The notes beneath the pieces were generated by a model. It ran no database searches. It saw only the letters and a list, made by a program, of their open reading frames with translations, and was not told where the DNA came from. A DNA stretch of 64,000 bases from assembly GCA_963674755.2 (NCBI GenBank), contig CAXXVS010000002.1, forward strand, positions 448,001 through 512,000, in the 5' to 3' direction. Source of the DNA: Desulfobacterales bacterium (GTDB taxonomy: Bacteria; Desulfobacterota; Desulfobacteria; Desulfobacterales; UBA5852). Position numbers and translations under genes: made by a program. Positions within the stretch are counted from its first letter, which is position 1. Each line of letters starts with the position of its first letter. Below, piece after piece: positions 1-64,000 of this stretch.

Positions 1-1059
1 TTCCCAGGCGATATGGAAGGTGGCGTCCGCGGGAACGAGACCGGCCAGCAGGCGGGACAGGCCGGCCTGCAGGGCCAGTCCGGCCGCAATACCGCCGATG
101 GTGCCGAAAAGACCCAGCAATAGGACGACGCCCAGATAGAGGCGGGTGATAAAGCGGCTGGAAGCCCCCAGGGCTTTCATGACGGCCATGGAATGGACCC
201 GGGTGCGCAGAAGTGCCGTCAGGACGCTTTGGATACCGATGCCCGCCAGGAGGAGCGTGAAGATGCCCACGAGCTTGAGAAAAAAGAGCAGGTTGTCGAA
301 AAAGCGCTTGAGGCGCGAGTCCGCGCTGCGGAAGGTGTCCACCTGTTCCTGGGTGGGATCCGCTGCCCCGCGCAGCGCTTTCTGGACAGCGTCCGGCGCC
401 AGGTCGGGGGGCAGGCGCAGCAAGGCCTTATAGCGGATGCGGCTGCCCTGGGTGATCAATCCCAGCCGCTGCCGGTCCCGGGCATTGACGAAGATCCGGG
501 GGCCCAGGGTGAACACGGTGAGCGGCCGATCCGGCTCGGACAGCACCACATCCCGGATGACCAGGGCCGTATCCCCCAGATAGAGGCGATCGCCGACGGA
601 CAGGCCCAGCCGGTCGAGCAAGGCCTGCGCGACAACGATGGTCCCGGGGACCAGCACATCGTGGAGGGCTTTGCCGGAGGCCAGGGTTACCCGGCCGTAA
701 AAGGGATAGCCGGGTTCGACCACCTTTACGGAGGAGAGCAGCGAGGCGGAGCGGTCCGCCTTCCGGGCCACGGTGTAAAACTCCCAGACGCGGGCCGTCT
801 CCACTCCCGGGCGGGAAGCGACCGCCGCCAGTTCGGTTTCCAGGGCGGGCAGAAACGGAAAACTGGAGCGCACAATGATATCGGCGGCATGCAGCTGGCG
901 GGCATCCCGCAGCATGGCCTGGTGGACATTGGACTGAAATCCGCCGAGGGCGGTCAGGCCCACCACCGCGAGAATGATGCAGAGCAGGAGAACCGCTGTT
1001 TGCTGGCGGTTCTGACGCAGCTCGCGCAGGATCAGCCGGGGCAGCAGGGGGATCGACAT
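1..1059 (-). CDS. ABC transporter permease, FtsX/YbbP-like (runs off window start)
   Basis: ATG at 1059 overlaps the TGA of the upstream ABC ATPase; frame open to the window edge with hydrophobic segments; YbbA-YbbP-type pairing. Confidence 0.75.
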   Translation of the reverse strand, partial: MSIPLLPRLILRELRQNRQQTAVLLLCIILAVVGLTALGGFQSNVHQAMLRDARQLHAADIIVRSSFPFLPALETELAAVASRPGVETARVWEFYTVARKADRSASLLSSVKVVEPGYPFYGRVTLASGKALHDVLVPGTIVVAQALLDRLGLSVGDRLYLGDTALVIRDVVLSEPDRPLTVFTLGPRIFVNARDRQRLGLITQGSRIRYKALLRLPPDLAPDAVQKALRGAADPTQEQVDTFRSADSRLKRFFDNLLFFLKLVGIFTLLLAGIGIQSVLTALLRTRVHSMAVMKALGASSRFITRLYLGVVLLLGLFGTIGGIAAGLALQAGLSRLLAGLVPADATFHIAWE

Positions 1060-1730
1060 CAGGGGCTCGCAGGGGCTTGCAGCCGGCCGTCGGCCAGCCG
1101 GAAGCGGCGATCGGCCTGCCGGGCCAGGTCGGGGTTGTGGGTGACCAACAACAAGGTGGTCTGGAACTCCCGCTGGAATTCAAGCATCAGCTCCAGGATG
1201 GCCTGACCGCTGCGGGAATCCAGATTGCCGGTGGGCTCGTCCGCAAAGATGATCGCCGGCCGATTGATGAGGGCCCGGCAGATGGCCACCCGTTGCTGCT
1301 CGCCGCCGGAGAGCTGATGGGGCATGTTGTTCCGGCGGGGGCGCAAGCCCACCCGGGCCAGCAGTTCGGCGGCATCGGCGGCGGCGCTGGCGGAACCGGC
1401 GAGCTCGGCCGGGAACATGACATTTTCCTGGGCGGAGAGGGAGGGCACCAGGTGAAAGGATTGGAATACGAACCCGAAGGTGCGGTTGCGCAGGGGCGCC
1501 AGTGCATCTTCACTCAGATCGGTGATGTCCCGATCCTGGATGCGCACGCGGCCGCTGTCCGGCCGATCCAGCCCGGAAAGGATGCTCAAGAGGGTGGACT
1601 TGCCGCTGCCGCTGGTGCCCTGAATGATGGCGAATTCACCCGCAGCGATGTGCAGGGAAACATCTTGGAGGACCTGAATGCGTCGGTGGTCGATGGTATA
1701 GGATTTGTTCAGCTGCTCGGCCTCAATCAT
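1059..1730 (-). CDS. ABC transporter ATP-binding protein (LolD/YbbA-like)
   Basis: Walker [18 protein letters not shown] signature, [13 protein letters not shown]-loop VTH. Confidence 0.93.
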
Positions 1731-1963
1731 CCCGGGTACGGTCCGCTCCGTTTTAGTTGGTATTTTTATTTTATGGTCAGTCTAAGTCCTCGACCTCTGA
1801 TGAAGGTCCCGGAACGATTCGACCAATTCGAAAAAAGTAAGCGCCTTCGGGGCAAAGTCAAAAGGGCCGGGCAGCCAACGATCACCCGGCCGGCTTGGGC
1901 CGGCCGGACATTCTGGAACGCGCTGCTGCGTGGGGCAGGATGCTCCCCCCCGGGCGGTCGGGA

Positions 1964-3301
1964 TCAGGACCGTTCGATCTTTTTGAAGGCCGAGGCGGGG
2001 AAGAAGCAGTAGGGGCATTCCTCCGGTGGTTCGTCGCCCAAATGCACATAGCCGCACATGCGGCAGCGCCAGACGCCCGAAGCGTCTTCGAGGTCCACAT
2101 CTTCAAAGTCCTTTTTGTTATGGACCGGCAGGTCTTCGAGGGCGGGCATGACAGGCTTATAGGCGCCCAGGGCATAGCCGGCCAGGATAAGGTGCTGCAC
2201 TTCGCTGGTACCCTCGTAGATGCGAAACAAGCGCGTGTCCCGCAGCAGCTTTTCCAGGGGGAAAAAGCGTGTATAGCCATAGCCGCCCATGATCTGCAGG
2301 GCCTGATCCACCACCTCGAAGGCCGCCTCGGTGGCGTAGAGCTTGGATACCGAGGCGCTCACATTGGGGTCCATGCCGTTGTCCGCCTCCCAGGCTGCCT
2401 TCCAGATCAGCAGGCGCGATGTTTCGACCTTCTGGTACATCTCCGCGATCTTGAACTGGATGGCCTGGAAGTTGAGAATCTTGTCGCCGAAGGCGCGGCG
2501 CTTTTTGGCATAATCGATGGCAAACTCCATGGCGGAGCGGGCCGCCCCCACCGCAAAGGCGCCGATGGAGGGACGGGTGCGGGCAAAGGTGCGCATGGCC
2601 AGCGTAAAGCCCTCCCCCGGCGGGGCGATGACGTTTTCTTTGGGCACCCGCACGTTTTTCAGGTTGATGGCCGTTGTATTGGAGCTGCGCTGGCCGAATT
2701 TGGGCATATGCCGTCCGGGGGTAACGCCCTCCCAGCCGGTTTCCACCACAAATGCGCAGATCCCGGCATGGGCCGCCTTGGGATCCACCGTGGCGAAAAC
2801 GGTGACGTAGTCGGCGATGCCGCCGTTGGTGATCCAGAATTTGGTGCCGTTGAGGATATAATCGTCCCCGTCCCGCCGGGCCTGGCAGCGCAGGCTGGAG
2901 ACGTCGGATCCCATGGTGGGTTCGGAGGTGGCAAACGCGAAAAATTTGCGGTCTTTGGTAATGGTGGTCAGATATTTTTGCTTGGCAGCTTCGTTGTCAG
3001 AAAGAATCAGGGGCTCCATCCCCAGGGAATTGTCAAAGATGCTGGTGGCCAGCCCCGGGCAGACGGCCGCCAGCTCTTCGGTGGCCACGACACCCTCTAT
3101 GATGCCGTAGCCCTTGCCGCCATATTGCTTGGGGATGTCCCCGTTGATCAGGCCGGTGTCGTAGGCTTTGTGAAGGATGTGCATGGGGGTCTCTTCGCGC
3201 TGGTCATATTCCCAGGCCACCGGCAGCAATTCCTGCAGGGCAAATTCACGGGCTTTCTTTTGGATGGTTTTTAGTTCGGGGCTCAGGGAAAAGTTCAGCA
3301 T
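1964..3301 (-). CDS. Acyl-CoA dehydrogenase with C-terminal rubredoxin-like domain
   Basis: ATSEPTMGSD, LNGTKFWITNG, QIMGGYGY, IYEGTSEVQ; C-terminal CRMCGY...CPYC; start MLNFSLS after GGAGG. Confidence 0.92.
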   Translation of the reverse strand: MLNFSLSPELKTIQKKAREFALQELLPVAWEYDQREETPMHILHKAYDTGLINGDIPKQYGGKGYGIIEGVVATEELAAVCPGLATSIFDNSLGMEPLILSDNEAAKQKYLTTITKDRKFFAFATSEPTMGSDVSSLRCQARRDGDDYILNGTKFWITNGGIADYVTVFATVDPKAAHAGICAFVVETGWEGVTPGRHMPKFGQRSSNTTAINLKNVRVPKENVIAPPGEGFTLAMRTFARTRPSIGAFAVGAARSAMEFAIDYAKKRRAFGDKILNFQAIQFKIAEMYQKVETSRLLIWKAAWEADNGMDPNVSASVSKLYATEAAFEVVDQALQIMGGYGYTRFFPLEKLLRDTRLFRIYEGTSEVQHLILAGYALGAYKPVMPALEDLPVHNKKDFEDVDLEDASGVWRCRMCGYVHLGDEPPEECPYCFFPASAFKKIERS

Positions 3302-3828
3302 GGTTGACCTCCACGGATGGTTAGGGGGTGATAGTCCTGCCAAGCCCCGGATAAAACACCCTCCATGGGGTTTTCCGGGGCCGGCCTTCATGGCTGCGAA
3401 TCCATTTCACATCAACCCGCGGCATACGCTGGTAAGGCGAGAACGCACGCTGAGGTTGCAGCGCCGCGATTCATCCCCAGCGGAGGATTTGTCCCCCTCG
3501 GGCGGATCGGGCGAAAAACGTTTTGAAGATGGATTCAAGTGATTGTGCCCGCCTCCGGACAGTATCGTCGCAGGGTATCGGGGGGGAGGGACGGCGGGCG
3601 GGGCGAACGCAACGGGTTGCATGGACCCCTTTCTTTCACCGTTTTCATGCCACATCATGGGGGTGCAGGCAAGGGGCAAATGGCCGGCGAGGCAACCCCG
3701 GGGGGGCGGAGGCCGATGCCGCCGGGCATGACCGCGCTTTGCCGTTCGAGGAGCGGCGCATTGTGGTTGGCAGACAGGAATGATAAGTAGTGCCCATGCG
3801 TATGACGATCAAAGGCGAGGATCGATCC

Positions 3829-4305
3829 GTGGCAGAGCATGATGCGGGCGAAGGAATGGCGAGCGGCCGTTATCCCGAATATCCCCGGGTTGCGGTAGGA
3901 GCGGTCGTGTTCAAAGACGGCTGCGTTCTCCTGGTACGGCGGGGCAAAGCGCCGGCCTGCGGCCAATGGGCGATACCCGGCGGAAGCGTGCGGCTGGGGG
4001 AAACCCTTCAGGCGGCGGCCGAGCGTGAGATCCGGGAGGAGACCGGGATCCGTATTACCGTCGGCAAGCCGATTTATACCTTCGATGTGGTCGACCGGGA
4101 TGCGGAAAACCGCATCCGGTATCACTATGTGATCATCGATTTTGAGGCGACGTATCAGGACGGCGCCGTCCGTTCCGGCGACGACGCCCTGGAGGCCCGC
4201 TGGGTGGCGGCCCGCGAACTGAACGGGCTGACCGTAAGTCGGCCCACACGGCAGCTGCTGCGCCGCCACTATGGTTTCGGAAGCGAGGCGGAAAGTGGTG
4301 TCTGA
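3829..4305 (+). CDS. NUDIX hydrolase (start uncertain, 3790-3856)
   Basis: Nudix box GGSVRLGETLQAAAEREIREETG. Confidence 0.88.
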   Translation: MAEHDAGEGMASGRYPEYPRVAVGAVVFKDGCVLLVRRGKAPACGQWAIPGGSVRLGETLQAAAEREIREETGIRITVGKPIYTFDVVDRDAENRIRYHYVIIDFEATYQDGAVRSGDDALEARWVAARELNGLTVSRPTRQLLRRHYGFGSEAESGV

Positions 4306-4855
4306 TCGGGAAAAGTGGGACTGCAAATACCGTGAAAGGGAATTTTCGTCACACCCCTCCAGTATCGTTCGTGAATTTTGCATTCGGGCGCCGATCGGAC
4401 GGGCCCTCGATCTGGCCTGCGGCAACGGACGCAATGCCTGTTTCCTGGCCAAAAGCGGATTCGAAGTGGATGCCGTGGATATTTCCGAAGTGGGCCTGCG
4501 CCGATTCGTCTGCCGGTCAGCGGGCATCAACCGCATCTGCCAGGATGTGGACACTTTTGTCATTCGTCCCGGGCGCTACCAGTTGATCGTGAATACGCGC
4601 TTTCTGAAACGGCATCTCTTTGCCGCCCTGCAGGCGGGGCTGGCCCCGGGCGGGGTTCTCATTTTTGAAACCTATCTGATGGAGAACGACCCTGAGGCCG
4701 CCTGTCGCTTCAGTCCGGATCACCTCCTGCGCGAGGGCGAACTGCGTCAGGCGTTCCCTGCCTTGCAGACGCTTGTCTACCGTGAACCCCTCAGCCGGTC
4801 GCCGGACGCTCCGGCCCGCACGGCGTCCCTGATTGCCCTGCGGCCGCTTTCCTGA
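4298..4855 (+). CDS. Class I SAM-dependent methyltransferase (TehB-like)
   Basis: Motif I RALDLACGNGRN, VDAVDIS, LAPGGVLIFET; overlaps the NUDIX stop. Confidence 0.85.
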   Translation: MSDREKWDCKYREREFSSHPSSIVREFCIRAPIGRALDLACGNGRNACFLAKSGFEVDAVDISEVGLRRFVCRSAGINRICQDVDTFVIRPGRYQLIVNTRFLKRHLFAALQAGLAPGGVLIFETYLMENDPEAACRFSPDHLLREGELRQAFPALQTLVYREPLSRSPDAPARTASLIALRPLS

Positions 4856-4871
4856 CCAACCTGTCCCGCGG

Positions 4872-5876
4872 CTATTTCCCGTCCGGCGGGTCATGGCTGC
4901 CGTAATGGTCAAGCATGCCCGCCGCTTCTTGCCGGATGGAGCGACGCAGCGCGGCCGGTGACAAGACTTCGGCCTGGGCCCCCCACTGCAGGACCCAGTG
5001 TTTGATTTCTTCGGTTCCCGCCACTTCCGCTTCGAAGAGCAGCGACCCATCTTCCAACACGGTCAGTTCCTGGGTGGCATGCCAGGTTTTTTCCCGGATG
5101 TAGCCGGCCACCTTGGAGGAAAAGCGGATCTTGACCCGAGTCCGGGTACCCAGAAAAACCCCGAAACTGGTGGCCATGAAGCTGTCCAGAACGCCTTCTT
5201 CCGGCCGCTGGAACGTGTCTTCCAGCATTTCGATCGAACGGATGCGGTCCACGGCAAACACCCGCACACCGCGGCGCCGATAGCAATAGGCGATCAGGTA
5301 GAAGGTGCCGTCGAAAAACCACAACCGGTAAGGGGCGACGTCACGACGGCTGCGGCGTTTGCGGCTCATGGTGAAATAGTCGATGCGCAGTCTCCGGCAA
5401 TCGACGATAGCGCGGTTGATCACCTCCAGGGTTTCACGGAAGGCACCGTAGTGTTTGTGCGGCTGGGAGCCCACTTTGACGGTCCGCTGAAAGGTTTCCA
5501 GGTAGCGGTCGGTATCCGGGGGCAGGGTGGCTTTGACTTTCTTGAAAAGGGATTCCAGGGACTCGTGAAACACCGTGTTTTCCAGGCCCCGCAGCCAGTC
5601 CCGGCTGAAATAGAGCGCCATCAGCTCGGTCATGCTGAAGGGAATGGGGATCGCTTGGCGCGCGCTTTCGATCAAGAACCACCGGGCACGACCATTTTCG
5701 TCCTGGTCGCTGTAAAGCGGGAAACCAGCGGTTTGCAGGGCCTCCAGGTCCCGATACAGGGTACGTCGGTGGCAGCCCAGGGTTTCCGCCAACTCGGCCA
5801 CGCCCCGGCCGGTGCGGGAGGTCAAGAGACTCTGGATAATCGTCCACTGGCGGGCCAGTTGGTCCCCTCTTGCCAT
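4872..5876 (-). CDS. WYL-domain transcriptional regulator (wHTH-WYL-WCX, YafY/DriD/PafBC family)
   Basis: HTH ELAETLGCHRRTLYRDLEAL; WYL domain RRDVAPYRL..FYLIAYC..VRVFAVDRI; WCX WVLQWGAQAEVLSP; GGAGG RBS. Confidence 0.92.
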   Translation of the reverse strand: MARGDQLARQWTIIQSLLTSRTGRGVAELAETLGCHRRTLYRDLEALQTAGFPLYSDQDENGRARWFLIESARQAIPIPFSMTELMALYFSRDWLRGLENTVFHESLESLFKKVKATLPPDTDRYLETFQRTVKVGSQPHKHYGAFRETLEVINRAIVDCRRLRIDYFTMSRKRRSRRDVAPYRLWFFDGTFYLIAYCYRRRGVRVFAVDRIRSIEMLEDTFQRPEEGVLDSFMATSFGVFLGTRTRVKIRFSSKVAGYIREKTWHATQELTVLEDGSLLFEAEVAGTEEIKHWVLQWGAQAEVLSPAALRRSIRQEAAGMLDHYGSHDPPDGK

Positions 5877-5935
5877 CGGTACCTCCCAGGTCAGCAGGGT
5901 TGATGAGGGGTAAAAAAGATGCGCCCGGATGGCGT

Positions 5936-5954
5936 TGTGACCGGATCTGTCACA
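5936..5954. promoter_or_regulatory. Inverted repeat TGTGAC-N7-GTCACA, candidate WYL operator
   Basis: Perfect 6-bp arms in the divergent gap between the WYL gene and a small ORF. Confidence 0.55.
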
Positions 5955-6043
5955 CCCCCATGCTAAGAAGATGGCCATAGGTCAGCGTATCGACCCTCTT
6001 CTTAGGGGAATTTGTAAAACATTTCAACGTACAAGGAGGAGCG

Positions 6044-6214
6044 ATGGATCAGCAGATCGGTTATCCCGACTATCAGGAAGCGTTTGAATACCACGGCAGC
6101 ACCACGGTGGAGGTTACCCGCCGGCGCGGCGGGCGGATCGTATGGAAAGATTGGCTGATTTTCGATTCGGTCGAGGAAGCCTTAGCGTTTTACAGCGAGG
6201 CCGGCTATGCCTGA
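6044..6214 (+). CDS. Small hypothetical protein, 56 aa (not in ORF track)
   Basis: AAGGAGGAG RBS; MDQQIGYPDYQEAFEYHGSTTVEVTRRRGGRIVWKDWLIFDSVEEALAFYSEAGYA*. Confidence 0.75.
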   Translation: MDQQIGYPDYQEAFEYHGSTTVEVTRRRGGRIVWKDWLIFDSVEEALAFYSEAGYA

Positions 6215-6412
6215 ACCGTATGGCGTCCATGGTGGCCCCGGTTGCCAAAAAGCAGAGGGGTGGTTAACGTAATAGAATTGTATCCCAAGTCTGTTCCAAT
6301 TGACCAACGCTTCCAACGCACACGACCCGGCTGCCGTTCCGGTGCGGCCCCGCAACGCCCCAGCGGGTTGTGGCTTCACAGACCCCATGACCGCAGGGAG
6401 GATTGTGGTGCC

Positions 6413-6883
6413 ATGTTAGATGATAAACTTCTGGAGTACATCAATATTGCCATTGCGAGGGAGGAGGAGGCCTTTCGTTTCTATAACGAGCTGGCCGGCA
6501 AGGTGGCCGAGGAGGCGGCGCGCGATACCCTGCTGTGGATCAGCGAAGAGGAGAAAAAACACAAAGCCTTCCTGGTAAAATTCCGGGCTGACGGTGTGGG
6601 CCCCGAAGCCATGCGCCTGACCGACGTGGTGTACTACAAGATTGCGGAACATCTGGAAGAGCCGGAAGTGGAAGAAGATATGAGCCGTTCGGATATTTTC
6701 CTGGTGGCCTCGCACCGGGAGCTGTGTTCCTACAAATTTTATACGGAGATGGCCGCCTTGTATGACAAAGATGATGCCGTTCACGAGATGCTTTCTAAAA
6801 TTGCCAACGAAGAACTAAAGCACAAGGAGCGCATGGAATACCTTTACGCCAATACGACTTTCCCCCAGACGGACGGCGGCTGA
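6413..6883 (+). CDS. Ferritin-like/rubrerythrin family di-iron protein
   Basis: AIAREEEAFRFY...EEKKH and ELCSYKFY...NEELKH (two ExxH motifs); GGAGG RBS. Confidence 0.88.
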   Translation: MLDDKLLEYINIAIAREEEAFRFYNELAGKVAEEAARDTLLWISEEEKKHKAFLVKFRADGVGPEAMRLTDVVYYKIAEHLEEPEVEEDMSRSDIFLVASHRELCSYKFYTEMAALYDKDDAVHEMLSKIANEELKHKERMEYLYANTTFPQTDGG

Positions 6884-6994
6884 TGCCCGACAGGCGGTGG
6901 CTGACGATGGCGGCCGCCTGACATGCGCTTCCCGCCCTGAAACGGCGTTTGAATCCATTCTGATCATGAACAGCCAAGAGAGGCCCAATCGGAT

Positions 6995-8650
6995 ATGGGA
7001 CATCATGCACTTGCCGGGCAACCGGCACCGCGCGAACTCCTCATCGACGTACCTGATCTGGTCGGCCGTTATTATGCGGATCTTCCCGACCCATCCATCA
7101 CATCCCAGCGCATCGGCTTCGGGACTTCGGGCCACCGGGGGTCATCCCTGACGGGCAGTTTCAACGAGGCCCATGTTCTGGCCATTACCCAGGCGGTCTG
7201 CGACTATCGGCAGCAAAACGGCATTAACGGGCCGCTCTATATCGGAAGGGACACCCACGCTCTTTCGGCCCCCAGCCTGACATCCGCTCTGGAAGTGCTG
7301 GCCGGCAACGGGGTGGCGACCATCCTTTGCAGTCGCAGTGCCTACACCCCCACACCGGTGATCTCCCATGCCATCCTGACCCACAACAACGGTCGCCGGG
7401 AGGGACGGGCCGACGGCATCGTCATCACGCCATCCCACAACCCTCCCGAGGACGGCGGCCTCAAATACAATCCGCCCCATGGCGGACCGGCCGATAGCGC
7501 GGTCACCCAATGGATTGAAAAACGGGCCAATGCTCTCCTGGAGGAGGGCAACCGGGCTGTTAGGCGCTCCTGCGGCCGCCGGGCTGCGCGTCGGGCGACC
7601 GTGCAGGAGGCCGATTTGCTGGGTGCCTATGTCCGTGACTTGGAGCAGATTGTCGATCTGGCGGCCATTCGCAAGGCCGGCATCCGTATCGGCGTGGATC
7701 CCATGGGCGGAGCGGCAGTGGACTACTGGCCTGTCATCGCCGATCATTACGGACTTGCTCTGGAGGTCGTCAATACGGCGGTGGAGTACGACTTCCGGTT
7801 CATGACCATCGATAAAGACGGCCGTATCCGCATGGATTGTTCCTCCCCCTTCGCCATGGCCCGCCTTATTGGGCTCAAGGACCGCTATGACATCGCCTTC
7901 GGCAATGATCCGGATGTGGATCGCCACGGCATTGTCACCCCGACCGCCGGATTGATGAATCCCAACCACTATCTGGCGGTTGCGATTCAATACCTCATCG
8001 GCCATCGGCCCCACTGGCCGACCGCCGGCACCATCGGCAAGACCCTGGTGAGCAGCGGTATTATCGATCGTGTGGCCCGTCATTTGGACCGGCCCCTTTG
8101 GGAAGTTCCGGTGGGATTCAAATGGTTTGTGGAAGGATTGCTGGATAGCCGTTGTGTTTTCGGGGGCGAAGAAAGCGCCGGGGCCAGTTTTCTACGCCGC
8201 GACGGCCGTGTCTGGACGACCGACAAAGACGGCATCATCATGAACCTGCTGGCCGCCGAAATCATGGCCGTTACCGGGAAGGATCCGGGCGATCTCTATC
8301 AGGAATTGACCGCCATGTTTGGAAGGCCGCATTACGAACGCCTGGACGCACCGGCAACGGCGGAACAGAAGACATGCCTGGCGGCACTGACGCCGGAACA
8401 GGTCGAGGCCGGGGAACTGGCCGGTGAGAAGATCCTGGCCAAACTGACACGCGCGCCGGGCAACGGCGCCGCTATCGGCGGTCTCAAGGTGGTCACCGAA
8501 AACGGATGGTTTGCCGCACGCCCTTCCGGGACGGAAGATATTTACAAGATCTATGCGGAAAGCTTTCGGGGAACGGATCATCTGCGGCGCATTCAGGACG
8601 AGGCCCAGCAGATCGTCAGCGCCGCCTTCCTGGCAGCGGGGAGCAGGTAG
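6995..8650 (+). CDS. pgm: Phosphoglucomutase
   Basis: [48 protein letters not shown]. Confidence 0.96.
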
Positions 8651-8793
8651 TCGGTGCCGGGCGCCTGGGACGGGGCGACCGGAAGCGTTTTCCCCGTTCC
8701 GCTTTTGACGTTCCGTCTTTATCGGCTCCCCGATAGGGCTTTTTGCCGTTCAGGAAATTCCCGCCGGCACCTGGCGATCGAGGAGAAGACAAC

Positions 8794-9354
8794 ATGCCTG
8801 TTCTATCCTTAAAAAGGATTTTAGTGGGGGCGCTCCTGGGATTTGGGATCGTGGGATGTTTCAAAGCCAATCCGCATCCCGATTACACCCCCCTGCGCAC
8901 GGAAGTCGAGCGGCTCTATCTCAATTACCACGCATTGAAGGCCGTCGACAGTGACCTGCATACGGCGGCGCTCCTGAACATGGAACGTTCGGACGGACAG
9001 TTGGGCTACATCCAAAGCGCGGCCCGGCTCATCGAACAGGCCAATCTGATCGCCTATTACCAATGGCAGCTGCTGTCCATCACCGAATACATCCGTGACA
9101 GCGCCTGCCGCGATTTTTTTACCCTGCGGGTCAAAGATGTCGCCGAAGCCCGACGCAAGTCGAAGGATTTGGTCCTTACCATAAAAGTCTATGATGCCTT
9201 CATTGAGGATGCGGCGGCCCTGGCGCTTATCGCGAAAGCCGTCGGGCATATCGAACGCAACCTGGCCATTTACGAGGCGTTGCATACCCTGATGCTGCCT
9301 ATGGCGAATAAACCGAAGACGGCAACCGGCGGGGGCGGGGCGCTATCCCTCTGA
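8794..9354 (+). CDS. Hypothetical lipoprotein
   Basis: AGGAG RBS; signal peptide ending in IVGC lipobox; helical body. Confidence 0.7.
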   Translation: MPVLSLKRILVGALLGFGIVGCFKANPHPDYTPLRTEVERLYLNYHALKAVDSDLHTAALLNMERSDGQLGYIQSAARLIEQANLIAYYQWQLLSITEYIRDSACRDFFTLRVKDVAEARRKSKDLVLTIKVYDAFIEDAAALALIAKAVGHIERNLAIYEALHTLMLPMANKPKTATGGGGALSL

Positions 9355-9524
9355 CAAGGGCCGCACACGTCGCTGCAGCGCACGGCCGGTGAAGCGCTTT
9401 GCGAGGGAAGATGCTTTTCATCTTGACGGGCCATCATGACTCATATAAAAGCGGCATCGACATCATTCAATGGTGTTTGCCTACTTGAAGTTTACCCCCT
9501 TTTTGGGTCGATGAGGTCGTTGTC

Positions 9525-9743
9525 ATGAAAAAATCTCCCCAGGATCACCCGGAGATCGAAAGCCAGCATAGTGTTCGCGAATTGCGGCAAGAGCTGCGCG
9601 CCATGGGATATCGCTTGACGGGTAACGAAAGCTATGAAGATCTTCTCCGTTTGCTGAAGGACGAGCTCAACCGGCAGTGGTTTCAAAGTGCCAGCCGCGG
9701 TACCGTGATCCGCCGGCGTAAATCACCGGCCAACTCCCATTGA
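9525..9743 (+). CDS. Small basic protein with SAP/HEH-like motif
   Basis: GAGG RBS; SVRELRQELRAMGYRLTGNESYEDLLRLL. Confidence 0.6.
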   Translation: MKKSPQDHPEIESQHSVRELRQELRAMGYRLTGNESYEDLLRLLKDELNRQWFQSASRGTVIRRRKSPANSH

Positions 9744-9775
9744 TTTCCCCGCATCCGCTTTTCCGCACGACATCT

Positions 9776-10381
9776 TTAGCGAGCCTCTTCGAAGTACTGA
9801 ACCTGGTAGGTTTCCACCTGTAAATCCCCCTTGCGCCAAGCCATGGCCGTGAGTCCGGCCTTGAGACATAAATGGGACAGAAAGTCTTCGCGGCGGGGGA
9901 GCTGATTCCATACCTGCGGCAGAAATGTTGCGCTGGCGACGCCCTTGCGGAGAATGACGCCATCGGTCCCGGGACGCAGCCGTTCGAGCAAGTCGTCGGC
10001 ACCGTGGTAAGACAACTTTGCCGGCGGTGTAAGGACGCTGACCTCGATTTCGATCAAGGGAAATTCGTCCGCACCCAAAGGCGGAAAGCGGGGATCATGG
10101 AAAGCGGCATGGAGGGCGTTTTGGCGCACAGAATCCTTTAGGGGATCATCCGAAGACAGCGATCCTATGCATCCCCGTAACTGCCCCTCTTTTTTCAAGG
10201 TGACAAATGTCCCGCAACCATGCGCAAAAATCGGATTTTGCAGCTCGGTTTGGAGGGTGCGCCTTTCCTTCTCATCAACCGGACACTCCAGATGGTCGGC
10301 AATGGTCATTCGGCCGAGGCGAATCAGGCATTGCCCTTCGTCCGGCGAGAGCGTTACAGGGGCGGGCTTGCGGATCGTCAT
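9776..10381 (-). CDS. amrA: AMMECR1-domain protein (AmmeMemoRadiSam protein A)
   Basis: GTFVTL..LRGCIGSL, AAFHDPRF, IEVSVLTP, ATFLPQVW, LCLKAG. Confidence 0.92.
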   Translation of the reverse strand: MTIRKPAPVTLSPDEGQCLIRLGRMTIADHLECPVDEKERRTLQTELQNPIFAHGCGTFVTLKKEGQLRGCIGSLSSDDPLKDSVRQNALHAAFHDPRFPPLGADEFPLIEIEVSVLTPPAKLSYHGADDLLERLRPGTDGVILRKGVASATFLPQVWNQLPRREDFLSHLCLKAGLTAMAWRKGDLQVETYQVQYFEEAR

Positions 10382-10515
10382 AACGGTTCCTCTTATGGAA
10401 GGACTATAATGGTTTTAGCCGCCCCTGTCGATACCCCATAGCGGTCAGACGTCATGCCCCTCTCAGGTTGGTTGTCACGGAAAACAGTGACCGGCAAAAT
10501 TCAGGCGCTTGGCGG

Positions 10516-11280
10516 TTAGGTCAGCAGGTGGGATACCGGGACTACGCGGATCGGCGCACCCTCTGTTTCAGAAATAAAAATCCGCAGGGCGTCTGCCGTC
10601 TCGGGATAAGGGTGGCCGATGGCGATGGCCTGACCGTGGGTGAAAGCAAGATTCATCACATCGTAGAGCCGGTTGACGATGTCCCGGGGATGACGCTGGT
10701 TGTCCAGAAAGGCATCCCGGCGTCCGCTGGTCATGTGCAGGCCGCAGGCGGTGTGATAAGCCTTGGAACGGCTTGACGTCAGACTGTCGACGAAAAAAAG
10801 GCCACGATATTTGATCGCCTCCAGGGCGTAGCGGATTTCTTCCCCGTTGGACGTGAAACGGGAACCCATGTGGTTGTTCACACCTGAGGCAAACGGCACG
10901 GCCTGGATATTTTCCGCTACGACGCTTTGGATATGACTGGCCGGATCGCCGACGAACAAAGCGCCGGGGCCTGGGTCCAGCTGCCGGTCAAACGGTTCCA
11001 TGGGCTGGTGGAGAAGGATTTCATGGCCCTTGTCATGAATGGCCTGGGCCAACTCCACCGAATAGGGTAAATGAGGCAGAACGGCAAACGTCAGATCCGC
11101 TGGGATGGACAGAAATGAGGCGGCGCGTCGGGGATTGAAACCGATGTCATCGATAATAACGGCCAGGCGGGCTTCAACGGGACGTCTTCCCATGGCCATG
11201 GCATGGCGAAAAGGGAAGCCTCCGGCGATGCCGGCCAGGGCTAATCCCATGGTTTTAAAAAGAAACGTTCTCCGGTCCAT
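10516..11280 (-). CDS. Divergent polysaccharide deacetylase (YibQ-like) with Tat signal
   Basis: MDRRTFL; IIDDIG, LHQPMEP, GVNNHMGS, FVDSLT, AIGHPYPET. Confidence 0.9.
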   Translation of the reverse strand: MDRRTFLFKTMGLALAGIAGGFPFRHAMAMGRRPVEARLAVIIDDIGFNPRRAASFLSIPADLTFAVLPHLPYSVELAQAIHDKGHEILLHQPMEPFDRQLDPGPGALFVGDPASHIQSVVAENIQAVPFASGVNNHMGSRFTSNGEEIRYALEAIKYRGLFFVDSLTSSRSKAYHTACGLHMTSGRRDAFLDNQRHPRDIVNRLYDVMNLAFTHGQAIAIGHPYPETADALRIFISETEGAPIRVVPVSHLLT

Positions 11281-11533
11281 TTACCATCCAAGTGAATTAA
11301 TGACGTTTCCTGCCCTGTAAAAGAATTTGCTAGCCTCCTATCAAGCCGTAAGGGGATACCAAAATTCTTATACAATCTATTGGGTGTCAGGTCAATAAGG
11401 ATACTATATATGGGGAAAAAATAGTGGCCGGCCGGCGATCTATCGTCCTTGAAACCTGCGAGTTTCTCTGGTAGACGGTCCTGGAGTTTTTATCGCCTTT
11501 TTCTACAGCCGTTTCAAACCGCAAGGAGGCCGT

Positions 11534-12571
11534 ATGTGCCGCGTCGCTGTCGTGGGAGCTACCGGATACGCCGGAGCTGAATTGGTACGTATTCTCCTCG
11601 GTCATCCCGGGGTTACCTTGACCACCGTCACATCGCGCCAGTTTGCCGGCCATTCGTTTACGTCGATTTATCCGGCGCTGACCGGCCTGACCGATCTGGT
11701 TTGCGAAACCTATCAGGCCGATCGTTTGAAAGGGGCGGCGGATGTGGTCTTCCTCGCACTGCCCCACCGTTTACCTATGACACTGGCGCCTGAGCTTGTC
11801 ACGGCCGGGTTGCGGGTGATCGATCTTTCGGCGGATTTTCGCTTCAGTGATGTACGGCGCTACGAAGCAGCGTACCAGCCCCATGCCGCACCGGAACTGC
11901 TGGAGCAGTCGGTTTACGGCTTGAGTGAAGTCTATCCCGACCGCATCCGCGAGGCCCGGCTGGTGGGCAATCCCGGTTGTTATCCGACCTGTGTCCTCTT
12001 GCCCTTGGTACCGTTGGTCAAAAACGGCCTCGTCTCGCCGGCCAACCTGGTGGCCGATGCCAAATCGGGTGTCAGTGGGGCCGGCCGCGGCCTGAGTTTG
12101 GCAGCGCATTTTTGCGAGGTCAGCGAGTCCTTCAAACCCTATAAAGTGAACCAGCATCGCCATAATCCCGAGATGGATGAGATTTTGGGGGCGGCCGCCG
12201 GCTATGAGGTCCACATTACCTTCGTGCCCCACCTGCTGCCCATGAGCCGTGGCATGCTGGCGACATGCTATGCCCAAACCATGCCTGCCGTGGACGCCCG
12301 CCGTATCCGGGAATGTCTGGAAGATAGCTATGACGGTTGCCCTTTTGTCCGGCTGATCGGGGATCAGCAGTTTCCCGACACGCGCCATGTGCGGGGAACC
12401 AATTTCATTGATATCGGCTTCCGTCTCGATGAGAACAGGGGAACCCTGGTTTTGATGTCTGCTATCGACAATCTCGTCAAAGGGGCCGCCGGACAGGCGG
12501 TGCAAAACATGAACCTGATGTTGGGACTTGATGAGCGCCTGGGGCTGATGCCGGTGCCGTATCCCCTATAG
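11534..12571 (+). CDS. argC: N-acetyl-gamma-glutamyl-phosphate reductase
   Basis: GATGYAG, DLSADFR, NPGCYPT, KSGVSGAG, DNLVKGAAGQAVQNMN. Confidence 0.97.
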   Translation: MCRVAVVGATGYAGAELVRILLGHPGVTLTTVTSRQFAGHSFTSIYPALTGLTDLVCETYQADRLKGAADVVFLALPHRLPMTLAPELVTAGLRVIDLSADFRFSDVRRYEAAYQPHAAPELLEQSVYGLSEVYPDRIREARLVGNPGCYPTCVLLPLVPLVKNGLVSPANLVADAKSGVSGAGRGLSLAAHFCEVSESFKPYKVNQHRHNPEMDEILGAAAGYEVHITFVPHLLPMSRGMLATCYAQTMPAVDARRIRECLEDSYDGCPFVRLIGDQQFPDTRHVRGTNFIDIGFRLDENRGTLVLMSAIDNLVKGAAGQAVQNMNLMLGLDERLGLMPVPYPL

Positions 12572-12759
12572 CGCTCACGGGGACTTGCAGGCCCTGTATC
12601 CCATGCCCCTGTCACGGTTGGGATGGAAAATCGACATGTAATGGTTTGAATTCTTGACAAAATTACGTGGATTGCATAGACACTGAAAGCGTTAGCCATC
12701 CATGCCTGCCCTGCGGGGTATCCCAACATTATACCCATACCTTTGAAAGGAGATCGATC

Positions 12760-13668
12760 ATGACAGCCAAGCTGATCAAGGGGACTGAAATCCGAGAGCA
12801 AATTCTCGAGGAAATTACCGCTGAGGTCGCTGAAATTAAAGCAAAGCACGGTGTCGTACCCGGCCTGGTGACGATTCTGGTCGGCGAGAATCCGGCGTCC
12901 ATCTCATACGTCACCCTCAAAATCAAAACGGCACACAGGGTGGGCTTTAAAGAAATTCAGGATTCCCAGCCCCTGGATATCTCCGAAGCGGACCTCTTGG
13001 CCTTGATCGATAAGTACAACAAGGACGACTCCATCCAGGGGATCCTGGTGCAACTGCCGCTTCCCAAGCATGTCGACGAAAAGAAAGTGCTCAATGCCAT
13101 AGATCCGGACAAGGATGTGGATGGTTTCCACCCGGTCAACGTGGGCCGTTTGATGATTGGCGGCGGCGAGGTCAAATTCCCGCCCTGTACGCCGGCCGGT
13201 ATCCAGGAGATGATCGTTCGGGCAGGTGTCGAGACCAAAGGCGCGGAAGTGGTCGTAGTGGGGCGCTCCAATATCGTGGGCAAACCGATTGCCAACATGA
13301 TGCTCCAGAAGGGTCCCGGCGCCAACGCCACCGTAACGGTTGTCCATACGGCTACAAAAGACCTAAAGGCCCATTGCCTGCGTGCCGATATCCTGATTGT
13401 GGCCGCGGGTGTCCCGGATTTGGTTAAACCGGAATGGATCAAGCCCGGGGCCTGTGTCATCGATGTGGGTGTCAATCGCGTGGGCGAGAAGGTCAGCGAA
13501 AAGACCGGCAAGAAGATTGCCATCCTTAAGGGCGACGTAGACTTTGAAGCCGCTAAGGAAATTGCGGGTTATATCACCCCAGTTCCGGGTGGGGTGGGCC
13601 CCATGACGATCACGATGTTGATGAAAAATACATTAAAAAGCTTGAAATTCAAGTTGGGTTTGATGTAA
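12760..13668 (+). CDS. folD: Methylenetetrahydrofolate dehydrogenase/cyclohydrolase
   Basis: ILVQLPLP, KDVDGFHP, PCTPAG, GRSNIVGKP, TPVPGGVGPMT; AAGGAG RBS. Confidence 0.97.
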   Translation: MTAKLIKGTEIREQILEEITAEVAEIKAKHGVVPGLVTILVGENPASISYVTLKIKTAHRVGFKEIQDSQPLDISEADLLALIDKYNKDDSIQGILVQLPLPKHVDEKKVLNAIDPDKDVDGFHPVNVGRLMIGGGEVKFPPCTPAGIQEMIVRAGVETKGAEVVVVGRSNIVGKPIANMMLQKGPGANATVTVVHTATKDLKAHCLRADILIVAAGVPDLVKPEWIKPGACVIDVGVNRVGEKVSEKTGKKIAILKGDVDFEAAKEIAGYITPVPGGVGPMTITMLMKNTLKSLKFKLGLM

Positions 13669-13689
13669 TATGTACTTAAATGATGGATG

Positions 13690-13785
13690 CATAACCACGA
13701 AACGGCAAACCTGCTGAAAAGCGGGGACGCACAACCACGGGTCTAAAGCTTAAAAAGCCAGGACAGCCGGGTCACCGAAGGTTAA
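13690..13785 (+). ncRNA. Cyclic di-GMP-I (GEMM) riboswitch aptamer
   Basis: GGCAAAC-stem with GAAA-like loop-GGGACGCA...GGGTCTAA...GACAGCCGGG..ACCGAA consensus; P1 TAACC/GGTTA. Confidence 0.9.
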
Positions 13786-13792
13786 CCGATTA

Positions 13793-13828
13793 GACGCCTT
13801 CGGGGGCCGTTCCCCCGAAGGCGTTTTT
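13793..13828 (+). terminator. Intrinsic terminator, riboswitch expression platform
   Basis: ACGCCTTCGGGGG / CCCCCGAAGGCGT hairpin followed by a T run. Confidence 0.9.
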
Positions 13829-14067
13829 GTTAGTGCGGAACATGGCATCAAAAGACGAAGCGGTTTAAAGGGGAAGTCCCTAATGACGGAATTCATGGGA
13901 TAATCTCTCTAACGCTATGTTGACAGTTCGGGTCATTTTATAGTACCTAATAAAGATTGTAGATAGCGTCGGAACCATATGCGTGAAGCTGAATTGATGA
14001 GGGCATCCTAAAAAAAAACGAGGCACCAGCGGTTGGCTAACTTCATCCGGAAGGTGGCAGATTGATT

Positions 14068-14994
14068 ATGCGAAACAAGATTACATTTATCCTTCTCAGT
14101 GGTAATGGTTCGCGTATCCGCCAGTTTTCATCCACCAAGGTGGTATTGGCGGCGGGTGCTTTGTTCAGTATCATGATCATGATCGGGGTGGGGTTGTTGG
14201 TTCAGGACTATTTGAACCTGAAACAGACTGCTGGCCAGGTGTCCCAACTCCAGGCCAGGGTTGCGGCCCGCGATGCTGAAATCGTTCACCAGAGTCGCCA
14301 GATTGAGTGTTTTGCCAATGAGATCAACCAGCTCAAATCGAACCTGGTTACCCTGGATTCCTTCGAGAAAAAAATTCGGGTGATTGCGAATCTGGAAAAG
14401 CCCGACAGCGAAGAAAATCTTTTCGGGGTAGGCGGGGCGACGCCGGAAGATCTCGATACGAGTGCGTCTTTGCGACGCGACCAGTCCGGACTGATCCGCT
14501 CCATGCATGATCAGGTCGAACAGCTTGAGAGAGCTTCCTACACTCAGGAAGCCGATTTTTCTTCTCTCCTGGATCAGTTGAACGCGAAAAAGAACTTACT
14601 GGCTTGCACGCCATCCATTCGGCCTGCCAAGGGCTGGATCTCCTCCCATTTTGGATACCGCATTTCTCCTTTTACCGGGCGGCGGGAACTTCATGCCGCC
14701 TATGACATCGCCAATCGCGAAGGTGCCGAAATTGTTGCACCGGCCAATGGTGTGGTGACCTTTACCGGAAAGAAGGGATCTTACGGGAATCTACTGATCA
14801 TTGATCACGGCTATGGGTTGGTCACCCGCTATGGACACCTCAAAAGCATTGAGGTTAAAAAAGGTGCCAAGGTTTCCCGGGGCGACATCGTTGCCAAAAT
14901 GGGGAATACGGGGCGCAGCACGGGACCGCATGTTCATTACGAGGTGCGGCTGAACGGCGTTCCGGTGAACCCGGAGAAATATATCCTGAATTAG
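14068..14994 (+). CDS. M23 family metallo-endopeptidase with N-terminal TM helix and coiled coil
   Basis: HAAYD (HxxxD), TRYGHL, GNTGRSTGPHVHYEV. Confidence 0.93.
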   Translation: MRNKITFILLSGNGSRIRQFSSTKVVLAAGALFSIMIMIGVGLLVQDYLNLKQTAGQVSQLQARVAARDAEIVHQSRQIECFANEINQLKSNLVTLDSFEKKIRVIANLEKPDSEENLFGVGGATPEDLDTSASLRRDQSGLIRSMHDQVEQLERASYTQEADFSSLLDQLNAKKNLLACTPSIRPAKGWISSHFGYRISPFTGRRELHAAYDIANREGAEIVAPANGVVTFTGKKGSYGNLLIIDHGYGLVTRYGHLKSIEVKKGAKVSRGDIVAKMGNTGRSTGPHVHYEVRLNGVPVNPEKYILN

Positions 14995-15386
14995 CGATCC
15001 GTCTCTTGATTATTGAACGGGGCGTGGTCCATGCTGAAGCAGTAGGTTGGGCGGCATGGTGACGCCCCGTGCGTATTTTGGGACCTGCGCCGCGCGCGTG
15101 GTTTTCCGGCCCAGGCTATGGCCGGATAGCGTTTCTCCCTGCCGCTGCCGCTCCTTATCTCCCTTGTTTACGATGAAAAACTGCGGATTTTCCCTCAAGG
15201 ATCAATGTAATTCAGTACGCTTGTCCCGTGCCATTGCGAATGTTGAGCGGCAGCCTTAACATTGAGAGGGTGACAGTTCGCACGCAGACCTCGCCGGTGA
15301 GCGAGTTGACATCCCCCTCGCGGGAGGCGTAATGAAGTGATTATTTACGATGCCGTCCTTTTAGCAGAAAGGAAGCCCTCAAACTC

Positions 15387-17918
15387 ATGTTGGGACAGTT
15401 TCTCACCAAAATTTTCGGCAGTCAAAACGAACGCATTCTTAAAAAGCTGAACCCGCTGGTAGACCAGATCAATCAGCTGGAAGCCGGCATCCAGGGCCTT
15501 GCTGATGATGCCCTAAAAGCGCGCACCGGAGACCTGAAGACGCGCTTAGCCAACGGCGAGCCGCTGGATGATCTGATACCGGAGGCCTTCGCCCTCGTTA
15601 GGGAAGCGTCGGTGCGGGCGCTGGGGATGCGGCATTTCGACTGCCAGTTGATTGGCGGCATGGTTTTGCATTCCGGGAAGATTGCTGAGATGAAGACCGG
15701 CGAGGGCAAAACCCTGGTGGCGACCCTGCCGGCCTACCTCAATGCCTTAACCGGATGCGGTGTCCATGTTATTACCGTGAACGACTACCTGGCAAGCCGC
15801 GATGCCGAATGGATGGGACGGATTTACCGCTTTCTCGGGCTGGAGGTCGACTGCATCGTGCACGGCCTCACCGACGCCGAGCGCAAGGCGGCCTATGGCG
15901 CCGATATCACTTACGGGACCAACAATGAATTCGGTTTTGATTACCTGCGCGATAACATGAAATTCGAGCGGGACCGCCTCGTTCAACGGGAGCTGCATTA
16001 CGCCATCGTGGACGAGGTGGACAGTATCCTGATCGATGAAGCCCGCACCCCTCTGATCATTTCGGGACCGGCGGAAAAGTCGACCCAGCTTTACTACGAG
16101 GTCAATGCTATTATCCCGCGCATGAAAAATGAAGATGATTTCACCATTGACGAAAAAGCCCGCAGTGTCACTCTCACCGAAGAGGGTGTGGCCCATGCCG
16201 AAAGCCTCCTCAAGGTAGACAATCTCTACGATCCGAAAAACATCGATCTATTGCATCATGTCCAACAAGCTTTGAAAGCCCATGCGCTTTTTAAGCTTGA
16301 TGTGGACTACATTGTTAAAAACGGTGAAGTGATCATCGTTGACGAGTTCACCGGGCGCCTGATGCCCGGGCGGCGATACAGTGAAGGCCTGCACCAGGCC
16401 TTGGAAGCCAAAGAAAATGTCAAAATCGAAAATGAAAATCAGACCCTGGCCTCCATCACCTTCCAGAACTATTTCCGCATGTACGACAAACTGGCGGGCA
16501 TGACCGGTACGGCCGACACCGAGGCCGCTGAATTCAAAAAGACCTACGATCTGGACGTGGTGGTCATTCCCACCAACAAACCCATGATTCGCAAGGATTC
16601 CTCGGATGTCATCTACAAAACCCGCAAGGAGAAGTTCGAGGCCGCCTTGGAAGAAATCGTGGACTGTCATGAAAAGGGGCAGCCGGTCCTGGTGGGCACC
16701 ATATCCATCGATGTTTCCGAGAGCTTCAGCAAAAAGCTGAAAAAACGCGGCATCCCGCACACGGTATTAAACGCCAAAAATCACGAAAAGGAAGCCGAAA
16801 TCATCTCCCAGGCCGGCCAGAAGGGGGCGGTGACCATCTCCACCAACATGGCCGGTCGCGGTACCGATATCGTATTGGGGGAGGGGGTTGTCGACCTCGG
16901 AGGATTGCACATCCTCGGTACCGAACGCCATGAAAGCCGTCGTATCGACAATCAGTTGCGGGGGCGCTCCGGGCGCCAGGGCGACCCCGGTTCCAGCCGG
17001 TTTTACCTTGCCCTGGAGGACGACCTGCTGCGCATCTTCGGCGGGGAGCGCATCACGGGCATCATGAACAAGCTCGGGATGGAGGAGGGCGAACCCATCG
17101 AAAATGCCCTGATCACCCGGGCCATCGAGAATGCCCAAGCCAAAGTCGAGGGGCATAACTTTGACATTCGTAAGCAGCTGCTGGAATACGACGATGTCAT
17201 GAACCAACAGCGCGAAGTAATCTACCAGCAGCGCCGCGAAGCCCTGACCGGCGAGAATCTGAAACCGTACATCGAAGCGATCATTGCGGAAATGGCCACA
17301 CAGATGGCCACAGACTGCGCTGACGAGCGTTTGCCTGCCGAAGAGTGGGATTGGAAAACACTGGAGGAGCGCGTTCTCAAGCAGTTCAATGCCCGTCTGC
17401 CCGCCCCCGATAAGGACACGCTGGACGGCTTGAATGCCGACGGGCTGGCCCAGTATATCGAAGACACGGCCCTCGCGGCTTACCAGGAGCGCGAGGAGAC
17501 CATCGGGTCCGAAAATATGCGCACCCTCGAGCGGCACATCATGTTGATGACCGTAGACAACTTGTGGAAGGATCATTTGCTGAGCATGGATCACCTCAAG
17601 GAAGGCATCGGGCTGCGCGGTTATGCCCAGCAGAACCCCCTCATCGTTTACAAAAAAGAGGGGTTTGAGATGTTTCAGGAAATGATTGAACGCATCAAGG
17701 AGGAGGCGGTCGGCATCCTGTATCGCGTTCAACTGGCCGAATCCGAGGAGGTCGAGCAGTTGCAGCGAACGCAGGAACAATCCCTGGTGTTTTCAGGGGG
17801 CGGCGACGGACCGCCGCCCAAGAAAAAACCGATCCGCAACCGTCAGGAAAAAATCGGCCGCAACGCCCCCTGCCCCTGCGGTAGTGGCAAAAAGTACAAG
17901 CATTGCTGTGGGCGCTAA
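15387..17918 (+). CDS. secA: Preprotein translocase ATPase SecA
   Basis: [37 protein letters not shown]-terminal [17 protein letters not shown]. Confidence 0.99.
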
Positions 17919-18183
17919 CCCGTTTCGGCCGGCCTTATGCCGGAACACTGGCTCAACCACCCAGCCTGTTTTCTATGGGGCCTGTAACCGCCTTTTCCCA
18001 GATCAGGATAGTCGCGCCGGGGGCGTTATCCTTTACGAACACCGGTTTTCCCGTTTAAGCGGCAACCCTCAATCATAGACCTTTACAAGATCGGTCGCCG
18101 ATGCTTATCATGAAATTGGTTTATCAAGATCCCACCTACGGGTACAAGATGCCGGAGCGTCATTCTGGAGGTCGTCAGCATCC

Positions 18184-18498
18184 ATGAGTCAGCAGCAGTC
18201 CGATTCCGACATTGCATTATTCCCGAAGCATGCCAGTGAGGTGCGCGAGCCCTCCATGTACCGGGTGATGTTGATTAATGACGATTATACGACCATGGAG
18301 TTCGTCGTGGAGATCCTGGTCAGGGTTTTTCATAAACCTTACGATGAGGCCACGCGCATCATGCTCCATGTTCACCAGAAAGGCGCCGGCCTGTGTGGCA
18401 TCTATACGTTTGAAGTGGCCGAGAGCAAGGTCCAGACGGTTCACACTTTGGCCCGCGAGAATGGGTTCCCGCTAAAATGTACCATGGAAAAGGAATGA
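18184..18498 (+). CDS. clpS: Clp protease adaptor ClpS
   Basis: YRVMLINDDYTTMEFVV, MLHVH..G. Confidence 0.97.
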   Translation: MSQQQSDSDIALFPKHASEVREPSMYRVMLINDDYTTMEFVVEILVRVFHKPYDEATRIMLHVHQKGAGLCGIYTFEVAESKVQTVHTLARENGFPLKCTMEKE

Positions 18499-18501
18499 GC
18501 C

Positions 18502-20742
18502 ATGATCAGTAAGGAACTCAGCGCAACACTTGGGTTGGCAGTCAAGGAAGCCAAGAAGCGACGACACGAATATGTGAGTACGGAACACATCCTGTTTGCA
18601 ATCCTTTTCGATCATACCGGCATTCAAATCATCGAAGGCTGCGGTGGGGTCGTGGAGGAACTGAAGCGCGATCTGGAAAAATTCTTCGAGGAGCGTGTGG
18701 AAAGCATCCCCGAGGGCCAGGAATATGTCCTCCAACAAACCCTGGGGTTTCAGCGGGTCATCCAACGGGCCGTCAATCATGCCCGCTCGGCGGAAAAATC
18801 GGAAGTCAATGTCAGCGATATCATGGCCTCCATTTTTTTGGAAAAAGACTCCTTTGCCGAGTACTTTTTGACCTCCCAGGGCCTGACGCGTCTCGATGTG
18901 CTGAGCTACATTTCCCACGAGGCGGAAGTGGACCCCTTCCAGCCGGACCGCTCGGATCCCGGTAAAATGACGGATGCCAAAGAAAAGAAAGACGCCGCCA
19001 ACCCGCTGGAAGCCTATACCGTCGATCTGGTGGAAAAGGCCGCCGAAGGCATGCTGGATCCCCTGATCGGCCGGGAGATGGAATTGGAGCGCACCCTGCA
19101 GGTGCTCTGTCGACGTCGCAAAAACAACCCTGTCTTCGTGGGGGATCCCGGTGTCGGTAAGACCGCCATTGCCGAGGGATTGGCCCAGCGCATTCATGCC
19201 GAGGAGGTGCCGGATCTGCTGAGCAAGGTTCGGATCTATGCTCTCGATCTGGGCGGGCTGCTGGCGGGTACCAAATATCGGGGGGATTTTGAAAAGCGTC
19301 TCAAGGGCGTCATCAACGAGCTCAAAAAACGGACGGATGCGATTCTTTTCATCGACGAAATTCACACCATCGTGGGTGCCGGTGCCACCAGCGGCGGATC
19401 CATGGATGCCTCCAACATTCTCAAGCCCGTTCTGACCTCGGGCGAACTGCGCTGCATCGGGTCGAGCACCTACGAGGAATACAAAAATCACTTCGAGAAA
19501 GATCGCGCGCTGTCGCGCCGGTTTGAGAAGATCGAAATCGCGGAGCCCAGTGTCCCCCAAACCGTCAAGATTTTAAAAGGGCTCAAAAGCCGCTACGAGG
19601 AGCATCACGGTATTGTCTACACCGACACCGCCCTCAAGGCCGCAGCGGAATTGTCGGCCAAATATGTCAACGATCGGTTTCTGCCGGACAAGGCCATCGA
19701 CGTCATCGACGAAGCAGGCGCCTTTGTGCGGTTGAGCGGATCGTCCCGGCGCACCAAGATCAACCCGTCGGATATTGAGAAAATCGTAGCCAAAATGGCC
19801 AAGATCCCGCCCCAGAGCGTATCGACTTCCGACAAGGTCAAACTGGAGCAGTTGGAGTCCCACCTGAAAGAGGTGGTTTTCGGACAGGACGCGGCCCTCT
19901 CGTCCCTGGCCACGTCCATCAAACGGTCCCGGGCGGGGCTGGGCACCCCGGGCAAACCGGTGGGCTCTTTCTTGTTTACCGGGCCCACCGGGGTGGGCAA
20001 GACCGAGGTGGCGCTGCAGCTGGCACGGCTGCTGGATGTGGAATTCCTGCGCTTCGACATGAGCGAATACATGGAAAAACATGCCGTTGCGCGGATGATC
20101 GGCGCACCTCCGGGCTATGTGGGATTCGACCAGGGGGGGCTGCTGACCGACGGGATCCGCAAGCATCCCCACAGCGTTCTTTTAATGGATGAAATCGAAA
20201 AGGCCCACCCGGACATCTACAATATCCTGCTGCAGGTCATGGATCATGCGACCCTGACCGACAACAACGGCAAAAAAGCCGATTTCCGCAATGTCATCCT
20301 GATCATGACCTCCAATGCCGGAACACGGGAAATGGGGACCGCCACCATCGGCTTCGGTGACAAGACCAAGGACACCCAGTCCAAGGGCCAGAAAGCCATT
20401 GAACGCTATTTCAGCCCGGAATTCCGCAACCGTCTTGACGGCACGATTCTCTTCCATGCCCTTACCGTTGAAATCATGGAGCAGATCGTGGACAAGTTCA
20501 TCAATGAGCTAAACGAACAAATGGCCGGCAAAAGAGTTTACATCAACATTTCGGATGCCGTTCGCAACTGGTTGGCCCGGGAAGGTTACGATCCCAGCTA
20601 TGGTGCCCGGCCCCTGGGACGTGTGATTCAGAAAGAGATCAAAGACCGTCTGGCGGATGAGATTCTTTTCGGCAAATTGGTCAAAGGCGGGGTCATCTTT
20701 GTGGACCGCAACGACAAGGAGCTGACCTTCAAAGTCGAATAA
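18502..20742 (+). CDS. clpA: ATP-dependent Clp protease ATP-binding subunit ClpA
   Basis: [30 protein letters not shown] loop; no ClpB middle domain; follows clpS. Confidence 0.97.
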
Positions 20743-20884
20743 TTCCCAGAGACGGGCGGCAACCGCGAAGATTCTGGGATTTCCCAGGCCGGGCAACACG
20801 ATGTGTTGACCCGGCCCGGCTGTCTCTGACACCTAACTTGGTCGCAACTTTCCCAATCGAGAGGATTGACGCGATCCGGCACCT

Positions 20885-21604
20885 ATGCCTGTCTTCCGAT
20901 TATCCAGCAACCTGACCTTTCCACCGCCCCACTTGGCGATCGCTGAGGGCCTTTTGGCGGTAGGGGGGGATTTAAGCGTTGAGAGGCTTGTACTGGCCTA
21001 TAGCCAGGGGATCTTCCCCTGGTACGCGGAAGAAGATCCCATCCTCTGGTGGTCGCCCGATCCCCGTCTCGTTCTTTATCCCGCCGAGCTGCATGTTTCC
21101 CGCTCATTGCGCAAAGTCTTGCGGCAGCAGACATTTGAGGTTACGCTGGATCAGGCCTTCAGTAGGGTTATCCGGGCCTGTGCCGGAAATCGGGGGCCGG
21201 ACCACCCGGGCACCTGGATCGTGCCGGAAATGATGGCGGCTTACGAGGCCCTGCATGCCGCCGGGCTGGCCCATTCGGTGGAAGCCTGGCAGGGGGATAT
21301 GCTGGCAGGCGGCCTGTACGGCGTCTCACTGGGGGGCGTTTTTTTCGGCGAGTCCATGTTCACCCGTGTCAGCAATGCATCCAAAGTGGCGCTGGTCCGG
21401 CTGGTGGCGGGCCTGCGGCGAGCCGGTTTTCGCCTGATCGATTGTCAGGTGACCACGGCACACCTGATGCGTTTGGGGGCCCGGGAGATTTCCCGCACCC
21501 GCTTTATGAATGAATTGCAGCGGGGCCTGAAAAGCGCCACCCGCCAGGGCGTGTGGCGCCTTTCAGATAGAGAGGGGATTGCCGCCGAAGCGCAACCCGG
21601 TTGA
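20885..21604 (+). CDS. aat: Leucyl/phenylalanyl-tRNA--protein transferase
   Basis: GLLAVGGDL, GIFPW, WWSPDPR, FFGESMF, IDCQ. Confidence 0.97.
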   Translation: MPVFRLSSNLTFPPPHLAIAEGLLAVGGDLSVERLVLAYSQGIFPWYAEEDPILWWSPDPRLVLYPAELHVSRSLRKVLRQQTFEVTLDQAFSRVIRACAGNRGPDHPGTWIVPEMMAAYEALHAAGLAHSVEAWQGDMLAGGLYGVSLGGVFFGESMFTRVSNASKVALVRLVAGLRRAGFRLIDCQVTTAHLMRLGAREISRTRFMNELQRGLKSATRQGVWRLSDREGIAAEAQPG

Positions 21605-21624
21605 CGTCTTGGCGCGCTCCCGAT

Positions 21625-22326
21625 CTAGGCGAAAACCAAGCGGGTATCGGTTTTGCGACAGGCGGCCACGGCCCGGCAGAAGGCGATTACTTTGTTGATA
21701 TCCTTGCGGCCGGGCGTGCTCTCCACCCCCGAGCTGACATCGACGGCATCCGGGTTTGCGTCCGCGATGGCCTGGCGGATATTGTCCGGCGTCAAACCGC
21801 CGGCCAGGACCACCGGCTGTTCGCCGGAAAGCCGGCGGGCATCGGACCAGTCCCACTGCATGGCGTTGCCCCCCGGCAGGCGACCGCCGGCGCATTCGAC
21901 CAGGAAGGCGGACGCCGGGTAGCGGAGTGCCTGATCGAGACTCGGACGGACGTTGACAAACAAGGCCTTGATGACGATCAGACCTTCCGCGCCTAAGGCG
22001 CCGACCAGGGCGGGGGCTTCCTGGCCATGGAGCTGCACGGCCCGCAAACCGCCCACATCCACCACTTCCATAATTCTCGCGAAGGGTTCGTTGACGAAGA
22101 CCCCTACCGGGCAGACGCTCTCCGGCAGGGCCGCTGTAATCGCGCGGATCTTGCGGTCGTCAACGTGGCGGGGGCTTTTGGGAAAGGAGACGATGCCGAT
22201 GGCGTCCGCTCCGGCCCGGGCGCAGGCCTCAGCCTCGCGGGGAGACGTGAGGCCGCAGATTTTGATCTGGGCTCTGTGTGGCGGGCGTTCCATTTCCATG
22301 GGGCGGCCTTCCTTTACCGCGGTCAT
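21625..22326 (-). CDS. trpF: Phosphoribosylanthranilate isomerase
   Basis: IKICGLT, VQLHGQE, LAGGLTPDN, DVSSGVE; ATGA overlap with trpC. Confidence 0.95.
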   Translation of the reverse strand: MTAVKEGRPMEMERPPHRAQIKICGLTSPREAEACARAGADAIGIVSFPKSPRHVDDRKIRAITAALPESVCPVGVFVNEPFARIMEVVDVGGLRAVQLHGQEAPALVGALGAEGLIVIKALFVNVRPSLDQALRYPASAFLVECAGGRLPGGNAMQWDWSDARRLSGEQPVVLAGGLTPDNIRQAIADANPDAVDVSSGVESTPGRKDINKVIAFCRAVAACRKTDTRLVFA

Positions 22327-23132
22327 CTATATGATTTCGAGGCCGGCGGGTGCGGCAGAAGCGATCGGAGGTGCTTAACGGGATTGTCCGCCCGTACCAG
22401 GCTTTCGCCGATCAGGAAGTTGAACACCCCGTGGGCCAGATTGATCCGGATGTCTTCCGGACTTGCGATACCGCTGGCGGCTACGGGGATCTGCCCTGGC
22501 CCCAAACGCCGGGCCATGGCCATGGCGTTGCCAATATCCGTATCAAAGGTCGCCAGGTTGCGGTTGTTGATCCCGATCAGGCGGGCACCGCAGGCCCGGG
22601 CCATTGCCAGATCGTCTTCCGTATGGATTTCCACCAAAGCATCCATGCCCAGCGAGCGGCTTAGAGCGATGAGGTGTTCGAGCTGCCGGGGGGATAGGAT
22701 GCGGCAGATGAGCAGGACCGCATCGGCTCCCAGGGCGCGGGATTCGTAAATCTGGTAGTCGTCGATGAGAAAATCCTTGCGCAGGACGGGCAGTTGGACG
22801 GCCTGGCGGGCGGCCAGGAGGTCTTCCGGGCTGCCCTGGAAAAAATCCCGGTCGGTCAGCACGGAAAGGGCCGCCGCCCCTCCGGCGGCATACTCCCGGG
22901 CCAACTGCGCCGGATCCAGGTCGAGCCGCAGGGGGCCCTTGGAGGGCGAAGCCCGTTTGATTTCGGCAATGATATTCGCGCCGTGAGGCCCGGGCGTTTT
23001 GAGGGCATCATAAAAAGAGCGCCGATCCCCGCGGCGGACGTTCTCTTCACGCAGACGTTCCAGCGGAATTTGACGACGGGCCGCTTCGACTTCCTCTTTT
23101 TTCCGCGCCACGATGCGGGTCAGTATATCCAC
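22323..23132 (-). CDS. trpC: Indole-3-glycerol phosphate synthase
   Basis: IAEIKRASPSKG, LRKDF, GINNRNL. Confidence 0.96.
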   Translation of the reverse strand: MDILTRIVARKKEEVEAARRQIPLERLREENVRRGDRRSFYDALKTPGPHGANIIAEIKRASPSKGPLRLDLDPAQLAREYAAGGAAALSVLTDRDFFQGSPEDLLAARQAVQLPVLRKDFLIDDYQIYESRALGADAVLLICRILSPRQLEHLIALSRSLGMDALVEIHTEDDLAMARACGARLIGINNRNLATFDTDIGNAMAMARRLGPGQIPVAASGIASPEDIRINLAHGVFNFLIGESLVRADNPVKHLRSLLPHPPASKSYR

Positions 23133-23194
23133 GTTCGATCCTTTCGCTCCCGAAGGTCATCCATCGGCTGATTCCTTCAGGCCGTGGCTGTCGT

Positions 23195-24214
23195 TCAAGA
23201 GGCATGCTCCTGGGTAAAGGCCGCCAGCGCCGCCAGCTTTTCACGGGCCGCCCCGCTGTCAATGGCCTCTTTAGCCAAGTTGATACCCTCGGCGAAATCC
23301 TCACACTTGCCGGCGGCCGTCAGGGCCGCAGCCGTATTGAGCAAGACCACATCTCGGCGGGGTCCGGGCTCGCCGTCTAAAATCCGGCGGGTGATATCCG
23401 CATTGGTGGCCGGATCCCCCCCCAACAGCGCCCCGGGTTCGGCCAGGGCGTCAAAATAGTCCTCCGGGTTGAGATTGAAGGTCCGGACCTGACCGTTCTG
23501 CAGCTCGGATACCCGTGTGGGGGCACAGACCGAAATTTCATCCAGCCCGTCGTGGCCGTGAACGACATAGGCCCGCCGAGATCCCAGCAAACGCAACGCC
23601 TGGGCGAACATCTCTGTCAATTCCGGTGCGTAGACCCCGATGACCTGGCAGTTGGCCCCCGCCGGGTTGGTCAGGGGCCCCAGCATATTAAAGATACTGC
23701 GCAGCCCCAGTTCTTTGCGCGCCGGTGCCGCAAAGCGCATGGCACTGTGATAGAGGGGGGCAAAAAGAAAGCCGATGCCGATATCGTCCACGGCCTCTTC
23801 CACCAGTTCCGGATCGACATCCAGCCGCACGCCGAGTGCTTCCAGTACATCGGCACTGCCGCATTTGCTCGAAACCGAACGGTTGCCGTGTTTGGCGACC
23901 GTGATGCCGCAGCCGGCAACGACAAAAGCGGAGGTCGTCGATATATTGAAGGTGTTGGCACAATCGCCTCCTGTACCAACGGTGTCGACGATGGTGCCGG
24001 AGGATACCTGGATGCGGTGAGCCTTGCGGCGCATGGCGCGGGCCGCTCCCACCAGCTCCTCATTGGTCTCGCCTTTTGTGGCTAAAGCCGCCATGAGGGC
24101 CCCGATCTGGGTGTCGGTCAGATTGCCCGAAAAGAGCTCGGTCATCACTTCGGCCATTTGGCCTTCATCCAGACTGGTGCCTTCCACGATGCGTTTGAGA
24201 TGGTCACGAAACAT
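23195..24214 (-). CDS. trpD: Anthranilate phosphoribosyltransferase
   Basis: DTVGTGGD, KHGNRSVSSKCGSAD, FNMLGPLTNP, GLDE. Confidence 0.97.
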   Translation of the reverse strand: MFRDHLKRIVEGTSLDEGQMAEVMTELFSGNLTDTQIGALMAALATKGETNEELVGAARAMRRKAHRIQVSSGTIVDTVGTGGDCANTFNISTTSAFVVAGCGITVAKHGNRSVSSKCGSADVLEALGVRLDVDPELVEEAVDDIGIGFLFAPLYHSAMRFAAPARKELGLRSIFNMLGPLTNPAGANCQVIGVYAPELTEMFAQALRLLGSRRAYVVHGHDGLDEISVCAPTRVSELQNGQVRTFNLNPEDYFDALAEPGALLGGDPATNADITRRILDGEPGPRRDVVLLNTAAALTAAGKCEDFAEGINLAKEAIDSGAAREKLAALAAFTQEHAS

Positions 24215-24227
24215 CTTGCTATCCCTC

Positions 24228-24815
24228 CTATGGCGATAAATGGTCGGGGCCGGCATTGCGCAGAAAATTCCTGAGCAAACGCTTGCCGACGGTGGTCATG
24301 ATGGATTCGGGGTGGAATTGGAGCCCCTCGGTGTTGTGCACCCGGTGCCGGATGCCCATGATTTCGCCGTCCTCGGCTTCGGCCGTAACCAGCAGGCACT
24401 CCGGCAGGGTTTCCCGTTCCACCGCCAGAGAATGATAGCGCATGGCCTTGAAGGGGCTTTTGACGCCGTTGAAGACGGATTTTCCGTCGGCGGTTACGCT
24501 GGATGTCTTGCCATGCATCAACTGCCGGGCGCCGATGATGCGCCCCCCGAAGGCAGCGGCGATGGCCTGATGGCCGAGGCATATTCCCAGAATGGGGATA
24601 CGGCCGGAAAAGGTGCGGATGACATCCATGGAAATGCCGGCCTCCTGGGGAGCTCCGGGGCCGGGTGATACCACGATGGCCTCCGGTGCCATGGCTTCGA
24701 TGGCCTCTATGGTCAGGGCATTGTTGCGGGCCACCTCGACCTCGGCCCCGAGCTGCCTCAGGTACTGGACCAGATTATAGGTGAACGAGTCGAAGTTATC
24801 GATCATCAGGATCAT
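24228..24815 (-). CDS. trpG: Anthranilate synthase component II
   Basis: DNFDSFTYNL, SPGPG, GICLGHQ, QFHPES. Confidence 0.96.
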   Translation of the reverse strand: MILMIDNFDSFTYNLVQYLRQLGAEVEVARNNALTIEAIEAMAPEAIVVSPGPGAPQEAGISMDVIRTFSGRIPILGICLGHQAIAAAFGGRIIGARQLMHGKTSSVTADGKSVFNGVKSPFKAMRYHSLAVERETLPECLLVTAEAEDGEIMGIRHRVHNTEGLQFHPESIMTTVGKRLLRNFLRNAGPDHLSP

Positions 24816-24817
24816 GA

Positions 24818-26314
24818 TCAGGCTCCCTTCCGGGCCGATGGCCGCAGCATTTTCAGGGCACGGTCCATGGCTTTGGCCTTGTTGACCGTTTCCAGACGTT
24901 CGCTTTCCGGATCGGAATCGGCCACGATACCGGCCCCGGCCCGCACCGTCAGACGGTTGTCTTCAATACAGGCCGTGCGGATGGTGATGGCCATATCCAT
25001 GTTGCCGTTGAAGGAGATATACCCCACCGCCCCGCCATAGGGACCGCGGGGCTCGCGCTCCAGGGCGGCAATGATTTCCATGGCGCGGATTTTCGGTGCG
25101 CCGCTCAAGGTGCCCGCCGGGAAGGTGGCGGCCAGCAGGTCGAACGCATCGCAGCCGGCCAGCAGGTCGCAGGTGATATTCGATACGAGGTGCATGACAT
25201 GGGAATAGCGTTCCACCACCATGAGATCCGTCACCTGGACGGTGCCGGTTTCAGCCACGCGGCCCAGGTCGTTGCGACCCAGGTCCACCAGCATTAAATG
25301 CTCGGCCTTCTCCTTTTCGTCTTCCAGCAGTTCACTGGCCAGTTGGCGGTCCGCTCGGTCGTCGCGCCCCCGGGGACGCGTGCCGGCGATGGGGCGCAGG
25401 GTGGCGGACCCGTTTTCCAGCCGGACCATGGTTTCGGGCGAAGATCCCACCAGGGCCAGTCCGTCCAGATTCAGGTAGAACAAATAAGGTGAGGGGTTGA
25501 TATAGCGTTGGGCGCGGTAGAGCGACCAGGGATCGGGGGGGGCATCACAGATGAAAGGTTGCGATATGACGGCCTGAATGATGTCGCCGGCGCGGATGTG
25601 CTGTTTGACCGTTTGGACGGCTTCGCGGAAATCATTATCGGGGTGGACGGCACGCAGCGCATCGGGTTCGCTGGCCGCGCTATTTTCCGGCAAGGGAGGC
25701 AGGGGATCGGCCAGATATTTCAGTTGCTGCTCCAGACGACCGCGGGCCGCATCATAGGCGGCCGCCGGGGTCAGGCCGTCCGCGGTAAAGGTCAGATCCA
25801 CCAGGGTGAGGGTATGGCTGACGTTGTCAAAAATCAGGAGCTGGTCGGGGATGACAAAATGGGCCAAGGGTTTCTCAGCGGGCCATTGATGGGGGATGGC
25901 TTCCAAAAAACTGACGGTTTCGTAGGTCATGTAGCCGACCATGCCGCCCCAGAAGCGGGGCAGGGCAGGGATATCGGCCGGACGGTAGGTCGCCAGGATC
26001 TTCTTCAGCACCTGCAGTGGAGCCCCGCCATGGGGTATCCGTTCTTCGTGTTCCTGCCCGCTGACCGTTACCGCATCGCCAAAAACACGGATATGGCTGC
26101 GGGCCGAGGTTCCCATGAAACTGTAACGCCCCCAGCGCTCGCCGCCCTCGACACTTTCGAACAAAAACAGATCGGCATTCTGTCGATAGAATTTGCCCAA
26201 CAAGGACACCGGTGTCTCGGTATCGGCCAGAATTTCCAGGCAAATCGGCACCACATCGGCTTGTTGGTAGGCCGCGCAAAAGGTCGCGCGGTCGGGAAAG
26301 CAATTCAATAACAT
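24818..26314 (-). CDS. trpE: Anthranilate synthase component I
   Basis: NPSPY, GSSPE, PIAGTR, AEHLMLVDLGRND, FPAGTLSGAPK. Confidence 0.96.
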   Translation of the reverse strand: MLLNCFPDRATFCAAYQQADVVPICLEILADTETPVSLLGKFYRQNADLFLFESVEGGERWGRYSFMGTSARSHIRVFGDAVTVSGQEHEERIPHGGAPLQVLKKILATYRPADIPALPRFWGGMVGYMTYETVSFLEAIPHQWPAEKPLAHFVIPDQLLIFDNVSHTLTLVDLTFTADGLTPAAAYDAARGRLEQQLKYLADPLPPLPENSAASEPDALRAVHPDNDFREAVQTVKQHIRAGDIIQAVISQPFICDAPPDPWSLYRAQRYINPSPYLFYLNLDGLALVGSSPETMVRLENGSATLRPIAGTRPRGRDDRADRQLASELLEDEKEKAEHLMLVDLGRNDLGRVAETGTVQVTDLMVVERYSHVMHLVSNITCDLLAGCDAFDLLAATFPAGTLSGAPKIRAMEIIAALEREPRGPYGGAVGYISFNGNMDMAITIRTACIEDNRLTVRAGAGIVADSDPESERLETVNKAKAMDRALKMLRPSARKGA

Positions 26315-26386
26315 TGCGAAAACCTTCCATCTTATCCGGGGCGTCCGCCGCGCCTCCAAGGATCGTTGCGGGTTTATGCGCTCTCT

Positions 26387-26426
26387 AAAAATAGAGAGGC
26401 CGTGGGGTTGGCTGCACCACGGCCTC
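26387..26426 (-). terminator. trp attenuator terminator hairpin (3:4)
   Basis: GAGGCCGTGG/CCACGGCCTC 10-bp stem followed by TCTATTTTT on the minus strand. Confidence 0.85.
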
Positions 26427-26514
26427 AAAATACGAAACCGCAGGCTTTGAGGCGGCCCACGGTTTGCGCTGATCTTATGTCTGGTCGAAAGGATGCGTCA
26501 ACCGGCGGTACGCC

Positions 26515-26583
26515 TCAGGGCATATGCCACCAGCACCACCACCAGCGGTATTCGATGCAATGATGTCCGGTTGAACGTTTCAT
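26515..26583 (-). CDS. trpL: trp operon leader peptide, 22 aa
   Basis: MKRSTGHHCIEYRWWWCWWHMP*: five Trp codons, upstream of the hairpins and trpE. Confidence 0.92.
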   Translation of the reverse strand: MKRSTGHHCIEYRWWWCWWHMP

Positions 26584-26735
26584 CCGTAATTGTACCTTTT
26601 GGCGAGATGCCATTGAAATGAGAAATCATTGTCACGGATCGCAGGGCTTGTCAAGAGTCTATCGACGCGCCCTCCTGCTGGAGCGCGGCAGAACACGCCA
26701 CCGAATCCGAATATGACGCTGATCGGCGGGTCATC

Positions 26736-29090
26736 TTACTGGCCGGTAAACTCAAAGCCCATTTTGGTCTGAAAATCTTCCACGCGTTTGAAAATTTCCT
26801 TGAGCATGGTCTGCTCGATACGGGAGAGTTTCTTGGGGTTGATATAGTTGTCGGGCTTGCGGTTCTCTTCAATAATGGCCGTGATCTGGCGGACGAAACG
26901 CATTTGCATCATAAAGCTGTAGGAACGGGAGATGTCATTGTAATCCTTGGAAGGCAGGTGGCCCTTTTCGTGCAGCTGATAGAGCCGGTCCATGGTGTTG
27001 GTTTCTTCGATAGAATTTTTTAGGGCGTGGATACGGGCAAAATCCACCACGGGCTGCATGGCCTGTTTGATGTCGAAGGCGTCGCGGTGTTCGCCTTTGG
27101 ATTCCACCACGAAGTTGCGGAAGAAGCCCAGGGGAGGCTTGAAATGCAGGGCATTTTCCGTCATGTGCCGGAAAAAACCCGACCAACCCGTGAGGGATTC
27201 GAACAGGTGGCGGCGCAGGTGGTCGATCATTGTGAAATCACCATAGGCGCCTCGAAAATCGAAAAAGATGCTGGCGTGCAGCAAATCCTCGGCCTCGGCC
27301 GTGTGAATCCATTCCGAGAATTTAGTGCACCAGGCCGACAGCGGCTGGCACCAACTCGGGTTCATCGCCATGACGCCGCCTTCACAGAAGGCATATCCGA
27401 TCTCGTCCAGCCAGGTGCAGACAGTCTCGCCGAAGTTCAGGAAATAGGCCTTGGTGGACGGCAATTGATCTTCCGGAACGTCCTGGAAGATAATGGCATT
27501 GTCCTGGTCGGTTTTGAGGGTTTGCTCCCGCCGGCCCTCACTGCCCATGATCATGAAGACGAAAGGCACCGGCGGCGGTCCGTTTTGTTCGAGGGCGATT
27601 TCGATCAGACGATGAAGAATGGCGTCGGAGACCGTCGAGATCAAGCGGGTGACGTTTTCCGCCCGGGCACCACTGCTGATCAGATTATGGACCAGTCCGG
27701 GAATGCGGTCCTGCTGGGCCTTGAGCTCCTCACGGGAAAGGGCCGAAGCAATTTCCCGCACGATAAAAAGCGGGGACTGGCCCTGGGCCGCGAGCAGGTC
27801 GCGGCTGGTGATGGAACCGACGACCTGTCCCTTGCCATTCTGGACAGCGAGATGCTTGAGTTTTTTCTGCATCATCACGAGCATGGCTTCGAATACCGAC
27901 AATTGCTCCGGGATCATCCCCAAGGGCGAGGACATGATAGCGGAAATGGGAATGTTCGTTTCCAGCCCCTGGACGATGACGCGATTGCGCAGGTCGGTAT
28001 CCGTCACGATGCCGATATGATGGTCCTCGTCGTCCTGAACAAAGATGGAGCTGCACTTGCGTCGGCTCATCAGGGTTGCGGCCTGCTGGACCGGTACGCT
28101 GTGATTGCAGGAGAGAATGTCGCGGTTCATCAGTTGGGCGACCGAGACGTTGAAAATATGGACGGTTTCGTCCTTGGGAAGGATGCGCCGGGCGAAGATC
28201 TCAGCATAGGAGCGGTCCAGCATGCGTTTGCCGAAAGTGTCGGTGAAATATTCGGTAAAGGAGGGGCAGCGTTTGCAGAGACGCAGGAAATGCTTTTCAG
28301 GCAGGGCATAGAGATAGGCTTCCTCTTCGACGCGCAGGGTACGAACGGAAATGCCGTTGTTGAGCAGCATGGAAATACCGCCGTAACAATCGCCTTCACC
28401 CAGGTAGCCCTTGAGACTCTTTTTCCCGGTTTGTTCGTAGTAGAGCTCCGCCGCGCCCTTATGGACAATGTAAAGGTAGTCCACCCGCGATTGGCCCTGC
28501 ACGAACAGCAGGGTTCCCGGGTTATGGTGGATCAGGGACAGGTGGGCGATCATGTCATCCAGATCGGTATCGGACAGGAATGAAAAGGGTACGACGCGGC
28601 TGAGAAAATCCCGGGCCTGGCCGGTCACCAGAATCGAGGAATAGGATTCGTTCTGGCGGCGTTGCCGAAAGGCCTGGGTGAAATAGTCCCGGAATGGCGG
28701 GTGACCCTCGCACATGGTCAGAAACCGCTCGGCCGGTATGGCATAGAAGATGGCATCGTCTTCCACTTTGGCCGTGCGTACTGCCACGCCGGCATTCATC
28801 AGAACCGATATCCCGCCGAACGTCTCGCCGGCCACCATGCGGGCCCCCAGGGTTTTCGCCCCTTCCTGTTCATAGTAAAGTTCGATGGCGCCTTTACGAA
28901 TGTAGAAGATTTTACCAATCGCGGTTTTGGCCTGCTCCGCCACGAGCTGGCCACGTTTTGCTTTAATTTCAGTGGTCCATTCGGCCAGCTCTTCGATTGT
29001 TTCTGACGGTAGGCGCCTAAAAGGCTCTGCCGTGGAATAGACAGCTAGTGCGTCTTTAAAAAGACTACTTCTGGTCGTTTTTTTGGGCAT
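26736..29090 (-). CDS. DUF294 nucleotidyltransferase-like protein (2x cNMP-binding, CBS pair, GlnD-like NTase)
   Basis: Two cNMP repeats (GETFGG / GDCYGG), CBS (GIVTDTDLR), GSEGRREQTLKTDQDN. Confidence 0.92.
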   Translation of the reverse strand: MPKKTTRSSLFKDALAVYSTAEPFRRLPSETIEELAEWTTEIKAKRGQLVAEQAKTAIGKIFYIRKGAIELYYEQEGAKTLGARMVAGETFGGISVLMNAGVAVRTAKVEDDAIFYAIPAERFLTMCEGHPPFRDYFTQAFRQRRQNESYSSILVTGQARDFLSRVVPFSFLSDTDLDDMIAHLSLIHHNPGTLLFVQGQSRVDYLYIVHKGAAELYYEQTGKKSLKGYLGEGDCYGGISMLLNNGISVRTLRVEEEAYLYALPEKHFLRLCKRCPSFTEYFTDTFGKRMLDRSYAEIFARRILPKDETVHIFNVSVAQLMNRDILSCNHSVPVQQAATLMSRRKCSSIFVQDDEDHHIGIVTDTDLRNRVIVQGLETNIPISAIMSSPLGMIPEQLSVFEAMLVMMQKKLKHLAVQNGKGQVVGSITSRDLLAAQGQSPLFIVREIASALSREELKAQQDRIPGLVHNLISSGARAENVTRLISTVSDAILHRLIEIALEQNGPPPVPFVFMIMGSEGRREQTLKTDQDNAIIFQDVPEDQLPSTKAYFLNFGETVCTWLDEIGYAFCEGGVMAMNPSWCQPLSAWCTKFSEWIHTAEAEDLLHASIFFDFRGAYGDFTMIDHLRRHLFESLTGWSGFFRHMTENALHFKPPLGFFRNFVVESKGEHRDAFDIKQAMQPVVDFARIHALKNSIEETNTMDRLYQLHEKGHLPSKDYNDISRSYSFMMQMRFVRQITAIIEENRKPDNYINPKKLSRIEQTMLKEIFKRVEDFQTKMGFEFTGQ

Positions 29091-29132
29091 GCCATCACTC
29101 CATTGTTAGCGATCCCTGTCTCGGGAGATTTC

Positions 29133-31316
29133 TCAATAACGGAGACGGGCGAAATAGGTTTTTTCCGAAGCCGCACGTGCTTGCTGAAGCGTGTAAATGC
29201 CCTTTTTGGCCAACAGAGGAATTAATTTCAGGAACATATTAGCGGTTGCCAGTGCGTCGCCCATCGCTGTGTGGCGTCCCGTAACGTCGATTCCCAATCG
29301 CTGGGCAATGGTCATGAGGTTGTGGTTTTCCTGGGCCGGATGAACCACGTGCGACAGCAGCATCGTGTCCAGCACCGGATTGATAAACCGAATCCCGGTT
29401 TCGGCTTCCTTGATCTGCAGCATCCGCATGTCAAAGGCGGCATTGTGGGCGACCAGGATCGTGCCTTCGGCAAACTGATGGAAGCGTGGCAGAACGTCGC
29501 GGATGACAGGTTGCTCGCGAAGATCCTTTTCCTGGATACCATGAATTTGGATCGATTCCCAGCGCAAGGGCCGCATGGGGTTGACCAGCTGGTCGAAGCG
29601 GTCGTCGGCCACCAGACGGTTGTTGACGATGCGGACGGCCCCGATGGAGATAATCTCATCCCCACCCCGGGGGTCGAGTCCGGTCGTTTCGGTGTCGAAA
29701 ACGGTATAGGTCAATTCCGTCAGCCGACGGTTGTCGACGGAGGGATCCTGACCGGGCTGATTGAAAAGATCGAAATCATAGAACTCCGGCCGGCTGTCCG
29801 GGATGATCGTAGGTTGGCGCGGCAGCTCGCAGGCGGTCTGGGGCACGGCCGGCAGGATCAGTCGCAATCCCGACCAACCACGTGACGGTTTGCTGTAGGG
29901 CCAAATTTCGGCATCATGGAGCCGGATGACTTCTCCCAGGGTCAGCGGCAGCCCCTGATCGGGCAGACTTAAGACATTGTCTTCCCAGGTGCGGACCGTG
30001 TCCATGCGAATCGGCCTTCCCTTCCAGCGAAGATCGAAATAGATCAATCCGTCGGTTTTACGAACCCGGCACGCAAATTCGCGCACATCGACTTCACTGC
30101 TGAGCCGCTGTAGCAGAAACAGTACGGCCAGGGAGAATGAGTAGTTATCCGTTCCCAGCTGAAGGTCTTCTTCATAGGTTTCGGGACGAAATTTAATCTG
30201 CAGCAAATGATTGGCCTTGACCGCAATTTTTTCCAGCATGGTAGACGCGCGTGTTTCGATCAGGGGCCATTGGGAATGCGGCCGTTGAAGATGCTTCGAA
30301 GAATGCTGCCCGAGAATGTTGCCGATGCGAAGGGATTCCTGGTAGATGATGCGGATAAATTCACGGCTTCTCTCAAGAGGCATCTCCGGAAATTCCATCA
30401 TCGTTTCAACGGCAGCACGCACACCAGCCAGGGGGGTCCGTATGCCGCCACTCAATGATTGCAGGAGGAGATGGGTCTGATTGTCCGATTCAATCTGCGA
30501 TGTTATGTCGGAAAAGATCAGGATGAAACCGGTGAAGAGGCGCTGATAACTGAGGACCGGAACCATCTCGCTTCGCAGGTGGCGACCCTCGTTGCCGACG
30601 ACGACAAAGTAGGAAGCCACCGTGGCCTCGTCACTGGCGAGCTTTTCGGTGATTTCAGCAAGCGCTTCGGAGACGAGATGGCGGTCGATGATTTCGAAAA
30701 TGGACCGGCCCAGTCCGAAGAACGGGTGTGCGGGGGGGGGCGGGTCGGCGGCGGTCAGCGCCTCTTCACCATGGTCTTCCCTCCTGGGGCTGAAGAAGTT
30801 GCGGGCCTGTCGGTTGAAGAAGAGGATCTGCCCGTCGCGGTTGCATATCAGAACCCCTTCCGGAAGTTCAGACATGATGACGGCCAGAATGTTTTTTTCT
30901 TTTTCAACCTCGGATTTGGCTTCCAGCACGCGGCTCGTGACAGCATTTTCCAGCTGTTGGTAGTGCTCGGCGTTTTCATTGATGGTATCAATCACGCGGT
31001 TGACCACCTTGCTGCCCTCGCGTTTGATCCGGTGGCCGGCGTTGACGGTGTGGATCAGCTCGATTTCTTCGGGGAGCCGGTTGAGGGGCAGAATATAACT
31101 GTGGAAGATGCCGTCCAGAGCGAATCCAATGGCGGCAATGAAAAGGATTATGGCAACAAAAATGTAGATGAAGTGGGTTTTGACAATGTCCATCAGCATG
31201 ACCTGTTGATCCGGAAGCAGTTGCTGCCAGAAAAACAGCGCCATACCGACGAAGATCAGCATGGTGATGATAATCGACACCCCGGCGAACCACCAGAATT
31301 TATTCGTCGGATCCAT
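29133..31316 (-). CDS. Membrane sensor-like protein (TM, PAS, degenerate HisKA) fused to a DnaQ/DEDDh 3'-5' exonuclease
   Basis: Two N-terminal TM helices; PAS (LPEGVLICNRDGQILFFN); HisKA-like LSGGIRTPL; Exo motifs DTETTG, HNAAFD, HTAMGDA. Confidence 0.85.
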   Translation of the reverse strand: MDPTNKFWWFAGVSIIITMLIFVGMALFFWQQLLPDQQVMLMDIVKTHFIYIFVAIILFIAAIGFALDGIFHSYILPLNRLPEEIELIHTVNAGHRIKREGSKVVNRVIDTINENAEHYQQLENAVTSRVLEAKSEVEKEKNILAVIMSELPEGVLICNRDGQILFFNRQARNFFSPRREDHGEEALTAADPPPPAHPFFGLGRSIFEIIDRHLVSEALAEITEKLASDEATVASYFVVVGNEGRHLRSEMVPVLSYQRLFTGFILIFSDITSQIESDNQTHLLLQSLSGGIRTPLAGVRAAVETMMEFPEMPLERSREFIRIIYQESLRIGNILGQHSSKHLQRPHSQWPLIETRASTMLEKIAVKANHLLQIKFRPETYEEDLQLGTDNYSFSLAVLFLLQRLSSEVDVREFACRVRKTDGLIYFDLRWKGRPIRMDTVRTWEDNVLSLPDQGLPLTLGEVIRLHDAEIWPYSKPSRGWSGLRLILPAVPQTACELPRQPTIIPDSRPEFYDFDLFNQPGQDPSVDNRRLTELTYTVFDTETTGLDPRGGDEIISIGAVRIVNNRLVADDRFDQLVNPMRPLRWESIQIHGIQEKDLREQPVIRDVLPRFHQFAEGTILVAHNAAFDMRMLQIKEAETGIRFINPVLDTMLLSHVVHPAQENHNLMTIAQRLGIDVTGRHTAMGDALATANMFLKLIPLLAKKGIYTLQQARAASEKTYFARLRY

Positions 31317-31719
31317 CAGCCAGTTCCAGCAGCTTTCTTACGTTGTCCATGATTTCAGAATTGGAAAAGGGCTTGGTGATGTAACCATCGGCGCCGGAGG
31401 CGATTCCCTTGGCCACGTCGATGTCGCGGGTCATGGCTGAAACGAACAGGATGCGTGTGCCTGCCAACTGAGGGGTCTCGCGTACCATTTGGCAAATTTC
31501 GAAGCCGTCCGGATCAGCAATCATGGCTTCCAGCAGGACTAGGTCCGGATTGTAATCCACAATGAACTGAAGGGCGGCTTCACCGCTACTAGCAGTCCGA
31601 ACCTCGTAACCGCTCTGTTCCAGGAGATATTTGAGGGGAATCGTGGTACCCGGCTCGTGGTCCGCTATGAGAATGCGGCCTCGCGGGCGGGATGTTGGGT
31701 CGGGTAGATCCGCGGCCAT
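31300..31719 (-). CDS. Single-domain response regulator (atypical receiver)
   Basis: REC fold ILIADHE...PDLVLLEAM...GADGYITKPF. Confidence 0.88.
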   Translation of the reverse strand: MAADLPDPTSRPRGRILIADHEPGTTIPLKYLLEQSGYEVRTASSGEAALQFIVDYNPDLVLLEAMIADPDGFEICQMVRETPQLAGTRILFVSAMTRDIDVAKGIASGADGYITKPFSNSEIMDNVRKLLELADGSDE

Positions 31720-32009
31720 AAGAAACCCCGTATGAGATTGACCCATATTGGGAATAATCCTGCCGGAGGGGACTCCTTACAACGTTCACCAGGCGATTTA
31801 TTGCGATCCGGCAGTCTAAGCGCCGACAGCATGGCGGTTCATGCGCCGGCGCTTAAGATTGCCTGGTGTGCTGTTGCAGCGGACCTTTTTATTGATCGGC
31901 AGGCCCGGCCGACGATGATTGCGGGACGCCCCCCCCGCATTGCCTGCCCGAAGGGTAGGGATTCGGTCAGGCAACACGGAGAGGTCATCCCGTTCGGCAC
32001 AGGTTCGGA

Positions 32010-32096
32010 TTATCCGAAAACCCCCATGCCAAACAATGAGACCCATATGATGGAAAACCCTACCAGAACGATCATCCATACGTCTTCTTTTTTCAT
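32010..32096 (-). CDS. Small single-TM peptide, 28 aa (not in ORF track)
   Basis: AAGGAG 8 nt before ATG; MKKEDVWMIVLVGFSIIWVSLFGMGVFG*. Confidence 0.7.
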   Translation of the reverse strand: MKKEDVWMIVLVGFSIIWVSLFGMGVFG

Positions 32097-32157
32097 GGTA
32101 CATTCTCCTTCAAAAAAGCTTGGCTTCATGAGTGGAATAAGTCCGCGGATCCCAATA

Positions 32158-33939
32158 TCAGGCTTCCTTGACCACCGTCATGGTTTCAACTTCGGCGCGC
32201 TGGATCTGGGTCTCGTTGGTGGTGGACATTTCAGCCTTGAAGCACAAGGCCCACATCATGATGATGCCCAGAATCCACCAGGCGATCTGCCAGGACCACA
32301 GGCTCGGGAAACCGCTGAAGGAAAAGGCCGTGTTGCCCCAGATACAGGCCGGGCCGATGGCAAAGAAATACCACACCGGGACGGCGACCTTCATGACCTT
32401 GCGCCAGGCCGCGCCGGATTCGCTGGGGGCATCGATGTCGCTCAGGAAGGTACGCACTTCCTGCTGCCGTTGAACCGTTTCCTCGTTATCCTTGATGCCG
32501 ATGCCGCGGCAGATGTAGGCGAAGACCGCTGCCGTGAACAGACCCCAGAAGGCGCAGTGCATGGACAGGGGATTGGGCCACACCCTGTAGGTCAGGGCCA
32601 CGGCGATCATGCCGGCAAAGATGCCGATCACGGCCCCCACTGCGGGGAAGCGGAAGCCCCACAGGACGCCGGCCAGCAGCAGGTACATCAGGAAGCCGAA
32701 GGCGGTGGCCAGGGCGCCCAGAATAACGAGGGCCGCCGTGGATGTCAGACCCACGGCGAGCGCCGCAACGGTCAGAATGGTGGCCATTAGACGATTGACC
32801 CAGATCTGTTCCGCGTGGGTGGCTTCCTGTTTTTTGATGTAGCGCCAGTAAACGTCGCGCAGCAGGATGGACCCGCCGGTGCCGATGTACGGCGCAGCCG
32901 TGGAGTGAATGGCCGCGATGGCACCCATGAAGACGACCCCCAGCATGACCGGTGGCAGGAAGCTCTTCATCAGGGTCGGTACGACGGTCGCTTGGTTGAT
33001 GTCCAGGAAGGCCGGGTTGCCGGCTACCTGGAGAACCTTGGCGCCCATTCCCTGGAAGGCGGTGAAGAAGAACAGGGCGAAGCCCACCACGAAGGTGGAC
33101 ATGAAGGCCTGCTGCCAGGCCAGGGGTTTCGGGGATTTGATCCCGAAGGTCCACATGGTGAAGGCCGGAGAAGACTGGATGCCCATGAGGGCGAACATGT
33201 AGGTCAGGATCATGACCGAGGTCCAGCCGCCGCCCAAACCGAAGTTGATGACTTTGGGCACGGTCAGGAATTTCGGATCAAGAGCCTTGATGGAAGTGGA
33301 AAAAGCTGTCCAACCGCCGAATTCTGGCGCTTTCATGACGTAGAAGCCCAGGATGATGATACCACCCACCAGGAGGACGAACTGGATGACCCCGACCCAG
33401 GTGGAGGCCTTAAGGCCACCGGTGCAGACATAAAACCATACGATGAAGGCCAGGAAGATGGCCCCGTAGGCCGTGGGCACACCGGCGATGACGTTGAACA
33501 GGGCGCCGGCCGCCATCAGCTGGACCGCCGAATAGAAGATCGAATAGAGGACTGCGGTGGCGACAACCAGCCAGCGCAGGGTTTCATTGTTGTAGTAGTA
33601 GGCATACATGTCGCCGGGGGTGATGAACCCGTAACGTTTGCCCATGAGCCAGGTGCGTTTGGAGAAAAACGTACCGGTGATGGGAATCGTCAGTACGTAA
33701 AACGATGCAAACGCATAGGCCAGGCCGTCACGCCAGATCAGACCGGGGTGACCGATAAAGGTCCACCCGCTGAAGGACGCGGCCGTGGCGGCGAGTAGAA
33801 ATGCGAAGAAGGGGATGGACCGGCCTGCAATTGCGTAACCGGAGGATGTCTTCTCGGTAAAATACCCCTTGAGCCCCCAGTAGAAGCAATAGACGATATA
33901 CAGGCCAAGCATGATATAGACCCAGGTTGTTCCGCTCAT
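32158..33939 (-). CDS. Sodium:solute symporter family permease (probable acetate/monocarboxylate uptake)
   Basis: AASFSGWTFIG, GGLKASTW, many TM helices; directly downstream of acs. Confidence 0.9.
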   Translation of the reverse strand: MSGTTWVYIMLGLYIVYCFYWGLKGYFTEKTSSGYAIAGRSIPFFAFLLAATAASFSGWTFIGHPGLIWRDGLAYAFASFYVLTIPITGTFFSKRTWLMGKRYGFITPGDMYAYYYNNETLRWLVVATAVLYSIFYSAVQLMAAGALFNVIAGVPTAYGAIFLAFIVWFYVCTGGLKASTWVGVIQFVLLVGGIIILGFYVMKAPEFGGWTAFSTSIKALDPKFLTVPKVINFGLGGGWTSVMILTYMFALMGIQSSPAFTMWTFGIKSPKPLAWQQAFMSTFVVGFALFFFTAFQGMGAKVLQVAGNPAFLDINQATVVPTLMKSFLPPVMLGVVFMGAIAAIHSTAAPYIGTGGSILLRDVYWRYIKKQEATHAEQIWVNRLMATILTVAALAVGLTSTAALVILGALATAFGFLMYLLLAGVLWGFRFPAVGAVIGIFAGMIAVALTYRVWPNPLSMHCAFWGLFTAAVFAYICRGIGIKDNEETVQRQQEVRTFLSDIDAPSESGAAWRKVMKVAVPVWYFFAIGPACIWGNTAFSFSGFPSLWSWQIAWWILGIIMMWALCFKAEMSTTNETQIQRAEVETMTVVKEA

Positions 33940-34307
33940 ACCGTACCTCCAATGGTTTCCTCATATGCCACTTCCGGTAGACATGTGTCACCAGGCAATC
34001 GGCATAATGGTTTGTAGCCATTTATAAGACTCGGGAAGAATGTATCACCTCCTTTCAGATGCGGTTAGCCACCCTGGAGCGGCGCTGCCCGGCCATAGGC
34101 TGTGCCGCCGGGGCTGCATCGGGTGGACGCGTCGCCGCGCGCGGCAGGTGCGGGCGGCGACCCGTGGGCCTGTGGTTCACCTTCCCGGGCGGCCGGGCGG
34201 CCGCCTGGAAGTTCGCCATCCGGAAGGGCGGGCCGGGAGGTGCGCGGAGGTCCGGGCGACGGATAGCGCCAGCGGCCGTGGGACGGCTGCCGGCGTGTGG
34301 AACTTGG

Positions 34308-36341
34308 CTATTTCTGGACCTGGTTCCGGATCGTTTCGACAACGTCCGGGTTGGCCAGGGTCATGACATCCCCCACATCGGTATTGTTGGAGATGGACGC
34401 CAGCACGCGGCGCATGATTTTGCCCGAACGCGTCTTGGGCATGTCGGGCACGATCCAGACCTTACGCGGTTTGGCAATCGGGCCGATTTCGGAAATCAGG
34501 GCATCCATCACTTTCTTGGCAATGGCATCGCTGGCCTCGAACCCCGGTTTGAGGGAGATGTACATATCCGGCGTCACCCCCTTGATGTCGTCCTTGACCG
34601 GGACAACGGCGGATTCGGCCACTTCCTCCACCACTAGGGCGGCGGATTCCAGTTCCTTGGTGCCCAGTCGATGACCGGAAACGTTGATGACGTCGTCGAT
34701 GCGGCCCAGAATCCGATAGTAGCCGTCCGGGGCCTCTACGGCGGCGTCCCCGGTCATGTAAGGCCAGTCGCGCCAATCTTTGCTGTCGGGGTTTTTGCAG
34801 TAGCGTTCGAAATAATTGGTCACAAAACGGGCACGGTCGCCCCAGATGGTCTGGAACATGCCCGGCCAGGGATTCTGGATGCAGATGTTGCCGGCCTTGC
34901 CGGCGCCCCGCGGCAGTTCCTTGCCTTCGTCGTCGTAGATGATGGGGTGGATGCCCGGCATGCCTTTGCCGGCGCTGCCCGGTTTCATGGGGGAGATGCC
35001 CGGCAGGGTGCTGCAAAGAAAACCGCCGGTCTCGGTCTGCCACCAGGTGTCCACGATGGCGGCCTGCTTCTTGCCGACCACATTGTAATACCATTTCCAG
35101 ACTTCCGGCTCGATGGGCTCCCCCACAGTGGTCATGTGCTTGAACTTGTAGTTGTACTTGGCGGGTTCGTCCGGGCCGATCTTGCGCAGGGCGCGAATGG
35201 CCGTGGGTGCGGTGTGGAAGATGTTGACATCCAGGTCCTGGGCGATGCGCCAGGGGCGTCCCGGATCCGGGTAGTTGGGAATGCCCTCGTAGATCACCGA
35301 AGAGGCGCACAGGGCGAGAGGGCCGTAGACGATGTAGGAGTGGCCCGTAATCCAGCCGATGTCAGCCATGCACCAGTAGACGTCTTCGGGATGGATGTCC
35401 TGGACATATTTGGAGGTCCCGGTCACGTAGGCCAGATAGCCGCCGGTGCCGTGCTGGCACCCCTTGGGTTTGCCGGTGGTGCCGCTGGTGTACATCAGGA
35501 AGAGCGGATCCTCGGCATTCATTCTCTCCGGTTCAATTCGGGCACCGTAGTAATCCTTCAACTTTTCGTTCACCATGAAATCCCGGCCTTCCACAACCGG
35601 CGTCTGGGCCGAGTACTTGCCGGGGTAGCGCTGCCAGATGAGAACCTTGTCGACCTTCTGGCCTTCATTGGTTGCCTTGGCCACGGCTTCATCAGCCTTC
35701 TTTTTATGATCGAGGAGTTTGCCACCACGATAGTAGGAATCAATGGTGATGAGCACCCGGCTGCCCGAGTCCACGATGCGGTCGGCGGCGGCATTGCCGC
35801 TGAAACCGCCGAAGACCTGGGAGTGGATGACGCCCAGGCGGGCGCAGGCCAGCATGGTAATGGGCAGCTCCGCACTCATGGGGAGGTGCAGGGTGACGCG
35901 GTCGCCGCGCTTGAGGCCCGCAAAATCCCGCAGCAGGGCCGCCATTTCATTTACCCGCACATAAAGCTCCTGGTAGGTGATATGCTCGACCTTCTCTTCT
36001 TCCAGTTCGGGAACGAAATGAATGGCGGTTTTGTTTTTGTTTTTGGCGAGATGGCGGTCGATGCAGTTGTAGCTGGCGTTAATCTTGCCGCCCTTGAACC
36101 ACTTGTAGCAGGGTGCGTCGCTGGTATCGAGAATATCGGTCCAATACTCGTACCAATCCAGCATGTCGGCGTATTCTTTAAAGCAATTGGGGAAATTGTC
36201 CAGACTGAAACGGTCGTAGATCTTCTCATCCGTCATGTTGGCCTGGGCCACGAAATCCCGCGGCGGAGGGAAATAGTCTTCTTCTTGCCAGTGTACCGCG
36301 ATTTGAGCTTCCGAAGTTTCGACGACTTCCTTTTGACTCAT
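34308..36341 (-). CDS. acs: Acetate--CoA ligase
   Basis: YTSGTTGKPKG, ADIGWITGHSYIVYGPL, DTWWQTETGG, PKTRSGKIMRR. Confidence 0.97.
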   Translation of the reverse strand: MSQKEVVETSEAQIAVHWQEEDYFPPPRDFVAQANMTDEKIYDRFSLDNFPNCFKEYADMLDWYEYWTDILDTSDAPCYKWFKGGKINASYNCIDRHLAKNKNKTAIHFVPELEEEKVEHITYQELYVRVNEMAALLRDFAGLKRGDRVTLHLPMSAELPITMLACARLGVIHSQVFGGFSGNAAADRIVDSGSRVLITIDSYYRGGKLLDHKKKADEAVAKATNEGQKVDKVLIWQRYPGKYSAQTPVVEGRDFMVNEKLKDYYGARIEPERMNAEDPLFLMYTSGTTGKPKGCQHGTGGYLAYVTGTSKYVQDIHPEDVYWCMADIGWITGHSYIVYGPLALCASSVIYEGIPNYPDPGRPWRIAQDLDVNIFHTAPTAIRALRKIGPDEPAKYNYKFKHMTTVGEPIEPEVWKWYYNVVGKKQAAIVDTWWQTETGGFLCSTLPGISPMKPGSAGKGMPGIHPIIYDDEGKELPRGAGKAGNICIQNPWPGMFQTIWGDRARFVTNYFERYCKNPDSKDWRDWPYMTGDAAVEAPDGYYRILGRIDDVINVSGHRLGTKELESAALVVEEVAESAVVPVKDDIKGVTPDMYISLKPGFEASDAIAKKVMDALISEIGPIAKPRKVWIVPDMPKTRSGKIMRRVLASISNNTDVGDVMTLANPDVVETIRNQVQK

Positions 36342-36714
36342 ACCTACCCCCATTAAGTTTAGATGTTAGTAAGGAATTGAACACGTACAATCGAAGCGTC
36401 CTGCTTGAATGGCTTATGTCGGTGGCACCGTGCTGGTATTTGCTCAGGTGGCGCGGTGAAATTAAGAATATATATAGATATCAACATGGTATCGATTATA
36501 TGGCTAAAGCGGTTTGTATGAATGGAAGGAATTATGTAAAACTGAATACATTTACTGGACAAAATTTGTCAAGTGAATTTTATTCATTAATAAAACTTTT
36601 TTTGGAAAAGTGCCGGTGCAGGAACCAAAATACAATAAATAAATAATAAAAACAGTTAGATGAAAAATATAGGGTCGAATGTGAAAACGCTGTTAGCGGA
36701 ACGCCAGCCGCTTG

Positions 36715-36732
36715 CGACTGGTTAACCAGTCG
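36715..36732. promoter_or_regulatory. Perfect 18-bp palindrome CGACTGGTTAACCAGTCG, candidate operator
   Basis: Perfect dyad in the AT-rich divergent acs / SPFH intergenic region. Confidence 0.5.
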
Positions 36733-37172
36733 TTACAGCAAAAAAAATAAAATTCAATATTTGATTTTTGTTAAATAGGTGGGTATCGTTCAAACGGCAG
36801 GCGTGATCGTTTTTCCCGCCAATTGACCGATTCATATGAATAGTCGTTGAAGTGCCGCCGTACTTGACCTAATTATATGCAGCGGCACGATTCGCTGAGG
36901 TTCGGAAGCGGACCGCGCCCAAACCGTAATAGCCATCGGGGTGTGCTGCAGGGCGGATCTGCATCGGAGGGGATTCCGGTGCGGCAGACGCTGGGCCTGC
37001 TAGACCTGCCAACGGCCCAAACCTTTCAACAGCAGAGGGCGCCAAGCCGCAGACCGCTGCCGAGGTGTGAGCGCGCGTCTTGTGATCCGCCCTCCGGCCT
37101 GAGAAGGTCTACCGAGGTCGATGGCAATCGGCAACCGATTCCTATTATCAATCTTTGGCAGTCGAGGAGCTT

Positions 37173-38117
37173 ATGGCCGATCAGTTTTCCAAAAAAATTA
37201 TGCGAAGAGCGTTTGTCAAAACGGTGGTACGAAGAATATTTGCCCTGGTGGCTTTGTGTGGCATGGTCTATGGCCTGGTGGCCCTGGTTTACGCTTCCAA
37301 GACGATCTACAAAGTCAATGAAAACTACGCCGTCGTGCTGGAGCGCTTTGGCGGCCAGCGCCAGGCCATCACGGCCATTGGCTGGCACGTGCGGCTGCCC
37401 TTTTTTACGCGCATCGAACAGGAAGTGTCCCTGATGAACCAGATCCTCAATCTGGGCGGCTCCACGGAACCGATGCGCATCATCACAAAGGAAAACGTGG
37501 CCTTGTGGACGTCGGCCCTGATGACCTATCGGATCCGGAACCTGCATACCTGGGCCATCGAGAATCTTCATCCGCTGCAGCTTTTAAGTGGTGATTATGA
37601 CGGTATTGTCAAAGACATTCTCCAAGCCCAGAAGGTCAATCAGCTGATCAGCGACCGCGAAAGCGTCAAGGAAAAGATATTTAAAGCGCTCAAGTCCCGC
37701 CCCATCAACGAAGGCGGTCCGACCCTGGAACAAAAATACGGCATCGAAGTGGTCAGCTTCGTTTTAAAGGAAACCCGTTTCGGCGATAAGCTGGTCGCGG
37801 CAACCGAAGAAAAAAAGCGCCGCGAGCTGATCGCCGAGGCGGAAAACTATGCCGCCGACCAGGAGGCCAGCCGCATCCGCAAATTGTATGCCGCCTATCT
37901 CGAGGGTATCCAGGCGCTTCAAAAGGGACTGGGGGGCGTCAATCACGCCAATGACACGGCGCTGCTGCAATTCCTGGTGCAGCAGCAGTGGGCCGCCGCC
38001 TACGAGAAAAACCAGACCGGACAGAGTACCATCGTGATCCAGAATACCCAGGATAACGTTCCCCTGGCACTACCCGCTCCGGCACCCAGCCCCACAGGTG
38101 CCAAAAAAGGAGAGTAG
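37173..38117 (+). CDS. SPFH/Band 7 (HflC-like) membrane protein
   Basis: GAGGAG RBS; one N-terminal TM helix, YKVNENYAVVLERFG, GWHVRLPF, ITKENV, YGIEVV, A/E-rich coiled coil. Confidence 0.88.
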   Translation: MADQFSKKIMRRAFVKTVVRRIFALVALCGMVYGLVALVYASKTIYKVNENYAVVLERFGGQRQAITAIGWHVRLPFFTRIEQEVSLMNQILNLGGSTEPMRIITKENVALWTSALMTYRIRNLHTWAIENLHPLQLLSGDYDGIVKDILQAQKVNQLISDRESVKEKIFKALKSRPINEGGPTLEQKYGIEVVSFVLKETRFGDKLVAATEEKKRRELIAEAENYAADQEASRIRKLYAAYLEGIQALQKGLGGVNHANDTALLQFLVQQQWAAAYEKNQTGQSTIVIQNTQDNVPLALPAPAPSPTGAKKGE

Positions 38118-41100
38118 TGATGGCGCGTCGGGTCACCAGACAAGTCAAGTATGTTCGCCTGCCGGAAAAGCGTATCCGTGAAATCGATGCCCTGGTTTCC
38201 TCCTGGCCTTACGAGACAAGGGCCTTCATGCGGGCCCGCTTGAACCAGTACAAGCCGCGGACGGGTTTTCTCAATTTTCTGATGGACCGGTTTCTCTTTC
38301 TGGCCGTGGGCGTTCATGACAAAAGCTTTGAAATCATCAACGACCCCGAGGTCATCACGGATTGGCAGATGCGTTTCGAGATCTCCGGGCAGCGCAATCC
38401 CCAGGATGCCTGGAACAAAATTCTCGACAAGGAGATTTCGGCCCGCGATCATCTTTACTTGCTGTCCCTGCTGGACCGGGAACTGCGCGACATCCACGTG
38501 CCCTATGAGCTGCAGTCCCTGTTCGAGAAAATCTACCGCGCCCATCTGCGGAAGGAATACCTTTCCGATCCCGAAGTACCCAAATCCCCGCTGGTTCTGG
38601 TGGTCGGGGTGAGCGGGAGCGGCAAGAGCGCGACCGTGGAAAGGGTCATCGAAGATGTCATTTTCGCCAATGAAATTTTACCGGAAATCGATTTGCAGCA
38701 GAAGAAGGAAGTCATCCTGGCGGATTTGCCCTTCTGGAAAACCATCGAAGAAGTGGATCCGACCCTGGCCTTCGAGATTTCCCGGCGGAACCAAACCCGT
38801 TTTTATCAGGGATTGAGCAAAATTCCGCTCATTCGCTGGCTGTTCAAAAAACGCATTGCCCTCAACCTGACCGAACTGGGTGAGCAGGGTATCCCGGTGG
38901 ATTACGCCATCGTCACCCCCAACGAGTACCAGACGGCCCTGGCCGGCGAACCCGGCAATTACTTTCGCAAGGCCATGGGCGACCCCAAGAAAACGGCCAT
39001 CCGCCATATCGAGGAGGCGCACAGCGCCTTTGGCAAGGCCAGTGAAGAACAGAGCGGACCCCAGCGTCAGCAGCGCACCCTGGTGGATGCGGCCAACATC
39101 ATTTTGGATGAGATTGCCAGCGGCCGGCGCGACTGCGTGCTGGTGGCCACGACTGACCAGCCGGAGCGGATCGATGGCGCGATTTATCGCCGATTCGTGG
39201 AAAAAGGGGCCATCATCGATCTGGGCGACTACTGGCAAAACAAGGCCAATCTGGCGGAAGTCGTCCGCATCGAGCTCCAGCGCAACGATATCCATCTTAT
39301 CGGTCCTGAAAATGCGCTGCCCCGCAGGCAGGTCGACACCCTTCAAGCGGTTGATCTCGATCAGGCGGTCGAGGGCATCTACCGTTTGTTTCGTGAGCGT
39401 AGCCTGACCCTGACACCAGCCTATGTCCGCAAGCTGGTGCATTCCATCATTCAGATTCGCCATACCTTCGATGCGGCCTTTCTGGACGATGCCGATCTCG
39501 TGCGGCAGGCCTTTGAACTGGTGGCCAAGAATACCTATGGCGATCTCTACAAAAGGGTCGTCGATCACATGGATCGTCGGGTGAAGTGGGAGGAGTACAT
39601 CGGCGACATCAAATACGTTTTTTCGGAGATGGCCAACAACTGCCTGCAATATGGTCTCAGCGAGGAAAAGGGCGTTGTGCTCAACGGCCCCCCGGGGGGC
39701 GGAAAGACGTTTCTGGTGCGCACCTGGCTGAGCGAAAACAGCGCCATTCACGACATCGCCACCAGCGCAAGCGCGCTCCAGGATCCGATCAATCCGGTGG
39801 AGGGGGCCGTGGACAATATGGAGAAAGTCTACGACATCGCCAAGATGATCGCCCCCACCGTCATTTTTTTTGACGAAGGTGATGCCCTGGCCCCCAAGCG
39901 CAGCAGCACCGGGGGATCTCCCCAGGACAAGCTGACCAATAAGTTTCTGAGCCTGATCGACGGTGAGATTCCTTTGAACCAGGTGTTTACCGTATTGACC
40001 ACCAACCGGCTCGATATTCTGGACCCGGCCCTGATCCGTTCCAAACGGCTCAAGGTCTTGGAAGTGACCGGCCATCTGCGCAAAAGCGACATCGCGGCTA
40101 TTGTGGCAGCCTCCCTGGGGGATGTGCCGCTCGAAGCGGGGCTTGATCTGTCGGCCGTGGTGGAAGCCGCCCAGAACATCTGTAACACGCCGGCCGATTA
40201 TACGGCCTTTGTGGAAAAGGCGCGCTCGCTGCGCAGCACGGAATATGAAATCATTCTCCGGCTGCGCAAGATTCCCGCCATGTCGGAAAAGGACAACCGC
40301 AACTTTATCAAATTCAATCTCAAGACCCTGCTGGGAATGCTCAACGCCCTGCAGGCGCCGGCCGAGATGATCAACCAGGTTCGCGAACACCCGGGACAAT
40401 TTATTCAACAGCACCGCATGGTGCTGGATCTGATCGCCGGGGTTGAAAACGAGATCCAGTACCCCCTGCGCCGCGCGCATCTGGAATCGGCGCGGAGCGA
40501 GATCTCCCAGAGCCCGGTAAAAAAGGGCAAGGTCCAGCTGGATGAATTCCTGGAGGGCGAACTCAGCGAAGAGCCCCAGGTGGGGTTTATCGTCGGGGTG
40601 GGCGCCAATGACGTCACCGGTGTCCTGCTGCCCATCGCCACCAGCCTCAACTACAAAATGGCCCCAGATAAAGTGTTGGTGACCGGGGCGGTTTCGACAT
40701 CGGCACCTGGAGCGGCCGAGTTGGACATGTCGGTCAAAATGACCCAGCAGTCCGCCCAGGAAGCCCTGACCCTGGTGAAGAACTATCTCCAGCACCTGCA
40801 GCCCAAGATCAGCATCCCCCGGCTGTTCGGGGAGTTTCTCGACCATTACACCATCCACCACCAGCTTTTGACCGCGTCCTACAATGTCGGGGGACCATCG
40901 GCCGGTTATGCGCTGGCCCTCAATACCCTCTCGGCCCTGCTGATGATACCGGTCTTAAACGATTTCGGCGTTACCGGAGCGCCCTGGACACGGGGCGCCA
41001 AAAAAGGCGAAATTGGCGGTTCGGTCATCATCGGCGGTCACAAGAAGAAAACTGAGAAAGTCCTGCTGCACCTCAGACGCATGTACATGCCCCTGCAAAA

Positions 41101-41536
41101 TTACAAGGACCTCGAGATCGATTATCTGGAAAATTACTGGCTCCAGGACAAAGATGTGCTGGGGGTCACCCATTTCGGCGATCTGGTGCCGGAGGTGCTG
41201 TGGCTGGGAGACGAACAGAACATCCGGGTGCAAAACCTGATCGCGACCCGCATTCGCTACAAGCTTGAAAAATGCCGCCAGCTCCAACCCGATCCGGTGT
41301 TGAAGGAACAGATTGTGGAGACCAAAACCATCCTGCGGGAGGAAATGGAGGCGGAGATCATTCGACGGCTGCAAGCCTTGCGCAAATACATGCGCAGCCC
41401 GGTGCGCGATCCCCACATCTCGTTGGAAGAGATTTTCCGCGACGGAGTCCGCAACCCGCGGCAGCGCCTGTCGGCCGTGGCTCAGCTGGTGCGCAACGGA
41501 CTCAACCGGTTTCGTCGGGAGTGCCGTCCGGAATAG
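38117..41536 (+). CDS. Tandem AAA+ ATPase fused to a Lon-type (S16) serine protease domain
   Basis: Walker A GVSGSGKS and GPPGGGKT; Walker B FFDEGD; SRH TTNRLDILDPALIR; Lon motifs GGPSAG, GVTG, IGGHKKK. Confidence 0.85.
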   Translation: MMARRVTRQVKYVRLPEKRIREIDALVSSWPYETRAFMRARLNQYKPRTGFLNFLMDRFLFLAVGVHDKSFEIINDPEVITDWQMRFEISGQRNPQDAWNKILDKEISARDHLYLLSLLDRELRDIHVPYELQSLFEKIYRAHLRKEYLSDPEVPKSPLVLVVGVSGSGKSATVERVIEDVIFANEILPEIDLQQKKEVILADLPFWKTIEEVDPTLAFEISRRNQTRFYQGLSKIPLIRWLFKKRIALNLTELGEQGIPVDYAIVTPNEYQTALAGEPGNYFRKAMGDPKKTAIRHIEEAHSAFGKASEEQSGPQRQQRTLVDAANIILDEIASGRRDCVLVATTDQPERIDGAIYRRFVEKGAIIDLGDYWQNKANLAEVVRIELQRNDIHLIGPENALPRRQVDTLQAVDLDQAVEGIYRLFRERSLTLTPAYVRKLVHSIIQIRHTFDAAFLDDADLVRQAFELVAKNTYGDLYKRVVDHMDRRVKWEEYIGDIKYVFSEMANNCLQYGLSEEKGVVLNGPPGGGKTFLVRTWLSENSAIHDIATSASALQDPINPVEGAVDNMEKVYDIAKMIAPTVIFFDEGDALAPKRSSTGGSPQDKLTNKFLSLIDGEIPLNQVFTVLTTNRLDILDPALIRSKRLKVLEVTGHLRKSDIAAIVAASLGDVPLEAGLDLSAVVEAAQNICNTPADYTAFVEKARSLRSTEYEIILRLRKIPAMSEKDNRNFIKFNLKTLLGMLNALQAPAEMINQVREHPGQFIQQHRMVLDLIAGVENEIQYPLRRAHLESARSEISQSPVKKGKVQLDEFLEGELSEEPQVGFIVGVGANDVTGVLLPIATSLNYKMAPDKVLVTGAVSTSAPGAAELDMSVKMTQQSAQEALTLVKNYLQHLQPKISIPRLFGEFLDHYTIHHQLLTASYNVGGPSAGYALALNTLSALLMIPVLNDFGVTGAPWTRGAKKGEIGGSVIIGGHKKKTEKVLLHLRRMYMPLQNYKDLEIDYLENYWLQDKDVLGVTHFGDLVPEVLWLGDEQNIRVQNLIATRIRYKLEKCRQLQPDPVLKEQIVETKTILREEMEAEIIRRLQALRKYMRSPVRDPHISLEEIFRDGVRNPRQRLSAVAQLVRNGLNRFRRECRPE

Positions 41537-41705
41537 GGACGGCCATTCAGTCGCCTTTCAACCGTTTCTCCCGCCAAGCATCGTCGGCGGTGCGGTTGAC
41601 AGACGATCCCCCTATCCGATACAGCTCATGGCGTTGTGCCGATCGGGCTGCGGTGCCCCGGCCGGCCGTTGCCCATACCCCATTACCTCCCGAAAGGACG
41701 ATGCC

Positions 41706-42179
41706 ATGCCTGCCGAAGCATTCCAGGACAGCTACCCCGATGACCTCAGCCATTGCTACGGATGCGGCCGTCTCAATCCCCACGGACTCCAGATCAAAAG
41801 CACCTGGGAGGGGGAGGAAGCGGTTTGCCGATATACGCCCAAGTCCTACCATACCGCCATACCGGGGTACGTGTACGGCGGTCTGATCGCCTCCTTGATC
41901 GACTGCCACAGCACCGGGACCGCTTCCGCCGCGGCCCGCCGCGCCGCTGGTGATGACGCTGACGCCCAGGAGGCGTTCCGTTTCCTCACCGCCTCGCTGC
42001 ATGTCAACTACCTCAAACCCACCCCGATCGATGCGGTTCTGGAAGTCCGCGCCCAGATCAAAGAGATCAAGGGCCGCAAGGTGGTGATTGCCTCGCGGCT
42101 GATGGCGGGCGGGCAGGTTTGCGCCACCGGGGAAGTGGTTGCCGTTCAGGTGCCGGAACATCTTATGCCCGGTCGTTAG
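41706..42179 (+). CDS. PaaI/hotdog-fold thioesterase
   Basis: CYGCG..NPHGL, GYVYGGLIASLIDC, TASLHVNYLKPTP. Confidence 0.9.
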   Translation: MPAEAFQDSYPDDLSHCYGCGRLNPHGLQIKSTWEGEEAVCRYTPKSYHTAIPGYVYGGLIASLIDCHSTGTASAAARRAAGDDADAQEAFRFLTASLHVNYLKPTPIDAVLEVRAQIKEIKGRKVVIASRLMAGGQVCATGEVVAVQVPEHLMPGR

Positions 42180-42270
42180 CGGCCGGCCGCGGTGGCACCT
42201 TGCGACTGCAGCCGCCGTTATGACGCCGTGGGATGGCGGTGTGCGTGCCATCCGAGGGGAGACTTTGCGG

Positions 42271-42867
42271 ATGGCAGATTGGACGATCCCCCAGGGACAG
42301 AGCGGAACGCCGTCGTCGGAACATCTGCCGCAAAGTCCTTCCATCCGTGCCCTGGCGCTCGGCGCTGTTGTGAGCCTTGTGGTTTTGCTGGGGATGGTTT
42401 CGCTGGACCAGGCCCTCCGGACGCCGGCCGCGCCAAACGGGATTGTCTCCCTCGAACTGGCAGGGTCCCTGGCCGCGGCCCGGCATATCTTGGATTCATG
42501 GCCGGCGGTTGCACGGATTCAGGCCGGTCTCAGCCTGGGTCTGGACTTTTCCTTCCTGGCGGCCTATGCCTTTACGCTGGCCGGCGCCTGCCGCAAAGTG
42601 GCATCTTATCTCCCGCCGGAGCGCATGTGGTGCCGACCCATGGGGGGCGTCCTGGCCAAAGCGGCCTGGGTGACCGGATGTCTGGATGTGGTCGAAAACC
42701 TGGCCCTCATTGAGTTTCTGATCGGCCCGCATCTGGCCTGGCCGCCTGTTCTGGCGGCGTGCTGCGCCTGGCCGAAATTCGGCCTCGCGGCCGTCATTCT
42801 GCTTTATATCGGCCTTGGCGGGGCAATGATCACGGTCCGGCGGTGGCGAACGCCCACTTCCGCGTGA
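42271..42867 (+). CDS. Hypothetical membrane protein (about 4 TM helices)
   Basis: Hydrophobic segments; GIVSLELA, LDFSFLAAY, LDVVEN. Confidence 0.7.
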   Translation: MADWTIPQGQSGTPSSEHLPQSPSIRALALGAVVSLVVLLGMVSLDQALRTPAAPNGIVSLELAGSLAAARHILDSWPAVARIQAGLSLGLDFSFLAAYAFTLAGACRKVASYLPPERMWCRPMGGVLAKAAWVTGCLDVVENLALIEFLIGPHLAWPPVLAACCAWPKFGLAAVILLYIGLGGAMITVRRWRTPTSA

Positions 42868-42935
42868 GCACCGGTGCCTTCGGGTGATGGACGCAATGTC
42901 CGGTCGTGGCCCAGCGCGCATTACGAGGTAGAACC

Positions 42936-43484
42936 ATGCGACTTGATATCAAAGACGTGACCGCCGGAGGCGTTCGGATAAGGGCGGACCTCGACCCGGA
43001 GCAGTTGAAGGATCTTGACGCCCTTCTATCCGGCCAGAGCTGCACCTTCCAGGGGGCACTGGCCGTAACGTTGCAGGTCACACCGACAGCAGACATGTTC
43101 CAGGTGACGGGGCGTGTCAATGGAGCCGCTGTTCTGGCCTGCAGCCGCTGCCTGGCGCCGGTCCAATGGCCCTTAAACGCCGATTTCACCCTAACCTTCA
43201 CCCGTCGCCTGCCCGGCGATGCCTTGGACGAGCCGCCGGAATCCCGCGAGCTCGAGGCGGAGGAATTGGGGGTGGTGCTGTTCGAAGGCGATGCGATCGA
43301 TTTCCGGGATGCTATCCAGGAGCAGGTGATCATGGCCCTGCCCATGCAACCCCTCTGCCGGAAAGACTGCCAGGGCTTGTGCACCCAATGCGGAGCCAAC
43401 CTGAATGACGGGCCGTGCCGTTGCTCCGGGAAGGATGTCGATCCGCGTCTGGCCGTTTTAAAAAACCTTAAACTGGATGGATAA
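42936..43484 (+). CDS. yceD: DUF177/YceD family protein
   Basis: CSRCL, LPMQPLCRKDCQGLCTQCGANLN, DPRLAVL. Confidence 0.9.
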   Translation: MRLDIKDVTAGGVRIRADLDPEQLKDLDALLSGQSCTFQGALAVTLQVTPTADMFQVTGRVNGAAVLACSRCLAPVQWPLNADFTLTFTRRLPGDALDEPPESRELEAEELGVVLFEGDAIDFRDAIQEQVIMALPMQPLCRKDCQGLCTQCGANLNDGPCRCSGKDVDPRLAVLKNLKLDG

Positions 43485-43648
43485 GGCCCCGCTACCGCCC
43501 CCGGCGTTGTATCGGGGTTGAATTGACAACCGCCCTCCAATTGAGCTATCGACCATAATCCCATAGGGGCTACGCCTTGTTGCCGCCGTCCAGGAGAAAA
43601 ATGGCCGGCGGTGGCCCTCAGCCTGTCGATTTAAAGGATCCCTGCGTC

Positions 43649-44689
43649 ATGCAACCATCCGCAAGCACGCCTCCGATGACTGTCCGCCCCCCGGCGGCGC
43701 GTTGTCGGCTTGTCTTCGAAGGCCTGACCGATCCGCGTCTGCCGCGTGAGATCGTGCTGGAGCGCTTGCGCCGTCTTCTCAAGGATGCACCGGATGTTTT
43801 TGAGCGCCGCCTGGCGCGGCTGCCGTTGGTGTTGTTGCCGGACAGCGATTCGACGACGGCCCGGCGGTACCAACGGCTGCTTGCGCAAAAGGGGGTTCTT
43901 TGCCGAATCGTGACGCTGGATGCCGGCCAAACCGGAGCGCGACCGGCCCCGGCCACGGGGGAGGGGAGCGTTGCCTCGCTTGCCATCGCTGGCGACGGGC
44001 AGGCACTGCTTGACGTCCCGTTGGGTCGGATCACCGCGCGGCGGCCCGGTTTTAAGAACGACGTGCGGCCGATCATTAACCTCGGGGCCGCTTTGTGCTT
44101 CAATCCGCGCGGTGTGATCGGTCGGGTCGAATCGGGAGTACCTTACGGCGCGGCCCTGATCCTGGCAGCGGGTGTCGGGCTGATGCAGGGGAGCACGGCG
44201 GTGTTGGCAGAGCACCCGGCCGGCGCGGCGGCGATGCTGCTGACCGTCCTGGCCATTCTGACCATCGCTCCGGCCCTGGGCATCCTGTTCGTCTATGTGC
44301 GCGGGTTTTTGCTCCATGCCGCGGGTCGTCTCTTAAAAGGCCGGGCCACGCCCCGCGAGCTGCGGGTGGCCTTGGCCTGGTCCGAGATTCCGCTTTTGTT
44401 GGGAGGGCTGATTGCGCTGCTGCAATTTGTAATGGGACGCTTGGGCGGCGCCGCCCTGGTCCGGACGGCGGATCCCGGGCTGCCGGTGTTGCTCAGTCGG
44501 GCCGGCTTCGGTGTGCTGCAGGCCGCGCTTGGGTTTTGGGCCTTGACCCTGCTGCTGCATACCCTGGCCGAGATCCAGGGGTTCAGCCTTTACCGTGCTT
44601 TCGCCAATATCGTCCTCGCAGCCACCGTGGTGCTGGTCCCGCTGGCGGTATTGGGTGGCGCGCTGATCGGCGCGGGGCTTGTGCCTTAG
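43649..44689 (+). CDS. Yip1-like multi-pass membrane protein with soluble N-terminal domain
   Basis: AGRLLKGRAT..LRVALAWSEIP, TLAEIQGFSLYRA; about 5 TM helices. Confidence 0.7.
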   Translation: MQPSASTPPMTVRPPAARCRLVFEGLTDPRLPREIVLERLRRLLKDAPDVFERRLARLPLVLLPDSDSTTARRYQRLLAQKGVLCRIVTLDAGQTGARPAPATGEGSVASLAIAGDGQALLDVPLGRITARRPGFKNDVRPIINLGAALCFNPRGVIGRVESGVPYGAALILAAGVGLMQGSTAVLAEHPAGAAAMLLTVLAILTIAPALGILFVYVRGFLLHAAGRLLKGRATPRELRVALAWSEIPLLLGGLIALLQFVMGRLGGAALVRTADPGLPVLLSRAGFGVLQAALGFWALTLLLHTLAEIQGFSLYRAFANIVLAATVVLVPLAVLGGALIGAGLVP

Positions 44690-44780
44690 GGTAGACCTCA
44701 GCGAATGGATGCCGCGCCTCGTGTTTTAAACGCCCGTTGCCCAAACCCACAACCGTCATGTTGGCAGAAAAGGAGACGCA

Positions 44781-45722
44781 ATGGATCGCTTAAGCCGTCG
44801 TCAATTTATCGGCAATTTGACCTGGCTGACCATCACCTCCCTGGCGTGGCCCCTGACGGCGCGGCCGGATTCCTGCGGTGCAGTGGCCCATCCCCTGGCG
44901 CCGCCGGATGCGGGCCTATACGGGCGGTGTCCCGCCTGCGGGATGACGCAAGCTATGTGGGCGCGCACCTGGAAGACCTTTCGCCTGGACGACCGTCGGC
45001 GTGACGCTTGTTCCTTCCACTGCCTGGCGGAAATGGCGCTCAAGAGCGGCCAGCCGTTGCAGGATGTCCAAACCGCCCTGTTTCTGCAGCCCCGCGGCAT
45101 GCTGCCGGCCGAAGCGGCCTGGTATGTGGTGGGGTCTTCGGCCCGTGGGACCATGACACAGGTCAGCAAGGCCGCCTTTCTGAGCCGCTCCGCCGCCCTT
45201 GATTTCGCAGCCCAATGCGGTGGCGAGGTCAGGGACTATGCGGCCACGTACCGACTGGCCCAGGGCAGCCTGGCCAGAGAAATCGCCATGATCGATAAAA
45301 AGCGGCTGGCCGGGAAGAAGATTGTTTCTCCGGTGGATCTAAAAGACGAATGCACCGTCTGCCGCATGTACCCGTCGCGCTATCCCCGGTATCGCAGCCA
45401 GGTTTCCGGCCCTGCCGGACACATCGATCATTTCTGTTCAACCCACTGTCTGTTCATATGGCTGGGCGATACCAATCACGATGCCTTGGCCGAAGGGTCA
45501 GCCGCCATGGTCTGGGTCACCGACTTCGCCTCCGGGCGCTGGATCAGCGGGCGAACGGCCTATTATGTCGTGGGTTCGCGATCCCTGGGGCCCATGGGAG
45601 CGGAAGCCATTGCTTTCGACCGCAAGGCCCGGGCCCGCGAATTTGCCCATGCCCATGGGGGACAGGTTTTGGAATTCCATCAGGTCGAGACCGGTGCTTC
45701 GGCCTGGATGCCGTTGTCCTGA
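44781..45722 (+). CDS. Tat-exported protein with two NosL-like domains
   Basis: LSRRQF signal; CPACGM...CSFHC...AWYVVGS..GTM and CTVCRM...CSTHC...AYYVVGS..GPMG. Confidence 0.82.
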   Translation: MDRLSRRQFIGNLTWLTITSLAWPLTARPDSCGAVAHPLAPPDAGLYGRCPACGMTQAMWARTWKTFRLDDRRRDACSFHCLAEMALKSGQPLQDVQTALFLQPRGMLPAEAAWYVVGSSARGTMTQVSKAAFLSRSAALDFAAQCGGEVRDYAATYRLAQGSLAREIAMIDKKRLAGKKIVSPVDLKDECTVCRMYPSRYPRYRSQVSGPAGHIDHFCSTHCLFIWLGDTNHDALAEGSAAMVWVTDFASGRWISGRTAYYVVGSRSLGPMGAEAIAFDRKARAREFAHAHGGQVLEFHQVETGASAWMPLS

Positions 45723-45965
45723 AAGCGCCTGCTCCCGAAAGTGGCCGGCCATCCGGCTTCCCGGTGTTTTTGCTGGTGAGCAGCGGCTTGACAAAATCAC
45801 CCCCAAGGCGCATAGGAAAATACAGGCCCAATTGTTCACAGATGCGTATCCCGGCACGCGGACCCGTTGCCGCTATGGGCGGCCCCGATAACCGGGCTGC
45901 TTGTGTCAAGCGATCCCTTGAAATGGCGCCAGACCGTATCCCCGATGGCGCCAGGAGGTGCTGTC

Positions 45966-46295
45966 ATGACAACCAAGCAAGATCAGAGACGCACCCCACG
46001 TATTGTCTGCGAATCTCCCATCGTCTGCTCCAGTCTCAACGGCCAAACCCTTTATTCCGCCCGAACCCTCAACTGCTGCGAAAGCGGACTGAGCTTCATC
46101 ACCCAGACGCCTTTGAAAGCCGGTATGACGATTTTCTTCCGCGCCGACACCCGCACCCAGAAACGCCTCGCCAGTCCATCCTCTAACACCATACGCGGCA
46201 CGGGGCTGGCCCAAATCCGCTGGTGTCGCCGTCTGCGCAGCAAGGCGTCGGCCAGCTACCGGGTCGGCGCCGAATATATGGAACCTTACCCCTGA
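45966..46295 (+). CDS. Single-domain PilZ protein
   Basis: AGGAGG RBS; QRRTPR (RxxxR), NCCESG, QIRWC, YRVGAEY. Confidence 0.82.
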   Translation: MTTKQDQRRTPRIVCESPIVCSSLNGQTLYSARTLNCCESGLSFITQTPLKAGMTIFFRADTRTQKRLASPSSNTIRGTGLAQIRWCRRLRSKASASYRVGAEYMEPYP

Positions 46296-46307
46296 CACGC
46301 CAAATCC

Positions 46308-47579
46308 ATGATCCGATTCGACGCGCTGCCCTATACCAACGCCCCCCTGCCCACCCATTGCCCTGTTACCGGATTACCGATCTACGGCCACTCCAGCTGG
46401 ACCTATAGCAGTCCCGGCGGCAGCTACCGTTTGCGGGTGAGCTTCATCGGCGACCGGATCGTTTGGTTGCAGCCCACGGGCTATGTCCGTTTAGCGTACG
46501 CCCAGGCGGGAATGGCGCTCCTGGAAGACGTGCTTTTTTCCATGCTGCCCAAAGCGTCGCCGTTTATTGCCATCGACGATTACTCGGCCATCAGCGGGGC
46601 CACCCTCAACGCCCGGCGGTTCGTCATTCAGACGCTGCGTCAGGAACGACGCATGCGAAGCTATATCGTCTACGGCGCACCACCTGTATTTCGCCTGGGG
46701 CTCGGTTTGAGCCGGCGGTTCAGGCTCTTTCCCTTCGAAGCCGTGATCGCCCGTAATTATGATGAAGCGGTCACGGCCGCGCATGTCCGCCTATACCGGG
46801 CGGAAAACCATTCCGAGGAAAGATCTAACGCGTCCCGCTCCGCCGCTGATGGCGAAATCGATGGTGCCGGCCTGGCAACCGATAACGCCGGGGACCCGCT
46901 GGCCCCCTATGCAGATGAACTGCTGGACATCGTGGGCAGCATCACCTTGGAGCCTTACGGGATGGTGCCGGTCTCACGAACGGTGCCTCTGGATCACCCT
47001 TTGCGTCCGGTTTACGACGCTCTGGGGTTGCTCCGGGAAGACATGCAAGCTATTCTCCGAGGTCATCGTGAAGCCCGCGCCAAGGTCGAGGGACGCGAAA
47101 AAGAGCTGATGGAAAAGCAGATCCTGCTCAACGAGACCCATACGACCCTCAATGTCTTGGTCCACACCCGGCAAGAGGAACGTCGGCGGTTTGAAGCGCG
47201 GATCAAAGACCGTTTTCAGACCTTGCTGCAGCCGCTCCTGGAGGGCTTTGAAAGCACCGTCATGACCCCCCGCCAACGCGAGCTGGTCCAGTTGCTCCGT
47301 CAAATGTTGCGCCATATCGGCGTCTGTCTGGCAAGCGAGGAACATGTTGTGCGAAAGGCGTTCACATCCCGGGAGCGCTTGATCGCCTATCTGCTGATCC
47401 TGGGGAAGAGCCCGCACGCGATCGCCCGCCTTTTAGAATGCTCGCCCCGCACCGTCGCGAACCATTGCCAGCGGATGCGCGCTAAGATCGGACTGGCCGG
47501 GCGCGTTCCCACGCTGCAGGACTGGCTGAGCGGGCAGGTTTCCACCGAACTTGAGCAAGCGGGGCGAGGGCGCCCATGA
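46308..47579 (+). CDS. LuxR-family regulator with unnamed N-terminal sensor domain
   Basis: C-terminal FTSRERLIA...IARLLECSPRTVANHCQRMRAKIG; coiled-coil linker. Confidence 0.82.
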   Translation: MIRFDALPYTNAPLPTHCPVTGLPIYGHSSWTYSSPGGSYRLRVSFIGDRIVWLQPTGYVRLAYAQAGMALLEDVLFSMLPKASPFIAIDDYSAISGATLNARRFVIQTLRQERRMRSYIVYGAPPVFRLGLGLSRRFRLFPFEAVIARNYDEAVTAAHVRLYRAENHSEERSNASRSAADGEIDGAGLATDNAGDPLAPYADELLDIVGSITLEPYGMVPVSRTVPLDHPLRPVYDALGLLREDMQAILRGHREARAKVEGREKELMEKQILLNETHTTLNVLVHTRQEERRRFEARIKDRFQTLLQPLLEGFESTVMTPRQRELVQLLRQMLRHIGVCLASEEHVVRKAFTSRERLIAYLLILGKSPHAIARLLECSPRTVANHCQRMRAKIGLAGRVPTLQDWLSGQVSTELEQAGRGRP

Positions 47580-48835
47580 GCCGTGCAGGCCGTTCCGTCA
47601 TTTCCGCTGATCCCGAAAGCTTCCCCTCCCGATGCCCTTTCTCCGGTCTCCCCATCGATACCCGGAAAGAATGGCAGTTCACCAATGCCGCCCAAACCTA
47701 TCGGACCGCCATCGCCCTGATCGGCAAGCTTATCTTCTGGGTGGTCCCCCGGGGCTACGTCACGGAGAATGACATGCAGCAGGCCATCCGGATGGCCGCC
47801 GGCATCAAGGCCGAGGTTCGTCCCGGCAATGCCCCGTTCGTCTTTATCGAGGATTTCCGCCATGTGAAAGGGGGCACCGCCGCCGCCCGCCGCCTCTATC
47901 TCGAGTTTACCAATTCCCTGGACGGGCTCTTGGGCTCCTTCCATTACGGCCTGCCGCCCTTTTTCCGCCTTAGTTTCAACCTCTCCCGCAGACTGCACCT
48001 GCATCGCTACCGGGTGCGGATGGTCCCGCGTTACGAAGACGCCGTCCATTCCGCCCTGGCGCTTTTAAAAGAGAATGGCCTGGCCATTCCGTCGGCAGCT
48101 TTCCCGCTGCGCCTTTTGCCTGAGGAAAAGGGGCCAGGGGAGGCCGGCCGGCCGGCCTTGCCGCCGCTGAGCGCTGCGTCTGACCACCTCTCCGCTCATG
48201 TGGACCTGCTCCTGGCCCATCTGGGTGAGCTCGATCTGGAACGCCCCGGAATCCCGGAGCCCCCCAGGGCGGCCCGGACCAGCGCCATGCAGCCTGTATA
48301 TGAAGCCCTTACGTTCCTCAAGTTGGATATGGACCAGTTTCTGGCGGAGCACCGCAGCCTCATGGACGCCCAGAGGGAACGCCATCAGAAGCTTCTCCAA
48401 AAAACGGCGGCCATCGAAGCCCGCAACCGGGAGCTGCAAGCCTTGCTGCAGAAAAGTGGGGAAGACCAGACCCGCTTGGGTGAGAACGCACGCTGCAACG
48501 TTCAAACGCTTTTGAAACCCCTGATCGCGATGATGGCCCGGGATGCCCGCAGCACGGAACAGCGGGAATGGATCGACGGCCTCAACGAGCGAATCGATGA
48601 TCTGGCCCACGACCTCCTTCCGCGTCTCGATTTAGGCAGCTATCGATTGACGCCCCGGGAAATTCGCATCGCGCGGATGATTCGGGATGGTGCCCGGTCG
48701 CAAACCATCGCCCGTCAACTGGGGCTGTCGATACGTACGGTGGAGTCCTTTCGCCGCCGGTTGCGGGATAAACTGGGCATCCGCGGCCAGCCGCGGAATT
48801 TGCGCACATTGCTGCTGACGATTCCGGACCACTGA
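47576..48835 (+). CDS. LuxR-family regulator, paralog of the upstream gene
   Basis: LTPREIRIARMIRDG..SQTIARQLGLSIRTVESFRRRLRDKLG; ATGA overlap. Confidence 0.87.
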   Translation: MSRAGRSVISADPESFPSRCPFSGLPIDTRKEWQFTNAAQTYRTAIALIGKLIFWVVPRGYVTENDMQQAIRMAAGIKAEVRPGNAPFVFIEDFRHVKGGTAAARRLYLEFTNSLDGLLGSFHYGLPPFFRLSFNLSRRLHLHRYRVRMVPRYEDAVHSALALLKENGLAIPSAAFPLRLLPEEKGPGEAGRPALPPLSAASDHLSAHVDLLLAHLGELDLERPGIPEPPRAARTSAMQPVYEALTFLKLDMDQFLAEHRSLMDAQRERHQKLLQKTAAIEARNRELQALLQKSGEDQTRLGENARCNVQTLLKPLIAMMARDARSTEQREWIDGLNERIDDLAHDLLPRLDLGSYRLTPREIRIARMIRDGARSQTIARQLGLSIRTVESFRRRLRDKLGIRGQPRNLRTLLLTIPDH

Positions 48836-48989
48836 CGTCCGCTTGAAAATCTGTTATAAAGACCTGGCACGGGTATTTCTTGACCCGTCGCCACCCGGCT
48901 GTGTTATCCATGGCCGCGGTCGGGCGGCGGACGTTTGGTAAGGGCGTCCGCGGGTGCTGGAAAAGATTTGGTTACGGTGTGTGACGATC

Positions 48990-50108
48990 ATGACAATCCA
49001 ACTTTCGGTTCCTTTTTTGCCGGATTTCGCCTACACGGAGTTCCTGGCGGCACGCCGCCCTTTTCTTCATTCGGTCTATTTCAGCCTGTTCACCACACCG
49101 GCGGCCGATGCCCGCTACCGACTGGGCCCCTGGCAAGGTGGGGATCTGCGGCGCTATCTGCCTCGGCTCGGGGATATCCCCCGATACGCGTTGCTCAACA
49201 GCCGTTTTTATCATCCGGAACATTACTTCGATACCGGGTTTCAGGACCGTCTCCTCGAACGCCTGGAGGAATTGGCGGCCGCCGGTTTGCTGAACGGGTT
49301 TGTTTTCGCGGATTTTTACCTGCTCAAGGCCTTGGGGCGCCGCGGCCCTTCGGCGGTCAAACTTCTGGAAGCGGTTCCCAGCGTCAATGCCCACATCGAC
49401 ACCCTCCGCAAACTGCGCATCTGTCTGGAGATGATTGCGGACAGCGGTTTCCGGCGGCCGCAGAAATTGATTCTGGACCGGGGCCTTAACCGGCGGCCGC
49501 AGGCCCTGGCCGACATGCTGGCGGCCATTCATGCGCACCATGCCCCGATGGACGTCGGGCTGCTGGCCAACGAGGGCTGCCTGCCGGACTGCCCTTACAA
49601 GCCGGCCCACGATGCCCACCTGGCCCTCGGCAACATGCAGCTGGCGCGTGAAAACACCTATGATCTCAACGTCGATCTGGGATGCCTGGAGGCGTTTCGC
49701 GCCCGTCCGGAGCGAATCTTTCCGTCACCTTTTATCCGGCCGGAGGACGTGGACCGGCTGGATGCGGGGATTTCATTCGTCAAGCTGGGCGGACGGACGC
49801 TAGGTCCCGCCTTTTTGCAGCGGGTGATCGATGCCTATGTCCGGCGCCGCTATCATGGCAACCTGCTGGACTTGCTGGATACCCTGGAAGCCCTGGCGCC
49901 CGTCTTACACGTGGCGAATGACGCCCTGTCCGCTGATTTCCACGACCGGATGTGCGCCTGCCCGGACAATTGCGGCACGTGCGGTTATTGCCGGGGGCTG
50001 GCCCGGAAAGCGGTGCGCCGGCAGCCCCTGCAGTTGCCTGATTGGCGTCCGCAAAAGGACGCCCGCTGCGGGTGCGGCGGGCCGCGGCAGACTTCTTCCA
50101 GGGGATAA
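48990..50108 (+). CDS. Peptidase U32-like Cys-rich (probable Fe-S) protein
   Basis: LDRGLNR, LLANEGCLPDCPYK..H, FIRPEDV, VKLGGR, CACPDNCGTCGYC. Confidence 0.72.
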   Translation: MTIQLSVPFLPDFAYTEFLAARRPFLHSVYFSLFTTPAADARYRLGPWQGGDLRRYLPRLGDIPRYALLNSRFYHPEHYFDTGFQDRLLERLEELAAAGLLNGFVFADFYLLKALGRRGPSAVKLLEAVPSVNAHIDTLRKLRICLEMIADSGFRRPQKLILDRGLNRRPQALADMLAAIHAHHAPMDVGLLANEGCLPDCPYKPAHDAHLALGNMQLARENTYDLNVDLGCLEAFRARPERIFPSPFIRPEDVDRLDAGISFVKLGGRTLGPAFLQRVIDAYVRRRYHGNLLDLLDTLEALAPVLHVANDALSADFHDRMCACPDNCGTCGYCRGLARKAVRRQPLQLPDWRPQKDARCGCGGPRQTSSRG

Positions 50109-50121
50109 AAGGATTCATGCC

Positions 50122-51123
50122 GTGAAGAAAACGCGAACGGTAACCATCGGCGGGGGCAGCGGTCAGTTCGTTCTGCTCTCCGGTCTGCGGACCTCCGGCG
50201 CTTTTGCCATAACCTCGGTTGTTTCCATGGTGGACAGCGGCGGGAGTACCGGGCGCCTGCGGGGTGAATACGGCATCCTGCCGCCGGGGGACCTGCTGAA
50301 ATGCATTCTGGCCCTGTCGCCCCACCAGGAGTTTGCCCGCTATTTTCTTCTGAAACGGTTTCGTCAGGATCGGCGCCTGGAGGGCCACAACGCCGGCAAT
50401 ATGCTCCTGACCATGCTGTCCCGCTATACCGGCAGCTTTACCTCAGGGGTGCAGGCCCTGGCAGAGATCCTGGATGCCCAGGGACGCATTCTGCCCGTGA
50501 CCACGGACAAGGCCACCCTGGTGGCGGAACTTACCGACGGCAGCCGCATCTACGGCGAACAAGCCATCGACATGCCCCGCGGCACCCAGCGCGAAAAAAT
50601 CCGCGATGTCTACCTGGTCCCGCACCACAGCGACCAGGTGCGGGTCTACCCCCCGGTTATCAAGGCCATCGAGGAGGCGGAGCTCATCCTGCTGGGCCCG
50701 GGAGATCTCTTCACGAGCATCCTGCCCAACCTTATCGTGCCCGGCGTTACCGACGCCCTGCGGGCCGCCAGGGCACCGATTTATTATATTATCAACATCA
50801 TGACCAAATACGGCGAAACCCATCGCTTCCAAGCGCGGGATTTTGTGACCGAACTGGAGGATGTGCTCCAGCGCAAGCTGGACGGGATCATCGGCAACGC
50901 CACCCGGCCCGAAGCCGCCCTTTTAGCGGCCTATAAAGCGCAGAAGGCCGAGTTTGTCGTGGTGGATGCCTCAGATGACTGGTGGGGGGAGCGCCGCGTC
51001 GTAGCGGCCGATCTGCTGGATACCACCGGCGGCGTACTGCGCCACGACTCCCGAAAGCTGGCCGCCCTCATCAAGGGTATCGACCGGGAGCTGGCTTCGG
51101 GTAAGACGCCGGGGCCTCCCTGA
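50122..51123 (+). CDS. YvcK/GlmR (CofD-like) family protein
   Basis: IGGGSG, DSGGSTGRLR, PPGDL, GHNAGN, LGPGDLFTSILPNL. Confidence 0.92.
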   Translation: MKKTRTVTIGGGSGQFVLLSGLRTSGAFAITSVVSMVDSGGSTGRLRGEYGILPPGDLLKCILALSPHQEFARYFLLKRFRQDRRLEGHNAGNMLLTMLSRYTGSFTSGVQALAEILDAQGRILPVTTDKATLVAELTDGSRIYGEQAIDMPRGTQREKIRDVYLVPHHSDQVRVYPPVIKAIEEAELILLGPGDLFTSILPNLIVPGVTDALRAARAPIYYIINIMTKYGETHRFQARDFVTELEDVLQRKLDGIIGNATRPEAALLAAYKAQKAEFVVVDASDDWWGERRVVAADLLDTTGGVLRHDSRKLAALIKGIDRELASGKTPGPP

Positions 51124-51169
51124 AGGCCGGCACCTCAACGGTGGCGCCAGACCAGGGCCGTTTCGCCCC

Positions 51170-52015
51170 TTAAGCCGGGGTAAACCCGAAATCAGTGTAG
51201 ATCCGGCGGGCCGCATCGGAGCGGAGAAATTCCAGGAAGGCCCGGGCATGGTCCGGGTTGCGGCCGGTGCGGACCGGACAGGCAACATAGCACACCTCCC
51301 CACGCTGATCCAAATCCCTCCCCACCGCGATCCCTTGCAGGGGGAGGCCTTCCCGGAGGGCGTGTTCAACCTCGGTGGCCCAGACCGGCCCCACATCCGC
51401 ACGGCCTTCCATCAGCCGCTGCGGTGTCTCCCGGTGGTGGACGGTGGTCAGCCGGGTCTCCCCGGTTTGCCGCTTGTCAACCATGATGCGTTCTGCGAGG
51501 GCTTCCCCGCCGGCCTGGCGATACATACGCAGGATGTGTTCGGCAATGTCCTCGTAGCGGGGATTGGGCTGGGAGATGATGAGGCCGGCCTGGCCAAGGT
51601 CAGAAACGGACGCGATACCGCGGGGATTTCCTCGGGGCACCATCAACGTAATGCGATTGTGCAGGTAGACGAAACATTGGGACGGATCCACCAGACCGGC
51701 CGCCGCCAGCTCATCCACCGGCGTGGGAGACACCGCGGTGTAGACGTCGGGCGGGGTCGCGATGATCCGGCCGCGAAACACGGCGCCCCCCGCCAGGATC
51801 TGGTGCAGTTCGATCTTGGGCGGCAGGGTTTCGTAGAAAATGTTGCGAATGGCCGGATGACGTGAACGGAAGGCATCCATGAGATCCGGCATGGCCATAA
51901 ACTGGTTGCCGGCCATGAAAATCACCAGATCGGCGTTTTCCGCATTTCCCAGGCCTTGCAGGTCGTCGCTGCGATTATCCGGTATGACAGGCAGATCGCC
52001 GGCTTTGCGGGGCAT
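51170..52015 (-). CDS. Molybdate/sulfate-type solute-binding-fold protein without signal peptide
   Basis: FMAGNQFM, YETLPP, VPRGNPRGI, HHRETP, ADVGPVWATE, F..FLRSDAARRIY..FGF. Confidence 0.75.
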   Translation of the reverse strand: MPRKAGDLPVIPDNRSDDLQGLGNAENADLVIFMAGNQFMAMPDLMDAFRSRHPAIRNIFYETLPPKIELHQILAGGAVFRGRIIATPPDVYTAVSPTPVDELAAAGLVDPSQCFVYLHNRITLMVPRGNPRGIASVSDLGQAGLIISQPNPRYEDIAEHILRMYRQAGGEALAERIMVDKRQTGETRLTTVHHRETPQRLMEGRADVGPVWATEVEHALREGLPLQGIAVGRDLDQRGEVCYVACPVRTGRNPDHARAFLEFLRSDAARRIYTDFGFTPA

Positions 52016-52108
52016 GAAGGGGCTCCTTTCAGAAAGGGATGGTCGCTTGGCCGCTGTTCCCTTCCACGTGCGGGCTGCGTCGAGCGGTTCGGAGGCGATG
52101 CCAGCGCG

Positions 52109-52879
52109 TCAGGCTGCCCGCCCCAAGGCATACTGAACAACGAGCAGAATGGCAATTAGAAACAGGATATGGCGCAGCCAGCGGCGGTAGGTGCCGGTCT
52201 CGATCCGCCGGCGGACGGCCATGCCCAATGACAGGCCGACCAGGACGTACAGGGCCAGGGGCAGGGTGAGGCGGATTACCTGGGGGGTGAACAGTCCGGC
52301 CGCCCCGAACGTGGCGGCCTGGGACAGCTTGCCGGTCAGAAAGCAGAGATTGAAAACCTGAACCAGGGCCGTGGCCGGCAGCTGGAGTTCGAGACCATAA
52401 ATGATGAGAGCCGGTATGGCGGCATTGACGGTACCGGCCAGGAGACCCGCCAGCAGGCCGAACACCGCCATGGCGGTCCAGGGCCGCCGCTGGATCCAGG
52501 GCCAGCGCCGGCCCATGCGGTGGATGTTTAAATAAATCAGGAGAACGATAGCCATCAGAAGCTTGTAGGGCGCCGGCGATGTGGCGATGAGCAGGCGTGT
52601 GCCGGCCACACTTCCCAAGGCGACGAAAAGGGCCAGGGGCCAATAGCGACCGATGGATTGGCGCCAACCGCCGCCCTGCAGGATGCTGACGACGTTGATG
52701 GTCATGGTGGGGATCAGCAGCAGGAGCATGGCCGTGCGGACGTCGGTGAACAGGGCGATCAGGGGGGTGGACACCAAGGGAAACCCGATACCCAGAAGAC
52801 CGTGGATGATGCTGGCAGCGCCTATAATGACGAGAACGATCAGCAGGTGATCCGACAGCAGCAGGTCGATGATGGCCAT
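52109..52879 (-). CDS. TauE/SafE sulfite exporter family protein
   Basis: GLLGIGFPLVSTP, GLLAGLLAG; about 8 TM helices. Confidence 0.85.
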   Translation of the reverse strand: MAIIDLLLSDHLLIVLVIIGAASIIHGLLGIGFPLVSTPLIALFTDVRTAMLLLLIPTMTINVVSILQGGGWRQSIGRYWPLALFVALGSVAGTRLLIATSPAPYKLLMAIVLLIYLNIHRMGRRWPWIQRRPWTAMAVFGLLAGLLAGTVNAAIPALIIYGLELQLPATALVQVFNLCFLTGKLSQAATFGAAGLFTPQVIRLTLPLALYVLVGLSLGMAVRRRIETGTYRRWLRHILFLIAILLVVQYALGRAA

Positions 52880-52919
52880 AGGGGTTTTCCCGGAGGTGGT
52901 GTCCCTGTCAGGCGACCGG

Positions 52920-53819
52920 CTAAGACGCGGCAATGCCGACAGACCATAAAACGCTGAACCAGAGGGCCAGCATGGCGGTGGCGCCGAGGCGCAAGTTGAG
53001 GGCCGCCCCACGTTCATGATAAAGGCGCCGGATGCCGTGGATGCCCATGGGCAGTGTTAAAAGGGGTAGTAAAATCGGACCTGTCCCGGCGCCGCTAGCC
53101 AACAGAACCGGTGGCAGGGCATAGGCGGCCAGCACCAGAGCGGCAAATTCCAGGCGGGTCCAGCGGGGTCCGATCTTGACCGCCAGGGTATGTTTGCCGG
53201 TTTCCTCGTCGGTTTCCCGGTCCCGCAGGTTGTTGACCACCAGAATGGCCGTGATCAGCAGTCCCGGCGGGATGGCCCACAGGACCACGGTTCCGGTCAG
53301 GGTAAGGGCTTGCACATAGTAAGTGCCGCAGACCGCCACCGGGCCGAAGAACAGGAAGACACAAAGATCCCCCAGGCCATGGGAGGCAAGCGGATAAGGC
53401 CCGCCGCTATACCCCAGCACACCGGCCATGGACGCCAGGCCGATGGCGACCACCGGCCAGCCTCCGACAGAGGCCAGGTAGAGGCCGCAAAGGCTCGCCA
53501 GAGCCAGTGTCAGCCACATGGCGCCCAAAACCTGCGCTGGGGCAATAAGGCCGCTTTGGGTGGCCCGGACCGGCCCCAGCCGCCGGTTCGTATCGATACC
53601 ACGGCAGCCGTCGAAGTAGTCGTTGGCAAGGTTCACGGCGATTTGCAGCAGCAGGGCACCGGCCATGGCGCTCAGGGCCGGCAGGGGCTTCAAGCGCCCA
53701 TTCCCCGCAGCGGCGGCCGTCCCCACCAGGACGGGTGCGACAGCGGCCGGCAAGGTGCGGGGGCGCATTGCCAGGCACCAGGTTCGGACGCGGTTGGCCG
53801 CGCCGGCCGGCAATGTCAT
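52920..53819 (-). CDS. menA: 1,4-dihydroxy-2-naphthoate polyprenyltransferase
   Basis: [15 protein letters not shown]...[25 protein letters not shown]. Confidence 0.94.
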
Positions 53820-54532
53820 GGCCCTGCCTTCACAGGTTTGGTCCCCTGCAGGATTACCACGGTGCCCAGCATGAAACGCCGATAGCGGACGTCGCTCATT
53901 CCCGCCTGTTGCATGATGCCCTGCAGTTCATGGGGCGTATGAAAATGCTGCGTGGATTCCGGCAGGTAGCGGTAGGCATAGCGGTCACCACTGATCAGGC
54001 GGCCGGCCAGCGGGATCACGAACCGCAGATAGGCCCTGACAGCGGGCTGAAGCAGACCGGGCGGCGGGGGTGAGGTATCCAGGCAGACCACGCGGCCGCC
54101 GGGCCGCAGAACGCGCATCTGTTCTTTGAAGGCTTGCCGGATGTCGACCACGTTGCGGATCAGATAGCCCGAGGTGACGGCATCGAAGCTGGCCTCCCGA
54201 AAAGGAAGGGCCAGGGCGTCGGCTGCGCACCACCGGATGGCCCGCTCGGCATGGCGCGACCGACCGGCGGTCATCATGGCCAAAGTGAAATCCGCCGCCA
54301 CAGCCGTCAGGGTGGGATCCCGGTCCAGGGCGGCGCAGACAATGCCCCCGGTGCCGGCGCCGATGTCCAGCAGCCGGCCGCCGGCCGGCAGGGACGTCCG
54401 GCGAACCGCCTCCCGCTGCCAGGCCAAGTCCCGGCCGAAGGTCATCAGGTGATTCATCAGGTCATAACGCCCGGCAATCCGGCCGAACATGGCTTTGACG
54501 ATGCCCGCCTTAGCGGTTTTTTCCGGCAACAT
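53816..54532 (-). CDS. menG: Demethylmenaquinone methyltransferase (UbiE/MenG)
   Basis: MFGRIAGRYDLMNHLMTFG, LDIGAGTG, DALALPF, AYRYLPES. Confidence 0.9.
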   Translation of the reverse strand: MLPEKTAKAGIVKAMFGRIAGRYDLMNHLMTFGRDLAWQREAVRRTSLPAGGRLLDIGAGTGGIVCAALDRDPTLTAVAADFTLAMMTAGRSRHAERAIRWCAADALALPFREASFDAVTSGYLIRNVVDIRQAFKEQMRVLRPGGRVVCLDTSPPPPGLLQPAVRAYLRFVIPLAGRLISGDRYAYRYLPESTQHFHTPHELQGIMQQAGMSDVRYRRFMLGTVVILQGTKPVKAGP

Positions 54533-54633
54533 CCCGTCTACCCGTCACCTTCATCTTCTATTCCCATAGCGCAAACGGGGCGCGCCCGGTGCTGACACGC
54601 TGGGCCGCCCGGAGGCGGATATCGATCGAATAC

Positions 54634-54656
54634 AAAAAAGCAGCCGTTTCGGCAGC
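54634..54656 (-). terminator. Intrinsic terminator after the coiled-coil protein gene
   Basis: GCTGCCG-AAA-CGGCTGC followed by T6 on the minus strand (one mismatch). Confidence 0.6.
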
Positions 54657-54658
54657 GA

Positions 54659-55840
54659 TCAGGCGTTGTGAAAAAACGGTCGGGGTACTTCGACGACAAC
54701 CGGAAATAGCGGGCTGATGTCAGGTCCCACCGCACTGATACCTTCCGGGTTTTCGGTGATCTGCGCCAGTTGCCGATAGGGGTAGCTGACCACATGTTTG
54801 CTGATCGGATAGAATACCTGGAAATGATCCTGGTTGACGGAGATCAGTTTGACATTCTGAATTTCGGAAGGATTGCCGTAAGAGATACCGATCATTTGAC
54901 CGGTATAGGGCGCGAGCCGGATGGACAGGATATTGGCTGATCGGAAGTCGGGTGTGCTGACGGGCATCTGGAGAAGTTCGGATGTTTCCGCGTCGTTTGG
55001 ATCGCTATCGATGATCTGTTGCCCCTCTCCCTGGCGGCGTTCCTCCGCGGCACGGGCCTCTTCTTCCTGCCGGCGTTCGAGTTCCTCAGCCTGACGGGCC
55101 TCCTCTTCCTGTTGTTGGCGCAGGGCCTCGGCCTTTTCGGCTTCTTCCTTTTGGCGGCGTTCCTCCTCGGCGCGGGCCTCTTCTTCCTGGCGGCGTTTGA
55201 GCTCCTCAGCCTGGCGGGCTTCCTCCTCCTGCTGGATGCGCAGGGCTTCGGCCTTTTCGGCTTCTTCCTTCTGGCGGCGTTCCTCGGCGACGCGGGCCTT
55301 TTCTTCCTGGCGGCGTTTGCGCTCCTCGGCCTGGCGGGCTTCCTCCTCCTGCTGGATGCGCAGGGCTTCCGCCTTTTCGGCTTCTTCCTTTTGGCGGCGT
55401 TCCTGCTCGGCGCGGGCCTCTTCTTCCTGGCGGCGTTTGAGCTCCTCAGCCTGGCGGATTTCCTCTTCCTGTTGTTGGCGCAAGGCTTCCGCCTTTTCCT
55501 CTTCTTCTATGCGGCGGCGTTCTTCCTCAGCCTTTTCAAGCTCTTCCTTCTGGCGTTTCAGAATGTCGGCGCGTTTTTGCGCTTCTTTTTGCCGTTCGGC
55601 TTCCTGGCGGGCCTCTTCTTCCTGTCGGCGTTTGAGCTCCTCGGCCTGACGGGCTTCCTCCTCCTGCTGTTTAAGCAGGGCCTCCGCCTTTTCCTGCTCC
55701 TCGATGTGACGCCGTAGCGCTTCCGCTTTTTCGAGCTCTTCGTAGTATTTCGAAAAGTTGATGCCGCACTGGGAGCATTCTTCAGCCAGAAAATTGTTGG
55801 CGTGGCTACAATTGGGGCAGGTGATGGTTTTAACTTTCAT
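54659..55840 (-). CDS. Zn-ribbon protein with long E/R/K/Q/A-rich helical repeat and small C-terminal beta domain
   Basis: CPNC...CSQC N-terminus; repeated AEALR.QQEEEARQAEELKRRQEEEAR; globular C-terminus. Confidence 0.8.
   Translation of the reverse strand: MKVKTITCPNCSHANNFLAEECSQCGINFSKYYEELEKAEALRRHIEEQEKAEALLKQQEEEARQAEELKRRQEEEARQEAERQKEAQKRADILKRQKEELEKAEEERRRIEEEEKAEALRQQQEEEIRQAEELKRRQEEEARAEQERRQKEEAEKAEALRIQQEEEARQAEERKRRQEEKARVAEERRQKEEAEKAEALRIQQEEEARQAEELKRRQEEEARAEEERRQKEEAEKAEALRQQQEEEARQAEELERRQEEEARAAEERRQGEGQQIIDSDPNDAETSELLQMPVSTPDFRSANILSIRLAPYTGQMIGISYGNPSEIQNVKLISVNQDHFQVFYPISKHVVSYPYRQLAQITENPEGISAVGPDISPLFPVVVEVPRPFFHNA
55033..55530. repeat. About four copies of a 120-bp (40-aa) tandem coding repeat
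   Basis: Near-identical sequence at 55141, 55261, 55381 and 55501 (period 120). Confidence 0.9.
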
Positions 55841-56192
55841 TGCGCGTTAACCCCTTTCGCTCAGGATCCAAGGCGTTGTGTTGCCGGTCAGGCTCCACAA
55901 ATCGTTGAATCCCGCCTTGTCGGCGTGAAACAGTCGCTTTTCGCTCCGGACATGGCCATACCCGTGCCAGAGCTTCGGGTGATTGTCCCGAAAAAGAAAT
56001 CCCCCGCATGAAAACAGCGGCGGTTATTGTAAATGGTAAATATTAGTATAGAAAAATCCTCCCGAGTGTCAAACAAAAACCGGATGCGCATGGGCTTGAA
56101 GACGTTGCCGGACCGTTCCATGGCGCTAATGGTGAAGATGCGTTGCCCCTCCCTGAATCGCATCTTTCAGCTCCGGTCGGCGGTCTTTTCAA

Positions 56193-56221
56193 TTGACAGG
56201 TTGTGCGACGGTTTTTATATT
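56193..56221 (+). promoter_or_regulatory. Sigma70-type promoter for hslO
   Basis: TTGACA-N17-TATATT; a divergent TTGACA-N16-TATACT lies on the minus strand at 56045-56072. Confidence 0.65.
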
Positions 56222-56300
56222 CGCGACCTGATCTTCGTATGCATGAGGATGCCGCGCTGTTATTAAAGATGGAGACGATCGCGACAGGAAATGGGGTTCG

Positions 56301-57242
56301 ATGGAAAAGAAGCCGTTGAAGGGTGAGGACTTGAAAGAACGACTGAAGGCGGCGGCCCGGGATCGCCTGCATCGTTTCCTGTTGTCGGACGGAGAAGTAC
56401 GGGGCGCCCTGGTCAACGGGACGCGCGTGGTTCGCGAAATGCGGGCCAATCATGATCTGGGTGTCCTGGAGACCCTGATCCTGGGGCATGCCTATCTCGG
56501 CGGACTGCTGGTGGCGTCCACCCTAAAGGGAAAGGATCGGGTGGTGCTGCAGATCGAATGCTCCGGCCCGGTGGGCGGGCTGGTGGTGGAAGCCAATGCC
56601 TGCGGCGAAGTTCGGGGATATTTGAAAAACGTTCCCATCCCGGTGGACAAACCGTTGCAGGATTCCAATCTAGCGCCCTTTTTCGGGGCCGGTTTCCTCA
56701 GTTTGACACGCTACCTGGAGGACGCCAAGCAGCCGTTTACAGGAAAGGTGGCCCTGCGCCACGGGCGCCTGGCGCAAGACCTGGCGCACTACTATCTCAC
56801 CTCTGAGCAGATTCCGACCGCCTTCAATCTCAGTATCAAATTTACGCCCGAAGGCGAAGTGGCCGGGGCCGGGGGGCTTTTTCTGCAGGTCATGCCGGAT
56901 GCAAGCGAAGCCACTGCGGCCCGCCTGGAAGAGATTGTTTACCGGCTGCCGTCCCTTGGCGAGCTGTGCGCTGATCGAGGGGATATCGCCCATTTCCTGC
57001 AGGCCCACTTCGGGCCCCTGAATCCCGTGCTCCTCGACCAACCCCGGGTCGAATTCTTTTGCCGCTGCCGTCGCGAACAGGTGGCCCGCCTGCTGGGCAC
57101 GCTGCCCATGGATGAATTGCAGGATATCTGTGACAACGGGCCTTTCCCGGTGGAGCTGCGCTGCCACAATTGCAACACGGTATACCACTTCAGTCGTGAA
57201 GACGTGGCAACGCTTCACCGGCAAAGAAGCGGCCAGGGATGA
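56301..57242 (+). CDS. hslO: Hsp33 redox-regulated chaperone
   Basis: GEVRGY, YYLTSEQIPT, AGGLFLQVMP, C-terminal CRC...CHNC zinc motif. Confidence 0.94.
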   Translation: MEKKPLKGEDLKERLKAAARDRLHRFLLSDGEVRGALVNGTRVVREMRANHDLGVLETLILGHAYLGGLLVASTLKGKDRVVLQIECSGPVGGLVVEANACGEVRGYLKNVPIPVDKPLQDSNLAPFFGAGFLSLTRYLEDAKQPFTGKVALRHGRLAQDLAHYYLTSEQIPTAFNLSIKFTPEGEVAGAGGLFLQVMPDASEATAARLEEIVYRLPSLGELCADRGDIAHFLQAHFGPLNPVLLDQPRVEFFCRCRREQVARLLGTLPMDELQDICDNGPFPVELRCHNCNTVYHFSREDVATLHRQRSGQG

Positions 57243-57356
57243 CGAGACGGCGTGTGATGCGCTCCTTGCGATCTGTTTGGCAAGGGAGCACCTGGCCCGT
57301 CCCATCGAGGGCCAATCGTTGCGTTGCTGCTCCGGTCCGGCGGTTGGCGTGGGCGG

Positions 57357-57569
57357 CTAGTTGATCCCCTTGCTGATCAGAACGCCGATGCAGGTTGCCA
57401 GGTAAACGGCCACGATCACCACCATCCAGTCCTTGAAGGACAGCTCGTTGGTGAAGGACTTGAGCTTCAACTTGAGGTAATGGCGGAATTTGATTTTATC
57501 GTTGGCCTCTTCGGCTTTTTGGAGCCCTTCTTCGAGACGGTTCAGTCGATGTTCGAGATCATGAAGCAT
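57357..57569 (-). CDS. Small hypothetical coiled-coil protein with C-terminal TM helix
   Basis: AGGAG RBS; LEHRLNRLEEGL; hydrophobic WMVVIVAVYLATCIGVLI. Confidence 0.65.
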   Translation of the reverse strand: MLHDLEHRLNRLEEGLQKAEEANDKIKFRHYLKLKLKSFTNELSFKDWMVVIVAVYLATCIGVLISKGIN

Positions 57570-57881
57570 TGTTTTTCTCCTGCGGTTGATTCAGAATAGA
57601 AGCCTTGGGCCGGCTCCGATTTGCATTGGCATTGTTTTCCCGCCCTGCGGTGCAACAGGGATTCCTGTAGTGCGGCAGGGCGGCGATTGCCGCACCGGCG
57701 CAAACGAGGGGGATTTTGGAATAACCTTATGAAATTGTATGAAATAATATTAATTATGCAAGGGCCGGTAACGCCCTTGTCTATACCGGAAGACGCTTCT
57801 GGTGTCAATTCATTTGGCGGCTGTCTGCAGGGGTAGCGAGCCGTTTGCGGCCGGGTTTCGCCGCCGAAGGATACAGCGTCC

Positions 57882-58700
57882 ATGATTCGCGATTTTATCC
57901 CCAAACGTGATTTTCATCTGTCAGCCGACCCGCCGTGGCGGGTACTGGTATTCCACCAGGACCGCCTCGTCATCCGGGAGCAGAAGGGTGAGGCCGTGCT
58001 TCCGCATCCCGCAGAGCTGGCGGGTCTTATACCGGATGAGCGCTTGGGGCTGGGGCGGATCAATGACCGCGCTTACAGCGGCTGGGCCCTGCTGCAGCGA
58101 CCGGATTTGCCGGACGGTCTGCGCTTGGAAAGCCTGCGGACCCTGTTCGGGCGCCTTGACGAAGCCGAATTCCAGCTGGCCGGTTATGCCATGCAGCTCC
58201 TCAACTGGGTCGCGGACAACCGCTATTGCGGCCGCTGCGGTCGCGCTATGGCACTGGAGCAGGGGGATCGTGCCCTGGTTTGCGCCGCCTGTCGCAGCAC
58301 GATTTATCCCCGTATTTCACCGGCCATCATCGTGGCCGTGATCTCCGGCGACCGTCTATTGCTGGCCCACTCCGGGCGTTTTCCGGGACGTCGCCTGTTC
58401 AGCGTGATCGCCGGCTATGTCGAACCGGGGGAAACCCTGGAGGACTGCGTGCGGCGGGAAGTTCGTGAAGAAGTGGGCCTGGAGGTGCGGCGCATCCGGT
58501 ATTTCGGCAGCCAGGCCTGGCCGTTCAGCGGATCCCTGATGGTCGGTTTCACCGCAGAGCACGCCGGCGGCGAGATCCGGGTGGATGGGCGCGAGATTCT
58601 GGAAGCCGACTGGTTCCCACCCGACCGCCTGCCCGAGATTCCAGGCAAGATCAGTATCGCGCGCCAGTTGATCGATTGGTTTGTGGGGCAGCACCGCTGA
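57882..58700 (+). CDS. nudC: NAD+ diphosphatase
   Basis: YCGRCG...CAAC..YPRISPA, AGYVEPGETLEDCVRREVREEVG, SQAWPF. Confidence 0.95.
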   Translation: MIRDFIPKRDFHLSADPPWRVLVFHQDRLVIREQKGEAVLPHPAELAGLIPDERLGLGRINDRAYSGWALLQRPDLPDGLRLESLRTLFGRLDEAEFQLAGYAMQLLNWVADNRYCGRCGRAMALEQGDRALVCAACRSTIYPRISPAIIVAVISGDRLLLAHSGRFPGRRLFSVIAGYVEPGETLEDCVRREVREEVGLEVRRIRYFGSQAWPFSGSLMVGFTAEHAGGEIRVDGREILEADWFPPDRLPEIPGKISIARQLIDWFVGQHR

Positions 58701-58802
58701 GGGATTCCCACATCACCGGTGGGGCGGATATGTGGACATGCTTTTCCGGCCCTGGTCCTGTAAGGCGTGATAGGGTCAACCAAAGGGCAGCATACCGGAA
58801 AG

Positions 58803-59564
58803 TCAGGCCTTGCCGATGCGCGGGTCGTCGACGTCCAGAAACGCGCCGCTCAGATCGGATGGCGCTTGAAGGGCCAGCCAGGCGATTTTCCCGGCTGGCA
58901 CCGCCGGATCCAGAAGGCGATCCGTGGCTTTCAACTCCCGGAAGGCGGCGCTTGTTTCGGGGGTCATGGCCTGAGGCCCTTCGGCCCGGATCAGGGCCTG
59001 CATGGCAGTGTCCACCACCCCCGGCCGAAGGGCCACCGTGGTAATATCCGGCTCTTCGGCCGCTAGCAGGCGCGTGAGGTGGTTCAGGCCGGCCTTGGCC
59101 ACGCAGTAGGCGCTCCATCCTGCGATGGCTTTGACTGCGGCACCCGAGCTGATGTTAACGATGCGGCCGCGGCTGGCCCGCAACGGCGGTATGGCGGCCT
59201 GGGCCAGATGGAAAGGCCCCAGCAGATTGACTGCCAGATTGTCGTGCCAGTCCGCCGGTTCGGCGTCCGCCAGCCGGGCCAGGGGCGCCAGGATGCCCGC
59301 ATTGTTCACGAGCGCATCCAGGCGGCCGAAGCGGGCTACTGTTTCGGCCACCCAACGGCGGCCATCCTCCGGTCGGGCCACATCGCCGGCCAGCACCAGG
59401 AGGGCGTCATCCGCTGCTGTGAGCTCTGCCAGGGCAGATACGACACCTTCCCGGGAGCGGGCGGCGGCCACTACCCGACAGCCTTGCGCCAGCAGGTGGT
59501 GTGCTGTCGCGGCGCCGATGCCCCGGGAAGCGCCTGTAACGAGGACGACCGGTGCATCTTTCAT
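58803..59564 (-). CDS. Short-chain dehydrogenase/reductase
   Basis: VTGASRGIG, NNAG, ISSG, YCVAK, PGVVDT. Confidence 0.92.
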   Translation of the reverse strand: MKDAPVVLVTGASRGIGAATAHHLLAQGCRVVAAARSREGVVSALAELTAADDALLVLAGDVARPEDGRRWVAETVARFGRLDALVNNAGILAPLARLADAEPADWHDNLAVNLLGPFHLAQAAIPPLRASRGRIVNISSGAAVKAIAGWSAYCVAKAGLNHLTRLLAAEEPDITTVALRPGVVDTAMQALIRAEGPQAMTPETSAAFRELKATDRLLDPAVPAGKIAWLALQAPSDLSGAFLDVDDPRIGKA

Positions 59565-59577
59565 ACGGGCGTTCCTT

Positions 59578-60138
59578 TCAGGAGAGGTGATCCTGGATGG
59601 CCTGGGCCGGCGGGGTGATGGTTCCGGTATGCAGTCGGAAGCCGCCCCGGGATCGGTCGCGGAAATAGCATTCCAAGGTTTCCCGGATGACCACGAAAGC
59701 CAGCTCTTCCCATGGCAGGTCCTCTTCGGCAAACAGACGGACGTCAAGGCTCTCCTGGCCCGGCCGCCAGTCGGTGGATGCCAGCGGCCCCCGGAACATG
59801 AGGTAGATCTGGTTGATGAAAGGCAGGTCGAACATGGCAAAGGGCGTCAGCGCCTGCAGTTCGACATTCGCTTCTTCCCGGGTTTCCCGTCGGGCGCCGT
59901 CCATCATGGTTTCGCCGTTTTCCAGATAGCCGGCCGGCAGGGTCCAGAGCCCGACCCGGGGCGCGATGGCGCGGCGGCAGAGCAGGATGCGGCCGTCCCA
60001 TTCCGGGACGGTGCCCACCACCATGCGCGGATTCTGGTAGTGGATGGTGTGGCAGTGCCGGCAGACAAAACGCGGGCGGTTGTCGCCCGTGGGGATCTGC
60101 CGGCTGACGGGTCCGCCGCAGTGGGAGCAGAAATTCAT
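59578..60138 (-). CDS. NUDIX hydrolase with N-terminal zinc ribbon
   Basis: MNFCSHCG...CRHC..HYQNP; PAGYLENGET...RETREEA. Confidence 0.92.
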   Translation of the reverse strand: MNFCSHCGGPVSRQIPTGDNRPRFVCRHCHTIHYQNPRMVVGTVPEWDGRILLCRRAIAPRVGLWTLPAGYLENGETMMDGARRETREEANVELQALTPFAMFDLPFINQIYLMFRGPLASTDWRPGQESLDVRLFAEEDLPWEELAFVVIRETLECYFRDRSRGGFRLHTGTITPPAQAIQDHLS

Positions 60139-60300
60139 GACCGATCGCTTTCCGATTGTTGCCTAGCGGTGCGGGGTTTGAAACGAAGGTTTGCGGTCGC
60201 GTTGATGTCGTCACTATGATAGGCCATGTCCGGTGTGTTTACAAGGGGTATGGGGGCGGCTATCATGGAAGAAGATCATCCGGCACCAGGAGATTTTGCG

Positions 60301-61068
60301 ATGAAATATCTGATTTGCGGCAAAGGCGGCAGCGGTAAAAGCACCCTGGCCGTTTTGATGGCCCGATCTTTCCAGCGTATGGGACGGCGCGTGCTGCTGG
60401 TGGATGCCGACGAGTCCAATTTAGGACTGCACCGCCTGGCCGGCGCGCCTTCGGCCGAAACCCTGCTGGACGCCTTGGGGGGCAAGGAGGGCCTGCGGGC
60501 CCGCAAACAGTCCCTGCGGCCGGCCCACGCCTGCCCGGCATTCTACGAGGCGCCTTTCACCTGGGAGGACATCCCGCAGGGCTGCGTTCCCGAGGCCGAC
60601 GGCCTGCGCCTGCTTAAAATCGGGAAGATCAAATCTTTCGGCGAAGGCTGCGCCTGCCCCATGGGCGGGGTTCTGCGGCCTTTCCTGAATCATTTCCAGG
60701 CCGGCCCCGGGGACCGCGTGGTGGTGGATATGGCCGCCGGCGTGGAGCATTTCGGGCGCGGTGTGGACGCCCATGGCGACCGCATCATCGGCGTGATCGA
60801 CCCCTCCTTCGAATCCTTCAAACTGGCCCGCATCATCATGGACCTCTCCCAGGGGGCCGGCACGCCCATCGCCTTCGTCCTGAACAAGGCCGACGAGCGC
60901 ATGCGGGAGGCCATCGGCCGCTTTATCGATCCCGGTCTGATCTGGGCCGAAATCAGGGACGAAGAGGCCTTGTTCATGGCCGGCCTCGAGGGGCGTCCCC
61001 TCGGTCTGGCAATTCCGGCCATCGACGCGCTCTGCCGGAAGCTGGAGCCGGGCGAGGCTGCCGCCTAG
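60301..61068 (+). CDS. cooC: CooC/AcsF-family nickel-insertion ATPase
   Basis: GKGGSGKST, VDADE, GCAC, DMAAGVEHFGRG; AGGAG RBS. Confidence 0.85.
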   Translation: MKYLICGKGGSGKSTLAVLMARSFQRMGRRVLLVDADESNLGLHRLAGAPSAETLLDALGGKEGLRARKQSLRPAHACPAFYEAPFTWEDIPQGCVPEADGLRLLKIGKIKSFGEGCACPMGGVLRPFLNHFQAGPGDRVVVDMAAGVEHFGRGVDAHGDRIIGVIDPSFESFKLARIIMDLSQGAGTPIAFVLNKADERMREAIGRFIDPGLIWAEIRDEEALFMAGLEGRPLGLAIPAIDALCRKLEPGEAAA

Positions 61069-61071
61069 ACC

Positions 61072-62571
61072 ATGTCCACCCTGCCTGAGCAATCATTTGC
61101 CGATGCCCTTATCCGGTTGGAAAACATCACCCTGCGGGTGGGTGGGCGCTGGATTCTTCCGGGGACGTCCTGGACGATCCGGCCAGGTCAGAACTGGGTT
61201 GTCCTGGGCGCCAACGGCTCCGGTAAAACCTCCCTGACCGCGGCCCTGACCGGTGAAGTGCCGGTGGTCACCGGTCGTCGCTGGCTCAATCCGGACATGA
61301 TCCGGGAGAAGGACATGGCGCGCCTGGCCTTCGACACCCACCAGCGCCTGATCGCCCGGGACGAGGCCCAGGACGAGTCCCGTGAATTTGCCGGCCTGGA
61401 AGAGGCCGGCCTGTCCTTACGCGCGCTCCTGAAGACAACCGGCCGGGCGATTGCGCCGCTGCCGGAGGTTGCCCACCGTCTGGCCCTGACGCCGCTGCTC
61501 GACCAGCCGCTCAGGAGCCTGTCCACCGGGGAGATGCGGCGTTTCCTGTTGGCCCGGGCCCTGTTGCGCAAACCCCGCCTGCTGATTCTGGACGAACCCT
61601 TCGACGGGCTGGACCCGGTCATGCGGCGCCATTTCGCGGACATGATCACAGGGCTGGTCCGGAAGGGCCTTCAGACCGTTTTGGTGACCCACCGGCAGGA
61701 AGAAATCCTGCCGGTCATGACCCACTACCTGAGGCTGGGGGAAGATGGCGTTTTCGATCAGGGCCCACTGCCCATCACGCTTTCATCCCCAAGCGTCGCG
61801 GGACCGGAGCGACAGACTGCGGCGCAATGGCCGTCCAAGGCATCCGCCAGGCCCATCCCCGGGACCGCAAGGGGCGCGCTCCCGTTGATCCGGATGGTGG
61901 ATGTCTCGGTGGCTTATAACGCGCGCCGGGTGCTGGAGAAATTGAACTGGTGTGTCAGGGGAGGGGAGAACTGGCTTGTTTCCGGGCCCAACGGGGCCGG
62001 CAAGTCGACCCTGCTGAGGCTGATCAGCGCGGATCACCTCCAGGCTTACGCCAACGACATCTTCCTCTTCGGTCGCAAGCGCGGATCGGGGGAGAGCATT
62101 TGGGAAATCAAGCAGCGCATCGGACTGGTGTCCGGTGAGTTCCAGGTACGCTACCGCAAGCCCATCAGCGGGTTCCAGGTGATTTTGTCCGGTTTCTTCG
62201 ATTCGGTGGGGCTTTTTCGCCAGGCCAGCCCGGCCCAGCGCGAACAGGCCCGGGACTGGGTCGCCCGCCTGAAACTGGAAACCCTGGCCGAGGGGCGTTT
62301 CGACCGGATGTCCAGCGGCCAGCAGCGGATGGTGCTGATTGCCCGGGCCGTGGTCAAAGATCCCGCCCTGCTGATCCTGGACGAACCCTGCCAGGGGTTG
62401 GATGCCGCCAACCGAACCCGGGTGCTTGCCATGGTGGCGCACATCGGTGCCGCGACGCCCACCAACCTGATCTACACCACCCATCAGGCTGACGAGCGGC
62501 CCCCATGCATGACGCATGAACTGCAGCTTGCCGGAGACGGAAGTTGGGCCTGCCGCTCTTTAACCGCTTAG
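61072..62571 (+). CDS. Double-domain ABC ATPase (ModF-like)
   Basis: GANGSGKT, LSTGE, GPNGAGKST, GSGESIWEIK. Confidence 0.88.
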   Translation: MSTLPEQSFADALIRLENITLRVGGRWILPGTSWTIRPGQNWVVLGANGSGKTSLTAALTGEVPVVTGRRWLNPDMIREKDMARLAFDTHQRLIARDEAQDESREFAGLEEAGLSLRALLKTTGRAIAPLPEVAHRLALTPLLDQPLRSLSTGEMRRFLLARALLRKPRLLILDEPFDGLDPVMRRHFADMITGLVRKGLQTVLVTHRQEEILPVMTHYLRLGEDGVFDQGPLPITLSSPSVAGPERQTAAQWPSKASARPIPGTARGALPLIRMVDVSVAYNARRVLEKLNWCVRGGENWLVSGPNGAGKSTLLRLISADHLQAYANDIFLFGRKRGSGESIWEIKQRIGLVSGEFQVRYRKPISGFQVILSGFFDSVGLFRQASPAQREQARDWVARLKLETLAEGRFDRMSSGQQRMVLIARAVVKDPALLILDEPCQGLDAANRTRVLAMVAHIGAATPTNLIYTTHQADERPPCMTHELQLAGDGSWACRSLTA

Positions 62572-62578
62572 AAAGGGA

Positions 62579-63472
62579 ATGACATCGATGGCCTTCAGCG
62601 GGACGATACCTGCTGCTTCGGCTAAGCTCGATGCGCATGCGCGGACCGTGTTGGGGGGGACTTACTGCCATCTTTCGGACGGCGTCACCCATTACCGGTT
62701 GAGCGGACCGGTCGACGGCCAGCTCGTGGTGCTGGTGCACGGCGCAGCCGTGCCCCACTGGATCTGGGACGCCCTGGCAGACCGTCTGGCGGCCAACGGG
62801 TTGCGCGTGCTGTGCTACGACCAGTTCGGCCGGGGCTATTCCGACCGTCCTAGGGTGACCTACGAGCGCGCCCTGTACGAACGCCAGCTGCACGAGTTGG
62901 TGAACCACCTCGACTTGCAGGACGCTTTCCATTTGGTGGGCCTCTCGATGGGCGGGGCCACGGCCGTCAACTATACCGCCCGCCATCCGGAACGCGTCCG
63001 CCGGCTGGTCCTCATCGCACCGGTGATCAACAATTATAAGGTTCCGCCCATCCTGCGGCTGCCAGTGGCAGGGGAATTGGCGTTGCGCCTGGTGGGTCAG
63101 CGGCTCATGCGCAAGCGGTTTGCCGAACTGAGCGCAACCCTTCCCGACTTCGAACGGGTTCAGCTCAAGTTCGTGGCGCAGACGGCCTACAAGGGATTCC
63201 AGCGCTCTTTTCTGTCCATGATGCGCAATGACGCCCTTGGCAACTATGACGCGGTTTACCGGATCGTGGGCCGGCAGGATCGGGAGATCCTCTTGATCTG
63301 GGGCGAAAAGGATGCCGAGATCAGCGCGGAGATGATCGCGGATGTGCGGCGCTGCATGCCCCATCTGCATTTCCGACCGGTGGCGGAGGCCGGCCATGGC
63401 ATCGTTCTGGAAAAGCCGGATCTGGTGAACGATTGGGTCCTGGGGTTTTTGCGAAGCGAAAACCGCCCTTGA
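62579..63472 (+). CDS. Alpha/beta-fold hydrolase
   Basis: LVHG, DQFGRGYSD, GLSMGG, WGEKD, AGH. Confidence 0.92.
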   Translation: MTSMAFSGTIPAASAKLDAHARTVLGGTYCHLSDGVTHYRLSGPVDGQLVVLVHGAAVPHWIWDALADRLAANGLRVLCYDQFGRGYSDRPRVTYERALYERQLHELVNHLDLQDAFHLVGLSMGGATAVNYTARHPERVRRLVLIAPVINNYKVPPILRLPVAGELALRLVGQRLMRKRFAELSATLPDFERVQLKFVAQTAYKGFQRSFLSMMRNDALGNYDAVYRIVGRQDREILLIWGEKDAEISAEMIADVRRCMPHLHFRPVAEAGHGIVLEKPDLVNDWVLGFLRSENRP

Positions 63473-63732
63473 GGATGACGCACCGTAACAATGTGAAAAA
63501 TCGTGGCGCTGAACCGGCCCAGGGCTAATCCTGGGGAGGGAAGGGAGGGATCGCCAGTCCTCTGAAATCTCCTTGGGATAAGTGCCGCGACCCATCTGTA
63601 AAAAGACCAATCCCCACCCTTCAGTGCGTGCGGGTCGCTAAATTGGGGGCACGCGCTGCCAGCTACGCTTAATGCCGGCAATGATGATGGACGCCAGCGC
63701 CGGCCTTCAATCAACAAATCAGGAGCGGTGTT

Positions 63733-63900
63733 TCAGGGAGTCCCCGGGCGCGCAAGGCCGAAAGAGAGTTTCTTGGCCTCGTCGGGGGTTACTTCCTGCA
63801 TTTTCTTGCCGCAACAGAGCAGATCGCCGTCGCCACCCTTGAGAACGCTGACGATGCAGCCGCACTCCGTACATTTGTGGACATCGGCTTTCCGTGTCAT
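63733..63900 (-). CDS. Desulforedoxin-like FeS4 protein, 55 aa (not in ORF track)
   Basis: AAAAGGAGG RBS; MTRKADVHKCTECGCIVSVLKGGDGDLLCCGKKMQEV...: CxxC...CCG pattern. Confidence 0.85.
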   Translation of the reverse strand: MTRKADVHKCTECGCIVSVLKGGDGDLLCCGKKMQEVTPDEAKKLSFGLARPGTP

Positions 63901-64000
63901 GACAAACCTCCTTTTGGAATGGGTGTTCCTTCAGAGCGGCGGTCTGCCGAAGCTTTTCTAAGGTCGTGTCAGTCGCAGGTCCGGGAAGAAGGTGTGGGTG

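Follow-up and report, generated by a model that had tools for sequence, protein, structure and literature searches.

The window, the whole 64,000-nucleotide stretch of DNA analysed here, carries two adjacent genes on the forward strand that encode an SPFH protein and a protein with two AAA modules followed by a Lon-type peptidase domain. The features of this two-gene unit are as follows.

37173..38117, + strand: SPFH/Band-7 gene (P0122), 314 aa, with a basic N-terminal helix, one transmembrane helix, SPFH domains, a coiled coil and a conserved C-terminal helix
37236..37295, + strand: predicted transmembrane helix of the SPFH protein, aa 22-41, Kyte-Doolittle 19-residue maximum 2.41
38107..38122, + strand: junction, with an SD-like AAGGAG, the SPFH stop TAG at 38115-38117 and the protease ATG at 38120
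38120..41536, + strand: AAA-AAA-Lon protein (P0121), 1138 aa
38120..38566, + strand: N-terminal family-specific domain, aa 1-149, mostly helical in the AF2 model
38567..39559, + strand: AAA module D1, aa 150-480, with Walker A K169, pore loop L274-A275-G276, Walker B E298-E299, Asp at sensor 1 and R357-R358
38657..38887, + strand: D1 insertion of about 77 aa between Walker A and B, with basic, partly aromatic helices (helical in the AF2 model)
39560..40519, + strand: AAA module D2, aa 481-800, with Walker A K529, pore loop P559-V560-E561-G562, Walker B D585-E586, sensor 1 N629 and R640/R643
40532..41209, + strand: Lon (S16) peptidase domain, aa 805-1030, with the Ser927 codon at 40898-40900 and the Lys977 codon at 41048-41050
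41210..41536, + strand: C-terminal helical hairpin and variable tail, aa 1031-1138, no Pfam match

Both open reading frames, and every motif quoted in the preliminary description of this DNA, were found in the sequence. That description placed the protease start at GTG 38117, touching the SPFH stop codon. ATG 38120 is the likelier start, since AAGGAG lies 7 nt upstream of it and Met1 is conserved in a 181-sequence alignment. With this start the protein is 1138 rather than 1139 aa long, and the catalytic residues given as S928 and K978 become S927 and K977; the motifs themselves stand. The arrangement of the junction makes translational coupling of the two genes probable. Of 107 SPFH-protease locus pairs 64 overlap, and the gap is 3 bases or less in 84, gene starts being approximate. 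Contigs from DNA runs of two studies, one of which may be the window's own source, span both genes without an indel; RNA reads from one run yielded short contig pieces alone.

The C-terminus had been read as Lon-like, and this reading holds. Pfam Lon_C matches the protease above its cut-off (32.2 bits, E 1e-7; cut-off 21.1), and the AF2 model (mean pLDDT 82.1, pTM 0.66) resembles the Lon peptidase fold, with Z 18.5 and rmsd 2.6 over 179 residues against the E. coli Lon peptidase domain 1rr9. Against active Lons the peptidase part of the model reaches Z 18.4-18.8 (rmsd 2.6-3.4), compared with Z 14.6-15.7 for the Lon-like domains in RadA, BrxL and ComM. The proposed Ser/Lys pair is likewise conserved: S927 and K977 are kept in 181/181 close homologues and in 140/140 aligned members including distant archaeal ones, and they lie 49 residues apart in all 140. 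At identities as low as 33% Pro-Ser-Ala-Gly and the Lys do not vary, and both persist in the split form; in a Pacearchaeota lineage the enzyme is divided between two adjacent genes. P926, which precedes the catalytic Ser, is also invariant. The least conserved region of the protease is aa 1031-1138 (mean column conservation 0.54).

The assignment of two AAA modules to the classical clade was borne out, as Pfam AAA matches twice (D1 27.5 bits, D2 74.2 bits; cut-off 21.2) and the nearest relatives are Cdc48/VAT, PAN and FtsH. For D1, the top outside match of an insertion-free profile is a Cdc48-type protein (E 1.5e-14); for D2, whose lid carries a helical insertion, the closest solved relatives are VAT, Cdc48 and p97. 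Direct BLAST of D1 against D2 gave no match, and the two modules are alike via the insertion-free profile only (hhalign 81%). A Pfam search at E 0.01 gave no match in the N-terminus of the protease (aa 1-157). NCBIfam family models stay below their cut-offs: TIGR01243 reaches 80.4 bits against a cut-off of 802.65, and the Lon NCBIfam models all lie at 18-38 bits against cut-offs of 517-891. The predicted structure superposes on Cdc48 D1-D2 over residues 121-833 (486 residues, rmsd 9.6, Z 20.1) and on the AAA+peptidase part of Yersinia Lon over residues 486-1030 (408 residues, rmsd 4.0, Z 20.0). In the model, then, both rings match Cdc48/p97, and the second ring together with the peptidase matches Lon.

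The two modules differ in their motifs. K529, D585, E586, N629, R640 and R643 of D2 are each kept in 181/181 close homologues, whereas in the same alignment the D1 Walker B is E-E without Asp and sensor 1 is Asp or His without Asn. Aromatic pore-loop residues are the substrate grip of AAA+ unfoldases, according to the accessible part of PMC7226402. Pore loop 1 of D1 is non-aromatic in 181/181 close homologues and that of D2 in 170/181; the D2 position holds W/Y/F in the other 11 and otherwise I/V/L, so that this loop remains hydrophobic. In a distant group the D1 loop is aromatic in 25/28 members, and the D2 Walker B is without Asp in 8/28. Thus, of the Cdc48-like double-ring unfoldase proposed earlier, the Cdc48-like modules stand, and the unfoldase role is unproven because of the non-aromatic loops of both rings in most bacterial members and the odd Walker B and sensor-1 residues of ring 1.

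No transmembrane helix was found in a hydrophobicity scan of the protease. The D1 insertion does not reach transmembrane-level hydrophobicity and is outside the four most hydrophobic windows of the protein (fourth value 1.17). Its median net charge is +8 in 112 close members and +3 in 27 distant ones, and one distant member (P0132) is missing most of it. It has the highest amphipathic-helix score measured, yet control regions likewise exceed the threshold. The insertion is a candidate element for contact with the membrane or a partner. The membrane anchor of LonB also sits between Walker A and B (PMC9569914, accessible part), and is membrane-spanning, whereas the insertion at this position here is basic and not spanning.

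The upstream gene encodes an SPFH protein (Pfam Band_7 62.9 bits, E 5e-17; cut-off 23.6), although its earlier label as HflC-like is loose, with TIGR01932 at 23.4 bits and its cut-off at 134.4. Among solved sequences QmcA is closest (E 3.4e-5), and Foldseek with the AF2 model (pLDDT 75.8) retrieved, at E 1e-13 to 1e-11, entries for HflK/C, prohibitin, stomatin and QmcA. Among 111 sequences Y33 and Y40 of the membrane helix and R12 upstream of it are invariant by column counts, and R20/R21 nearly so; the C-terminal helix is highly conserved. K/R residues number about 5.6 ahead of the membrane helix and 3.0 within the 15 residues that follow it, and from this charge pattern the SPFH domain probably faces outward. 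An SPFH cage around the protease, as first envisaged, is weakened by this pattern and by the lack of a transmembrane helix in the protease. Modelling the protease (aa 1-480) and the SPFH protein (aa 1-292) as a complex gave a score of 0.17 (mark 0.32), which we weigh on neither side. A Tat signal was considered and rejected: the window's copy has RRAFVK, but RRxF is found in just 50/111 homologues.

Synteny of the SPFH neighbour was confirmed widely. A dedicated SPFH gene lies directly upstream of the protease in 117/117 informative bacterial-type loci (63/63 and 54/54); these counts cover bacterial-type loci, the sole archaeal-type locus (L075) having no upstream DNA. The two genes also share genomes, SPFH and protease being present in 65 and 66 of 301 genomes of the order and in 11 and 11 of 401 of the phylum, and the single mismatch is a deletion starting at SPFH codon ~58 and ending at protease codon ~461. 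Sequence identities of the two proteins correlate (r 0.86; 780 pairs, 40 loci), as shared descent predicts, and we do not count this toward binding. No third gene is conserved alongside the pair, the commonest neighbour family occurring in 34/108 loci. As to the direction of transfer, a D2 tree did not separate bacteria from the distant group (support 38/81; 12 outgroup rows gathered within this analysis). Among 108 upstream stretches, each 250 bases long, sigma-54, CIRCE, sigma-32 and sigma-70 patterns did not exceed shuffles and the SD site alone was enriched (85/108); promoter-pattern scans of the window were near chance. The host, a sulfate-reducing bacterium, also encodes three LonA-like and three FtsH-like proteins as well as three paired SPFH loci, so no missing function indicates the role of this unit.

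The precedent for pairing an SPFH protein with a protease is HflK/C-FtsH (PMC12048511, in its accessible sections). There, as in prohibitin/m-AAA, a classical-clade AAA motor is likewise fused to a peptidase and has an SPFH partner; a membrane-anchored SPFH protein is predicted here too, and the sidedness is probably the same, with the SPFH dome outside and the motor cytoplasmic. HflK/C and FtsH degrade membrane proteins as one physical complex, whose counterpart for the present pair is putative. The differences lie in the parts: one AAA module in FtsH and two here, a zinc peptidase there and a Ser-Lys Lon peptidase with no M41 match here, a membrane-spanning FtsH and a protease without a transmembrane helix, and an HflK/HflC pair as against a single SPFH gene whose partner gene abuts it. 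The stomatin-NfeD operons (QmcA-YbbJ, Pyrococcus PH1511-PH1510) likewise combine SPFH and protease genes, with NfeD in place of the AAA-AAA-Lon protein.

Cdc48/p97/VAT share the tandem classical AAA modules and are the top sequence and fold matches, and the eukaryotic Cdc48 D1 loop is reported as non-aromatic (accessible text of PMC7226402), like the bacterial D1 here. The fused peptidase and the D1 insertion are present here only; the D2 pore loop, aromatic in those proteins, is so in only the 11 homologues counted above, and the N-terminal substrate/cofactor beta-barrel described in part of PMC11188069 is replaced by a mainly helical N-domain in the model. Each of the Lon subfamilies A, B, C and BA has one HCLR-type motor in the accessible part of PMC9569914, in contrast to the two classical modules here; common to both are the peptidase fold and an AAA module stacked on it. 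The Pro before the catalytic Ser is of the LonA type, LonB having Asp there, and the 49-residue spacing differs from the 42 of LonA/LonB (same source and extent). LonC has lost its ATPase motifs, unlike the invariant D2 Walker A/B, sensor 1 and Arg fingers of this family. Clusters of ~915-aa AAA + Lon_C proteins from Bathyarchaeia/Thermoproteota in the ESM Atlas also form one chain (feature score 0.97, likened by features alone). The architecture had not been recognised in the preliminary description, and we found no account of an AAA-AAA-Lon family in the literature searched, which left most subscription journals uncovered, nor a match to 'Lon' in the supplement of PMC11237479. Classical AAA motors are joined to peptidases other than Lon in the accessible part of a review.

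Sequence alignments and the predicted model together establish the D1-D2-peptidase order, the intact Ser/Lys dyad, the intact bacterial D2 motifs, the Lon-like placing of D2 and the obligate co-inheritance with one SPFH clade; we infer the physical partnership of the two proteins and the substrates. Our main reading, to which we give a probability of about 0.5, is that the large protein is a self-compartmentalising Lon-type protease that depends on ATP and acts, with a dedicated SPFH scaffold, at the inner face of the cytoplasmic membrane. Six protease chains would form two stacked AAA rings above a Lon chamber, and the SPFH protein would oligomerise to a ring corralling a membrane patch, its dome most likely outside the cytoplasm as in HflK/C. 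The protease could dock beneath this patch through two basic elements, the N-terminal SPFH helix and the insertion in its D1. ATP hydrolysis by D2 would then feed the chamber with polypeptides that are bound to the membrane or close to it and have probably been loosened beforehand, and D1 would serve chiefly as a ring for entry or docking. Such an AAA+ protease is likely an analogue of HflK/C-FtsH, and the two-gene unit probably provides a further route of protein degradation at the membrane.

A gentler motor is an alternative that we consider unlikely: the rings would bind nucleotide and gate the chamber without unfolding, and the enzyme would cut peptides or unfolded chains at the membrane with low force, like LonC, the ATP-independent precedent among Lons in the accessible part of PMC9569914. 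The non-aromatic loops of both rings in most bacterial members, the degenerate D1 motifs and the Walker B Asp lost from D2 in 8/28 distant members fit this view, but all D2 catalytic motifs are kept in 181/181 close homologues, the D2 pore position is hydrophobic throughout, and the D1 loop is aromatic in 25/28 of the distant group.

Somewhat less probable still is that the SPFH protein is the client, the motor disassembling or clipping its own SPFH ring and so remodelling a membrane domain. Strict 1:1 co-inheritance is equally consistent with an enzyme-substrate pair, the C-terminal SPFH helix is highly conserved, and there are parallels in the accessible parts of two papers, a Pyrococcus stomatin clipped by a protease of the same operon (PMC13086221) and membrane-bound polymers remodelled by classical AAA proteins (PMC11237479). 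However, if the SPFH protein is N-in, ~21 of its residues are cytoplasmic and its C-terminus is beyond reach, and the abutting or overlapping genes (the 84/107 pairs above) suggest stoichiometric subunits.

An anti-phage or other conflict system, in which SPFH would be the membrane sensor and the protease the effector, seems very unlikely. Its appeal lies in the patchy spread (66/301 in the order, 11/401 in the phylum), the split between bacteria and archaea, the AAA-plus-protease pairs known from defence and weak generic matches to IetA and TRIP13 models. Against it, presence tracks families (for example 8/9, 8/9 and 0/9), and the genes most often found nearby are of housekeeping type: hydrolases, CinA, RNA methyltransferase, acetyl-CoA synthetase-like and TraB genes. 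PADLOC matches are confined to the AAA core with none for SPFH, and among viral contigs 24 pattern matches gave 0 confirmed relatives, with no relative in the plasmids and phages searched.

The Lon-like domains of RadA, ComM and BrxL are not known to have a conserved catalytic dyad. That the domain here is such a ring-forming scaffold, and the protein a remodeller rather than a protease, we regard as highly improbable: the low Lon_C scores (27-32 bits) and the dyad spacing of 49 rather than 42 would suit it, but the dyad is invariant here, split form included, and the fold is nearer to active Lons, with lower Z to the scaffold domains.

Returning to the protease with an SPFH scaffold, a bolder version of it is conceivable, although we would not favour it at present: an independently built membrane quality-control machine of sulfate-reducing bacteria and DPANN archaea, in which a Cdc48-derived double ring and a Lon chamber, recruited to the membrane only via their own SPFH ring, would extract and degrade membrane proteins without a transmembrane helix of their own, the translocating loop being that of ring 1 in archaea and aliphatic in bacteria. 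If true, it would represent a new AAA+ protease class, and the SPFH-protease partnership would have arisen a separate time. The types of AAA+ proteases would already be extended by a conserved family in which a Lon peptidase is joined to two classical rings, and the two-gene system would be a minimal model for the role of SPFH rings toward proteases, which is still open for HflK/C-FtsH. The family is present in cultured Desulfosarcina variabilis and D. alkanivorans and is therefore testable. Its natural pore-loop variants include WYG, LAG, PIDG and PWEG, a natural test of the aromatic grip that a motor requires.

Two adjacent genes encode the SPFH protein and the protein with two AAA modules and a Lon domain that the preliminary description had reported, and each of their domains scored above its Pfam cut-off.

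37173-38117, plus strand: SPFH gene (314 aa), Band_7 62.9 bits (Pfam)
38120-41536, plus strand: AAA-AAA-Lon gene ("the protease", 1138 aa), beginning two bases past the SPFH stop

Scanned alone, the first AAA module (D1), the second (D2) and the Lon_C domain of the protease scored 27.5, 74.2 and 32.2 bits. No family cut-off of the NCBIfam models was approached by the pair. Both genes are free of indels in DNA runs from two studies that cover the stretch. The protease gene stands as first described, but its start at GTG 38117 does not: ATG 38120 is preferred because of SD spacing and the conserved Met1, and the catalytic dyad, formerly S928/K978, is therefore Ser927/Lys977.

The SPFH gene lies immediately upstream of the protease in all 63 genome loci that offer 1 kb or more of upstream DNA and in all 54 informative metagenome loci (80 loci in total), so that the synteny expected of a dedicated SPFH partner was found across genomes. 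Informative loci are all of the bacterial type (>50% identity to the window's protease), and the linkage figures are counts rather than tests because kin are not independent. Four of the 11 remaining genome loci carry a whole or partial SPFH gene and seven have no upstream DNA. The protease gene is present in 66/301 genomes of an order sample and 11/401 of a phylum sample, mostly family-wise; the same SPFH clade occurs in 65 and 11 of these genomes, respectively, each time with the protease. Genome G608 is the sole one with the protease domain but without an SPFH match. There, a deletion or misassembly (L173:3425-5578, G608:C12) extends from SPFH codon ~58 as far as protease codon ~461. It takes out the greater part of the SPFH gene together with the protease N-domain and D1, and what is left is a D2-Lon frame that stays open for 714 codons. 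No third gene travelling with the pair was found among the neighbours at 108 loci. As judged from sequence, AAA-AAA-Lon is a real, conserved architecture of AAA+ protease whose SPFH partner gene is obligate, and a physical partnership of the two products is fairly likely.

The Ser/Lys pair proved to be conserved: the Pro-Ser-Ala-Gly motif and Lys977 are invariant, and the Ser-Lys spacing is 49 residues in 140/140 members, whereas in LonA and LonB it is given as exactly 42 in PMC9569914. We predict an active peptidase with a probability of about 0.9; the odds for activity, partnership and extraction are matters of judgement. In 181/181 close homologues D2 retains all ATPase motifs. Their D1 has kept Arg-Arg, the catalytic Glu and the Lys of Walker A, but its Walker B reads E-E and its sensor 1 is Asp/His. 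The bacterial D1 pore loop is L-A/S-G, and that of D2 is P-[I/V/L]-x-G in 169/181 sequences and includes W/Y/F in 11/181. Among 28 diverged, partly archaeal relatives (the distant group), the D1 loop is aromatic in 25/28, and the Asp of the D2 Walker B is missing in 8/28. Aromatic pore loops grip the substrate, and eukaryotic Cdc48 retains them only in D2 (both from a section of PMC7226402). Of the Cdc48-like double-ring unfoldase proposed earlier, the two classical AAA modules hold; the mostly non-aromatic bacterial loops are the chief finding that speaks against a strong unfoldase. That membrane proteins are extracted processively, driven by ATP, is a tentative proposal, at even odds or somewhat below.

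An AlphaFold2 model of the protease (140-sequence alignment) reached a pLDDT of 82.1, and all top Foldseek matches listed were Cdc48/p97. Residues 121-833 align with Cdc48 D1-D2 (486 residues, rmsd 9.6), and residues 486-1030, as one unit, with the Lon AAA module and peptidase (408 residues, rmsd 4.0), a superposition that may partly echo the predictor's training on Lon. Among 48,161 representatives, the modelled peptidase part scores higher against LonA peptidase domains (E. coli, Archaeoglobus, Bacillus and others; Z 18.4-18.8) than against RadA, BrxL and ComM (Z 14.6-15.7), which agrees with the Lon-like C-terminus first proposed. D1 is also a classical AAA module, since an insertion-free D1 profile matched first a Cdc48-type protein (E 1.5e-14) and then other classical AAA proteins. 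The protein is no member of the Cdc48 family and falls outside every described Lon subfamily.

No transmembrane helix was found in the protease. D1 carries a basic, helical insertion between Walker A and B, the position of LonB's membrane anchor according to part of PMC9569914; no measured region scored higher for amphipathicity, but control regions also pass, which makes this weak evidence. The single membrane helix of the SPFH protein is preceded by ~5.6 K/R and followed by 3.0 within 15 residues (115 sequences). The positive-inside rule allows membrane topology to be read from such charges, and by it the excess before the helix favours an outward-facing SPFH dome. The HflK/C dome likewise faces outward, as described in part of PMC12048511. 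With the dome outward, the protease would dock below the SPFH ring, not inside it, which speaks against the SPFH cage around the protease envisaged at first. The pair would most likely act like HflK/C-FtsH, although it lies outside that family.

A protein search gave 717 matches among 7999 scored candidates; the best 120 were nearly full length (64-96% identity), and the taxon-named among those 120 were mostly Desulfobacterales/Thermodesulfobacteriota. In species genomes, 311/588 pattern matches were relatives and 74 loci were retained. A peptidase-domain query against 1.84 billion representatives gave 73 matches, among them full-length relatives whose overall identity is 33-38%, and an alignment search added further relatives. 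The few named members of the distant group are Woesearchaeota, Nanoarchaeota or 'archaeon'. In a tree built on D2 (49 rows), the sequences split into two sides. The tree separated 37 family rows from 12 Cdc48/Pex/FtsH-type rows by a 100/100 branch and gave no resolved placement of bacteria versus the distant group. The protease gene has a frame change at 5/154 loci and a stop inside the aligned stretch at 7/154, some perhaps natural ends.

Some relatives are split into N-terminal halves (six proteins, 695-733 aa, ending at residue ~718) and C-terminal halves (seven, 397-405 aa, starting near residue 729; dyad intact in the five read). Four pairs of halves come from contigs of equal length (3873, 4155, 4658 and 188676), and in one Pacearchaeota genome the two halves, MCK5043686.1 (720 aa) and MCK5043685.1 (403 aa), are numbered consecutively. 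The split form is derived, since its three rows on the D2 tree nest within full-length rows (100/95). Because the break falls inside the D2 lid insertion, the halves would probably reassemble; the split may conceivably be a programmed frameshift. P0146, a protein of 595 aa seen in a single record, combines a caspase-like (Peptidase_C14) domain with the Lon domain, its dyad motifs degraded, and the C-terminal hairpin of the family. Two AAA + Lon_C clusters in the ESM Atlas (118 and 110 members, ~915 aa, Thermoproteota/Bathyarchaeota) may represent a Cdc48-Lon fusion that is either sister or parallel to this one.

We found no published description of an SPFH + AAA-AAA-Lon family, though subscription papers or supplements may contain one; the architecture, unrecognised at first sight, is apparently undescribed. 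Passages of PMC11188069, PMC7159879, PMC13086221 and PMC11237479 with its one supplement concern other SPFH or AAA associations. The system is accessory in its host, whose genome has eight Lon_C matches (three of them strong LonA-like genes), ten Band_7 genes (three adjacent pairs among them), three FtsH-like genes and a single gene of the proteasome-subunit family.

In some lineages the pair has other SPFH-type genes nearby: upstream, one for a Band_7_1/zinc-ribbon protein (L043:2570-3712 and kin, 20/108 loci), and downstream, one for FloA (L007:7032-8021 and kin, 10/108). In the window, the downstream thioesterase (4HBT, 41706-42179) and YceD (42906-43484) genes, which enclose a 197-aa ORF lacking any Pfam match, are not within the conserved unit. 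A divergent minus-strand cluster upstream (29133-36353) holds, by eye, an acetyl-CoA synthetase, a sodium-solute symporter, a response regulator and an exonuclease-domain protein; of these neighbours, the synthetase-like one alone recurs (12/108 loci). Tandem paralogous ORFs of 423 and 419 aa at 46308-48835 terminate, by eye, in LuxR-like helix-turn-helix sequences.
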